Positions 1 through 64,000 of a DNA stretch of 64,000 nt are shown one piece after another (the first letter of the stretch is position 1; each line of letters begins with the position of its first letter). The position numbers and the translations under genes are program-made. The notes beneath the pieces are model-generated. The model searched no databases. It was given only the letters and a program-made list of their open reading frames with translations, and had not been told where the DNA came from. This DNA comes from Adineta vaga (taxonomy: Eukaryota; Animalia; Rotifera), in contig CP075494.1 in NCBI GenBank assembly GCA_021613535.1, positions 15,934,001-15,998,000 of the forward strand, in the 5' to 3' direction.

Positions 1-323
1 TAAAAAACATCTTTCTTTCTACGAAAAAATAATAATTTTTGGTAAGGATTCACCGACGAATAGTTGGAGTCGTGGAGCTCGAATATACGGTCAATTTTTT
101 GCAAACTAGTTGAATAAAAAGTTCAGTAACAGTGAAGAACATAGATTCTACCAGAAACACTTGAGCAAGTTTTTAGATGAGCGTAACTTGTACAGTAAAA
201 ATTATATAAACGTTCTTGAACATCTAAAGAAAACCTCCTGATTTCTGAAAAAACGTCTCTTAATAAACTCATGATTTGTTTTCAGAAATCCCTGATTTCT
301 AAAATTTTCATTTGGCAAGCCTG
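1..323. mobile_element. Right part of a non-autonomous hAT-like DNA element (same family as 7281-8339), cut by the window edge
   Basis: Near-identical to 8059-8339; ends in tttggcaagcctg (reverse complement caggcttgccaaa); subterminal ctcctga/cctgatt repeats. Confidence 0.85.
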
Positions 324-592
324 ATCCACACCCTATCGATTGAAAAGTCTTTTTTTCAATAATTTTTATATGCGATCCAGTCTTCTAGAATCTTTTTCTA
401 TATTAAAATATAGAACAGGTTGGTATTTCGAATAATTTAACGTCACCATACCTAGATAAAACAGATTTTATAATTATTATTTGCTTTGCAATTAACAAAA
501 GAAAAACGGGAAATAAAAAATCTCACATTTAGTTTTCTCTTTATCATTATTAAGTATGAACACAAAACGTATACTCGATTTATTCTTATAAA

Positions 593-3500
593 ATGTTCGT
601 TGAAAAAGCTCTTCTATTTTTCTCGTTAATTAATTTTGTTAATCTTCAAATTCAAATTAATCTTTATGAAACAAATTGGCCAAATAAAAATGCTGACATT
701 CAACATGATTGTTTACATATTCTTTCTCATATTGATGTAGATATTCATCCTCGTCAAATGGTTTCATATTGTATGGGTGAATGGTCTTCTCAATATGATT
801 TAATTGAAAATAATTTTGATAAAAAATTCACTTTTTCACAATTATCTGAACAAGAAATTACAAGTGACGAATTATATCGATGGTCAACATCAATTGATCA
901 GATTGAAGAATATCAAGATTATTTAAATAAAAACTCATTAGAAAATCAAATTTATTATAATTGTACATTACCATATTTTGGTTCAAAATGTCAATATACA
1001 TTAGAAATATATAATCATACTTATTCAACATTAAATGAAATAATTTATGATTATTATCAGTATAATTTATATGAACCAATATCATCAACTTGTTATATTC
1101 ATTTAAAATGTGATCGTGGATCGGATTTATTATGTCTTGATTGGACTGAAATTTGTGATGGAAAAATTGATTGTATTGATACAGAACTTGATGAAAAAAA
1201 TTGTTGGATATTAGAAAATCATCAATGTAATGAAAATGAATTTCAATGTTCTTTTTATGGACAATGTATTCCATTGGAATTTTTATATGATAAATTACTT
1301 GTTCCTGATTGTCTTGATCAAACTGATAATTTAACATATACTATAGATAGGAGTTTTCGTGTAAAAAAGTACATAAGAGAACCAACATTTTTATTTGAAG
1401 ATATTTCATGTGTGAGACAAAATCTTTTAATCTGGGGTCATATTGAAACAATTACAAGTTCATGTGTTTTAGCTCGTAAAAATCTTTTATTAAATACAAT
1501 ATTTTCTATGAAATCAAATTTAACAATGGATCATTGTTTAAAAGCATTAAAATGTTCTTTTCAAAGATTAGAATTTACTACAAATGAATGTTTATTACTT
1601 TGCGATAAGAATAATGGTGATTATGGATGTTATGACTCAGTCAAAACAACATGTCCAAATTTAATATTTATTCCATTATTGCCAAGATTTCGTAGTCATA
1701 TTTATATAGTTTATGAAAAATCAAAAATTAAATTTTCATTTAGTATACCATCACCAACATATTTTTGTTATGATGATCAATCTATTAATATACCCAATGA
1801 TGGAAAAGAATTATTTAAAATTCAGAATAAAACTTGTCGTTATTTTAAAGATTCAATAAATATAAATGAAAAACTTGGATCGGAATACAATTGGTTAAAA
1901 GGATATTATATGCGAATTGAAAAATGGTTATATAAAATCAATGATAATGCAATATCTTGTGATCAATCAACAATGTATCAATGTAGAAGTTCATCAAAAT
2001 GTATATCAAAAACTCGTCTTTTAGATATTGTTGCCGATTGTTACTATGAAGATGATGAAGATTTATCTCTATTAAAAAATATTCAAACAACAAATCAGAT
2101 TCAATGTCAACTAGATGGTAGTTATATTCCTTGGTATTTGTATAATGATGATACAGATTGCCATTGCAATGGAACTGGCGACAATTATTGTTTTGATGAA
2201 AATTTAAATGAATTCTATTTTAGAAAAAAAATTTTATTTCAAACAATTTGTGATAAATTTCCACATTTAGCTGAAGAATTTACTTTAGATAAAAATGAAA
2301 CAGATGAAACAAATTGTGAACAATGGCCAAATCTACATATTTATAATCGTTGTGATGGTTATTGGAATTTTCTTAATGGTGAAGATGAACTTAATTGTGA
2401 TTCATCATTAGAAATATTACCTTGTTCATCTAATCAACATATATGTGTTTCAATTAAAACATATGAATTAATTTGTTTATCAATTGAAAATGTTAATGAT
2501 GGAATTATTGATTGTATTGGTGCTGCTGATGAACCAACTATATGTAGCAGATTTACATCAAATGAAAAAAATAATTATCCAGAAGTATTTGCTTGTCCTA
2601 GTAAAGATTCTTGTATAATGGGTGATCATATATGTGATCAGAATAGTAATTGTGATGATGAACAAGATGAAAAAGTTTGTAAATATGATGATTTAATAGG
2701 AATAGATCCACATGATCATCAAGGTATTTGTACAAAACAATATGAATTACATGGATCTAATATTACGAAAATACTCTGTAGATTATTTGTTAATAGTGGA
2801 AAACGATCAAAAATATATTTTACATTAGATCAAAATAACAATTTTAAAGGACATCGTACAGACGATAAAGCAACATTAATATCGATTGATTATACACCTA
2901 GTGCATTAAATGCTCAATCTTATCAACAACGTTGTCATCGTGGTTTAGATTTAAAAATTTGGTTAGATAAACAAAATAATTTAACAAAAAATGTTTGTCT
3001 TTGTCCACCAAGTTATTATGGAAATCAATGTCAATATCAGAATCAACGAATTAGTCTTACTTTACACTTTCGTGTTACAGCTGCTTCAACTTTGATTCCA
3101 TTTATTATAATTATATCATTAATTGATCATAGTGAAGAACGACTAATTCATTCGTATGAACAAATTCACTTTTTATCAACAAAATATTGTGAGAAAAGAT
3201 TTAATATTTATTTATTATATTCATCAAAACCAAAAGATTTAACAAATAATTATTCAATACAAATTGATTTTTATGAAAAATTAACATTAAATCATCGTGG
3301 AAGTATACTTAAACATATTAATTATTCATTTCTACCTGTTCATCGTCTTGCTTTTCAATTAAATATTCCTGATCAAAGTTTAATTTGTTCCAATAAACAA
3401 TGTGTTCATGGAAAATGTTTCAAATATTTTAATAATCTAAATAATGAAACATTTTGTCAATGTGATCGAGGATGGACTGGAAAGTATTGTACAATTAAAT

Positions 3501-5602
3501 ATAATTGTTTATGTTCATCGAAATCATTATATCTTGGTAAACTAGTAAATAATCGATCGTTATGTGTATGTCCAATTAATCGAATTGGTCCTCGATGTTT
3601 AATTTATCAAGATTCGTGTAATATTTGTCAAAATGGTGGACAATGTATAGTAATGGATGAATATGAAATATCTTTAAAAAAATATATTTGTATTTGTCCA
3701 AAAGGTTATTCAGGTGATCAATGTGAACAAATTCAAACAAAATTTGAAATATTATTTAATAAAAATGAGAATTTATATCCATCAATATTTATTCATTTTA
3801 TTGAAATAAAAAAAAATGATTTTCCAATACGTACAACAACAATTCAACGAACTCGTATTGGACAAAATTTTTTATCATTTTATTGGTCATTACCATATCA
3901 TATTGTTTTTATTGAATTATTAGACAAGTAAGGCTCATCTTCTAGATTCGCTGACGCTTTTCTGAAAGAATTATAACAGGACTTAAGATATTTCGAAACC
4001 TCGAATAATAAGAAACCCAGTGCAAACCTAGGGTGTGAGTGAATACAGACACTGACTTGCGCCCTTCCACAGCCCCAACCACACCCACACCCTAGAAATG
4101 CTAATTTCTGATTGATTAGAACAGACAGACAAACTTTTTGCATTTCAAGCCCATGATTTTAACGCTGTATAACTCTTTATTTCAGAGAAGGAAATAAAAA
4201 TTATTATTTAATATCAATACAAAAGAAATATCAATCATCATTAATTATTAAAAAATCAATAAATTCATTTGATCAATGTTTGAATATAAATGAATTATTA
4301 AATGAAACAATTATGAATTATCATTTTCTTCGTCGTATTAAATATTATCATTTACCATGTCAAAGAAGTTCAACTTTATTATGTTTTTATGATGAACAAC
4401 AATTTTGTTTATGTCAACAACTTGATCATTATGAACAACGTGTAACAAATTGTCTAAATTTTAATTATACTTCAGATGTAAATTGTCGTGGTAAAAGTAT
4501 TTGTGAACATAATGGAAAATGTTTTGAAGAAAATTCTAGATGTCCAAAATATTTTTTATGTCAATGTTCGAATTGTTATTATGGAATTCGATGTGAATTT
4601 ACAATGGATGGATTTACTCTTTCTTTAGATTCAATTCTTGCTTATCATACATATCCAAATAAAAATTTCTTTGATCAGTCTTATGCAATATTGATTAGTT
4701 TAATTTTAACAATAATTATTATTATCTGTGGATTAATTAATAGTATTTTATCATTAATTACATTTCAAGATAAAATAACACGTGATTTAGGTTGTGGAAT
4801 TTATCTTTTTTCTACATCATTTATAAACTTATTTTTAATTATTATATTTCCTATAAAATATTCAATAAATATTAATTCACAAATTGGTTTTATAGATAAT
4901 GGATTAGTTTTAAAAATTCATTGTTTTCTTATGGATTTTTTTATCCGATTTTGTTTAACAATGGATCAATGGTTAACAACATGTGTATCAATTGAACGAG
5001 CATATATTACAATAAAAGGTGTTCAATTTAATAAAAAACAAACAAGAATAATAGCTAAAAGAATAATTCTTATAATTATATTTCTAATTATTTTAACAAA
5101 TATTCATGATCCAATTCATCGACATTTATTTATTGAAAATCAATATAATGATCAAGATCAATTTAGGAAAATAGTTTGTAATGTAAAATATTCAACATAT
5201 GTTCGTTTATTTGATTTAATTATGAATGTATTTCATTATGTTGGACCATTTATTATTCATTTAATATCAGCTATTATAATTATAATAGGAAGTACACAAC
5301 AAAGAAAATCATTACAAAAGAATAAACAAAAATATATTTCTATTTTACGTGAACAAATTCAACAACATAAAAATCTGCTTATTGCACCATTTGTTTTAAT
5401 TCTTGTTGGTATTTTACGTTTAATTATATCATTTGCATCAGGTTGTATAACATCAGCAAGTAATTCATGGTTATTTCTTTGTGGATATTTTATATCACTA
5501 TTTCCACCATTACTTACTTTTATTTTATTTGTTTTACCATCAAGTATTTATAGACAAGCTTTTAAAAAAGCTATTCTTCGTTATAAAAACCTTATTATTT
5601 GA
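593..5602 (+). CDS. Giant LDL-receptor class A / EGF-repeat ectodomain + rhodopsin-like 7TM receptor; exons 593-3927 and 4186-5602
   Basis: Hydrophobic N-terminus, LDLa motifs (ICDGKIDC..DE, CDGYWN..GEDELNC), EGF motifs (CLCPPSYYGNQC, CQCDRGWTGKYC). Intron gtaag(3928)..tttcag(4185) joins the two ORFs in frame (DK|EGNKNYYLISIQ). 7TM region with CVSIERAY (DRY-like) and NIHDPIHR. Confidence 0.85.
4028..4095. repeat. Telomere-type-repeat hairpin element (intronic)
   Basis: ctagggtgtg ... cacaccctag perfect 10-bp inverted ends, internal cacacccacaccc. Confidence 0.7.
4096..4173 (-). repeat. Short interspersed repeat with (GACA)n, HINE/DINE-1-like; inverted copy at 39849-39930
   Basis: aaatgct..tctgattg..acagacagacaaacttt..gctgtataac matches the reverse complement of 39849-39930. 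Confidence 0.6.
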
Positions 5603-5787
5603 CGTTCATAAATTATTTGATCTGCTTCTGCTTTTTTCTTCTCTTTTCTTCATTAAGGAAAAGTTTTGCAAAAATAAATTTGTCTGTCTGCATTTGACTA
5701 TGATCGATCCATAAATAAAAGAAATATCTTCGAATAAAGTTCGACGAAAGAATAATTGAGATCGAAAAACACAAATCTAAGGTCAGT

Positions 5788-5852
5788 TTGAAGGTGTGTG
5801 TGTGATTGAACAGATAATATCTACATCTACATCTACAGCCACACCCTATAAC
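5788..5852. repeat. Telomere-type-repeat hairpin element, inverted copy of 6393-6460
   Basis: ttgaaggtgtgtg..tgaacagataatatctacatct..cacaccctataac is the reverse complement of 6393-6459 including the spacer. Confidence 0.7.
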
Positions 5853-6392
5853 TTAACTACTCACTAGTCCAATTAATGTATTTACAATGTGAATGTTCTA
5901 AAAACTAATTTGACGATATCTTATATTGATATAAGAAGAAAAATATTGTTAAATTCTTTTATGTTGCTTTACTTGTTGTTCTTTCGTTTATATCAATCAT
6001 TAATATTTTGAATTTTCCATGAAACAATTAGAAAAATCATCATATTTACAGTTGTCTTGTTTATATTTGCAATATCATTTATCTTGTACAAACACACGTA
6101 AAATATGAATTCAAATAAGCGTAAAAAATGCACTGAACATTATATTACACATAATCATTGAATTTTATTAGTCTTTCTTCATATCGTATCTAATTAGTCG
6201 TTTTCGTTATGAAACAACATGGATTTTATTCATATTTTTTTAATTTTCCTTCGAAGCCTATGAATGATATCATTATAAGAATCAAGATTAGATATGTCAA
6301 AATATTCTTTTCGATTTACAGAGTGATGTAAATCGAATTTGAAATTTTTATTAACTTACCAATTGTCGTAAATAGAAAGAATGAAAATGGAA

Positions 6393-6520
6393 GTTTAGGG
6401 TGGGTGTGGGTGCAGATGTAGATATTATCTGTTCAGTCGAACCCACACCCACCTTCAAGATGAGGATTTAAGTTTAGGGTGTCGGAGTTGGATAATCCAA
6501 TTCAACTTAACCCATAAACT
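6393..6520. repeat. Two adjacent telomere-type-repeat hairpin elements (6393-6460, 6472-6520)
   Basis: gtttagggtgggtgtgggtg ... cccacacccaccttcaag, then gtttagggt ... acccataaac. Confidence 0.7.
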
Positions 6521-7280
6521 GAATAGAATTGTTTTGAGCTGAAGAACGTAGTTATGATGTATGGAATTTATTTATTAGATTTTTTGAGTAGTTGTTTGAT
6601 TAATAAATAGAATATTTTTTCGAATTCAATTCAATTCAATCGATATTAACTCAAAAATTGAGTTGCTTAATTGTGCGATATATGGAGACGAAGCTGTAAG
6701 AAAACGGATACACCCTCATCGAGATAAACCCAATTTCCGGATATTGCTTTGGAATACAAAACACACAGGATTTCGTGCAAATGGCTATAACGCATCATAT
6801 GCAGTTTCCATGATGGAAATTTGGAAATTCTCGATTATGCCCATTATGGTAGTGAGAACTAAATTATATAATAGGCTGTTTGGAATACAATTTTTGGATT
6901 TCCAGATATTCATCCGATATCCAAAATACATACAATTTCCAGGCAATCGCTATAACGGATCATATGTAATGATCAAAAAGAGATTAAATTTTTAATAGTT
7001 TAAAATGAAAAATGCACTATCGAATAAATTTAGAAAAAGAGAGATTTTAAATTATTATGAATGTATTATAGTATGTCTTTATATCAACAAAAAAAAACAT
7101 TTTCTGCGTTTCCCTTTTTAACAATCATATCTTGATGGTTAAACACAAGAGAAAAAACTAAATTTAAAGTATAATTTTACATACAGATGGACCCGCAAGG
7201 TTTGCCAAATGTTCAATAAATACGAATGAAAAGTAATAATAACAAAACGTTTTTGTTACTAAAAGAATATTTGGAGAATA

Positions 7281-8339
7281 CAGGGCTGCCAAACCTCCTG
7301 ATTTTTACCTTTTCTCCTGATTGACAATCTCCTGAAATCAGGAGCTGATTTTCATCCTTTTCTCCTGATTTTCGCTTTCCCTTTGTGGAGATGGACAGAC
7401 ACCTTCTCGTTTATACAAATTTGGTGGAGAAAACGGGAAAATAATCGGAATTCAATAGATTTTCATTAACTATTTCTGTGCGGAATGCCTTTTCTAAATC
7501 AGTTTTTAGATACATGATGTTTTTTTTGACAACAATCAGAAACAAGGTGACACATGTTTTAGCTGAAGTAGAATACCAAACTATATGAACACCCATTTGA
7601 CATCTACAGTTTTATGTTTATGTGTTCACTAAATCGAATATACTCAGAGAAATTCGATCTTCAAAGAAATATAGTCTCATTGAAAAAAGCCACCAATTTA
7701 ATAGTAATTACTTAATTACATACTTTCTGTTTTATGTTTTGTTCTATATTAATCTAGAAGTTAATATTCATTTGCTAATGGAATTCTTTTATAGTTACTT
7801 TGTAATGGAAGAGTGACACGTCTGTAAAGGTATAGGTATACACTAAGGCAAAAGTTAAATATTATTCTGATTGTCATAGAAAAGGATTTTTGCAAGAATA
7901 AATTATTTACTTGTTTAGTGGTCGCATTTCACTGATTGATCAGAAGGTAAATAAAAACAAAAGAGACCATTTAACCTAAGACTTGACTAAAGGGTAATAG
8001 AAGATAAGAAATCTGGATTTGACAATAGTTTGAAAAGAATAGGTTCTATTGTTCTGGATAAAAAACATCTTTCTTTCTACGAAAAAATAATAATTTTTGG
8101 TAAGGATTCACCGACGAATAGTTGGAGTCGTGGAACTCGAATATACGGTCAATTTTTTGCAAACTAGTTGAATAAAAAGTTCAGTAACAGTGAAGAACAT
8201 AGATTCTACCAGAAATACTTGAGCAAGTTTTTAGATGAGCGTAACTTGTACAGTAAAAATAATATAAACGTTCTTGAATATATAAAGAAAACCTCCTGAT
8301 TTTTCTCCTGATTTCTAAAATTTTCATTTGGCAAGCCTG
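7281..8339. mobile_element. Non-autonomous DNA transposon, hAT-like termini, ~1.06 kb
   Basis: TIRs cagggctgccaaa / tttggcaagcctg; ctcctga repeats at both ends; second copy at 1-323. Only a 4-bp flanking match (aata), no 8-bp TSD, so the superfamily is uncertain. Confidence 0.75.
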
Positions 8340-8884
8340 AATACAACAAAAATATGGGAGCAGTGGATCAAGCGGACATGCAAACCAGTTTCTCAGAATG
8401 TCTAAGAAAAACAATCAAATGGTACAAGAAATTGTTTTTCCATTTATTTGATATCACTGTGCGGAACTCTTATGCCATGTACAAGATGAAAACCCACAAA
8501 AATCTCAAACTTTCGGAATTTCGTCTTGAACTTGCTCGAGAACTCATTGATGAATATGGATCAATGCGGCCACAGACGAAAGGAAGACCGCCGATCGATT
8601 GTCCACTACGCCTCTCTGCTCGTCATTTCATAGCTTTTATTCCTGGCACTAATGTCAAGAAACGCTGTTTCGTCTGCAGTCATTCAGTCAAGCGGAAAAA
8701 AGCGGAGTGTTACAAGGTTTTATTGCCCGGATTGTGATGTTCCACTCTGCAATCCCAATTGTTTCAAAGAATACCACACTTTGAAAGCTTTTTGATACTC
8801 TTTTTGGTGGATCTGACAAAAATAAAGCATTTTTAAAAAGTTTAAAACTGTAATTTTCCTCAAAGCTGGTCCTGAAAGAGTTAA
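8340..8884 (+). mobile_element. 3' fragment of a piggyBac transposon (transposase C-terminus, frameshifted, and right end)
   Basis: YNKNMGAVDQAD (third catalytic D region), RKTIKWYKKLFFHLFD, Cys-rich domain RCFVC / frameshift / YCPDCDVPLCNPNCFKEYH; ends gctggtcctgaaagag followed by TTAA at 8881-8884. Confidence 0.9.
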
Positions 8885-9222
8885 TTGACAGGTTTTATAA
8901 TTTTGTATTATTATATGTAAATATTTCTTTTAAATCAACTAATTATTATGAATTATGTCTTTTTTTTCGTTTCTCAAATAAATTTCTTAAAGAAACAATC
9001 GAATTCATTTGAGAAAAAGATGTTTCTCAACAGTCGAAAACACGTCATCATATTAATAATATTTCATCATAGGGATTAATTGAATAATGAGTAAGAAAAT
9101 GAAAATTTCCAACATACAAAACGTGATAAAACGTGTCTTTTATAATCAAGTAAAGACATAATATTCGATTATTTGAAGGTAGGAAAGTAACATACGAACA
9201 TTCGTTTCTCTTGCAAATCAAT

Positions 9223-10599
9223 ATGTATTATTCTCGACATCGTTTATGTATGATTTTAAATCCATCCGTATTGACTGCTTTCAAACGTCAATATTCATCC
9301 AATGGAGTTATTCAACGTTCAGTATTACCGATGATACTTTTGAATAAAACAATCGATAATCATAAGAGGATTCAAATGTTGAATCATCATGATATGAGTG
9401 ATGATGAACGAGAGATGAAAAGAAAAAATTCTCTTCTCGAAACACATTATAAACGGGCTTTAGATAATTTTAGTATTAATAATGTTAATGATCATATTAT
9501 TATTGAATCTTATGATAAATTACTTGATACTTTTGATCAAAATATTAATCCTCAATTATTAGGTCATTTTCATGTATTACTTGGACATTGTCATAGAGAT
9601 AAAGGAATGTCTCCTCTTGATCATGCTCGAGCTCTTTATCATTATGATTGTGCACTTACACGATATGAAAATCATATGGAATTTTATATGATTATGGAAG
9701 CATATTCTAGTAGTGCATATGCACTTGCTATCATGGAAAAATATCAAGAATCAATTGAACGAATTACTAAAGCAATTCATGTCATAGAAACATTGAATGG
9801 AAAAATTCCAGAAACAAATAATAGAATTATTGATCGTCTTATTTATTTTCATTATAATATTATCATTGCATTTATGTTTACTGAAGATATTGATAAAGTA
9901 TTATCTTATTCAACAAAATTACTTGATATATTTAAGAGAAAACTTGAAGAAACATTCTCTTGGACTACAAATGATCATTCTAAATTAATTCAAATTCTTC
10001 AGTGGTTAATAATAATATATAATCAATCTAAACAAAATGATATTTCATCAAAATATCAAACTGTACTCGAATTTGTAACTGAATTTAATAATTATAAATT
10101 TGATGATCAATTAGAAGATTTGAAATTTTTTTCTTTTCAAGAAAGTCTTATTGGACTTATTCTTTATTTAATAGATTCAAATAAATGGAATCAAAGTTTC
10201 ATTCATCTTCATGCATCGATTCAAAAAATTCATCAAATATCTAATGTTTTCAATGATCAAAATAATAATATTATCATTGGTAAATCACATCATTTTATGG
10301 GGAAAATATTATTTGATCAAATAAAACAAAAACATGATCTAGTAGAAGCACATTGGAAAATCCAAACATTCATATCGGAAATAATAAATGAACAAAATCA
10401 ATCGAGTACTTCCAATTTATCTTCTATTGAAAATTGTCTAAAATATAAATTAGCGATTCTTTATAGAGAATTAGCGAATTGTTATAATAATAATGCGAAT
10501 ATATTTATTGATAAAGGACTTAATGGAAAAATATTTGCAATTAATTATACTTCAATAGCTATGGGATTAGCTGATGAAACAAATCATTATATGATTTAA
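9223..10599 (+). CDS. TPR-like helical repeat protein, possible mitochondrial targeting peptide
   Basis: Long intronless ORF from the first ATG at 9223; TPR-like segments (LGHCHRDKG..ARALYHYDCAL; AYALAIMEKYQESIERITKAI); basic/Ser N-terminus ending KRQYSS. Confidence 0.6.
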   Translation: MYYSRHRLCMILNPSVLTAFKRQYSSNGVIQRSVLPMILLNKTIDNHKRIQMLNHHDMSDDEREMKRKNSLLETHYKRALDNFSINNVNDHIIIESYDKLLDTFDQNINPQLLGHFHVLLGHCHRDKGMSPLDHARALYHYDCALTRYENHMEFYMIMEAYSSSAYALAIMEKYQESIERITKAIHVIETLNGKIPETNNRIIDRLIYFHYNIIIAFMFTEDIDKVLSYSTKLLDIFKRKLEETFSWTTNDHSKLIQILQWLIIIYNQSKQNDISSKYQTVLEFVTEFNNYKFDDQLEDLKFFSFQESLIGLILYLIDSNKWNQSFIHLHASIQKIHQISNVFNDQNNNIIIGKSHHFMGKILFDQIKQKHDLVEAHWKIQTFISEIINEQNQSSTSNLSSIENCLKYKLAILYRELANCYNNNANIFIDKGLNGKIFAINYTSIAMGLADETNHYMI

Positions 10600-10873
10600 C
10601 ATGTTCAATTATGACAGTTTATTGATTACATTTTTCTTTATTAAATAATCATTTTTTATAAAGTCATGAAAAATTTCCATTTAATTCTAATAAATTCTCT
10701 GAAGAAAAATAGTTCTAAGATGCTTCTGAATCGTTAATATTGAAAATATAAATAAAACATTTTCAAAACTGAATTAACCAAATTTTGATTTGTTAAAATT
10801 TGTATTTCGTTTAAATTAATCAGATGTTCAATATTTCGATTTGAATTTCTATAAAAACATCTCGTTTGCTGTT

Positions 10874-10943
10874 TTGAGAGTGGGTGTGGGTGTCTAGATG
10901 GAGGAGACGGTCTTACATATATTGCTCACCCACGCCCTCCAGA
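10874..10943. repeat. Telomere-type-repeat hairpin element
   Basis: ttgagagtgggtgtgggtg ... cacccacgccctccaga. Confidence 0.7.
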
Positions 10944-11102
10944 TATTATTCAAGGATTTCCGAATAGTTTAGATGCGTATAATTGCTACAGATGAGACTT
11001 ATTTTCTTTTCTCTCGTTTGAACGCATATTTTGATTTTGATTTTGATTTTGATTTATACATAAAAATCAACATTTGAAGGATAAACACAGTCATCTTTTA
11101 TT

Positions 11103-11416
11103 CAGTGGCGGAGCCAGGATTTTGTACTAGGGGGGGGGCTCAGCCCCTAACTTCAAAATCGACTCTGAAAAAAAAATTTTTTCACTAGTTTCAAGGCTAA
11201 GTTGCATATGAAAACCAGGTCTCGGTACTGAAAAACCCAAAGTGAAAAGCAAAAAAAAAAAAAACCCTGTACTCCCCTTCGAGCTTAGTCGGGTTCGCGA
11301 AAAACCGGATCTTCACAATCTTTTTAGGCGCTAGGGGCAAAAAATTTTCTAGGGGGGGCGCGAAAGGTCGTAGGGGGGGCTGAGTCCCCTCTGGCCCCCC
11401 CCTGGCTCCGCCACTG
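11103..11416. mobile_element. hAT-type MITE, 314 bp
   Basis: Perfect 16-bp TIR cagtggcggagccagg / cctggctccgccactg; perfect 8-bp TSD cttttatt (11095-11102, 11417-11424). Confidence 0.95.
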
Positions 11417-11449
11417 CTTTTATTCTTCTTATTGTTATTGAGAAAATGC

Positions 11450-12637
11450 TTATTTATTGTGAGTTGATATGTTTTGTTGTTCTAAGTTCCATTGAATTTT
11501 TGGTGGAATTAATTGAAGATTAACTCTATTTTGATATTTTTGTGCTAATACAATTAATGAAATAATTGTTTGATTCGATAATAATGTTGGTTCTAAACCT
11601 AATGAACGAAGATTTGTATTTATTGAATTATAATAATGAATTTCTTTTTCTTTTCGAGGATTATTTAAATGTTGAATTTCACATGGAATATTCATTAATT
11701 CATTTGATACTTTATAAACTAATTGAGCTAATTCTAAAACAGAAAATATTTCCGTAAATTGATTAAAAACACGATATTCTCCTTGTTGAGCTGGTTTTTC
11801 ACAAGCAATTTCAATACATTTAACTGTATCACGAATATTAATAAATGATCTTGTTTGTCCACCTTTTCCATAAACTGTTAATGGATGATCAAGTGCAACT
11901 TGTATACAAAAACGATTAAGAACAGTACCAAATATATGATCATAATCGAAACGATTAGCTAAAATTGGTGATAAATTTATTTCATCTGTATCATAACCAT
12001 AAACAACACCTTGATTTAAATCCGTTGCTCGTAAATTCCATGTTCGACAAGCAAAATTAATTTGATCACTATCCGATACTTTCGTTAAATGATAAAATGA
12101 ACCTGGTTGTTTTGGATATGGTAATCGATCAGATCGTCCTTTATATTCAATATTAATAAAACCTTCTTCAATATCAATATTAGGTGTTCCATATTCACCC
12201 ATTGTACCTAATTTAATCAAATGAGTATCAGATGAATATTCATGTAATGCCCATAAAATATTTAAATTGCCAACAGTATTATTAATATGTGTACGAATTG
12301 AATGATCATGATCAATCATTGAAAATGGTGCTGATCTTTGTTGAGCAAAATGAATTAAAACATGAAATTTTTTTTCACAATTAATTGTTTGACATAGAGA
12401 TGAATAATTTGTTATATCAAGATTAATTATATGAATAATTTTTCCTGTTAAACGTTTCCATTCTTGAACACGTTCTTCAAGTGAATAAATTGGTACAAGT
12501 GAATTTAAATGATGTTCTTCATCCCATTGTCGACGAATAAAATTATCAATTATAGTTATATCATGATTTCGTGCTGATAAATACAATGCTGTTGCCCATC
12601 CACAATAACCATCACCACCAGCTATTAAAATTTTCAT
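11450..12637 (-). CDS. SQD1: UDP-sulfoquinovose synthase (cyanobacterial/plant SQD1/SqdB type, extended SDR)
   Basis: GGDGYCGWATAL Rossmann motif, QRSAPFSMID, HLIKLGTMGEYGTPNIDIEEGF (catalytic Thr), PKQPGSFYHLTK (YxxxK with His), RATDLNQGVVYG, FGTVLNRFC, PLTVYGKGGQTR, RVFNQFTE; 395 aa, intronless, no transit peptide. Confidence 0.95.
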   Translation of the reverse strand: MKILIAGGDGYCGWATALYLSARNHDITIIDNFIRRQWDEEHHLNSLVPIYSLEERVQEWKRLTGKIIHIINLDITNYSSLCQTINCEKKFHVLIHFAQQRSAPFSMIDHDHSIRTHINNTVGNLNILWALHEYSSDTHLIKLGTMGEYGTPNIDIEEGFINIEYKGRSDRLPYPKQPGSFYHLTKVSDSDQINFACRTWNLRATDLNQGVVYGYDTDEINLSPILANRFDYDHIFGTVLNRFCIQVALDHPLTVYGKGGQTRSFINIRDTVKCIEIACEKPAQQGEYRVFNQFTEIFSVLELAQLVYKVSNELMNIPCEIQHLNNPRKEKEIHYYNSINTNLRSLGLEPTLLSNQTIISLIVLAQKYQNRVNLQLIPPKIQWNLEQQNISTHNK

Positions 12638-12978
12638 ATGGAAATCAAAAATTTCTTTTTTCTTAATTTAATACAATTCACAATATAAAAGATTATAGAA
12701 ATAGATGCTTTTATGAAATTCGGTCACCTAGATCAATGATTAATATTTCGATGATGTGATATATAATCGATCAAATGAATCGTGGATTTTTCAAACGTAC
12801 TATGTGAATGCTCTATCTTTTATCTATTTGTTTTTCTCTACATATACACAAAAAAATAGATGCAATTAACCGTATCCAAATACAAGGTTTCTTTTTCAGT
12901 CGCTTTTTTCATCAATAAGAAAGGCGATATTGAAAAGTATTCTTGAATACGTTTTCTATTTATTATTATTATTTGGAA
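12638..12978. promoter_or_regulatory. Probable bidirectional promoter between SQD1 and the GT4 gene
   Basis: 341-bp AT-rich spacer between two divergent ATGs; inferred from geometry only. Confidence 0.45.
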
Positions 12979-14073
12979 ATGAAGATTTTAATTGTAAGTG
13001 AATATCTTCATCCTCAAACAAGTGGAATAAGTGTTCGTATAGAATATTATATAAAATATTTAAGAAAATTTGATCATAATGTTACTGTTTATGGTCCAAA
13101 AGATTGTCCCACAGTAAATCATACATTATTCAGTATTCCATGTTATTTTATAAATAAAGATATGCGTATATGTTTTCCATCATTTCAATTATATAAAGAT
13201 ATTCTTTTTGGAAATTATCAAATGATACATATTGTTGGTCCAAATATATTTCTTTTTACAATTATTATTTATTTACTTTGTATATTAATGAATATTAATA
13301 TTTGTACATCTCATCATACAAATGTATATGAATTTACTAAAGAATATGTTAAGAATCGTTTCATTTTTCAATTAATACGTTGGTATGGGATTTATATACA
13401 GTATTATCCAACAATTTGGTTAAAAATTCCCATATTACATCCAGAACATTATACTGATTTGAAAATTCTTTGTAATAATTTTGATAAAGGACATATTATA
13501 TCAACAGGTATTGATACTCGTTTATTTTCGTTTTCGAAAAGTTTTATTCGAAATAAATTGATTTATATTGGAAGAATTGCACCAGAGAAAAATTTATTTC
13601 GTTTAATTGATCTATTTTCATTAATTGAGAAGAATTATTCATTAGATATTGTTGGTTTTGGTCCAAATGAAAATCAATTAAAATCTTATATTAAACAGAA
13701 AAATATTCAAAATATTCAATTTCTTGGCCGAATTCCCTATGATCAATTATATCAATATTATCAAACAGCACAAGCATTTCTATGTACAAGTTTAAATGAA
13801 TCTTATGGTTTTACATTACTTGAATCCCTTTCATGTGGAACACCAATAATTTATCCAAAATGTCATGTTTTTCAAAAATTATATCAAAAATCTTTTCCTC
13901 AACTAGAATATGATGTTAATAATAATCAAGAATTTCTTAATGTATTAACATATGTTGAAGAACATAGTGAACAATTGCGAGAACTTTCACGAAAATATGC
14001 GTTGAAATATTCATGGGAAACATCAACAAAAGATCTTTTAGAAATTTATAAAAAGATTTCTCGTTATCATTAA
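12979..14073 (+). CDS. GT4 (GT-B) glycosyltransferase, SqdX/SQD2-like candidate sulfoquinovosyltransferase
   Basis: ATG at 12979 gives MKILIVSEYLHPQTSGISVRI (cf. SqdX-type MRIALFTETFLPKVDGIVTRL); TSHHT, GID, YIGRIAPEKN, S..ESYGFTLLESLSCGTP (ExxxxxxxE); 364 aa, intronless; head-to-head with SQD1. Confidence 0.8.
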   Translation: MKILIVSEYLHPQTSGISVRIEYYIKYLRKFDHNVTVYGPKDCPTVNHTLFSIPCYFINKDMRICFPSFQLYKDILFGNYQMIHIVGPNIFLFTIIIYLLCILMNINICTSHHTNVYEFTKEYVKNRFIFQLIRWYGIYIQYYPTIWLKIPILHPEHYTDLKILCNNFDKGHIISTGIDTRLFSFSKSFIRNKLIYIGRIAPEKNLFRLIDLFSLIEKNYSLDIVGFGPNENQLKSYIKQKNIQNIQFLGRIPYDQLYQYYQTAQAFLCTSLNESYGFTLLESLSCGTPIIYPKCHVFQKLYQKSFPQLEYDVNNNQEFLNVLTYVEEHSEQLRELSRKYALKYSWETSTKDLLEIYKKISRYH

Positions 14074-14074
14074 G

Positions 14075-14134
14075 ATCTTGAGGGTGTGGGTGTAAAAGCA
14101 TTAGTATTTAGATACCGACACCCACCCTCAAGAT
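14075..14134. repeat. Telomere-type-repeat hairpin element directly after the GT4 stop codon
   Basis: Perfect 12-bp inverted ends atcttgagggtg / caccctcaagat, internal gggtgtgggtgt ... acacccaccc. Confidence 0.8.
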
Positions 14135-14354
14135 GGATATGCGGCATCACTCAAATAATGATGATATTTTTTCCTTTGTTTTATAAATATATAAAATGAT
14201 CACAGAAAATTATGATAATAAGATCTTAGTTATAAAATTCTAATGAATACAAACGAAATATTTGAGAAGGGATTTTTTTAACGAAGAAATAATTTGAAAA
14301 AAAAAGTTTTGTTTTCGAAAGACAAAAATTGAATATATCTAAATGAAATCTATT

Positions 14355-16704
14355 TTAAACTAATTTGCTTCGAAAAAATCGTCGAGTCAACCATGTCAAA
14401 ATAAAAAAGAATAAAATTGAAAGAAAATAACGAATTCTATTTAAAAACAAAAGAAGAATTAATTCTAAAAAGAAAAGAAGAAACTTACATTAATTTTTTC
14501 ATGATTGATTTTGATTTCGTTGAATGATATAATGGTTCTTTAAGTAAATATTTTTTAATTCCAATACAATAATTTCGAAGATAAATTGTCCAATCAAGTT
14601 CTTTTACATTAAAATTGAATTCCTTTTTTTTTGTTTTTGAACAAATTAAAGTAAAATAAAAAAAAAAGAATTTATTTTACTTGTTTATCAAATTGACTCA
14701 TTTGATTGAATAGAAGTTGACTATTATGATTTGAGAAGATCCATTGATTTGAAGCAAAATAATGTAATGTCGCAACGATATTATCGACTTTTTTACTTAA
14801 TTTTATCATTCTAAATACTTGGAGAAAATATTTCACTTCATTTTATTTGATTTTCCTTCTCACCTTGCTTTTCTCAATGTTAATATAGAAAATAAATCAA
14901 TAAAATATGCTGGAAGTTTGTGTTCAAGGAAATATCGAATATAGTAATAGAATCTAAATTAAATAAAATAAATGTAGAAACGTCGAATTTTATTCGAGAG
15001 TTATATATAATGAAAACAAGATTACTGTTGTAAGCATCCTCATGAATCAATAAGATATATATGTTTTAAATTTTCGAGAAAAAAAAAATCCCTGTACTCC
15101 CCCTCTAGGATAGTGTGATCAACTTGACTCTTCTTTTGAAAGTTATCGTATAAACGACCGGACACATTGACACAAAAAAAAGAAGAAATATTTGATATAC
15201 TTATTGGTAGTGAGAAAAAGATTTGGTTGAATAAATCGATAATTTTCAAATCCAAGTGATTTTTGTTCTCTTAATATTATTTGAACTAAAGAAAAGAATT
15301 TTTCATTGAAAAAGAAAAAAACCCGAAAGAAAATCAACATACAAAAATCTTTATAACGAAGACCTGTTTTATGATTCGATCCAGTTGAACAATTATAGAC
15401 AATTGGAATGGTTGATCTAAATAAAAAACCAAAAAAAAAGTCGATCTTTCCACCAAACATTTCGTTTTTCTTCTAATTACGAATCTTTTTTCATTGCAGT
15501 AAACCAAGCAATAGCTATTGTCATATTTGCTACTGTATCAACTGGAATTAATGGCTGATCAACTATTGGATTTGTTGAACCTACTCTTAATAAACATTTT
15601 CCTATCTAAATTAATTTATTCGAAATATTTAATTGATTTAGAAAAGTTTCATTTACTGAAACAATAATACTTGTTGCACCATTATAACTATCAATCCATC
15701 CCTTAACAAAACAAATTCAATTAAAAGAAGAAAACAACAAATGTTAAAGAAATATTTACTTGTATTGGTTCTTTCCATGTTGCACCAATAATTGATGGTC
15801 GAATTATTGCTGAGAAATAAAGAAAAAGATAAATGAGAGATAAAGAAAGTTTTTACCAAAAGGTAAATCTTTTGCTTGTTGAAAAATGAGATATTCAGCT
15901 AAAGATTTTGTATATGTATAAATATTTGGATAATTTTTTGCTAATTTTAATGTTAAATGATCAAAAACTTGTTGATCAATATTATCTAAAGCTTCTAATA
16001 ATAATTGTGGATTTTCATTTGTTGGATAAATAATTTCATCAATATCTGTACGATAATTATGAATATAAGCTGTAGATATATGAATACAACATTGTAGTTG
16101 TTTCATTTTTCTACATAAATTAATAATTGTTTGAACAGATAAAACATTCGATTTTAATGCATCTCTATAAAAAAAAAGAAATTTCATTCGTTTTTTTTTT
16201 CAATTAAATTTTTCAAAGAAATACTTTAATGGTTCAGAAAAACGAATTGATGCACCTGAATGAATAATAATATGACAATTATCAATTAATAATTGTTCAT
16301 CTTCATCTTTTAAATTAAAATTAATTTTTGTTAAATCACCAATGATTGGAATTAATTTTGATGGAAAATCTTCGTTGATTGAACGAATTTTATCAAATAA
16401 CTAAAATGAAATTTATCTTTTAAAAGGAAAAACAATAGAAAAGATTTTACAGGTAATGAACAAAATTGATGAATTCGATCAGATACATTTTTCTCACGTT
16501 TTGATCGTATTAAGAGATAAATACAATGAATATCTTGAAAAGAAAAATATTTATTTTATAAAATAAATCAAATAAATAACCTTGACATGATCGTAGAAGT
16601 TTTTCAATAATTTGTTTACCAACAAAACCAGTTCCACCTGTTATAAAAACTGATTTCCCACTAAAAAATGTACTAATCAATTTATCATTATTGTAATTCG
16701 TCAT
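14355..16704 (-). CDS. FAR: Fatty acyl-CoA reductase (fatty-alcohol forming), multi-exon
   Basis: Reconstructed across many short GT-AG introns: [95 protein letters not shown], sterile domain [21 protein letters not shown]-terminal TM; stop at 14355-14357. Confidence 0.9.
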
Positions 16705-17485
16705 TGAAATATTCTTTTAGATTTTTTAAGTTAATATACACGTTTCTTTTTCTTCGTATTATCGATATGTATATATCTATTCGAATCAAGAAGATAAAAT
16801 CACTGAAGCATAAAAACTCAATGAAATATCTATTCATCTCATTGGTCTTTATTTCTCTAATTGCTTTATCATAACGAAATATGAGACAGAATATTTGTAT
16901 CTCTATAAGATTATATTTCACAAAGAATTATTTTATATATGAATTTATCATTCATTTACGAATAATTTATATAAAAAGGTTTTTTTGCTTTTCTGTCTTT
17001 AATTTAAGATAAAAATATATATATATCTATCTAAGTACAAAGGCAAATTGATAAACATAAGTTCTGTTTAACATCTGGATAAGATCATTTATCAAGGATA
17101 AAGATTTCTTCAAGACGAATAAATAAATAAATTTCCTTTTTTTTTAATTTAATCTCAAAACGAAAGGAACGAATATCTTTATACTTAATAACTTTTCTTC
17201 AATTCCCAAACAAATAGTATTTCTATTTAAAGAACAAGAAATAACAACTGATTTATAATTAATAAAATTTGTTTTTCTTTCTACAATACAAGACTTATGT
17301 CCTCAATGACTTTAAGACATATTTTATCTATCGAAATGAAACAATCAGTGTTTATTGAATTGCATCTGGTTTAATTTATTTCAAATGAAGAAGAAGACAA
17401 AGCGAAAAGAAACGTCATGCAGAAAAACACAAACATATTAGGTTTAATAGTTAAAAAAAAGGTTATTTGAATAAAAGTAAAGTGT

Positions 17486-17973
17486 TTAAACGATTGATTT
17501 TCGTCTTGCATTAGCTGTTTTAACTAATTCATCGACTTCACTCCAATCAATTTCAATAAGACAATCAATAACTTTTAAATCTTCAAAAATACAAGCAACA
17601 TATTGTTTACCAACAGTTGGAACTGCAGGTTTTGTTGGTAAAAACGGTCCACCTGTACTATCTTTTTCTTGATTATTAATAAAACAAGGAATACCTTCAC
17701 CTGAAATAGAAGAAAAAAACGGTTTTTATTCTTTGCAAAGCACATATTTTCAATCAAACCTAATTGTTCATATGAATATTGTTTCATTGTTTCATAAACT
17801 CTTCCTTTTAAATTTTTAATTGTTGCTCGATCAAATTTAATTGTATAATGATCTTTTGGTGGCATTGTATGTGTTGAAGCACCTTGTTCAACTTCAGATA
17901 AAGTTGCTAAAAATGCTGTTTTCGATTGATCAATATGTGATAAAGCCGATTCTTTTCCTTTTAATATTCCCAT
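17486..17973 (-). CDS. Uncharacterised ~142-aa protein, 2 exons (17973-17760, 17700-17486)
   Basis: GT-AG intron 17759-17701 gives the continuous frame ..YSYEQL|GEGIPCFINNQKKDSTGGPFLPTKP..NARRKSIV*. Confidence 0.65.
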
Positions 17974-19534
17974 AGTTCGTTTGTCGACAGATTATCTTCA
18001 AGAGAATTATACGAATGTTGTAATTATCTTCTGAGAAGACTCGGGTTCTTTTTTTCTACTTATATAGGAAAGAGAGAAAGAAAGAAATGTTGTTAATATA
18101 TGTACAAACAAGAACTGATATGAGAAAAAGATATTTGTAGGATCGATTTAGATTATTATTCTTATTATTAGTTGTTTGTCTTTTCTTCTTCTTCTTCTTT
18201 TCCTTTTTCTGTTGATTGAGTAGATTTGTCGTAGAAAATTATGTTGAAAGAAGGTTATTTATACATACGACAATCAATTAACGAACAAAAGAATATTTCT
18301 TTCTTCCTCAACAATTCTTCTCTTCGAACTTATTTATCAATATCTATTATGATTCATATAAGAAACAAATGTCCTTATCGTCTCAAGGTTAACAGATATA
18401 TTTACATGATTATTACTTCTAAATTAGAAATTGAGTTTTTACTTGAAATTGAATAATAAATAAAGAAAAATGATTTTTTTTTCAAACGTGCGGTTTTTTT
18501 TCCACTAAATAATCTAATTAATCAAATATTTTAATCATAGATAAGAAATAAAAGATATATATTTGTCATGTTTATTAAAGAGATAATCTCAATAGTATCA
18601 AAATTTTCTTTTTCTTTAATGTCGATTATAGGCCTATTGAGGACAAATAACAAGAGAGATTATTTTTTATTATCAATCTTCAAAAGAGATATTTGTCAAT
18701 AAATCAACCATGAAAATTAAACAACCTTGAGATATAAGGTACTTTTTCAATATTTTCTCTTTTTTATTTTGTCATATAATATCACGAGAAAGGTAAATAA
18801 GAGGATGTCATAATCTCACTACACCAGGTATTCATATTTTCAACGAAGTACTCAAAGATATCCAGTATGTAAGATATTACCCATCCAAGCACGACGAATA
18901 AATAGCGGAGTATCAGAGTGGGCATCTCTCTTTCACCAAAAACGTGTTTTATCCTTTGTGTAATAAAATGACATTCACATAGGAGATAAATGGCTATGTA
19001 TTCTGAAAGTTGAGGAATATGAGTCGAGTAGACTCTCACTTTGAAATGATTTTGTCTCGTATTCTTATAACTGATATGGGTAACGAAGCCATTACTTTTG
19101 TGTTAAATATATGGTTTGATAGTGAAATGATTCCCATTGATTAACTCATAGGATATCGTCACGTTTATCTTTTGATACCTTGAATATTGGTATTAACATA
19201 CACATGAGTAAATGTCATAGAAATAAGAAAATACCTTTAATTTTAGATTTTCTAAATTATGTACCGATATGTCAATATATCCTTCATAAAATCTATTCAA
19301 CGCATGATTTATTTATCTCATTAATGTTTGTTTTTAAATAATACACAAACGAATGTATGAATATACTAGGTGATACATATATATATATATATAAGTTACA
19401 TATTTACAAACTAAATTGTGATATAGTTGACTTCATCATTAACTGCTTTACTGAATTTTTGTTTTCTTCATATACGTATCGTTTTTTTTCCACTAACAAT
19501 TCGTCATACAATTTTAGTCGTCATTAACGAAGAT

Positions 19535-22500
19535 ATGGGTGAAGCTTCAAAAGATTCAGTACAACGAAATACACCTGAAGATCGTTTAGGTTCTGTTGTT
19601 TATTCTTCGAAAGATAATGAAAGTATGCATAAATCATTAAATGGTGAATTTACTCTTTATCGTTTATTAATTGATCAAATATTAGATGGAAAATATTCAT
19701 TAAATTTAAAAAATTCTCATTCCTTAGCAAAATATTTTCATCCAGATGATGAAAAAGATAAAAAATTATTAAAAGAATATGATACAAAATATCAATCAAA
19801 TCAAGCGATTTATTGGTATACGAGAGAATCACCTGTTTATAAAAATTTAAATAAAGCATTGAGAACACAAAATACAAATGATATTGTACCTTTTGCAACA
19901 TTTATTAAAGATTTAAATCATCAATTAGATGATGAACATCAATTATTTATTAAACAATTACAAACAAATCAATTTCAAGTTTATCGAGGACAATTTATTA
20001 GTAAAGATGAAATAATTCGTTTAAAATCAAGTATTGGTGATTTAATATCAATGAATTCATTTCTATCAACAAGTACAAATCGAAAAAAAGCTTTTGAATT
20101 TGCAACAAGTCGAGCACCACCAACAGATGACTTATGTTCTGTTTTATTACAAATGAATATTGATATAAATATTCAATCAAAACCATATGCTGATATTAAA
20201 CGATTAAGTGCTTTTCCTGATGAAGAAGAAATTCTCTTTGTTGTTGGTTGTGTATTTAAAATTGAGAAAATTTCTTTTAATGAAAAAGATAATCTTTGGA
20301 TGGCTGAATTAAGTTTATGTTCAGAAAAGAATTCTGATATGAAAAAATTTTCAAAAGATTTAAATAAAGATTTAAATGAACAAAATAATTTAATTTCTTT
20401 AGCAAATTATTTAATTGATATGAATAAATATGATCAAGCTCAAATCTTTTTAGAATCAATTTTAAATAATAATATTCTCAAGAATTCAATTGATTTTGCT
20501 TATTGTTATTTTATTTTTGGTAAAGTTCATGAAAAAAAAGGTAATTATATGAATTCAATTGAAAATCTTAATAAATCATTAGATTATTTATTAAATGATA
20601 AAAAATTAAATGAACATTCACTTGTATCTGAATGTTATAATCAAATGGGATCGGTTTATTGTTCACAAGAAGATTATCAAAAATCATTTGAAGTTTATGA
20701 TACAGCATTAGATACAAAAAATAATATTTCATCAATAACTTATTTTGGTTTAGCACAAATTCATTATAAAGAAAAAAATCATCATTTAGCTTTAGATTAT
20801 TTAAATAAAATTCTAAAAAATCAACAAGAATTAAAATCATCATTTATTGCCAATGTTTATATTCATATTGCAATGAATTTAACTGCACTTGGTAAAACAG
20901 AAGAAGCAGGAAAAATTCTTAATAATATTATTCAATTACAAACAAAAGAACTACATGATAAACATCCGGATTTAAGTTATACTTATCATCAAATTGGTTT
21001 AATGTATTTAGAACAAAATGATTTTGAGAAATCTTTAGAATTTATTAATAAAGCTTATCAATTACAATTAGATTCTTTACCAAATAATCATCCTGATTTT
21101 GCTGAAACTTTTCAAAATTATGCGGAATATTATTTGAAAAAGAAAAATTTCGATAAATCTTTATTTTATTTTGAAAAACGTTTAGAAAATCAATTGAAAA
21201 CATTATCATGGGATCATCCAAATGTAATGAAAACTTATTACGATCTTGGAAATATTCATTGGAAAAAAAGAAATTATAATCAAGCATCTGATTACTTTCA
21301 AAAAATTCTTCAAGCTGAATTAGAAAGAAAAAAAATTGGTGAATCAGCATTAAGTACTTCGTATAAAACACTTGCAGATCTCTATTTTGATCAATATAAA
21401 ACAAGTTTAGACAAAAATGTTTTAGATCAAGCAATACCTTTTTATCTTAATTATCTTAAAAATGAATTAGAAACAAAATTAGTTGAAGATGAATCATTAA
21501 TTGATGTTTATAAAATTCTTGCAGAAATTTCTTATAAAAAACGTCAATTAAATCATTCATTATTATATTATAATCGTTTACTTAATTGTTATTTTCAAAA
21601 AGAATCTTTACATAAAAAAGAAATTCGTGAAACTTATGAATTAATTCAAAAGATTTATTTAAAACGAAAAAATCTTAATCAATCCTTATTATATTATTCA
21701 AATTTACATTCTAATGAAATTGAAAATAAATCTCGACATATAAAAAATGTTCATTTTGAAAATTGTTATTTAGATCAAACATTTCATTATTTTTCAAATC
21801 TTCTCAAAAAACAAATGAAAACAAATTCACAAAATCTTCCAAGAATAAATGGATTGAATTTTATTTTAGGAAATATTTGTTATGATAAAAAAGATTATGA
21901 TAAATCATATAAATATTTCTCTTTATTATTAATCAATGAATTAAATAAGAAATTATATAATGATAATTCATTAAAAACTCTTTATGAAACTATTGGAAAT
22001 ATTTATTTGAAAAAAACAGATTATAATCGATCATTAATTTATTATTTTCATTCATTAAATTGTCAATTAAATGAAGAAAGTTTTTCTCAAATTGGAAAAA
22101 TCTTTTTAATCAAAGATTATTTTATTCATTCAAGAAATGATAAATCAATGACGAAACTTGATAATTATTTAAATAATTTTCATTTAGAAAATACTTTAAT
22201 TCAGCATGTTGCTTTTTATTTTACAAATTTATTACACAATCCATTGAAACAATTTTTAACAAATGAAATTTATGAAATTCTTGGAAATATTTATTTAAAA
22301 CAACAAAATTATTATCAAGCATTGAATTATTTTCAAAGTTTACTTAATCAACAAATGAAAGAGAATTCTTCATTAGTATGGATTTATCTTGTTATTGCTG
22401 ATATTTATTTAAAACAAGGTCATTCAAATCAAGCTCAACAATTTTATCAATATTCATTGAATTTAGCTCGACAATTTCATTCATCAAATCAATCTTTAAT

Positions 22501-22555
22501 TGAATTAATTCAAAACAGAATACAAACTGGAATTATTCCTCTATATTATGAATAG
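19535..22555 (+). CDS. ADP-ribosyltransferase (R-S-E class) domain + TPR repeat array
   Basis: First ATG at 19535; WYTRESPVYKNLNKALR, VYRGQ, FLSTS, DEEEILF; then many TPRs (HPDLSYTYHQIG, HPDFAETFQN, HPNVMKTYYDLG). Confidence 0.9.
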   Translation: MGEASKDSVQRNTPEDRLGSVVYSSKDNESMHKSLNGEFTLYRLLIDQILDGKYSLNLKNSHSLAKYFHPDDEKDKKLLKEYDTKYQSNQAIYWYTRESPVYKNLNKALRTQNTNDIVPFATFIKDLNHQLDDEHQLFIKQLQTNQFQVYRGQFISKDEIIRLKSSIGDLISMNSFLSTSTNRKKAFEFATSRAPPTDDLCSVLLQMNIDINIQSKPYADIKRLSAFPDEEEILFVVGCVFKIEKISFNEKDNLWMAELSLCSEKNSDMKKFSKDLNKDLNEQNNLISLANYLIDMNKYDQAQIFLESILNNNILKNSIDFAYCYFIFGKVHEKKGNYMNSIENLNKSLDYLLNDKKLNEHSLVSECYNQMGSVYCSQEDYQKSFEVYDTALDTKNNISSITYFGLAQIHYKEKNHHLALDYLNKILKNQQELKSSFIANVYIHIAMNLTALGKTEEAGKILNNIIQLQTKELHDKHPDLSYTYHQIGLMYLEQNDFEKSLEFINKAYQLQLDSLPNNHPDFAETFQNYAEYYLKKKNFDKSLFYFEKRLENQLKTLSWDHPNVMKTYYDLGNIHWKKRNYNQASDYFQKILQAELERKKIGESALSTSYKTLADLYFDQYKTSLDKNVLDQAIPFYLNYLKNELETKLVEDESLIDVYKILAEISYKKRQLNHSLLYYNRLLNCYFQKESLHKKEIRETYELIQKIYLKRKNLNQSLLYYSNLHSNEIENKSRHIKNVHFENCYLDQTFHYFSNLLKKQMKTNSQNLPRINGLNFILGNICYDKKDYDKSYKYFSLLLINELNKKLYNDNSLKTLYETIGNIYLKKTDYNRSLIYYFHSLNCQLNEESFSQIGKIFLIKDYFIHSRNDKSMTKLDNYLNNFHLENTLIQHVAFYFTNLLHNPLKQFLTNEIYEILGNIYLKQQNYYQALNYFQSLLNQQMKENSSLVWIYLVIADIYLKQGHSNQAQQFYQYSLNLARQFHSSNQSLIELIQNRIQTGIIPLYYE

Positions 22556-23222
22556 AAACATGAAGAAAATCTAATCATTTATTTCAAAAACTAAACTTTG
22601 AATGTAAAAAAAAAAGACAAGTTTGTTTCATAAATATATCGTGTTACTTTGATCTATATATAAATATTTCCTCCTTGATCAATCAGGTGACATCTAATAG
22701 TTCACTCGAGGATCATAGGAAGTCATCCTCGACGAGCGTTATTCATAAATTATATTGTAGAAGTTTTTCTGATGCAAGAATTGATTTTGCTTTTGTTTTA
22801 AAATGAAATTCTTAATAACTTTAGTTAATACAAAACAAAGTACATAAAGATATTTTCCGATAAAATTCAGATGACAAAAAATTATAGCCATAGAGACGAA
22901 ATCTTGAGATTTCAACATCATATCGACTGTCTGGAAAATTTCTTTGTACTATAGAACGATAAGGTTCGATCTTATCTTCATGAATTACAAGAAAAATAAC
23001 TGCGTCATTTTCTTTTCATATTTTACATATTTAGTCTTTATTGAAAAAGGAATGTTTGAATAATTTACGAAATATCTTACAGATTGAAATACACTTCAAG
23101 ATCGTTTAGGTTCTGTTATTTATATTCGAAGTCGAATTATATAGACAGCTACTCTATCTAATAGGAAATAATGTTTACGAGTGACATCTAGAGAACAATG
23201 TATTCAATGGAATAGAGAAACA

Positions 23223-26200
23223 ATGAATAGGAAAAAAAAATGCTTATTTCATCGATTTTTTGGATATAGAAATGAAAAAGGAGAAATGAATTTAAATAAA
23301 GATGAAATTCGTGTTTTAATTTTAAACGAAAACGAAAATAAAAATGAAGAATTATTTCATTTAAAAAAAGGATATTATCTTCAAATTATATTATCATCTT
23401 CATTAACATATAAAAATATTCGATTCTTTACAAATTATTCTAATGATAATTTTCAACGAAATAAATATGAAGAATTTCAATGGATTTCTTCTTCAAACAA
23501 TTCATTTGATCGTGCAAATCGTTATGTATTAATTCATTGTCTCAAATCTGGTTCATTTCGTTATTATTTTACAATTGATGGAAGCAACTATAAAGAAAAT
23601 CGAAATGGTCAAGGTTATTTTCATATCTCAATTGATTTAATTTTATCAAATGAAATTTTAAATCCAAATTCGATAACATGTCAAACAATTTTATCCAAAT
23701 GTTTAGGTTCCTATTCCGAATGGTTATCACGTCTTGAAGTTTCATATCATTCTGGTTATAATTTTCTTCATTTTACGCCAATACAAAGTCTTTCAGAGAT
23801 TTCTAATTCATCCTATTCAATAAAAGATCATCATAAATTAAATTCATTATTTCAATGTTCATATGAACAAATCGGAAAAATAATTGAAGAAATTTATCAA
23901 AAATGGAATATCTTTTCTTTAAGTGATCTTGTTTATAATCATGTAGCAATTGATTGTTTATTAATCTCAAATCATCCAGAAATAACATATAATTTAATTA
24001 ATAGTCCATATTTAAAATCAGCTGTTCTTCTTGATTCAATTTTAATTCAATTTACTCGTGATATTCATGAAGGAAAACTTTTATACAAAGGAATTTCACG
24101 AGATATTAAAGAAGATCAATTTGAATTGATAAGAAAATATTTACTCGATGAACAAATTCCAAAATATCGTTTATGGGAATATTATATTGTTGATATTGAT
24201 CGAATTATTCAAGAATTTCATGAATTTTTATCTAAAGAAAACGATTGTCCAGAAAAAAGTTCGAATAAAAAACTTGAAATTGAACATAAAACTTATCAAC
24301 GAATGAAAAGTTCAATTAATTTTCAATCGGCTAAAGAAATTTATTTTTATCAACGAAAAGATTTCAATGAGAAAAATCAATGGATTAAATTTGCTTGTGA
24401 AGATTTAAAAAATGATTTAATTAATTTAAATAAAAATTTCATTCAAAATTTAAATGAAAAACTTTCACGAGCAATTGATAATTGTCTTAAATCATTTTAT
24501 TATCGATTCTTTTCATATGATGGACCAAAATATAAACAAATTTCTTTTCCATCAATTTTATTTGTGCCAAATTATTTCTCTTATCCAAATCAACAATTTA
24601 AACATCCAGATGAAATTAATCTTTTAATTGAAAATGATACTCAATATCAAACATTTCTTATGGCACATAATGGATGGGTTATCAATGATGATCCAAGAAG
24701 AAATTTTGCTAATGAAGGTGAAGATGTTTATTTATGTCGTGATTTAATTCCATGGTGTGATTTAATTAAATTACGTTTTGGTTCTCGAAGTGATGATTGT
24801 CCAATGTTATATTCATATATGAAAGAATATACACGATTAATAGCCAAAACATTTCATGGTTGTCGTCTTGATAATTGTCATTCAACACCGATTTGGTTTC
24901 TACAAGAAATGATGGATTATGCAAGAGAAATTGATACGAATTTTTATATTAATGCTGAATTATTTACAGGAAATATTTCAATTGATAATTATTATATAAA
25001 TCAAATAGGAATTAATTCATTGATAAGAGAATCTTATCGTGCATTTGATCCTTATCAATTAGGTGAAATGATCTCAATAATAAGTCAATCAAATCCTATT
25101 GGTTCATTTTTACAATTAAATATTTCTCCATTAAAATCAACAAAATTATATTCATTATTTTATGATCAAACACATGATAATCCATCATTAATACAAAGAA
25201 GATCAGTTGAAGATCTGCTTCCTCGTTCCGCTTGTGTTGCAATGACAAATTCTCCAATTGGATCAAATCGTGGTTATGATGAATTAATTCCACATTATAT
25301 TGATGTTGTTCATGAAACAAGATTTTATGCAAAATGGGGTTATAAACAACAACAAGTCAATGAAAAAACTGCCATGATTGCAATACGAAAAGCTTTGAAT
25401 CATTTACATATAAATCTTTGCCAACAAGGTTTTACACAATTAATGATTGATCAATTATCAAGTTCAGCTTTATTAATAACTCGTCATAATCCAATAAATC
25501 ATCAATCTATTTTATTAATAGCTCATACATCTTTTTATCAATCAAATGAGAAATGGGAATATATTAGTTCATTAACAATTGAAGGTATTATTAATGAAAT
25601 TTTATTTGAAGGTACAATTCATCATCCACAAAATGAAGAATCAGTTCGAGATTTTCAACGATCAAAAACTTATTTAAATGGACTTGAAAAGACGAAAATT
25701 TATTTTAAAGAACATGTTTTAATTGAACAAAGTCGTTGTATTCGTTTAACATCACCCAATTCACCTGATTATACAGGTTATCGAACAATTGAATTTACCG
25801 ATGAATTTTCTCCTGGATCAATAATTGCTTTACAAATTTCACTTCTTCCACAAATTTCACAATCAATTTCTAATTTAAAAGAAATGTTAAATCAATTTGA
25901 TAATTTTCAAAGTGAATTTTTTGAAATCATACGAAAATTAACATTAATTGATCTTCAACGTATTCTTTATCGTTCATCAAATGAAGAACAAGCAGATGGA
26001 AATGGTTTTGATGTTTATACAATACCTGATTATGGAAAATTAAATTATTGTGGTTTACAAGGTCTTATGTCAATTTTAGAAAAAATTCGTTTACAAAATT
26101 CTCTTCGTCATCCATTAATTGTCAATTTAAAACAAGGTAATTGGTTAATCGATTATATTGTTAATAGACTTCAAATATATTCAACTACGAAACAATTATC

Positions 26201-27901
26201 ACAATGGTTGGAAAAAGCATTTTCCTATGTAAAAACATTAACACGTGTTATGATACCAGTTTATTTTGATTTAATAATAACAAAAACTTATCGAATATTA
26301 TTAGAACATGGTTGGTCATTAATGACACCATTTATATCACAATCATCAACATTTATTCGTGCACTTGCACAAACAAGTATTCAATTAATAAGTATTGTAC
26401 CAAATGCACGTTTACCATTATTATCATCGAATTTACGTCAACCACAACCAATTCAAGATATTGATCAACAAACAATGGAACAAATTCAACAATGTCCATC
26501 ATTAGCTGCTGGTCTTCCGCATTTTTCAAGTGGAATATGGAGAAATTGGGGACGAGATACATTTATATCATTACGTGGTCTTCTTCTTTTAACTGGTCGA
26601 TATGAAGAAGCTCGTTATTTAATTTTAGCTTATGCTGGATGTCTTCGTCATGGTTTAATACCAAACTTATTAGCTGATGGAAAGAATGCTCGTTATAATG
26701 CACGAGATGCTGTTTGGTGGTGGTTATATTCGATTTCAAATTATACGAATTCAGTACCGAATGGATATGAAATTCTTTCGGATATTGTATCACGTTTATA
26801 TCCAACTGATGATAGTCCTTTACAATCAGTTGGTCTACATGAACAAACATTATCGGATGTTATTCAAGAAATTCTGATTCGTCATATTCAATCAGTTAAA
26901 TTTTGTGAACGTGGTGCTGGACCTTTATTAGATTCTGACATGACAAATGTAGGTTTTAATAATCAAATTGGAATTGATCTTAAGACAGGATTTGTTTATG
27001 GTGGAAATCAATGGAATTGTGGAACATGGATGGATAAAATGGGTTCAAGTAATAAAGCAAAAAATAAAGGACATCCAGCAACACCACGTGATGGATCAGC
27101 AATTGAATTAATAGGATTATGTCGTGCAATACTTACATGGTTAATTCAGATGAATAAACAAGGTTATTATCCATATGATTCTGTTCAAACATCACTCAGT
27201 TCGGGAGATGAAATCGATATTTCCTTTCAAAAATGGATCGATCAAATTGATGAAAATTTTGAAAAAGAATTCTGGATTGATCTAACAAATTCTTCAAAAT
27301 ATGTTAATCGAAAAGAAATTTATAAAGATACAATTAATTCAACCTTTCAATGGACTGATTTTCAATTAAGACCAAATTTTCTTATTGCAGCTGTTGTTGC
27401 TCCAGAGATGTTTGATAAAACTCATATATGGTTAGCTTTAAAACAAGTTGAACAAATTCTTCTCGGAAAATATGGAATCAAAACACTTGATCCAAAGTAA
27501 ATTGAAACCGAGGTTTTTTGTCCAATATAATTTTTGTTTTTAGTGATTATAATTATATTGGTGATTATGTTAATGACGATGATTCAAATGATTATAAACG
27601 AGCACATGGTTTTAATTATCATAATGGCCCAGAATGGTTGTGGTTGACTGGTTATTATATTCGTGCTAAACTTTATTGGTCAAAACAACAAGATGATCCT
27701 TTGATTGTCGAACAAACAATTGCACATATTGAAAAGATTCTTTCTGCACATATGGAATTAATTTTATCGAACGATTGGAAAGGTTTACCAGAATTAACGA
27801 ATGCTGATGGAAAACTATGTCCTTATTCCTGTTCTGTCCAAGCATGGTCTTCTGCAACACTTTTAGAAGCTTTATATGATCTCACACAAACTAAGAACTA
27901 A
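23223..27901 (+). CDS. AGL: Glycogen debranching enzyme (4-alpha-glucanotransferase / amylo-1,6-glucosidase); one 47-bp intron 27497-27543; start at 23223 or 23286
   Basis: GYNFLHFTP, DLVYNH, RLDNCHSTP, AELFTG, DQTHDN, LAAGLPHF..WGRDTFISLRG, GTWMDKMG, YHNGPEW, GLPELTN, QAWS; splice LDP N|DYNY. Confidence 0.95.
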
Positions 27902-29024
27902 GGAAAGATATCTTTTTAACTTTTTTATAAGATATGTTTTAGATCACTTTGAAATTTTAATAATAAAAGTTACTTTCATATCTTATTGATGATTGAAGTC
28001 TATATAATTAATTCTCGTTTCGTCGAAGATTAATTATATAGATCAATGAAATCTGTTTTTTTTAGTAACAGTAACAACAAGACAGAGAACAATTCACTTT
28101 CTTTATGTATAATTCACTCATTAAACGACAAACATATTTCTCAAAAGATTATATTCTAAAATAAACATTTATACGTCACATTCGTTTCGAAACAGATTTA
28201 TTACTTGATGTATACAAAAACCATTTGATAGTTACATAAATCAGCTTCGCAGCAAATATTAGCCAATAAAACAGTTCCGATGGTCTTTCAAAGTTGCATC
28301 GATCTTTATCACAACCGCGATTAGTAGTAGCAATAGCTTCTAATTTGTAGCATATATTTCAATTAGGACCACAGGTCGTGATTGTGTTCACTAATTTTAG
28401 ATACTTTGTCAAGCATAGATGATGTTTATTATCAAAATAACTTCCATTATTAAATCAATGCAATATAGTAAATGTTTATCATAGGTTCATGATCAATCGA
28501 TTAATTGTTGCTGCGAAGAAAAATAAAATCGATCTATTGTTAATATTCTTGAACCAGTCAGCTTTGGTTTTGCTCATTTGAAACCAGTATTATCCTCAAA
28601 AACTCGTTGATATTTATAAAATCTCTTTGAAAACAATTTCTTATGTAAAAATATTCTGCCTTATATATGAACATCGTCTGAAATGTCAAGTCAAACAAAT
28701 AGTAATATATAGAAAATATTGAATCGGTCTCATATCTGTAATAAATATTTACTTTCTCTTGTTTTCATTTTAACTCGATTGACTTTTCTTCTTCCAAAAG
28801 GACTTATTCTCTCTCAATAAACTCAAATAAACATATAGAAAAGATTTATTGATATTTCGTTTGGATTGTATTATAACTATAAAAAGAATAAGTTAATCTT
28901 GAAGGGAATGATACGCATATATTTTGATAAAAAAAGTCGTATATAATAACGATACAAGAGAAAAAGCTAATAAAAATTCGAAATGTTACTGTTTTTTAAT
29001 ATATGTAATAGCTGAAGCAATAAC

Positions 29025-29222
29025 TTAAGCAGCAGATTTATCAGTTAAACGAATAGTTAATTGTATTGTTGTTGTTGTTGTTGTACTTGCATAATCTGCT
29101 GATATTTCTCCTAAAATCATTCTAAGTCGAACAAGTACATCATGTCTACCTCGATAAATTCCAGCTAAATCAAGTGTATGTGATGTTTATTGTTTTCAGC
29201 TACTTTATCCGATTGTTCACAC
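29025..29222 (-). pseudogene. COPG: Fragment of coatomer subunit gamma C-terminal appendage, frameshifted
   Basis: Minus strand reads CEQSDKVAEN(N) / frameshift / TSHTLDLAGIYRGRHDVLVRLRM..TIQLTIR, matching the gamma-COP end ([31 protein letters not shown]); abuts the TIR at 29220. Confidence 0.75.
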
Positions 29223-31371
29223 GTAGGATATCCTAGCTCTCGATTCGAGTATTTCCGTGATCGATTCGCTCATCAGAGCTTTCCAAGTACACTAACATAC
29301 TTATGTTTTGAAAGTTCAAAAAAATAAGAATAATTTTTTCTGTTTAAATATCGTCTGTAAATATTTGATTATATTTTTTTGCTGTGGTAGCTTGAACTTG
29401 CAGCTCTTGATTGAGTAGCAAAGGTTTTTTTTTCCTGTGCTATGTTATTTCTAATGTATGACGAGAATCTGTATGTAATTGAAAATTTTGTCTATCCTCA
29501 TAAAGATTTAGTAATAGTTGCAGATATTTGTCTTTTTTAATATCCACCTAAGATGGTGTTAATTCATGTGCCGAAGGATAGATCTTTATCTTATATAGAT
29601 TTGATGCTCAATCAATATATAATCGTCTGATTTAGTATTCTCTTTTCTTTTAATTCACACATTGAAAATCAATAAAGAATGTATGATATTTATGAAGATT
29701 TATTTAGCATATTTGACAACAAATGAATTATAACATGAATAGAAAAACTATTAAGGATAGACAAATGTCTTCTATTTGAGATCGAACGTCGTTCATTTCT
29801 CTTTGTAGTTGATATTTAATGAATTTAATGATATAAACGAAGATCATGGCGAATATGGAACAAAGAACCCGGATAAGATGGATAGTCCGAAATCATAAAT
29901 AGTTTCTTTAAATTTTGATTGTTTTGATGGGAAAGTTAACATCAAATCTTTCATTGATTTCTCCAATTGTACACGGTAAGCTGATACAAGCGTTTGCTTC
30001 ACATTTTGAATTGGCACAATATAGTGAGGTAATTGATGATTGACGGAAGTGAAGCTACGTATCATAATGGTTCGATTTACTTTACATGATGCGGCAGATA
30101 ATTGAAATTTCAGACATGCAACTGTCTTATCACATGTTATACGCACAATCACTGCTTCATTCATTGAAATTGTTTCAGTGAGTTCATTTAAAGTTGTATT
30201 AAGTTGTCAGTAATATGTAAGATGTGTATTATAAAAAAGTCAAAGTCCATCATCAATATACAATATATCTTGCCCTATATTTGGTGAACGATTCACTTGA
30301 CACCTATCTATAACGAATTGATAATCGTCGAATAATTGAGACAGACATGATGATTGCGATAATGACAGTGAAATAGGTTTGTTGTGACACAAAACAAAGG
30401 GTGAGAATGTGCATTCATTATTTTCTAATTCATCGTTCCACATAAATGTTTGTTCAATGTAATTTATTCCAATCACGCTCGGAAGATTAGAATATATGTA
30501 TCTATAATTCTCAACAACTATTGGTAAAGGAAGCACACGATAAATTGAATGGATCGAGAGGCTATTTGCTGGAATTCGTAGGAATAGTGTTGAAACTGCT
30601 AAACAAGGCTTTGAGGATAAGAAGTATTGTCGACTTAATGCACAATAGCATAAAGCATTTAGAGATTCTTGAATATCATTTATTTGATACGAATTGTCGA
30701 TATTAGAAAATAATAGTTGCTAGAAATAGTTTTAAATCAGCAGAAGACAAATGTTCAAAACTAATTCTATTGCTATTGATTTGTTTCATAATTGTATCTA
30801 CTGATGTTGGACGAAATCGTAGCATATCATTATAGCTATCGACAGCATTCGTGGAAGAAGTTGATGATAATGCTTGATTGTCATTTTTCTGATAATAGAA
30901 TTGATTGTTGATCAAATGAATACTAGATGTAGTGTGTCGAAGAAATTCATCTGGCTTATGATGTACAAGAGCACGACTTAGATCACTGCCAGTTTGTAAC
31001 AATTATTGCTTGTTTGCAAATTGATCAAACGAACGCATGTGCTGTTCTCTACTACTATTAAATAAAACATTCAAAATAAAAGAATTTTTTCTCAGTTAGT
31101 ATAATTTCGATACTTTGTAACGATAAAATTTCCGGGAGAAAAATGCCTTCTTTGATGGTTCTATTTCTATTGGTAGATACAAACAAGGCAATGCATGACA
31201 GGGCTGAATATTTATGTAACTAAGATCATATCATCGAAATTAAAAAATAAGATGTGAAATCGGTAGTGATAATCACAATCTATCTGTAACCAATGCCTGT
31301 TTCATTGGAAAGCTCTCATGAGCAAATCGATCACGGAAATACTCGAATCGGGAGCTAGGATATCCTACGTG
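29220..31371. mobile_element. TIR element with CAC termini (Chapaev/Transib-like) carrying env-like cargo, no transposase
   Basis: 67-bp inverted repeats 29220-29286 and 31305-31371 (3 mismatches), starting cacgtaggatatcctagctc; no TSD visible. Confidence 0.75.
29710..31010 (-). pseudogene. Degraded envelope / class I fusion glycoprotein-like sequence
   Basis: Collinear ORF pieces: PCLAVSTLFLRIP..IYRVLPLPIV..YIYSNLPSVIGIN..CTFSPFVLC..SSCLSQLF..CQVNRS..IDDGL..VRITCDKTVAC, then a hydrophobic stretch; pattern resembles Env/F-type proteins. Confidence 0.55.
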
Positions 31372-31785
31372 AAAAGATGTAGAAGAATTCCGTTACGAAA
31401 TTATTCGATTTTTGATACTGACATTATCAATTTAGAAATGTTTTCCATATTGAATTAACTTTTTATGAATATGTCGTTGTATAATATAAAGAATCAATTC
31501 GATATCTTTGTTGTTTTTTCTTCGTATACGAAATAAATGATGAAAATTGCCACGTGTATAGTTCTTTTCTCTTTTTATGAGCAAATAAATCTTGTGCATT
31601 ACTCAGGAATCATGTTTATATCCAAATATATAGATATTTTTTTCCACATCCTTCTTTACAAAATGAAATAAAAGTAACAAGTTTTCGTAATGCTGTCACA
31701 GTTTTATAGTGAAAATGGCTGATGTTACCATTACCATTTCTGTTACTGAAATGCGTTAAAACTGTTTTCGTACCTATCAGGCAAT

Positions 31786-32010
31786 CAGTGGCGGAACCAG
31801 GATTTGGAGCTAGGGGCTGAGCCCCCCTGGCTTCGCCACTGATTTTATCTGTTAAAAATGTATGTGATTCTCACATATTAAGGTATATATCAGTGAGAAA
31901 TTACAAATTACAAAGCGAAATAAGATTTTAGATAAAAAAACTTTTTCTTAAATTTTCCTAGGGGGGGGGGGGACTGAGTCCCCTTGTCCTCCCCCACGGT
32001 TCCGCCACTG
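31786..32010. mobile_element. hAT-type MITE, 225 bp, same family as 11103-11416
   Basis: TIR cagtggcggaacc / ggttccgccactg; perfect 8-bp TSD caggcaat (31778-31785, 32011-32018); extra internal right end at 31826-31841. Confidence 0.93.
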
Positions 32011-32283
32011 CAGGCAATGAAAGAGTCAGATTTCCACTTCATTTTCGTCGAAACAATTGATTGTTGATATCTACAGGTGCGAGAGAATATCCATGTTCGT
32101 TCTCACGGTCATTTGTAAAGAATTCTATGCTCTATAAAATGCGATTAGATTAGTAAAAAAATATAAAACTTATCTCGATCCTTTCTTAAAGAAGATAAAT
32201 ATAATATACCAATAAAATAAGATTGAAAAAGCATAATACTTTTTTAATTCTTTTATCCTTTTTTTACGAATGGTCCATGTACA

Positions 32284-33559
32284 ATGACTAAAGTTCATCC
32301 AGAATTGTTGTTAGATGCAAATCAACTAACAGAACCAGACGTACCAGCTCAATCCACAAAATTACTAACGCGTCCATTGCCACAGGAACTTGTCGAGTTT
32401 AAATCTTATGTTGATTCAAAATGCTGTTATCATTCAGCACCGCTCGACAATGCTGAATTGATCAGTGTGCAAGACAAAGTAGCTTATCAATGTCAAATGA
32501 AAGTTTTGATGGAGGTTCGTAGTGAACATTGGAAGAAAGAACCTGCAACATGGCATCATGAAACAGTAGTCACTAGTACTACTCTGGGTAAGTTTTCTTC
32601 CCTAACTTTCTATTATATTCAATAAATAATTGATACAATCTCATTTTCTAGGTCGTTGGTTTGAAGATACAAAACGTGGCGGTGAACCAGTAGGTGATAT
32701 ATGGAATGATTATCACTTCGATCTTCCACAATCAGATGATAGATGCAAGAAGGAAATGGCATTGCCTAAATGTAGTTTTTCAACTAGATGTGATCAATGT
32801 CGAGGCAAAGGTTTAGAAAAATGTTCAGTATCAGCTTGTGGTGGAAGTGGATGGGTTCAATGCACACAATGCAATGGTCGAGGTCGAACAGAGACAGCAA
32901 AAACAATTACTATATGTGGTTGTTCGAACGGCAGAGTGCGTTGCTCAACATGCAAAGGTGGTGGTAAAGTTCACTGTTCTAATTGTAGTGGCTGTGGTGG
33001 ATTCTATCATTCTGTTATTCTGAAAGCTGAATGGCACACACGTACGAGTACATGGTATTGTCAAAATTCTTTCTTGCCTGAGAAACAAATTTCCAAAGCA
33101 CATCGTACTCTTTATTGGTCGAATCAACAACAACCATGGTCGAAAAATTCTTCAATAGATGGATTTATCCAATATCTTCAACAAGATGAAAGAAAGGAAA
33201 ATATTCAATTGAAGAAGAGTATCGTACGAGAATATCAAGAGGAGCATCTTAAACCAACTGCAGGAGTGAAAAATAGAATGTCTCGATTAGTTTGTACTAT
33301 CGAACGATTAGATTTTGAAGAAGTTCATTACACTCTCGACAATGAATATACAAATAAAAAACATCCAGAATTAGGTATGACATTTATCTATTGGTATTTT
33401 TTACTTTATATTTATGTTTAAGGAACAACTTTTCGCTTCTGCAAATTTCCTGTTAATGGCAAAGGACAAGTTATTTATGAAAATGAATATCCACTGAATT
33501 GTTGTGGATGCTTTGGAAATAAATGTGCTTGTTATTCTTGTTGTTGCTCAATATTGTGA
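32284..33559 (+). CDS. SSUH2: SSUH2-like protein with DnaJ-type CxxCxGxG zinc fingers; exons 32284-32587, 32652-33374, 33423-33559
   Basis: KCCY, DIW, CDQCRGKG, CTQCNGRG, CSTCKGGG, CSNCSGCG; spliced C-terminus YENEYPLNCCGC..CCCSIL* (CaaX). Confidence 0.8.
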
Positions 33560-34243
33560 GATACATTGACATTCTTTCTCATTGTTGAACAGTGTGATCA
33601 TTTGCTTTTTACATTTTTCCATATTCTGCCAGAAGTAAATCGAATGATTGGAGGCAGGTGAAATTCCAGTGACCATTGCATTCACACTCTGGAATGCAGA
33701 TTATTAGATTAAAATATACTAAACATGTTCAGAAATATATCCATTTATCATTGACCCATATTGTATCAATCGATACCTTGCGAAATCGAAATAAATAAAT
33801 ACTTCATAAAAGCAACTTCTATAGAATTGAGAAAGAATGTAATTAATTGAATCGAGTAGGATTTAACATAATTTTCTATATTATTTTTCATTGTTGTCAA
33901 AGTAAAAATTATAAAATTGAGAAAAGAGAAACTCCTTGAATGTTCACATACAATCAATAAATCATGGTATTACGAATTCTTATACTTATTAATATCTCTA
34001 ATTATCGAAGAATTTATATGAATTGGATGTTATTTCAAATATGTCATCATTTCTTCTTTGTCATTTTAGATTTGTTTTTCTCATTTTCATAATTAAATTA
34101 AATTAATATTTTTATTTTATTTAACATTGAGAATGAATTGATGGGAAAATGTCGAAGGAAAAACCATCGAAAAACTAATATCGAAGAAACCTTGATCGAA
34201 TAAAAAATGTCGATCGAGCGAAATATCGAAAATGCAAAGATGT

Positions 34244-34313
34244 CGGGTCTGGGTCAGACCATACTCTTAACCTACACCCATCCTCCCCCTCCCCCACACC
34301 CACACCACACCCG
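34244..34313. repeat. Telomere-type-repeat hairpin element, preceded by degenerate aaaatgtcga repeats (34146-34243)
   Basis: cgggtctggg ... cccacacccacaccacacccg. Confidence 0.55.
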
Positions 34314-34497
34314 CTAACGATTCTTTTAACTGCGTCTAAAGGCAGTCATATACGAAATCACGTCTACATGCAAGAAAAAAATTATATTGATTTTATATAG
34401 AGAGACATTGACAGTACGTGCCAGATGATCAAATAAATAGTCAAGGTGAAAAAATATCATCTTACAAAATTCTCAGTAACTAGTATCATTTTAGCGT

Positions 34498-37400
34498 ATG
34501 ATTATTGCAATAGATTCTATGTCGTCTGTAGCTTTGCAGCTAATGATCTCCATCCATCTAGCTTATGTCACATTATTAATTGATATGTCATCGGTTTCAC
34601 ATTATAATCTATATCATACGAATGAACAACGTGGCTGCTTCTATTGTTTTTTAACGGATCGTGATACGGTTCGCTACGAATCCGAGTCTGAACTCGACAT
34701 AAAAATCACTGGTGGCTTTCATATCATTCCGTACTGCCTGCATCCAACAGAACAAATCCAACAAGATATGTTTTATTCAAATGAATGCATTGATAATAAT
34801 ATCTGTTGGACATTTGCGCAACTGAAAGAAGAACGAATAACTACTGAAGATTTACTTATATGGTCTGTGCCAATCGATCTGATTGAACATTATCAAACAT
34901 ATTTGAACAACCCGAATGCATCAAATTCCTCATCTTTAGTAGTAATCTACAACTGTTCAGCAGGATGGTTTGGACCTCGTTGTCAATATACACTAGATTT
35001 TGATGATTTAACATTCAATGAACTTGTAGAGGATATTCTTCAAGCTAGATTCCATAACCAGAAAAAAGGAAAATCAAGCGATGGTACTTGTTACACTCAT
35101 TTATTGTGTGATCGTGGTCCAAATCCATCGTGTCTTGACTGGCGTGAGATTTGTAATGGAAAGAGAGATTGTATTAATGGAGATATTGATGAACAAAACT
35201 ATTGCATTGAATTAGAAGCAAATGAATGCACTACTGGAGAATATCGATGTCGAAATGGTCAATGTATACCTAATGTATTCGTTCGAGATGGCGATTACGA
35301 TTGTGCTGATAGAACAGATGAATTATTTGGAAGAAATAGAATCTTTCAAACAGATGACGTTGGTGATACATGTCCATTAGATCCATCATTTGATTGCGAA
35401 GACAGTATCTGTTCAGGACGAAATAATTTCCCATGTGGTGACGGTCAATGCATGTCCAGAATGATGCCCTATTCGATGTATATAAATGTCTGTGCGAACA
35501 AACGCAATCAGAAAATGGTAAAAGCTTTATTGTCACCTATGGGAAATCCGCATTTATTCTCTGAATGCGTTTTTGTTATGCACTGCATTACGCGTGTGAG
35601 TCATATAATATCGAAAGATTCGTGTGATCGATTATGCAGAAATATATCACAATGCACCGATTTGTTGCGAGTAAATAAGTGTTCACCGTCGTTTTTCTTT
35701 TTTCCTACTTATCCTGTTGTACACGGGCATGTACGATTTGTATATACTACCAACATAACTAGTTTTATGGGTGATACACTTTTCACACCGTATCTCATAT
35801 GTTTCGACAATCAATTGTGTGATCCATTTCTAAATTTGACAGTAGCTTATAATAATTCGACTTGCCATTATTATTCAGATCTCAGTCTTAGCAAGGAAAC
35901 ATTTGAAGCATGGGATGAATTGTTAGAAGCTGTGCACAATCTATTTTTACATTGCTCGTTAATAACAACTAAGAATTGCACAAACCTCTTTCGATGTAAA
36001 CGATCAAATTTGTGCGTATAAACACATCGTCTACTTGATGGAGTGAATGATTGTTTCGATAACAGTGACGAAGATGTGATGGATACATGTTTTCTCCAAG
36101 ATCCATATCGTTTTCAATGCTCTTCTGATCGAAATCGATGTATCTCATTGACGATGGTTGATGATGGGATCGTTGATTGTCCGGCCGGTGAAGATGAACA
36201 CAAATCTGTTCAAATACCATTATTCTCGATGTTGTGTGATTGGTATCAAGATATGTCTCCTGTTTTCGAAAATGGACGCGAAGAAACAGATGAAACAGAT
36301 TGCGGCTCTTATTTTCCTTGCAATAATCAATATACACAGTGCGACGGTGTTTGGAACTGTCGTGATGGTCTCGACGAAGCTAATTGTCCGTCATCTCTTT
36401 GTCCACCATTTTATCATCTATGCGTATCATTGGTAAATGATTCAATTGAATGTTTACCAATAACATTCGCAAATGATGGTATAATTCATTGTCGAGGTGG
36501 ATCAGACGAACAACATCATTGTCGTAACTTATTTCCTCAATCAAATAATATGCGATATCGATGTTCTAACGAAACGCATAAATGCATTTTTGTTTCTACG
36601 CTATGTGCGAATGATAAATATATATCAAGAAAAGATGATGAAAGGTGTGATGAGGATGAAAATGTTATCTGTCCATTACCCTACTTCCAAAATGATTGGG
36701 CATTTCCTGGCTTATGTTCTTCAACGAGCGATGAACAACTAATTACAACTGACAAGCTACTTTGTAGTCTAGCAGATCAGTACTCTCAAAACACTTTTGG
36801 TGGAAGACCGAATCGATATTTAACACTTCGTCATGCAGGCTACTATCCTTCTCCAACAACACATAATGCACCAAAATCAACCGAAAATACAAATGATAAA
36901 ATTATTTTAACACATATGCATCGCAAGAAAGTGAATATTGTCGATAGAATTTGGTTATGTAATCGAGGAATTCATATCTTCATCAATAAGAAGAAAGAGA
37001 ATGGTTGTTTTTGTCCACCAGCATATTACGGTGATCGGTGTCAATATCAAAATCAGCGTGTTAGTCTCATCCTCAAATTTATGAAAGAATTATCTCTTGA
37101 TCGAAATAGTATATTTCACATTGTAATTATGTTAATTGATGAGAAACAAACAATTGAATCCTATGATAAAATAATTTACGTGCCTGCACGTGATTGTAAT
37201 ATAAAGTTTCGTTTGAATCTCTTGTATTCATCGCGACCGAAAGATTCAAATAAAACTTATAGTGTACATATTGATGCATACAATAATACCAATTTAGTTT
37301 ATCATTTAAGCTGGTATTTGTTGATTCGATTTCAAGATCTTCCCATAAATCATGTAGTAACTCGTTTGTTCGTTGGTACCGAAGAAAACGCACAAGATTC

Positions 37401-39294
37401 AGAACATTGTTCCATAGATTGTGGTAAACATGGTCAATGCGTAAAGTATGCGAATACATCGAATTATTTTTGTCAATGTTTGCCAGGCTGGTTTGGATAT
37501 TCTTGTAACATAAGTCATGATTGTCGATGTGCAACTGATTCAAGATGTGTTGGTGTTTTCGCCAATCAATCGATCTGTATTTGCCCTCTTAATAAATTCG
37601 GTACATTTTGTCAACTTAGACGATCTGTATGTTCAGCAAATGCATGTAATTCTAGAGGAACTTGCGTACCGGATGATCCTAGAATGGAGGATCCTGATTT
37701 CATGTGCTTGTGCAATGAAGGTTATTTCGGGCTAAGATGTCAATTTGTCAGTACAAAAATTGAGATATCATTTGATAGTGTGTCCATTCCACAAGCTATA
37801 TTTACTCACTATATTACTGTCATGAAAAATGCTCCCCATGTTCATACAACTGTATTTAAAAAGATCCCTTACGATCAAGATACAGTGACATTGTTTCATT
37901 CTGGTTCATATCATATCCTCTTTACAGAATTTTCCAATCATTTTTATTTGACTGTAATTCAAGAAAAATCTAACGCATCGAAAACCATTTCAACACGTAT
38001 CCTTCGTTCACATCGTTGTGAACATATATCTACTCTGTTTAATCATACAATTCTTGATTATGGTCCTCTTCGTCGAATGAAGTACTATCATATACCTTGT
38101 CAAAAACTGTCTCAACTTGTCTGTTTTTATGACGAAGTATTTATGTGTTTGTGCAATCTTCATCGTCAAGCAAATTGCTTTGAATTTCATCGTAATATTA
38201 GTTACAAATGTTCAGATTCTGATTATTGTCAAAACAATGCGCAATGTCTTCAAGATGATCCGTTATGTCCTCTGACATTTGTTTGTGTTTGTTCTGACTG
38301 TTATTTTGGAAGTCAATGTCAATTTACTACGAAAACATTTGACCTATCTTTAGAAACTATTCTTGGTTATCAGATTCATTCTCACGTATCTTTTGCGCGT
38401 CAACCACTATCTCTCAAAATATGTTTAATTGTAACAATTATCATATTAATCATTGGTTTAATTACTGTAAGCTTATCTATTATTACATTTAAATCGAAGA
38501 AACTTCGAGAGACAGGTTGTGGAAATTATCTATTTGTATCATCAATTATTTGTCTTTTACATATAATTATTTTTGGATTTCGATTTTCATTACTTATACT
38601 TTCACAAATGAAACTTATCGATAATTATTATTTTCTTTTGTTAACTTGTAAATCAATGGATTTCCTATTGAAAATTTTACCAAATACAAGAGATTGGTTA
38701 CATGCTTGTGTGTCTATTGAACGATTATTAATAGTTAGTCAAGGAATCCATTTCAACAAAACTAAAAGTAGCAAGATTTCGAAAATAGTGATATTTGTCG
38801 TGTTTCTGATCGTTTTTAGTACTAATATTCATGATCCTATTTACCGTCGTCTCATTGATGATACTGGGGAGAAACGTACCTGGTGTGTGGCTGATTATTC
38901 GAAATCTCTACAGATTTTCAATTCAATCATCGATATTTTACATTTTTTAAGTCCATTATTTATCAATATTATTTCTGCTCTTGTTTTTATTATTCTAACG
39001 GCTCGACAACGATCGACAGCTCGAAAAAATCAAACCTACAAACAACATCTTCTTGGAGAATTTCGACAGCATAAACATTTATTGATCAGTCCTTTTATTC
39101 TTACATTGTTTACTTTACCTCGTTTGATCATATCGTTTCTCTCCGGATGTATGCAATCAGCTCGTCATCCATGGAATTTTACGATTAGTTATTTTGCAAC
39201 TCTTTTCTCATCTATTTCGCACTTTCTAGTTTTTGTACTTACAGCGAAATTTTATAAGGCTACTTTTCTTCAAGTGATTCGAAATGAGATATGA
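34498..39294 (+). pseudogene. Second giant LDLa/EGF-7TM receptor, intronless, with one in-frame TAA at 36019-36021
   Basis: ORFs 34498-36021 and 36043-39294 are in the same frame: LCV*THRLLDGVNDC aligns with KCISKTRLLDIVADC in the 593-5602 paralog; same domain order and CVSIER / NIHDPIYR 7TM motifs. Confidence 0.8.
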
Positions 39295-39848
39295 CAATAT
39301 TAGTCGATTAATTAATTGCTCGTTAGTAAACTTTAAAAAAATATAAAATATAAAAACGTAATTTATAATTACTTTATTACATGTTGACATATCTTTCAAG
39401 CTTTTTTAATATTCAACGACGCGAATGACTTATTTGAAGACGATCAATTTTTCTTTGTTGGCACTGTTATAGGGATCACTATAGTATACGATCCATTGTT
39501 GTCCGTCCGTTCCTTCGTTTCGCTTCTCTCTTCTGATGTTATGTTATATATGTACACATTCGTCGCTTCTTTGGATTAAATCGAATAAAGAGATCGTGCG
39601 TGAACACACGTATAGGCATGTGACAACTCCATCTTCGCTCAATGATCTGGAAATGAGCCGTCTGTATGAGATGTTAAATCCATGATGTTCGTGCTTGCCA
39701 GTGCTTGGTACATCAGTATGCAAAAAGATTGTAACTCTATTCTTAATTTCGACTCATCATTATTTTCTCTTTGTAGTGAGAAATTATTTGTGAGAGATTA
39801 CTACCAAACATCCATATTTCGGCATTATTCCTTTTTCCGAAAGAAACG

Positions 39849-39930
39849 GTTATACAGCGATTAAATCCTAGGGTCCAAACGCTAAAAGTTTGTCTGTCTG
39901 TCCGTCCTAACCAATCAGAAAACAGCATTT
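39849..39930 (+). repeat. HINE/DINE-1-like short repeat with (CTGT)n/(CCGT) microsatellite
   Basis: ttatacagcg..tttgtctgtctgtccgtcc..; inverted copy at 4096-4173; related gtccgtccgt motif near 39500. Confidence 0.55.
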
Positions 39931-40599
39931 CGTAAATCAATGATAACTTATGAAAACTTAACCGGAAGCTATTGACGGAAGGGTAATCGAGATCGAGAAT
40001 CTCGAATCTGTCGTTAGTTTTTCGAAACTCTAGTAAATTACTTAACTGTTCATAAATTATTTTAATACCATATAAGAGTTGGCGAAAAGGTTTTCAGAAT
40101 CGAAGATCTCGAATCTGATACTAGTTTTTGGTGATTCATTATCTGAGACCTATTTTAATCCTTTCCTCCCAGGAAACTCAATGTTTCACGAGTTTTTGTT
40201 CAAATTCCAACAAAAGTTATCGATAATGATCAGTTTGAATCTGATGGCAGTTCTATCTAATTAATTCCACCATTGTCTTTTACCTCTCTCTCCAAAATAG
40301 ATATCTCACTGAATATCTCTTTTCAAAACGGTAATAGAAATTAATAAACTGGACGGTGTTCGTGGACTGTATCTGACATTAGGATCATTTATGAGTTCTC
40401 AGCATAGGATTTAGTGTGGGTGTGGGTCACAGCACTCAATTCACTGAGATTGATTCTAAATAGTCAACAAGATAGGATGTAGTTTATAACATATCATCAC
40501 ACATCTCTTTGCTAGCCGGTCTATTGAAAACTGGATATCGGCCGGTATGTATAGACATATCTTTCACTGCGTCCTGTGTGTTTGTTAAATCAACTAGTG

Positions 40600-41292
40600 A
40601 CATCTGTGAATGGTTCCGTAGAATGTTCACTGAACTCTAACAATCGTTACGATGCTATTCATCGTTTCGTACAAGTTACACGGAATCACTTTGAAGTATA
40701 CGGATATGTTCATATATTTCAATATATCCTATGAAACCTTGAACCGTTGCATGAAGCAATTGATAGGTTGGTAAAATTCTCTCAAGTCTCTACTCATTCT
40801 CTGAAGTGGATTATCGTCTAGTTAAAGCTACGCTGAACCAGTTACAAGCATATGGAAGCCATCATAGTTTAACGTAAATTTTGTCAAACCTTTGGGCAAT
40901 GTACAAAGTCAGTGACAATTTGACAAAAACTGTGCCAAGCCTTACGATGGTTTACAAAACGCCCACTAGTTTTGTACATTGTATACGGAACCATAGTTGG
41001 ATTCGTATATGTTTTACAGATCTTTTGGGAGGTCTACCGAGCTATGTCAGATTCAGTATAAACTGGGCGGAACCTTTTGAGCCCGTACTGAACCTTCAGT
41101 AGCTTGGTTCGACACATAACGAACCTTTTCGAGGTTTAGTAGGAAGACTACGAAACTATGTATCAATTTCTGAACCTAAAAAGGTTTTCTTCGTCGGCTA
41201 CGGAACTTTCTCCACTCTGCCGAGCTTATAATAGTTCGCTGCAGAACTACTGAACCTCTAAAGTACAGTTAAAGTACCTTTTTTTTAGAGTG
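40600..41292. mobile_element. Truncated CACTCTAAAA-ended (EnSpm/CMC-like) element; left boundary approximate
   Basis: Right end ttttttagagtg+TA identical to the end of the MITE at 49715-49906; many gaacc/ggttc subterminal motifs; no left TIR found. Confidence 0.5.
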
Positions 41293-42219
41293 TATAAGAA
41301 GGACTCGAAATCATTATACATTATCTCAGTTTAGTCGTGTTTCCCTAAAAACCTAGTGGATTTGAATTTTTGGATGGTAAGATACGGAATCATTCAACAC
41401 ATTAATGGAATATGAGTATGTGTAAGAGGGAAGAAAAATTCATTTTTATCTATCAACAAGAAATTAATGATATTGAAAACGAGCTCTGTAATTTCTTGCG
41501 ATTCTAGTGAAGAAATGAACCACCATTACCGCTCTAGTCAAATTCTAGTATTTATTCCGAATAAATAGGACAGAGAGAAAATAGAACTCATATAAATCGC
41601 AAACTATTATGTAATTATAAGATTTGAAAATTATAATAACAAACAAGAATAAAAAATTCGGAAACCATTATAATATGTTATATTTACGGAGAGAATATAT
41701 TGCAATATATGAAACCTAATTACATCTTTAATTAGAGGGAAAATGATATCGATTTATGATAAGCCTGGGCTATTCAACAAAAAAATATGAACTTTATTCA
41801 ATTTTCTTAGATAAAAAAAAATATCTCTCGCGAGATATTCAAGTTCTCTTTGAGAATACATTTCGACACATTAATAATGAGAAAAAAATTGTATGTTATT
41901 TTATTGTTACTCTACCTAATTTTCATGAACATCCAAAAGTCGGTTATTGTGAAAAGCCATGAACAAATTCTTTTTTATAACACATTTTTATACAACGATT
42001 TTATCTTCATTGTTTACATGCACATTTACCAAAATGAGTCAACCGTCTGTCGCTTCATCGATGTGTTTTTATCTTGATTATTTTTTCACAACGCATTACA
42101 GACGTGTGAGATTTCTTTGTATCACTTGGACTGTGAATAATTAAATAACAGATATTCTTTAATTCGTTTGTAATTCACCACAAAAAGAGGTACGCTTGTG
42201 GCCATGACACCAAAATGAC

Positions 42220-42640
42220 CCAGGTCGAAGCGGGTACATCGGATCTTGTCGGGAGGGTATAATATCCGACGCAATACGGATAAGCGGATTCGGTCGGCTA
42301 CTTTTTGTCGGATTCCGATATCATCCGTTCTCTTCCTTTGCAATCTACTAGTTGGATTCGCAAAGATCCGATTAGATCCATGTATTCGGAACCGACGAGA
42401 TCCGGTGTCAGGATCCGATCATTTCTGAACTAATTCAGGCTAATCCGACGTCCGGGAATGATCAAGATTTGTCGGCTCACATGACACAGGATCCCATGAT
42501 CAATCCGATCAATGACTGTGATAGGAACTTGTCGGATTCTACAAGGACATAGAAGTTCCGTTGATCAGATCTTCTTTGTACCATATGAAACAGATCCGGT
42601 CGGATCAGCTACTGTTGTACATCGGAAGTAATCGGAAACT
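42220..42640. repeat. GC-richer repeat with dense ATCCGA/TCGGAT motifs (transposon relic), related to 47955-48241
   Basis: Starts cccagg; repeated atccga, gtcgga, gatccg; ends at a (TA)n run. Confidence 0.55.
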
Positions 42641-43073
42641 CGTGTATATATATATATATATATATATAATTACACTGGTTAGCATACTCTCAAAGACATA
42701 AAATGGTCTAATGTGATTGAAATTTTATTCCAATACATTTTATGAAATAAAACTAAATCCAGTAATAAACATGTCGATATCGCAATCAAGTATGTTAATA
42801 ATTACTAAATCAAAGTAAGTAAACAAATAGTTACTGTTTATCGAAATAGATTCGACTTTCAAGTAATGATAAAAACTAAGTAAATTGATTTCTTGTTGTA
42901 TCAATCTTAGACAGTTTCTCATAACTGAGATAAACTTCCCGTTGGTCTATGTAGATAAAGATCACTCTATACTCTCTGGATGATTGAGCTATCATCACAA
43001 TAGCAGATTAAAGCATAAGTGATGGATTTTTTGTTGTTTGATAGGAATCGATGGCAGGTGAATAGTCTTTTAA

Positions 43074-45345
43074 GAGAGAGTCCGCCACAGGGGACCCCAA
43101 CAACGCCGCGGAAAAAAATTTATTTTTCGATTTTATTTTTTAAAATGAAAGGTCTAATTGAACTATAGATAAATCCAAAATATTAGATCATTTGGACTTA
43201 CCTATGAAAAATGCGAGCAAAAACACGTTTTATGGGTCATTTTTTATGCTAAAAAATGGATGAAGAATAATGTACTCAGTATTTTGACGATAACTCGCGA
43301 TTGACTTGACCGTTTTCGGTCGGGGACGTCTCATTCGAGAGAGAATCATATAGGGTATAAACCTAATTCATCAAAGTCTTTCATATATATCGTTTTGAAA
43401 ATGCTGTAGGCCAAGAACCCTCCTAGAACTCTCAATTTGGAATACTCCCAATTATCAGTATTTTCCACTTTTCTCGCACTGTGATAAAGATCGCACGCTG
43501 AATTTTTTACTGCAGATAGGTGACATGGAGACGCATCTTTTCGTATCAGATCATCCCAGTCGGAAACACTCGGAAGTACTACTTAGTATAAGTCACACTG
43601 TAACTGACCGACAAAACCCGGATCGAAAAAACCCTCATATGGCATCAAAAAATATTTCAAACATAGAAATAGACTTCAGATTCTGAATCAGCACGCAAAA
43701 CTGCATTAGAAAATGTATTTTAAAATATCATTTTTCATGAATTTGAGGAGATGACAATGTTGGGTTCCACCTATGACTAAACGATGAACAGACGAAAGAT
43801 ATTCAAAGAAATGGCGATGTATCATGCCACTTATAAATGGCGAATTAGTGTCAATGAAAAGCCCAATCAAATGTACGATGAAATCAGGTATTTTGAAATG
43901 TTCAAAGGTTCTTGATGGTGTCAATAGGTCCTGGCTGATTGTTGAGATCCTCCAAACCCTCACATTTCGGGCCCGTATTGTACATCTACTATTCGAAATA
44001 ACCAACACTAAAGCGAAACTAACATCAGATTCGAGATCAGGATAAAAAACTGAGTCGAACTATATAGTTTTAGTTAATTTTAAAGAGTTCAAAATTTTCA
44101 TCAAAAATTTAGCCCGTACTCCCCTAAGTGATACCTAAAAAATCGAAAGTTGGAAATTTAATACATTCTCTGTGAAATAAGAATGCGGATATTTTCAGAA
44201 TAGCTATAGAATGAAAATCAAATGTGAAAAACGAATCTAAAGAGGTTTTTGACAGACTTTCATTTTTGACCCCACCCTGGAGGGGGGTACAGGCCAGATT
44301 TTTCATGAAAAAATGAACTATCTGCAAAATCATTGAAATTAATATGTATCGATGTGTTTTTTTATGCTGATTCCGAATCTGATACTTTTGTATGTAATAA
44401 TTCAACTCTTATTAGCAGTGTCAGACAAAGAAGGGGTCCGATTGGTGGGAAAACGTTGGTCGTGTTCGAGGGGTTCACCTGTTCTCTTTATTTTCATACC
44501 CTTTGAAGCTTGAAGGGTACGCGGTTTTAAATCTAGGCACCTAGTCTCTCTCATGCAAAAAAGTCCAGATCCATAGTTTTCTTCATTTGTGAATTGCAAG
44601 CCAGCATAAGTATAGCGAATTGATAGTTTACTCATAGGTCGAACCGAAAATTGTCATCTCCTCAAATTCATGAAAAATGATATTTTAAAATACATTTTCT
44701 AATGCAGTTTTGCGTGCTGATTCAGAATCTGAAGTCTATTTCTATGTTTGAAATATTTTTTGATGCCATATGAGGGTTTTTTCGATCCGGGTTTTGTCGG
44801 TCAGTTACAGTGTGACTTATACTAAGTAGTACTTCCGAGTGTTTCCGACTGGGATGATCTGATACGAAAAGATGCGTCTCCATGTCACCTATCTGCAGTA
44901 AAAAATTCAGCGTGCGATCTTTATCACAGTGCGAGAAAAGTGGAAAATACTGATAATTGGGGGTATTCCAAATTGAGAGTTCTCGGAGGATTTTTGGCCT
45001 ACAGCATTTTCAAAACTATATATATATAAGACTTTGATGAGTTAGGTTTATACCTTATATGATTCTCTCTCGAATGAGACGTCCCCGACCGAAAACGGTC
45101 AAGTCAATCGCGAGTTATCGTCAAAATACTGAGTACATTATTCTTCATCCATTTTTTAGCATAAAAAATGACCCATAAAACGTGTTTTTGCTCGCATTTT
45201 TCATAGGTAAGTCCAAATGATCTAATATTTTGGATTTATCTATAGTTCAATTAGACCTTTCATTTTAAAAAATAAAATCGAAAAATAAATTTTTTTCCGC
45301 GGCGCGATATGCATAGAGTAGGGGTCTCCTGTCACGGACTCTCTC
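43074..45345. mobile_element. Non-autonomous foldback-type element, Kolobok-like (RR...YY ends, TTAA TSD), ~680-bp inverted arms
   Basis: TTAA at 43070-43073 and 45346-45349; termini gagagagtccg / cggactctctc; arms 43074-43758 and 44650-45345 near-identical; ~890-bp non-coding core. Confidence 0.9.
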
Positions 45346-45892
45346 TTAATAACCCATTAAAACCTATAAAACGATAATAAAATAAAAGATCGAATTCATC
45401 GTTAGTCTTGAACAATCATGTTGAAAATCAGGTAAAAAACTATTCCTTTCTCGATCAATCTGGAATGAGTTTCGAATGAGTTGTTATTCGAATATTTGAT
45501 ATTAATGTCACATCCTATGAAAAATCACTCTTGACAACCATTGTAATCGTACATTAACCTTAGCTCAAAATATGACGCGAGCACTTATGGATCATACACA
45601 ACTACATGTTTTGTTTCTATGTTGAATCAATTTGTTCATATTCATTATTAGAATTTTGCACATAAGCTCTTCAGTAAGAAATAAGCAATTGAACTCAGTC
45701 GCTCTTCTATTCAATAGTAAACAGATATCTGAGAGAAACTCCATAAATAAATAAATATTTGATATCAAATTACATCTTATTTTAGTTATCTTTGTTTTCT
45801 CAAGGCAGATCTTTATGTCATATATTCGTCGAATCATATGCTTTCCTAAAATATGAAGCTCTTCCTGTCCAAGAAATTCAAAACCCAACATT

Positions 45893-47225
45893 TTGATTAG
45901 ATTAGATTAGATTACAGATCACGACCATGACCCTATATAAGGAGGTGCGTCTGTCATTTGTAAGATTACTTTTCGAAAGCTGAAAAATCCAAAAAAAATT
46001 CAAAAATCAAGATTTGGATTAGATTACAGATTACGACTACAGATTACGATTACGACTATGACCCTATATAAGGAGGTGCGTCTGCCATTTATAACATTAC
46101 TTTTCGAAATCTGAAAAATCCAAAAAATCCAAAAATCAAGATTTGGATTAGATTAGATTAGATTAGATTACAGATTACAGATTACGATTACGACTATGAC
46201 CCTATATAAGGAGGTGCGTCTGTCATTTGTAAGATTACTTTTCGAAATCTGAGAAATCCAAAAAATCCAAAAATCAAGATTTGGATTAGATTAGATTACA
46301 GATTACAGATTACGATTACCACCATGACCCTATATAAGGAGGTGCGTCTGTCATTTATAACATTACTTTTCGAAATCTGAGAAATCCAAAAAATCCAAAA
46401 ATCAAGATTTGGATTAGATTAGATTAGATTAGATTACAGATTACAGATTGCGATTACCACTATGACCCTATATAAGGAGGTGCGTCTGTCATTTATAAGA
46501 TTACTTTTCGAAATCTGAGAAATCTAAAATCAAGATTTGGATTAGATTAGATTAGATTAGATTACAGATTACAGATTGCGATTACGACTATGACCCTATA
46601 TAAGGAGGTGCGTCTGTCATTTGTAAGATTACTTTTCGAAATCTGAGAAATCTAAAATCAAGATTTGGATTAGATTAGATTAGATTAGATTACAGATTAC
46701 AGATTGCGATTACGACTATGACCCTATATAAGGAGGTGCGTCTGTCATTTGTAAGATTACTTTTCGAAATCTGAAAAATCCAAAAAATCCAAAAATCAAG
46801 ATTTGGATTAGATTAGATTAGATTAGATTACAGATTGCGATTACCACTATGACCCTATATAAGGAGGTGCGTCTGTCATTTGTAAGATTACTTTTCGAAA
46901 TCTGAGAAATCCAAAAAATCCAAAAATCAAGATTTGGATTAGATTAGATTACAGATTACGATTACGACCATGACCCTATATAAGGAGGTGCGTCTGTCAT
47001 TTATAAGATTACTTTTCGAAATCTGAGAAATCTAAAATCAAGATTTGGATTAGATTAGATTAGATTAGATTACAGATTACAGATTGCGATTACCACTATG
47101 ACCCTATATAAGGAGGTGCGTCTGTCATTTGTAAGATTACTTTTCGAAATCTGAGAAATCTAAAATCAAGATTTGGATTAGATTAGATTACAGATTGCGA
47201 TTACTTATATGGTCCTATATAAGGC
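45893..47225 (+). repeat. Tandem satellite, 10 units of 121-138 bp plus one degenerate unit
   Basis: Invariant core ccctatataaggaggtgcgtctg at 45931, 46062, 46200, 46328, 46466, 46594, 46722, 46853, 46974, 47102; variable (gatta)n/(gattaca)n blocks. Confidence 0.95.
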
Positions 47226-47339
47226 AGTGGCTCATGCATTTCAGAAGTCTATAATAAAAATGCAACATATCTTCATAACAGCAGTTGCTGTCTTCGTACA
47301 AAGTAACTTAATCTGGGACCAATGGAGGAGAATACGCCT

Positions 47340-47940
47340 TCAATCTGGTGGAAATCCATCGTAATCTGGGTGAAATCTATGGTAATCTTACTGTAATCCA
47401 TCGTAATCTTGGAGGAATCTACAGTAATCCATTGTAATCCAGGTGAAATCTACAGTAATCCATCGTAATCTTGGAGGAATCTACAGTAATCCATCGTAAT
47501 CCAGGTGAAATCTATGGTAATCTTACTGTAATCCATCGTAATCTTCGGGGAATCTACGGTAATCCATCGTAATCTAGTCGAAATGTATCGTAATCTTCGG
47601 GGAATCTACGGTAATCCATCGTAATCTTGGAGGAATCTACGGTAATCCATCGTAATCCAGGTGAAATCTATAGTAATCTTACTGTAATCCATCGTAATCT
47701 TGGAGGAATCTACGGTAATCCATCGTAATCCTGATGGAATCCGTCGTAATCTTGAAGAAGTCTAGGGTAATCCATTGTAATCTAGGCGAAATCCATTGTG
47801 ATTTTGAAGAAATCTAGGGTAATCTATCGTAATCTAGGTGAAATCCATTGTAATCTAGGTGAAATCCATTGTAATCTAGGTGAAATCCATTGTAATCTAG
47901 GTGAAATCTATCGTAATCTTACTGTAATCCATCCTAATCT
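47340..47940. repeat. Degenerate minisatellite of GTAATC/GAAATC motifs
   Basis: Repeated gtaatccatcgtaatc, ggaatctac and gtaatctaggtgaaatccatt units. Confidence 0.9.
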
Positions 47941-47954
47941 AGAATAACAAATTT

Positions 47955-48241
47955 TGTATCCGGTGGAATCCGGTCGGTTCCGATGAGATAAGGGTTTCTT
48001 CCTCAGTTGTCCTGATGGGAGCTCTTGTCGGTTTCGACCGTATCCGTGACTCAGAACCGACAAAATCCGGTCGGATCTTTTCCGACGTAATCCGCGTCGG
48101 AATCCGTTAGTTAGGATTGCGGTCAAAATCGTAGGGGTTCCGGTCGGTTTTGGTCGAGAAAAGGACGATTTCCGACAGAATCCGATGTCGGATTTGATCC
48201 GCGTCTTGTCGGATCTGTCGGTCGGAATGAATCTCCTGGGG
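47955..48241. repeat. ATCCGA/GTCGGA-rich repeat (transposon relic)
   Basis: Ends cctggg; same motif vocabulary as 42220-42640. Confidence 0.55.
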
Positions 48242-49714
48242 ATTTGGATCGATTATTCCCATATCGATAAATTTGTTCCTTTTGTCCAATTGTTAATCTA
48301 ATGTTCGAAAAAAAGAAGAAAATTAAAAAAAATGGTATATGTAATACGAATTAATATCTATATTAGGAGAGACCAAGCCTGTTGTACTGCTCAATAATCA
48401 CCATAAATGTTCCAACACGTTTATAGAAATTTTAGAGCAAAGACGAAGGTGAAATCAACTTTTATCAAATAATTGACAATCCAAACGCAACAAATGAAAT
48501 AGAAAAAGACAAAAATATTTACAAGGCTAATTTGGCAACACGTATTATCATCAAACCATTTCAATCGCTGTCTGTTTCTCTAGAAAAAGAAAACAAATTC
48601 TTCATCACGAATTTAATATAAAAAGCGTTTTACCTTTCGTTTTGTTTCTTTCCCTATATTCTTCCATTGATTTTGGTGTGAACCAAGCTTTCTAAAAGGA
48701 AACATTCAATATATATTGCCAATTCAATAGCAAAGAAAAACATACCTTGAACTCACACCTATTTCGAACATATTTCATACCACACACTAGCAAGAACACA
48801 TAAACCCTCCAGATGTTAAAACACTTGCCACTAACATAAAAATACTCCATATCCACTCCATAACCAGATTACCCCTTTCTTCTTTTGAAGCTGCATATAA
48901 CGCTTTTCGCGTACTACTGCCGATCAACGACACGCTCATATCTGTTATCGCCTCAAAATTTTGCAAACGATTTGAATGTTAATGGCTAAAAAAGACAATT
49001 AACTTTAATAATCGACACAGTCATAGATCACTTACTTTTCCAAAATCACCAATAATAAAATAAAGGAACACAATAACAAAAACAATTTCAATATGTTGAA
49101 AAAAATATCGACGAAATATAATAAGTGACTACATAATCTGATAACAGGCACATAAATACGACACCCTCCAATCATACCTAATTAACACTTTGTAATAAAA
49201 TAATATCCGTATCCGTTATATAAATTCAAAAGATTCATCCGCTCATTGATCATATAACACAACATTTCTACATCCGAATAAAAAAAATGTAACTTCCCAA
49301 CTCAATTACAACGTTCAAAAAAAACGAAACTGTCCACTCAACAAGCATAAACTACTTAACAGAAACAATATCATCAAAAATAATCAACAATCCTTTGCTC
49401 AGGACACGGATGTATTACTTTTCCATCACATAAGACTTCAACGATAATTTCTCTCTTCATAATCAATTTCGGTGAAATTAGAGCATGTGGATTAAGTGAA
49501 AAATGCATGGCAGAATGGAGGAGAAGTAAGGCATCAGTGAAAAGTATTTGTTTTGTTATGTCGAAAAGAGTTAGGTCTGAGAATTAGAAATGACTTGTGC
49601 GAATGACATGGAATGATTTTATTTCGCTGTGTGACATATTCCATCAGCGGAGCTTTGTGTGGAAAGCGTTTCCATTCTACATCGGTAGTGCGTCACTAGA
49701 AAATGGTGTTACTA

Positions 49715-49906
49715 CACTGTAAAAAAAAGGAGTTTAATCGAACCTGTATCCAGGGGAAGATCCTTTGAGGTTTAGTATCGATTTTCCAAACTAAAAAAAG
49801 ATTGGTGAACATTCAACTGAACGTTATTTGATTCAGTAAATCGCTAAGAAACCTCAAAGGATCTTCCCCTGGATACAGGTTCGGTAAAACTCCCTTTTTT
49901 AGAGTG
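49715..49906. mobile_element. MITE with long TIRs, CACT(G/C)TAAAA ends and TA flanks (EnSpm/CMC-like)
   Basis: cactgtaaaaaaaaggagttt..gaacctgtatccaggggaagatcctttgaggttt is mirrored by aaacctcaaaggatcttcccctggatacaggttc..aaactccctttttagagtg; TA on both sides. Confidence 0.9.
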
Positions 49907-50514
49907 TAGGGAGACCATCGTCCAATTCCTGGCCTTCATCATGGTGTTTGATGATTTTGAATTTTCTGAGAGTTCAATTTTTGACCGACAGTGTTTCAGT
50001 TTCCGTGGTTCTAGCGTTTCGTAATGCTAGCTTCACACTGATGAAAGAGTATATGTTAGCTTGAAATCAAACCATTCTAACAAAAACTAACCGTTCTATG
50101 GACACACAAGAAAATATAATAATATCTACATCATTGGACAGTCAACAACGTTTTTGCACAAATTTGTATATATTCTGTTTTGTAATCAAAGTCAGAAAAT
50201 CGTCTTAACAATGTGTAATGAATATTCTTCAAGTAAAAAACAGAGTAGATTACGAATCTTTATTTTCGCCATCATTGATGCTTTCTTTACGCATATTCAT
50301 ACTATAGAAATCAAACTCTTTTCACAGCAAATTGATGTCATTGAGTTTTGTTGGAAATAGAAACAATGTTCATGTCTAGTAGCTTCGAGAACATATAAGG
50401 ACAATTACAATTACTAATCTAATTAAAAAACCTGTTTAATATTGAAATCAGAAAAATAATCTTTGTTAATAAAAAGCGAAAATACAGAACAAATAGAAGT
50501 TCAAGACAAAAATG

Positions 50515-51283
50515 TTATTCATTTCCAACAAGATCCAACTCTATATGCCAATTTTGAGTTTCATATTTCACACTGTTTATTTTGATCTTAGATCCTAGCG
50601 CTAAGATGCCTTCTTTTTCGTCGGGATATTGACTCCATCGCTCAATTTGGGCAATATTCAACCGATTACCTTTAGACACTGTCAATATCATCAGCGTATT
50701 TCCATTGAATGCTCGAGAACGATCCGTTGAAAACGAAGTAAAAGAAGTGGTATAGTAGCATTCACCAACACTTCCTTTGTAATAGTTTAATTCGATTTTA
50801 CTCAGATGAACTCCTCGATAATAAGTGGAAACTAGGTTTCGTTGATATAATCCACGAATCAATGAGCGAAGGCGATTGATATATAGCCAATCGATTTCAT
50901 GATCAAGGAGTAGGCTAATATTCGTGTCTTTATACCCGCTGCCAGTGTACTGTTGCAAAACTTCGATCATTGAACTTGTTAACTTGTCTTCTTCGACATA
51001 TATTGGATAGACCTGTTCAAATTTTTTTTTATAGATGTTAGTCTTCTGCAGTTTGAGATGGCACATATTGTCTTCAGATGTGTACTGAAAAAGAACTGAA
51101 CCGGAAATGCAAGCTTTTGGAAACGCTTTTGGCAGTTGAACGGCTCCCTAAAAATATATTGAGAATATTTAACGCTCTTTATTAACATATTCAACAGAAT
51201 CAGTCTTCAACGATTTACAGTTAAAACTATTATTATTTTTACTTAAATTGTCTTACCGTAGATTTTGGTAACTCTCTTTCCAT
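50515..51283 (-). CDS. Stand-alone mono-ADP-ribosyltransferase (R-S-E class); exons 51283-51257 and 51147-50515
   Basis: MERELPKST|gtaag..ttttag|GAVQLPKAF joins in frame to the ORF; QQYTG..YKDTN, YYRG, FTSFS, DEKEGIL. Confidence 0.8.
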
Positions 51284-52264
51284 AACTATTTCGTTTCAAA
51301 AAGATAAATAATGTCTATTTTAAGCCAAACACTCGTGTAACAGAGAAAAAGTCGTTTACTATTTTAAAAAAATTCCCAGTTAGATGCCTTAAGTATCACA
51401 TAATCTAAACTTTACACTTCTTTTTATACGATGTTAAGCGAATGACAGTAACATAAAGAATAAAACAACATACATTTATTACCTTTTTTATCTTTATTAC
51501 CCATTAATTCCTACTTGATTCTTTCGAAATTATTCCGAGAAAACGGATGTCGTGTGTCACAGTACAGAAGAATTTTCGTATACACCATGAATGATGATCA
51601 GTCGAATATGCACGGCTAACATCTTTCTATCTCGAGAGTGCGGATGAGGATCTCAATCTCAAGATATACCCTCACCTCCACCCAGTTGATCATATAAAAC
51701 GGTAACCTTCTCAGACTACTTATTGTTTCATTTTCGAATTGAATTAAATCACGAATCTAAACGATCTATTTTCATAGAATAAGATCTAGTCTGATCGATT
51801 GATTTGAAACTGTCAGGGATCAATATATCACAAAGTGTATAACAAAAGCTATACATTGTTGTATGAAAGTACACATGAATGTATTGATACTCATCCTTAC
51901 AATTTCAGTCGCAATCAAATTCGAATACATTGAATTATGATACATCTATCGATGCATCGACTATTGTTACTCATAAAATTTCTGGAAGAATATTTTAGTG
52001 AAAATATGATTTCAATTACAATATTGAACATATTCCGGTGGGAACAATAAGATATGTCAAATAATTATCAGAATTACATTCATCGATATATTTTATTAAT
52101 TATTGATGATTTATTTGTTGGAACAAATAGGAGAAACAGATTCTACACAAATGCATGATCATCATCATTTTTGATATTATGACAAGACTACCGAATAATA
52201 AACATTGTTTGATACATAGATATATAATCTGCAAAAGGTCATTTGAATATCATTGACAAAAGAA

Positions 52265-53800
52265 ATGAATTTTGAATTATTACTAAATAAAATTTTCCTT
52301 TAACTATTCGAATATCTTTATAGTACTGATTTAATTCGTGCATTTTATGGACTCAATACTCAATTAGATTCTCTTATTTCTAAACAACATTCATTTCATA
52401 AGTTTGAATTTTCTAATATAAAAAGAACGAATTCGATCTAATATTCCACATATTACTAATCAAATGTATGGTCGTAATATTAATGAATATGATCTACCTG
52501 AAAAAATGAATTTATTTTTTACTTATATTTCATCACTCAATCAATTTATTACTGGATTACGATATTTATTAAATCTTACTCATTTAACAATTTCTTGTAT
52601 TATCAAACGAAGATTATTAGTTGATTTTCAATTAATTATTGATACTATTTGGAATTTATCAAAACTTAGTCATTGTTCTTTAAATCTTTATAGTCAATTA
52701 GATCAACTCATGAAATCCACTCCAAATTTAAAATATCTTATAGGCGTTGTTGATACTATTGATACTAATATTAATCGTAATTATATTTTACCTTCTCCTT
52801 CAATATTAATCAGTTTAAAGGTATGGATATCTTCCGCGTGTAAATTATTGATGTTGGATTTACTCTTGAAAAACTTAATAAATCTACGTCATTTAAATAT
52901 TAGCTTATATAATCACCGAAGGATTAATGTTTATCAATGGGAAAAATTCTTCGGAATAATCTTGCTAAATTAAAGACTTTTAAACTTAATATGATGTATG
53001 AAATTCGTTCAAATGAAGATATTGAAGAACATATGAATGAACTATTCAACTCATTTCAAACTTCATTTTGGATCAACGAACAGCAATGGTTTATTCATTG
53101 TTTTATAATTAATAGAACTATTCATTTGCATATAACAACATATTATCATCATTATTATTATTATTATTATGACGAAAAACTCACTCTCGTATTAAAATCA
53201 ACAAATCCAAATGATAATCAACAGACATTTTATCATAGTATCAACAGAATTGATAAAACATTTCTTGACCAATCGCTTCCATTTGATATTTGTTTATGGA
53301 GTCTTCACTCTATAACAATAAAATTTCCATTTCTTCATCAATTTTGGTCTATTATTCTAAATTTCGATCATTTGAAAACATTAAATGATTGGATGATATT
53401 TATCAATCAGAATTACAAAATTCATTAAATCGAGCATCGAATCTTCATAGTTTACATATTGGCCAGGATCCATCGTTGCAAAAATCTTAATTTCGTTCTC
53501 TCGATTTGGCTGAGTTGAATTATTCTTTGGATAAATCAAAATGTTTGTTATTTTGTCGTTCATCATTAACTATAATCAATGCAAAGAGTACCGCATTAAT
53601 GTTCAAAATCATGAATGTATTCTTATTCTTATAAAAAATCTGACTAATCTCCGAGCATCACATATTCTTTGTAGAGAAGAAACTTCGACCGATAAAAACT
53701 TTCAGCTTATACAATGGTTAAAAGAGAATTTACCATCAAAATATTCAATTAAGGAAGATGTCGATCCTTTCGTATTATTCAAATATCGATTCAATAGAAT
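52265..53800 (+). pseudogene. Degenerate F-box/LRR-type gene
   Basis: MNFELLLNKIFL*LFEYL..DLIRAFYGLN F-box-like start with a stop; frameshifted pieces LTHLTI, LRHLNI, YQWE/KILRNNLAKLKTFKL, FQTSFWINEQQWFI, IQWLKENLPS. Confidence 0.75.
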
Positions 53801-55018
53801 TTGTTATGAAAGAAAAACTTTATTGATCAGTTTTATACAGACATATAATCAGATTAAAATTAATATTGTGTAGTTTTCATATACATGAATTGAAGGATTA
53901 CAAATGAAATTCAATTTTTTCGTCACATTTTTTTGCATATCAACTTCCTTTTGTAGTCAAAGGAATATTTTTGTTTTTTGATGTTAGTGAGAGTACTCAA
54001 TCAGATCCATATTGAATTACAGTTACTGTTGTTTCTAATGAAACTGCTCTTCTGTATGAAAATGCAACCCAGTGTTTCTACTTCTTACACGAATAATTTG
54101 TAAATGTTTAGAACCTAGTGAAACAATCATATCGACATCATTAACAAGGTGCGAAATAACTGTTTTATCTTTCCTGTATGAGATTTGATTGAATAGTAAG
54201 CAAAGTTTGTCTTCTTTTTCATTCTTTATTAAATCTAATCATTATCATAAATACGTTATTCATTGAATAGGATATTGACATCGATGTCACTATTGTCAGA
54301 ATACAGTAAACGAAACACTTGTTTAGCATTCGATTTTTCGTGAAAAAAACTATGATTAAGTTTTCAATTCAATGACATCATCATTTACATAAAAGAAAGA
54401 TTGAAAATACAAAATATTTGATTCATTAAGAAATATTTTAGATCATGAAGAATTAATTAATCATAGTATTGATTTCAATGTAGTTCATGCTACTCAATTG
54501 ATTCAATCATTATTGATTAATAATAATAAAATCATACCATTTTATATCGATTTACTGAGAGATTCAGTAAAAAAACTCACATCAAAACTCTACATGGAAC
54601 AGAATAAGAATAAATGAGAATTAACATCAAAACGAAGCAATTCAGTTAATGTTAGTAGAATAAATTGATCAATTAAATATCATACATCATTTAACATCTA
54701 CTATACTCAAGAAAGCAAAACACACAAGTTTGTGTTTTTCGAATAAAACATTTCAATTTATCATTACCATTATCACAGAACTTTAATATAACAACGATTA
54801 ATTCAACATCTGTAGTTTAAAACTATACCTGAAAACCCTTTTTCTAATTTTTCGTTCAAAAGAATATCTAAACTAAGAATGATGAAAGGCTTTTATCATC
54901 TAGACAGTAACAAATATCGTGCGTGTTTCTAATCATATCTCAATTAAATAATTGTCTTTTCATAGATACGGTCAATTCAAACGATTTGATTCTTAGTGAT
55001 ATTTTTTACAATATGAAA

Positions 55019-55774
55019 TTATAGAATAGTACAACAACAACCAGTATCTACTGCCACTGTTGGTTTTCTTTCTTGTGATTTTGTCAATTTTGGTCGTTGT
55101 GGTGATGGACTTACATGCCGTTGAGGTGGGTTTACACGTTGAGGTGGGTTTACACGTTGAGGTGGATTTACACGTCGTTGCGGTGGATTTACACGTTGAG
55201 GTGGGTTTACACGTTGAGGTGGATTTACACGTTGAGGTGGATTTACACGTCGTTGCGGTGGATTTACACGTTGAGGTGGGTTTACACGTTGAGGTGGGTT
55301 TGTACGTCGTTGCGGTGGATTTTCAAGTTGTCTTGTTAAATTTTTCATAGGTCGAATATAATAGGTTTGCAACCAGGACATTTTATATGTCATGATTTTT
55401 GTCACTTGACGTGCTTGACCAGCTATAATGATCGACTCAACAGCGACAAGCTGTTGACGTACTTGATCGATTTCATAAAATTCATTCAAGAATTGAATAC
55501 AAAGTTCTTCACAATGGAAAAACACTTTGCCTTCAAAAACATCTGGACTAAATGTATAACAGATAAGAAGTAATTGTTTTTGATCTTCGATAGATAATCG
55601 TGACCATTTGGAATAATTTGTAAAACGATTAATATCATCGTCATCATCACAATCAATTGCAGTACATACACATGAGAGATAATACATCAATCGAGCGACA
55701 TTATTGTTCGGTACGGATGTAGATTCGGTTATTCTTTTGATATTGACTTCATTTCGACCAAAGACGACTGCCAT
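55019..55774 (-). CDS. Uncharacterised 251-aa protein: globular N-domain, 11 PPQR(R)VN repeats, C-terminal CCCTIL (CaaX)
   Basis: Intact ORF; 18/21-bp tandem repeat at 55118-55321; ends GCCCTIL*. Confidence 0.8.
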   Translation of the reverse strand: MAVVFGRNEVNIKRITESTSVPNNNVARLMYYLSCVCTAIDCDDDDDINRFTNYSKWSRLSIEDQKQLLLICYTFSPDVFEGKVFFHCEELCIQFLNEFYEIDQVRQQLVAVESIIIAGQARQVTKIMTYKMSWLQTYYIRPMKNLTRQLENPPQRRTNPPQRVNPPQRVNPPQRRVNPPQRVNPPQRVNPPQRVNPPQRRVNPPQRVNPPQRVNPPQRHVSPSPQRPKLTKSQERKPTVAVDTGCCCTIL

Positions 55775-56308
55775 GTGAAAAAACTTTTTATATTAATAAC
55801 ACTAGTCGACAAAAAGTGACTCGCTTTATATGAATCTTAGACAGAATGTTTTCTCCAACTTGTTATCGCTTGATTGTCAATGAAAGAAAGTTTTTTTACA
55901 ACTTGGTTTTTTTCTCAAGATAACATTTACTTATGTATGTCAAGTTTTTAACTGGAACAATTAATGAAAGAACATCCTTTATCAAACTGTTTCTGTATAT
56001 GTTTATCTTTGTATGAGAAACGAGTATGATGCAATTGACATATGTAATTGGTCGATAATTTTTCGACAACATTTGCAAATGAAAGATCACCGTCATATAT
56101 TTCGACGAAAAAAGAATTCAAGGATTCATCCTCTAAATTGCAAGTAAAGAGAAGATGATGCCGATATTCTTTTCAGAATAGTTGACATCCTTCTGATTTA
56201 TAAAATATGCTTACTTTTTCTTTCAGTTCTTTTTTCCCTTGACTGTAGCGAAGGTTTTATGAAAAAAATAGTTTGTATGTATGTTTGTTTGTGTCAGGGT
56301 CAAAGATC

Positions 56309-56383
56309 AGGGTGGGTGTGGGTGTGGGTGAGGTTGTGGGTGTTAATTAACAAGAGTCCTACATCCACACCAACCCCTCAAGA
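56309..56383. repeat. Telomere-type-repeat hairpin element
   Basis: agggtgggtgtgggtgtgggtgaggttgtgggtgt ... acatccacaccaacccctcaaga. Confidence 0.75.
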
Positions 56384-56409
56384 CTAAAACTTTAGAAAGC
56401 ACCCATGAT

Positions 56410-56572
56410 TAGAAGGCGGCGCCAAGATTTTTACTTTAAGGGGGCTTAGTCCCTAAAATCCTATATTCTTGCGCGAAAATCGTTAGTTTTCTAGAAAAAT
56501 TTTTCAAAATCTGACGGGACTAAAACGAATTTTGATGGAGCTCAGCCCCCTCGCCCCTTGGCGCCGCCACTA
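56410..56572. mobile_element. hAT-type MITE, older relative of the CAGTGGCG family
   Basis: tagaaggcggcgccaag / cttggcgccgccacta; TSD cccatgat / cctatgat (7 of 8). Confidence 0.8.
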
Positions 56573-57695
56573 CCTATGATACATACAAAGAATATGACGT
56601 TATGAAACAGATGGAAATCATATAATGAACATATAAGATGACGTCATGTATATATGTAGAACAAAAGAAAATATATGTATAGAAAGAAAGAACGAAAGAA
56701 AACGTAGAAGATTATCCATTATTGAATACGTACTCACTGGTGAATACGAAAACCATCGAATTGCAAAAAAATAATCGAAAAAAGGATGACGGTGAGTATG
56801 GGTTTAAGTCAATGTCTCTATCCACCCTCAACCTCAGAGATGGTCGCAAGAAACTTTCCATTATTTCACTTTTTGTTCATGTTTTGTTCTGTTATCGTCG
56901 TATTGCAATACATTACTTGAAATTTTTTTCATGTGGTAAAGTTTCACCATAGTAAATACTGCGTTCTGTTGCTTAGTCAACAGAAAAATGTCCTGCAATG
57001 TTTTTTTTCTTTTCTTTTTTGTTTTTGACTCATATAGATAACAAAAACTCGGAAAAAATAAACGGCATTTTCCAACATTTTTTCATGTGAAACTAAAAAC
57101 TCGATTTTTTTTCATTATGTCATTTTTTTGAAATATATGTATTAAGATAAAGACAAACTTATTCATAAGGTAATCTGTTTAATTTCATTAACTTTGAAAA
57201 ATGTATATGTGTAAAACAGTGTTAGTGATAAGTGAGAACAACTTCAAAACATCATGAGTTTGATCAATATTAGTATACTATCCTGTACAATTATTTTTTG
57301 TGCTACACTCCGACTTTTGCAATTTAATGGTGTACCGATGAGATCGACAATCGGTAGACTATAGCGGTACACTGTTACTGCAAAATTCTTTCTTAAACCA
57401 GGACAAGTTTTAGACATATACATTTTATAATATTTGACTATTCACATTGAATCAAATATAAGTCAATATTTTTTCAACTGTACAAGTTGACTCATTGTAT
57501 ACTTGACCTTTCTACCCTATATTTTTATATTTAATATAAATATTCCTTGTAAAATAAACATTACGATGTATGATTTTCAGGTTTTTATTTCAAAAAACAT
57601 TTGATGAAGATATATTGAAAGAAAGCAATATATTCGATGTTTCACTTCATACGTAAATCATGTGTTTCAAATGATTTCGATCGCCAGTTATTTAA

Positions 57696-60600
57696 ATGAT
57701 TATGACTTCTTTACCATTAATCATTCAACATTCTTCAATGAAAATGTTACTACTGACAATTACGTGTTGTTCTGACGAGAAAAAGCGTCAACATGTTATA
57801 CCTCTAATTCTCAACATATTTACAGAGGAAAAATTACAGGAAATTTTACTATTTAATATTCATTTAGACGAAGTCGTTTTGAATTTTATCCGAAACGCAC
57901 ATACTGCAATGAGAGAACCATCGTCATCAATAAATTGGTCTCAAAGCTATTTCGATAATGTATACAATATGCCAATTATTCCATTAGAACAACTACCTTC
58001 TCACCTAATATCATTAATGAAAACGTCGACCAATCATAGTGAACTTTCAGCGAAAAATGTCCAGGATAAAATTGTAATTCATATTGGCAAAAGCTTAGAG
58101 TATGCATCGAAACTTAATAATTATGCACAGGAACTGTTACAAATAAAAGAAGTATTACTGAAATATGGTTGGTTAAATGAATTCGACGGATTCACTGTTC
58201 CTTTAACAGAAGAAGGATTTCAAGCTTTATTCTCAGCAATGAATGATATATTCCATAAAAAAGCTGAAGGACAATATGAACCGCCTACTGAGATACCAGA
58301 TCTGCTATCAGTCAACATGACAATAACACACAAAACTGATATACCTTGTACATATCAATCGGATATTTCTACTGGCATTTCCAAAAACGATAATCGAATA
58401 CTATACACCTACAATAATTGGCTTGTTGATCGACCACCACCAGCAGCCACCCAATTTGTGCAATGATTAATCGATATTTTACGGCATCGACTCGATATTG
58501 AATCTGTGTTACTACCGAGTTTTTGTGACATAAGCACCTCGAATTCATTATCAACAGCTAAAAAGTGGGCAAATCGACGCAGTAATCTGAATCCAATGTC
58601 ATCGGGACAGGGAGCCTCAACTTCTCCAGATTTAATTCCATCATCATTCAAAAGTGTTTATGATATATTAATTCATTTACTATGTCATTCTGACTTATTA
58701 AGTCAAATAGAATTATTTCGACTTCTTGTTGAGCGTCGGATAGCATTACCGCTTTTAACACCTAATAATTATAAAGTTTGTCTTTACAAATATCATATTA
58801 ATCCATTGACATTTATCAGTACAAAGTTAAGTGGCCAACGAGAGCTCAATTTAAGCGTCGATACTTCTCTTTATCGCATCGCAATTATATCGATGAGATC
58901 AATTAAAGAACAGGAAAGTATCCAATGGATGCAACATGTATTTTCTTGCCCGTCACTATCATCCACTGATGTAGAATGTATCCCTTCTGATCGATGTATT
59001 GCCGAAATCGGTATTGGTTTTGTACCTGATCAAACTACAGAAAGCGAAGTGGGTAGCTACCGTCTAAAACATACGGAAGTGCTAGTACTGAACGTGATAG
59101 GTGATTATTCTTCTATTTGGCCTTATATTTCTGATTTTGCCGATCTATTATTGGTGGAAGAATTACCTTCGAAAAAAGAAAGCTTCTCTCCGCCAAGTCG
59201 TTTACAAGATCGTGTCAATGTAATCACATGGAAAAACGCAAATACTATGTCCGAACCAATTGTCACGAAAAATAATTATTTTCATATATCAGGTAGTATT
59301 CTTCAAGTAGTTAAACACATTCATGAAGCAATAATCTGCAGTTTGAAAAATGACGATTTATCGCAATATCTCACATCTCATTTACCTATAAGCGAAATGT
59401 ATTATCGAGAACTTTATACGAAACGATCGATTAAACCATTAGATATAGAATCTACAGTTAAGGCTCAGAAATTTTCTATACTGCGTTCTGATGAACTTAA
59501 ATTGCAAAAAGAATTTGTTTCAGAAGCAGAATATTTTCGAAAACAAAGAGAAGATAAAAGTTCAATTGCTACACAGGAAACGCTTCAACGTGCAATCAAC
59601 GGTTGTAGACAAACGCGCGAACGACTTGCTCAATCGACTGAGCGTCATCCATTAATTAAATGTTTGATCGGTATTCTATCGCATCCTCAAGCATATCAGC
59701 GCGCCTTAAGCATAGTTGAATTCACACAACAAATCGACGTTCATTCAAGAATGGCTTTACAAGATATTATTGAAAAAAAGAATTGTGCATTTGATAATTA
59801 TAATCCAAATAATCCAAATTCAACAGCTACACAAGCATATTTTCAAGCAAAACGTTTATATGTTGACACTGTCATGGGATTGGAACATTTGTGGCGAGAA
59901 ATTTCTCATATGTATATAGCAAATCCTAAACGTTACAAGGAATATCCGATATTGGCCGCTAAACATTTGATTGATGGTTTTACTTTAGAAATCCTTGACG
60001 GAGATGCAGCAATGCTAAATCAAGCGTGGATCCAAGCCGTATTTCTAGAACTAGAAAATCAACTCAAAGACTCAAATAAAAGAAACAACAATGTTCAAGT
60101 TTTTGTATTAAGTATTTTGGGAGAACAAAGCAGTGGAAAGTCAACACTCTTAAATTGGATGTACGGTATTCGATTACGTGCAAGTGCTGGTATGACTACG
60201 AAAGGTGTTCATATACAATTATTAAAAGCTGAAAATCGTGAAGAATATGATTATATTTTGGTTTTGGACACAGAAGGAATTAATGCTCCAGAATATAAAG
60301 GTTTAACAGATACAACAGCAAGAGACAACCGCCTGGCAACTTTTGCAATTTTGCCAGCCGATGCGACAATAATCTTAATTAACAATGAGGCTGATCAAGT
60401 TGCTCGCGATGTATTATCAATAGTTATGCTGGCTTATCATCAAAGTGAGTTTGCTACTCAAACAACAGGACGACTGAATTCAAAAATATTCTTTGTGCAT
60501 ACGCGTGTTGATGTAAATGATATAGCAAAGCTTAACGACAAGATTGAATTGATGTTTATTGAACTTAAGAACAATGCAGCTAGCATACAATATGGAAATC

Positions 60601-63600
60601 AGCAGTCAATTGAAAGTGATAATGTGATATTTCGTGATTTCCACATGAAAGGATCTAATAATAATAACGAAAGCGATATAAAATTTCTTGGAAAGATAAA
60701 TTATGCAAATCTACCACCAAAAGATATCCCAGATCCAAGTTATGGACAATCAGTAATTGAATTGAAAGAATACATCTACAAAAGGGTCGTTAGTGTCAAC
60801 GAAGATGGTTCTCAATGGAAAGCAAAAAGTCTAAGTACATTCTCATCATATTTGGATTCTGCTTGGCAATGTATAGTAGCAACTGATTTTACTCTAACAT
60901 TTAAAAATTTGATGAATCGTCAATCATATGATGACCTACAAATATATCTTGCGAATTTTCGTGCTAAATTAGCCATTTATTATTCTTCGAAATATGATGA
61001 GGTTGAATCGAAATTACTTATTGATTTACGACAATATCAAACTAAATCAGAAGATATTAAACATGAAACGTGTCAAAGACTTATCCGTGAATATCAAGAA
61101 AAATTTATAGCAGCAGTACAAAAAGATGCAATTACAATCCACAATACAGTATTACAAGATTTGAAAGAGAAAGATAAGGTAATATTTTGCGATTTATGAT
61201 GTATCGATTCTATTTTTTATCGTAATTTATATTATCCGAAGGCAACAGAATTGAAAAGAAATGATTGATAATATCAAAGTCGTTTCTCCCCTCAATTGTT
61301 ATTCCTTACAATGCAGGAGATATCTCGAGAGGTTTTTCGATTTATTGGATTCATAAAAAAACAAATTGTATTTTGTACTTTTCCGAATCTCTGGTTTAAG
61401 AAGTTTTATATTAAGCGAGATAAAAAAGACATTGTTAGTCTAGAGAAATGAATTTAGTGTCTAGAATTGTGCCCCTTAATTGGGTCTGACCAGTCTAACA
61501 GATCGATAACAAAAACGTTGATTTAGCATTGCAATAGTGATGATTTAAAAAAATTAACTTTTGATTTCGTATCAGTGACAGATTTTCAGTCACGATACAC
61601 ATCTATATACGATAGACGAGAAGAGTAATCTTTTTCTGTGATCTCTATGTTATTTGGGAAAATATCAAACTTGCAAGTTCTTGCAAAAGACATCGTAGGA
61701 TTTTCAGATAGATTAGATTTTCCGTGCCACTGCAATACAATTAATAAATTATATTACGTTATCTGGGAACAATTGAGCGTTTTCATAAACATAACTTTTC
61801 AGATCCTTTTTGGCTTTCAGATAGATAGACAGAGCTAGAAAAGGTTGCAGATTTTATTTCTAGAACCCCAAAAATGGTATCCAAATTACGTTTCTAGCAT
61901 TATATACAACTAATAGAGACTTATAAAAACAATAGTTTACCTCGTATTCGCCATAAGCGACGATTAAAAGACTTTCTCTAAAGCCGTTTGAAACTTTAGA
62001 GAGCTGAAATTTTCTGATAAAGCTTTGAATATACATAGAAGATCATTTGTGTAGTTAACGAAGGACGATTATGAGAAGATCACTTTTATTCTCTATTTAA
62101 AAGACTTTCGTATTAAAGTACGTTCAAAGAAAGATAGACTAACTTTTCACTTCCCGACAGAAACCATGAAATTCAATAACTTTTACATTTCTTTTCAAGC
62201 TTTGGCAGCAATGGTTTATTGAAGAAAAGAAAAATTGGGAAATTTTTCATGATAACCAAAAAGCTCGTGCAGCATCACGTATAGAGCAATTAATAACGAC
62301 GCGTTTAATGTATGATAAAAAATTGATAGAATATCAACAAAAAATACGAATGACTATTAGCAAAAAATTTCACGACAAAACAATCGATGAAAAAAAGACA
62401 TTATCAGAAGATATAGAACAACAGAATAATGAATTCAATGAAATATTCTGTGCTATACTTCATGATTCTAAAAATACACAACAAAAAGAATCAGTCGAAG
62501 CAAGTATTTATAACACGTATAACCGAAATCATCTCGGTAAAGATTTCGACTTTTCGAAAAAGTTCCACGAAAGAAAACTCAAAAGTGGAAAAACAGGTTC
62601 ATTACTTCACCCGATAGACCGACTTCTCGCACACATTAATAATAATGCAAACCAAACAGAGGAAGAAACTCAATTTTTTGGTGAATTAGATATGAAGCTC
62701 AATACATTACTTAGCTCGGTAAAACGTTATGACGATGGTGTGACACAATCAGCGATTAACTTAACAGAAGCACAACTACAGGATTACCGTTACAAACGCA
62801 TAAAAATACGTGGACGTGCTCATCAATCAGTATATAATTCATTAGTAGAACATTTAACTCGAATTCATAATGAATGGGAAAATTCTAATTCCATTTCACT
62901 TCGTTTAGAAAGCGCAAAGGAGGACTTATTCGATTTTTTTCAGCATACTATAAAAGGCGTTGTTGGTGCGGATCTTTTACGAGCTGAACTAAAGTCAATA
63001 TTTAAATTACATTGGAGATGCGGATTTATCAATTCTATAGAAAATCTTGTTATTAATGGTTTACAAAGCGAAAGCTGGATAAATAATAGTCGAGTATTGT
63101 TAGCATATGCTGATTTGGAATTATTAGATTTAATTGAACAAGGAAAAATTGATTTAATGATCCAAAAGGTCACAAATGTATCATCACATTATCAAGAAAT
63201 TATTCAAAAACTAATTAGCAATCATGTTTCAACGAATGCAGAACAACGTTGGTTTTCTTATCGTAAGATGTTAGTTGATCTTTTACAATCAGTAGTTCTA
63301 GAAACAAGAAATTATCGAAATCCTATTTGTGAAGAGAATGAAAACGATCAAACAACTGTTGGAAAAGGAAGAACAAAATTCTTTTTAAATAAATTGTGTA
63401 CTAATTTGATGTCAAAACATTTGCCCCGTCCATTATTTGATTCTATACAAACATTGAATCTAGGTGATTATGAAATATGTGATGCACAATCCGTTGAAAC
63501 TTGGTCATCAATCATAGATGATGTCATAAGTGTTTTCCCAAATGAAAAAACTAAATTTGAATTAACTGAAATGGAAATTAAAACAATGATAGACCATATT

Positions 63601-64000
63601 TGTGATAGTTTAATTAATAATCAGGAAAACGAATCAATTCGATTACGATGCAGTATTTCGTGTCCAATATGTAAACTACCATGTAAACGTGCTGCCGGTC
63701 ATCATAACTTTTCAAATGATGAGAAACGTCGACATGATTGTGATCATCAACCAAGCGGTTTGGGGGGAGATCGCTGGGAGGATAACTATAGAAATACTTA
63801 TAATGAGTTATGTTATGAAGCTTGTGGTGATGTGGATATGCAGCGAATGGCGTTTAGAAAAGATGATATACATTATCCTTATTCTGAATTTTCAAAGCAA
63901 TATGACTGGAAACAACCTCTTCCATTAGTAAATCATTCGCTCGATATTCGCAAATACATATTTTTTAATTATCAAAAACAATTAGCTGAACTTTATGGAC
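57696..64000 (+). CDS. Very large inducible GTPase (VLIG/GVIN/URGCP-like), runs off the window; in-frame TGA at 58464-58466; intron 61179-62199; true 5' end unclear
   Basis: VLSILGEQSSGKSTLLN (G1), GMTTKG, LDTEG (G3), DNRLATF. Exon 62200 onward is open to the window end (missed by the ORF track) and has CSISCPICKLPC..H..HDCDHQPSGLGG. ORFs 57696 and 58506 share one frame across FVQ*LIDIL. Confidence 0.8.

Follow-up and report, generated by a model that had tools for sequence, protein, structure and literature searches.

Chromosome 5 of the bdelloid rotifer Adineta vaga carries two adjacent genes of non-animal origin, one for a predicted UDP-sulfoquinovose synthase of the SQD1/SqdB type and one for a GT4 retaining glycosyltransferase, a candidate sulfoquinovosyltransferase. 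Judged by their sequences and genomic contexts, they probably constitute a functional foreign sulfoquinovose module of chimeric origin that was fixed in bdelloids and whose most likely product would be the sulfolipid SQDG. SQDG synthesis is generally attributed to photosynthetic organisms and some bacteria. Metazoa and Fungi lacked an SQD1 homologue in a survey from 2011 (PMC3220709), and our literature search for an SQD1-GT4 pair in bdelloids found no paper describing one. If true, this would be the first instance of animal-autonomous synthesis of a sulfolipid or sulfoquinovoside, and a two-step pathway cluster in an animal genome drawn from two different foreign sources.

Setting of the gene pair in the rotifer chromosome

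The analysed stretch of 64,000 nt (the window, to which all positions refer) corresponds to C5:15.93-16.0 Mb in the 6-contig, 100.8 Mb Adineta vaga assembly and lies ~1 Mb from the end of the 16.9 Mb chromosome 5. SQD1 occupies positions 11450-12637 on the (-) strand (an ATG-initiated ORF of 395 aa, single copy in the genome) and GT4 positions 12979-14073 on the (+) strand (364 aa). The second ORF extends over 12943-14073, and we set the start of GT4 at the in-frame ATG at 12979 (MKILI...), because all orthologues begin there. The two genes stand head-to-head, separated by a spacer of 341 bp between the divergent start codons (12638-12978), presumably the promoter region of both. Since both ORFs are uninterrupted and full-length compared with their homologues, and one RNA contig is collinear with SQD1, we consider both genes intronless. 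Their codon usage is extremely AT-rich, with a GC3 of 5.6% for SQD1 and 8.2% for GT4.

On its 3' side, SQD1 is separated from the upstream gene by a MITE-like element (11103-11416) with perfect 16-nt terminal inverted repeats (11103-11118 and 11401-11416). An RNA contig of depth 24.6 covers 11097-11293 and ends in a run of A at 11264. Directly after the GT4 stop codon follows a GC-rich hairpin (14075-14134) with 17-nt arms at 14075-14091 and 14118-14134 that are 88% complementary. Convergent with GT4, a multi-exon gene on the (-) strand at about 14165-16727 was identified by tblastx synteny and spliced RNA contigs as encoding a fatty acyl-CoA reductase (FAR), its counterparts in A. ricciae and R. 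sordida carrying PF07993 and PF03015. Nine GT..AG introns of 47-247 bp were found in this gene in RNA contigs of the sequencing runs X1, X4 and X5, the spliced joints showing CT..AC ends, i.e., GT..AG on the (-) strand. Other neighbours in the window encode a 7tm_1 GPCR, EGF and LDLa proteins and a eukaryotic glycogen debranching enzyme. Because the FAR gene is spliced and of animal type, the pair sits in animal DNA, and its non-animal origin and integration in an animal chromosome among animal-type genes are both supported. All these elements of a preliminary description of the locus stood up to scrutiny: two intact intronless genes 341 bp apart, host-like AT-rich codons, a flanking MITE and hairpin, and linkage to the intron-rich FAR gene, which adjoins GT4 in a chromosome-scale placement.

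A predicted UDP-sulfoquinovose synthase

The SQD1 protein matched Arabidopsis SQD1 (PDB 1qrr_A) with an E-value of 5.5e-140 and 470 bits, query residues 2-384 aligning to chain residues 3-383. The motifs GGDGYCGW, GTMGEYG and YHLTK, the latter two already recognized in the preliminary description, correspond in the alignment to the NAD-binding loop and to T145, Y182, H183 and K186 of the Arabidopsis enzyme, and the equivalents of R101 and Q209 are kept as well. For T145, Y182, H183 and K186, the His beside the Tyr and the NAD-binding glycine motif, we presume the roles in SQD1 that are described in the structure papers. Plant SQD1 (1qrr/1i24) and bacterial SqdB share length, the NAD-binding GxxGxxG and the active-site equivalents with the rotifer protein. 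Unlike plant SQD1, however, the latter is encoded with extreme AT codons in an animal nuclear genome and has no plastid transit peptide, and its lineage is Eremiobacterota-like, not cyanobacterial.

The best NCBIfam family was NF041015, to which the rotifer protein aligned over its full length with 438 bits. The cut-off of this family is 575 bits, and the bona fide SqdB of Eremiobacterota (L001) likewise falls below it with 449 bits, so the cut-off appears to be tuned to archaeal Agl3. In Sulfolobus, Agl3 is the UDP-sulfoquinovose synthase for N-glycans, and sulfoquinovose ends on a protein glycan, not on a lipid. The SQD1 orthologues of A. ricciae, A. steineri and R. sordida are 87%, 82% and 78% identical, respectively, and the best bacterial sequences reach 68%. 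The match to Arabidopsis SQD1 and the retained catalytic residues support the assignment of the first gene as a genuine SQD1/SqdB with predicted UDP-sulfoquinovose synthase activity.

A GT4 glycosyltransferase distinct from SqdX

The second protein contains the Pfam domains PF00534 (Glycos_transf_1), PF13692 and PF13439 (Glyco_transf_4), and E-x7-E (E274, E282) and GR...EK are invariant. Its AlphaFold model (pLDDT 90.5) has a GT-B fold with a TM of about 0.72 to GT4 structures, the nearest being MshA, BshA and PimA; the fold search returned generic GT4 enzymes only, from which neither donor nor acceptor could be told. In the clade members the N-terminal half is basic (pI 8.2-9.8), which is weak evidence for a lipid acceptor given the Lys-rich proteome. 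Identity is 65-78% to the bdelloid orthologues and 31-43% to the next relatives.

The preliminary description had expected this protein to group near SqdX/SQD2, and here our results diverge from it. In comparisons with cyanobacterial SqdX encoded beside sqdB, the rotifer protein shares no more than 20-23% identity, reaches 57-78 bits in phmmer and falls into a separate clade in the tree, so that we rejected orthology with SqdX. A search of NCBIfam yielded no SqdX-specific match either, the best family being MGlcDAG synthase with 67 bits, far below its cut-off. The cyanobacterial sqdB-sqdX operon likewise pairs a UDP-sulfoquinovose synthase with an adjacent GT4, but one from a different clade.

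Conservation, selection and transcription in bdelloids

Synteny around the pair holds in four other rotifer assemblies. The gene order in A. ricciae is FAR - p450 - GT4(-) - SQD1(+), with a spacer of 376 bp. A bdelloid-like metagenome contig (L123) carries SQD1 and then GT4 in tandem with a 170-bp spacer, the order also seen in the cyanobacterial operon, and at the examined locus of R. sordida SQD1 stands beside a truncated GT4 remnant, together with FAR. An old linkage of the two genes is supported by these arrangements. The divergent layout had been read as a sign of co-regulation by a shared eukaryotic promoter; this is not supported, as the genes are in tandem in L123 and giant-virus contigs show the head-to-head layout too.

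Both genes are under purifying selection, with dN/dS values of 0.14-0.32 for SQD1 and 0.21 for GT4 (NG86; with so extreme an AT bias, the dS values are probably skewed) instead of the values near 1 that had been named beforehand as counter-evidence. Regarding transcription, four sequencing runs were used, of which X1, X4 and X5 are proven RNA by their spliced joints; in X2 no spliced joints were seen, which leaves it unproven as RNA. SQD1 is transcribed: it is covered by contigs of X1, X4 and X5, and one RNA contig is collinear over 11464-12102. GT4 is covered by X1 contigs that differ by 7-9% from the window and by X2 contigs; X1 is thus the single run of proven RNA that supports its transcription, and we give the X2 contigs little weight. 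No contig from any of the four runs mapped to positions 12673-12869 of the spacer.

Relatives of the GT4 in giant viruses

In a quick tree, the rotifer GT4 was placed inside a small giant-virus/chlamydia-like GT4 clade, with SH-aLRT values of 82-96 on the enclosing nodes. Members of this clade with 37-43% identity to the rotifer protein occur in a cassette of metagenomic Nucleocytoviricota (L081, L086, L087 and the GVMAG contigs L105 and L108). An SQD1-like gene adjoins the GT4 in 4 of the 13 non-rotifer contexts (L081, L086, L087, L100), three of which (L086, L087, L100) have the same head-to-head layout as the rotifer pair; in the other nine, no SQD1-like gene was found nearby. The SQD1-like neighbour scores 304 bits against Arabidopsis SQD1. 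All SQD1 partners outside rotifers are of a divergent type, 39-41% identical to rotifer SQD1 and, in the viral cassette, on a very long branch. L087 carries an NCLDV capsid gene, and its GT4 has a CDP-alcohol phosphatidyltransferase, a CDP-diglyceride synthase and an abhydrolase as neighbours, while acyltransferases (L084, L108), a desaturase (L084) and LCAT (P0138) were found next to other viral GT4 genes.

Giant-virus contigs in which a member of the GT4 clade is partnered by an SQD1-like gene suggest that sulfolipid synthesis may be encoded by viruses. According to a preprint (10.64898/2026.09.28.754671), SQDG 35:1 appears in a non-photosynthetic flagellate only upon infection with the giant virus CroV, and virus-encoded synthesis would provide a genetic explanation for the appearance of SQDG in an infected heterotrophic flagellate. 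Our literature search for a giant-virus cassette of an SQD1-like gene and a GT4 found no paper, and this by-product of the analysis may matter as much as the rotifer pair. Additionally, P0145 and P0324 are both 2724 bp long and P0144 and P0439 both 11754 bp, coincidences that may point to two further co-occurrences of a GT4 with an SQD1-like gene.

Different ancestry of the two genes

The SQD1 tree placed the bdelloid clade (support 100/100) inside a Vulcanimicrobiota (Eremiobacterota) clade (100/100); plant, algal and archaeal SQD1 were left out of the SQD1 and GT4 trees, as was plant SQD2. The expectation that SQD1 would group among non-metazoan sequences was thus borne out. The donor-like SQD1 genes have 68% GC, compared with 27% for rotifer SQD1. 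The viral SQD1-like genes, with their low identity and very long separate branch, were rejected as its source.

The Eremiobacterota also pair sqdB with a GT4: at 4 of the 5 loci examined (L001, L003, L005, L006), their own GT4 gene overlaps sqdB. Compared pairwise by BLASTP, however, the GT4 of this operon and the rotifer protein are not similar (E = 32), and in a profile comparison the C-terminal domain alone aligned, with 17% identity. A close homologue of rotifer GT4 was not found in any of the five Eremiobacterota genomes searched, and we therefore rejected a derivation of GT4 from the Eremiobacterota sqdB partner. From their placement in the trees, SQD1 appears to derive from an Eremiobacterota-like bacterium and GT4 from another gene pool, giant virus or chlamydia-like. 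With these different source pools the cluster is most likely chimeric, built either in the rotifer lineage or in an unsampled hybrid donor, before the split of Adinetidae and Philodinidae. Of the preliminary description, the horizontal acquisition of a sulfoquinovose module is supported by the bacterial nesting of SQD1, the integration into an animal chromosome and the old linkage, whereas the single co-transfer of a linked pathway is not supported, given the separate affiliations of SQD1 and GT4 and the unrelated GT4 of Eremiobacterota.

The strongest alternative concerns the origin only and assumes the joint arrival of both genes from one unsampled donor, in which an Eremiobacterota-type sqdB was already combined with a GT4 of the giant-virus/chlamydia-like clade. 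It would account for the tight linkage in every bdelloid lineage seen and for the operon-like look of the tandem sqdB-then-GT4 order with its short spacer in L123. Furthermore, within rotifers the sequence of GT4 has changed more quickly than that of SQD1 (A. vaga and Rotaria share 65% identity for the former and 78% for the latter); by extrapolation, a donor GT4 orthologue would be expected at about 40-45% identity, the level of the best non-rotifer matches. However, no such donor combination was seen, the sqdB-overlapping GT4 genes at four of the five Eremiobacterota loci are unrelated, the five genomes searched lack a close homologue, and the SQD1 partners of the clade outside rotifers are without exception of the divergent type. 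We therefore regard joint arrival as a serious but distinctly less probable account than an assembly from separate sources.

Predicted product of the pair

According to the proposed mechanism, SQD1, having no transit peptide and being presumably cytosolic, would convert UDP-glucose and sulfite to UDP-sulfoquinovose, and the adjacent GT4 would then attach the sulfoquinovose to an acceptor molecule, for which diacylglycerol is the most likely candidate; this would yield SQDG, an anionic phosphorus-free lipid. UDP-sulfoquinovose is the probable donor because the linkage is conserved in rotifers and, in giant viruses, members of the GT4 clade repeatedly adjoin an SQD1-like gene. A lipid is the probable acceptor because the viral members of the clade have genes of lipid metabolism as neighbours. 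The best functional reading is therefore that the pair makes a sulfoquinovoside, possibly SQDG, and it is supported at the level of sequence and gene context. Phosphate sparing, membrane protection in desiccation and sulfite disposal, which the preliminary description proposed, would be conceivable physiological roles.

A real module could also make a product other than SQDG, GT4 then sulfoquinovosylating a protein glycan, ceramide, sterol, fatty alcohol, alkylglycerol or small metabolite. Its position outside the SqdX/SQD2 family would fit this, as would the small-molecule acceptors of its structural neighbours MshA and BshA and the protein-glycan precedent of Sulfolobus N-glycans; for a fatty alcohol or alkylglycerol, it may be noted that in both Adineta and Rotaria FAR has stayed only a few kb away from SQD1 despite rearrangement. 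Yet to our knowledge, SQDG is the sole known product of SQD1-plus-GT4 pairs in bacteria and plants. The viral members of the clade moreover lie among glycerolipid genes (CDP-DAG synthase, acyltransferases, LCAT), and the one preprint on giant-virus infection reports SQDG (10.64898/2026.09.28.754671). A different sulfoquinovoside thus seems unlikely to us, and SQDG remains the favoured product.

Somewhat more doubtful still is the idea that the two genes are functionally unrelated, GT4 using an ordinary UDP-sugar and SQD1 feeding another transferase or having shifted to a different SDR activity. In that case they would be neighbours merely because foreign genes cluster in the distal regions of bdelloid chromosomes, for which the location of the window close to the chromosome end, the different phylogenetic origins and the majority of GT4 clade members without an SQD1-like neighbour could be cited. 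In contrast, at least three bdelloid lineages have retained the two genes side by side in spite of an inversion, the SQD1-specific active-site residues are all retained, and the GT4 clade independently adjoins a different SQD1-like lineage in four contexts, for which chance is no explanation. Finally, bacterial contamination or misassembly, which the intronless genes with prokaryotic or viral relatives might suggest, was rejected in view of the chromosome-scale placement, a GC3 of 6-8% vs donors with 68% GC, the spliced animal genes in the flanks, the synteny in four other rotifer assemblies and a rotifer SQD1 gene tree that fits vertical descent.

More tentatively, and with odds we would put somewhat below even, the favoured reading of a foreign module making SQDG may be extended: bdelloids would have an endogenous sulfoquinovosyl lipid made by a chimeric cluster, the GT4 clade would represent a third class of sulfoquinovosyltransferases beside SqdX/SQD2 and SqdD, giant viruses would make SQDG in non-photosynthetic hosts by means of this clade, and a sulfoquinovose cycle might operate together with a separately acquired sulfoquinovosidase. 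Regarding sulfoglycolysis, a YihT aldolase was not found in the A. vaga genome with the E. coli query, and the YihS-like gene is a weak match, so that the genes found do not amount to a full pathway of the E. coli type; a YihQ-like sulfoquinovosidase is encoded in the same genome at C5:4.60 Mb, unlinked to the pair. The bacterial-type sulfoquinovosidase of bdelloids (preprint 10.64898/2026.02.11.705467) and other acquired genes are, like the pair, intronless, ameliorated, expressed, distal and conserved among bdelloids, but the former is a single catabolic enzyme, whereas SQD1 and GT4 form a biosynthetic pair of two ancestries.

A sulfoquinovose gene pair in a rotifer chromosome

In this animal the pair forms a sulfoquinovose module that is real and ancient, is expressed and under selection, and has a chimeric ancestry; the claim is directly testable. 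SQD1 (11450-12637, minus strand) is an open reading frame of 395 aa with an ATG start. GT4 is encoded on the plus strand; its frame is listed as 12943-14073, but the in-frame ATG at 12979 is the start in all orthologues and yields a protein of 364 aa. The two genes are arranged head-to-head and face away from one another, with 341 bp between their start codons. Both frames run without interruption and are full-length compared with their homologues; GC3 is 5.6% in SQD1 and 8.2% in GT4. A MITE-like element bounded by GC-rich terminal inverted repeats, 16 nt long and perfect, occupies 11103-11416, and a GC-rich hairpin lies just 3′ of the GT4 stop codon (14075-14134). Frames, repeat and hairpin, along with the motifs GTMGEYG and YHLTK, are all present as the preliminary description had them. 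Over the MITE-like element, a high-depth RNA contig spanning 11097-11293 terminates in an A run at 11264; the contig reflects either transcription of the repeat or the polyadenylated end of the gene upstream.

The window corresponds to positions 15,934,001-15,998,000 of chromosome C5 (16,930,519 bp) in a 100.8 Mb, six-contig assembly, which places the pair ~1 Mb from one end. The other large ORFs of the window are animal-type, encoding a rhodopsin-family GPCR, EGF and LDL-receptor-A proteins, a eukaryotic glycogen debranching enzyme and an URGCP-like GTPase. GT4 adjoins a fatty acyl-CoA reductase (FAR) gene (about 14165-16727, minus strand), recognized by homology to Adineta ricciae and Rotaria sordida genes with NAD_binding_4 and Sterile domains. 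Three public runs contain nine joints in this gene, each skipping 47-247 bp whose ends read GT..AG on the minus strand; these runs are therefore RNA, and FAR is a spliced host gene, in agreement with the claim that the pair is embedded beside an intron-rich host gene. Together with the chromosome-scale placement and the animal-type neighbours, this excludes contamination. Further along the window, a 1042-aa ORF (19427-22555) encodes both an NAD:arginine ADP-ribosyltransferase domain and numerous TPR repeats, and the eukaryotic-type debranching enzyme is a single open frame of 1439 aa (23181-27500).

SQD1 nests among Vulcanimicrobiota

SQD1 matches the solved Arabidopsis SQD1 over its whole length (E 5.5e-140) and keeps the NAD-binding glycine motif as well as the equivalents of R101, T145, Y182, H183, K186 and Q209. 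Judged from this alignment, its function as UDP-sulfoquinovose synthase is near certain, and the original assignment as SQD1/SqdB holds. The same function is the only strong NCBIfam family for the protein, at 438 bits against a cut-off of 575 that a genuine Eremiobacterota SqdB, with just 449, does not reach either. The protein begins straight at the Rossmann fold and thus has no plastid transit peptide. The gene is single-copy in the assembly.

The best protein matches come from A. ricciae (87%), A. steineri (82%) and R. sordida (78%), which marks the genome as that of a bdelloid of the Adineta vaga type; they are followed outside rotifers by Eremiobacterota/Vulcanimicrobiota MAGs with at most 68% identity; Arabidopsis SQD1 is clearly less similar than the best bacterial proteins. 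In an IQ-TREE phylogeny that left out plant and algal sequences, eight rotifer and rotifer-like sequences formed one clade (100/100) that falls inside a clade of Vulcanimicrobiota (100/100 and 100/99), with Cyanobacteria, Acidobacteriota and others outside. This is the predicted position among non-metazoan sequences. Within the rotifer clade, Rotaria splits first, then A. steineri, then A. vaga together with A. ricciae, an order that fits vertical descent from one acquisition before the Adinetidae/Philodinidae divergence. Donor-like SQD1 genes have 68% GC vs 27% in the window gene, so amelioration is complete. A 2011 survey reported zero SQD1 homologues in Metazoa (PMC3220709), and no publication on rotifer SQD1 turned up in our full-text searches.

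GT4 belongs to a virus- and chlamydia-associated clade

Pfam domains (PF00534, PF13692, PF13439), the invariant E-x7-E and GR..EK motifs and a GT-B structure model (pLDDT 90.5; closest structures MshA, BshA and PimA) establish the second gene as a GT4 retaining glycosyltransferase. Its proposed membership in the SqdX/SQD2 family has to be rejected, as cyanobacterial SqdX proteins encoded directly 3′ of sqdB are 20-23% identical to it and form a separate clade. Bdelloid GT4 orthologues are 65-78% identical. When 1.8 billion representatives were searched exhaustively with a profile, only 29 clusters fell below E 1e-30 (31-43% identity), after which scores fell to generic GT4 levels. Among the contigs carrying such genes, L087 contains an NCLDV major capsid protein gene; L081, L084 and L086 are gene-dense, have 21-24% GC and carry mimivirus-type DUFs or topoisomerase IB; L105 and L108 are GVMAG contigs from IMG/VR. 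Clade member P0184 occurs on contigs with a chlamydial Hc1 histone-like gene, and L099 is bacterial. In a quick tree, the bdelloid GT4s (support 100) nest within this clade, with P0136 and P0184 as closest sisters.

Broken GT4 fragments (L092-L095) are located on chromosomes C2 (15832376-15832812) and C3 (7210122-7210474), with 50-79% identity over pieces and several stop codons. No SQD1 remnant adjoins these fragments, which may be what is left of duplicated genes.

Predicted substrate and acceptor

Of 13 contexts outside rotifers, four have a GT4-clade member directly beside an SQD1-like gene of 384-388 aa: L087 (4820-9095), L081 (8001-10306), L086 (209-2542, plus a twin contig) and L100 (141-2488), a contig of 62% GC. 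The layout is head-to-head in three of them. These SQD1-like partners are 59% identical to one another and 39-41% to rotifer SQD1, align full-length with Arabidopsis SQD1 (304 bits) and retain the Thr and YHxxK; their lineage is abundant in metagenomes, where the JGI label is UDP-sulfoquinovose synthase. On sequence grounds, we regard them as a divergent second lineage of that enzyme. Since the GT4 clade is repeatedly coupled to two UDP-sulfoquinovose synthase lineages, it is most simply read as a candidate sulfoquinovosyltransferase, and the predicted use of UDP-sulfoquinovose by the rotifer GT4 is probable.

Lipid genes accompany viral GT4s of the clade: L087 has an abhydrolase, a CDP-alcohol phosphatidyltransferase and a CDP-diglyceride synthase, L084 an acyltransferase together with a cytochrome-b5 desaturase, and L108 an acyltransferase; LCAT adjoins P0138, and L107 has an Mpo1-like fusion. 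Proteins of the clade have basic N-terminal halves, and the heterotrophic flagellate Cafeteria is reported to contain SQDG 35:1 only under infection with the giant virus CroV (2026 preprint 10.64898/2026.09.28.754671). Together, we infer, these observations favour a glycerolipid acceptor, and SQDG is a plausible product of the rotifer pair. The combination of capsid gene, SQD1-like gene, GT4 and lipid genes in L087 resembles a sulfolipid cassette encoded by a virus; no paper on giant-virus sulfoquinovose genes emerged from full-text searches.

Chimeric ancestry and linkage across rotifers

In Eremiobacterota, sqdB is preceded and overlapped by a GT4 gene of their own in four of five loci examined (L001:4826-7161, L003:4814-7188, L005:4793-7185, and L006). 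Compared pairwise, this GT4 and that of rotifers show no similarity (E = 32), a profile comparison aligned the C-terminal domain only (17% identity), and five Eremiobacterota genomes contain nothing closely homologous to the rotifer GT4. Outside rotifers, the SQD1 partners of the GT4 clade are without exception of the divergent type. The rotifer pair therefore joins an SQD1 and a GT4 of separate gene pools. We favour, at about an even chance, two separate transfers that became neighbours in the rotifer; that an unsampled donor already carried this combination, absent from both sampled pools, is a more doubtful origin. The sqdB-coupled GT4 subfamily of Eremiobacterota, unrelated to SqdX as well, may be a further uncharacterised type of sulfoquinovosyltransferase.

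SQD1 and GT4 stay adjacent in A. ricciae, in the order FAR, p450, GT4 (minus), 376 bp, SQD1 (plus), methyltransferase, ABC transporter. They do so too on L123, a gene-poor metagenome contig of 32% GC whose proteins fall within the rotifer clades and where GT4 follows SQD1 on the same strand after a 170-bp spacer. The R. sordida locus examined retains SQD1 and, upstream on the opposite strand, a GT4 remnant of ~150 C-terminal residues (L103:5906-6353), with FAR on the other side; the remnant is either a truncated copy or an incomplete assembly, and other Rotaria assemblies contain intact GT4s. Given the tandem order on L123 and the head-to-head pairs of viruses, the divergent layout is neither universal nor evidence for a special bidirectional eukaryotic promoter, as had been proposed. 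In both Adineta and Rotaria, FAR lies only a few kb from SQD1, though on opposite sides (window 14165-16727, L102:616-4193, L103:12236-15232); simple synteny or a functional tie to lipid metabolism could account for this.

Selection and expression

By the preliminary description, a dN/dS near 1 or a lack of transcription would have counted against the pair. NG86 estimates range from 0.14 to 0.32: 0.14 for SQD1 between A. vaga and A. ricciae, 0.32 and 0.23 in other SQD1 comparisons, and 0.21 for GT4. With A or T at almost every third position, dS is probably underestimated and the true ratios are likely lower. Transcription is clear for SQD1, to whose coding sequence contigs from the spliced RNA runs X1, X4 and X5 (two studies) align, and comes for GT4 from one proven RNA run only, X1, with contigs at 13186-13388 and 13668-14028 that differ from the window by 7-9%; contigs identical to the window derive from X2, a run without observed splicing. 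No contig of X1, X2, X4 or X5 covered the spacer at 12673-12869. Such contigs are uninformative on strand, ends and expression level. One X4 contig (record 12; 12456-12637) matches the window precisely up to the SQD1 start codon and has five more letters that do not match it, which a trans-spliced leader or a difference between strains might explain.

Further sulfoquinovose genes

Elsewhere in the genome, a YihS-like gene is a weak match (30% identity), and a search with the E. coli YihT aldolase found no counterpart. An intronless 682-aa open frame (L118; C5:4602455-4604191), 11 Mb away from the pair along C5, encodes a YihQ-like sulfoquinovosidase that shares 43% identity with YihQ of E. coli. 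This agrees with the bacterial origin inferred for a bdelloid sulfoquinovosidase (preprint 10.64898/2026.02.11.705467). With the pair and the YihQ-like gene both on C5, the animal encodes predicted synthesis as well as hydrolysis of sulfoquinovosides.
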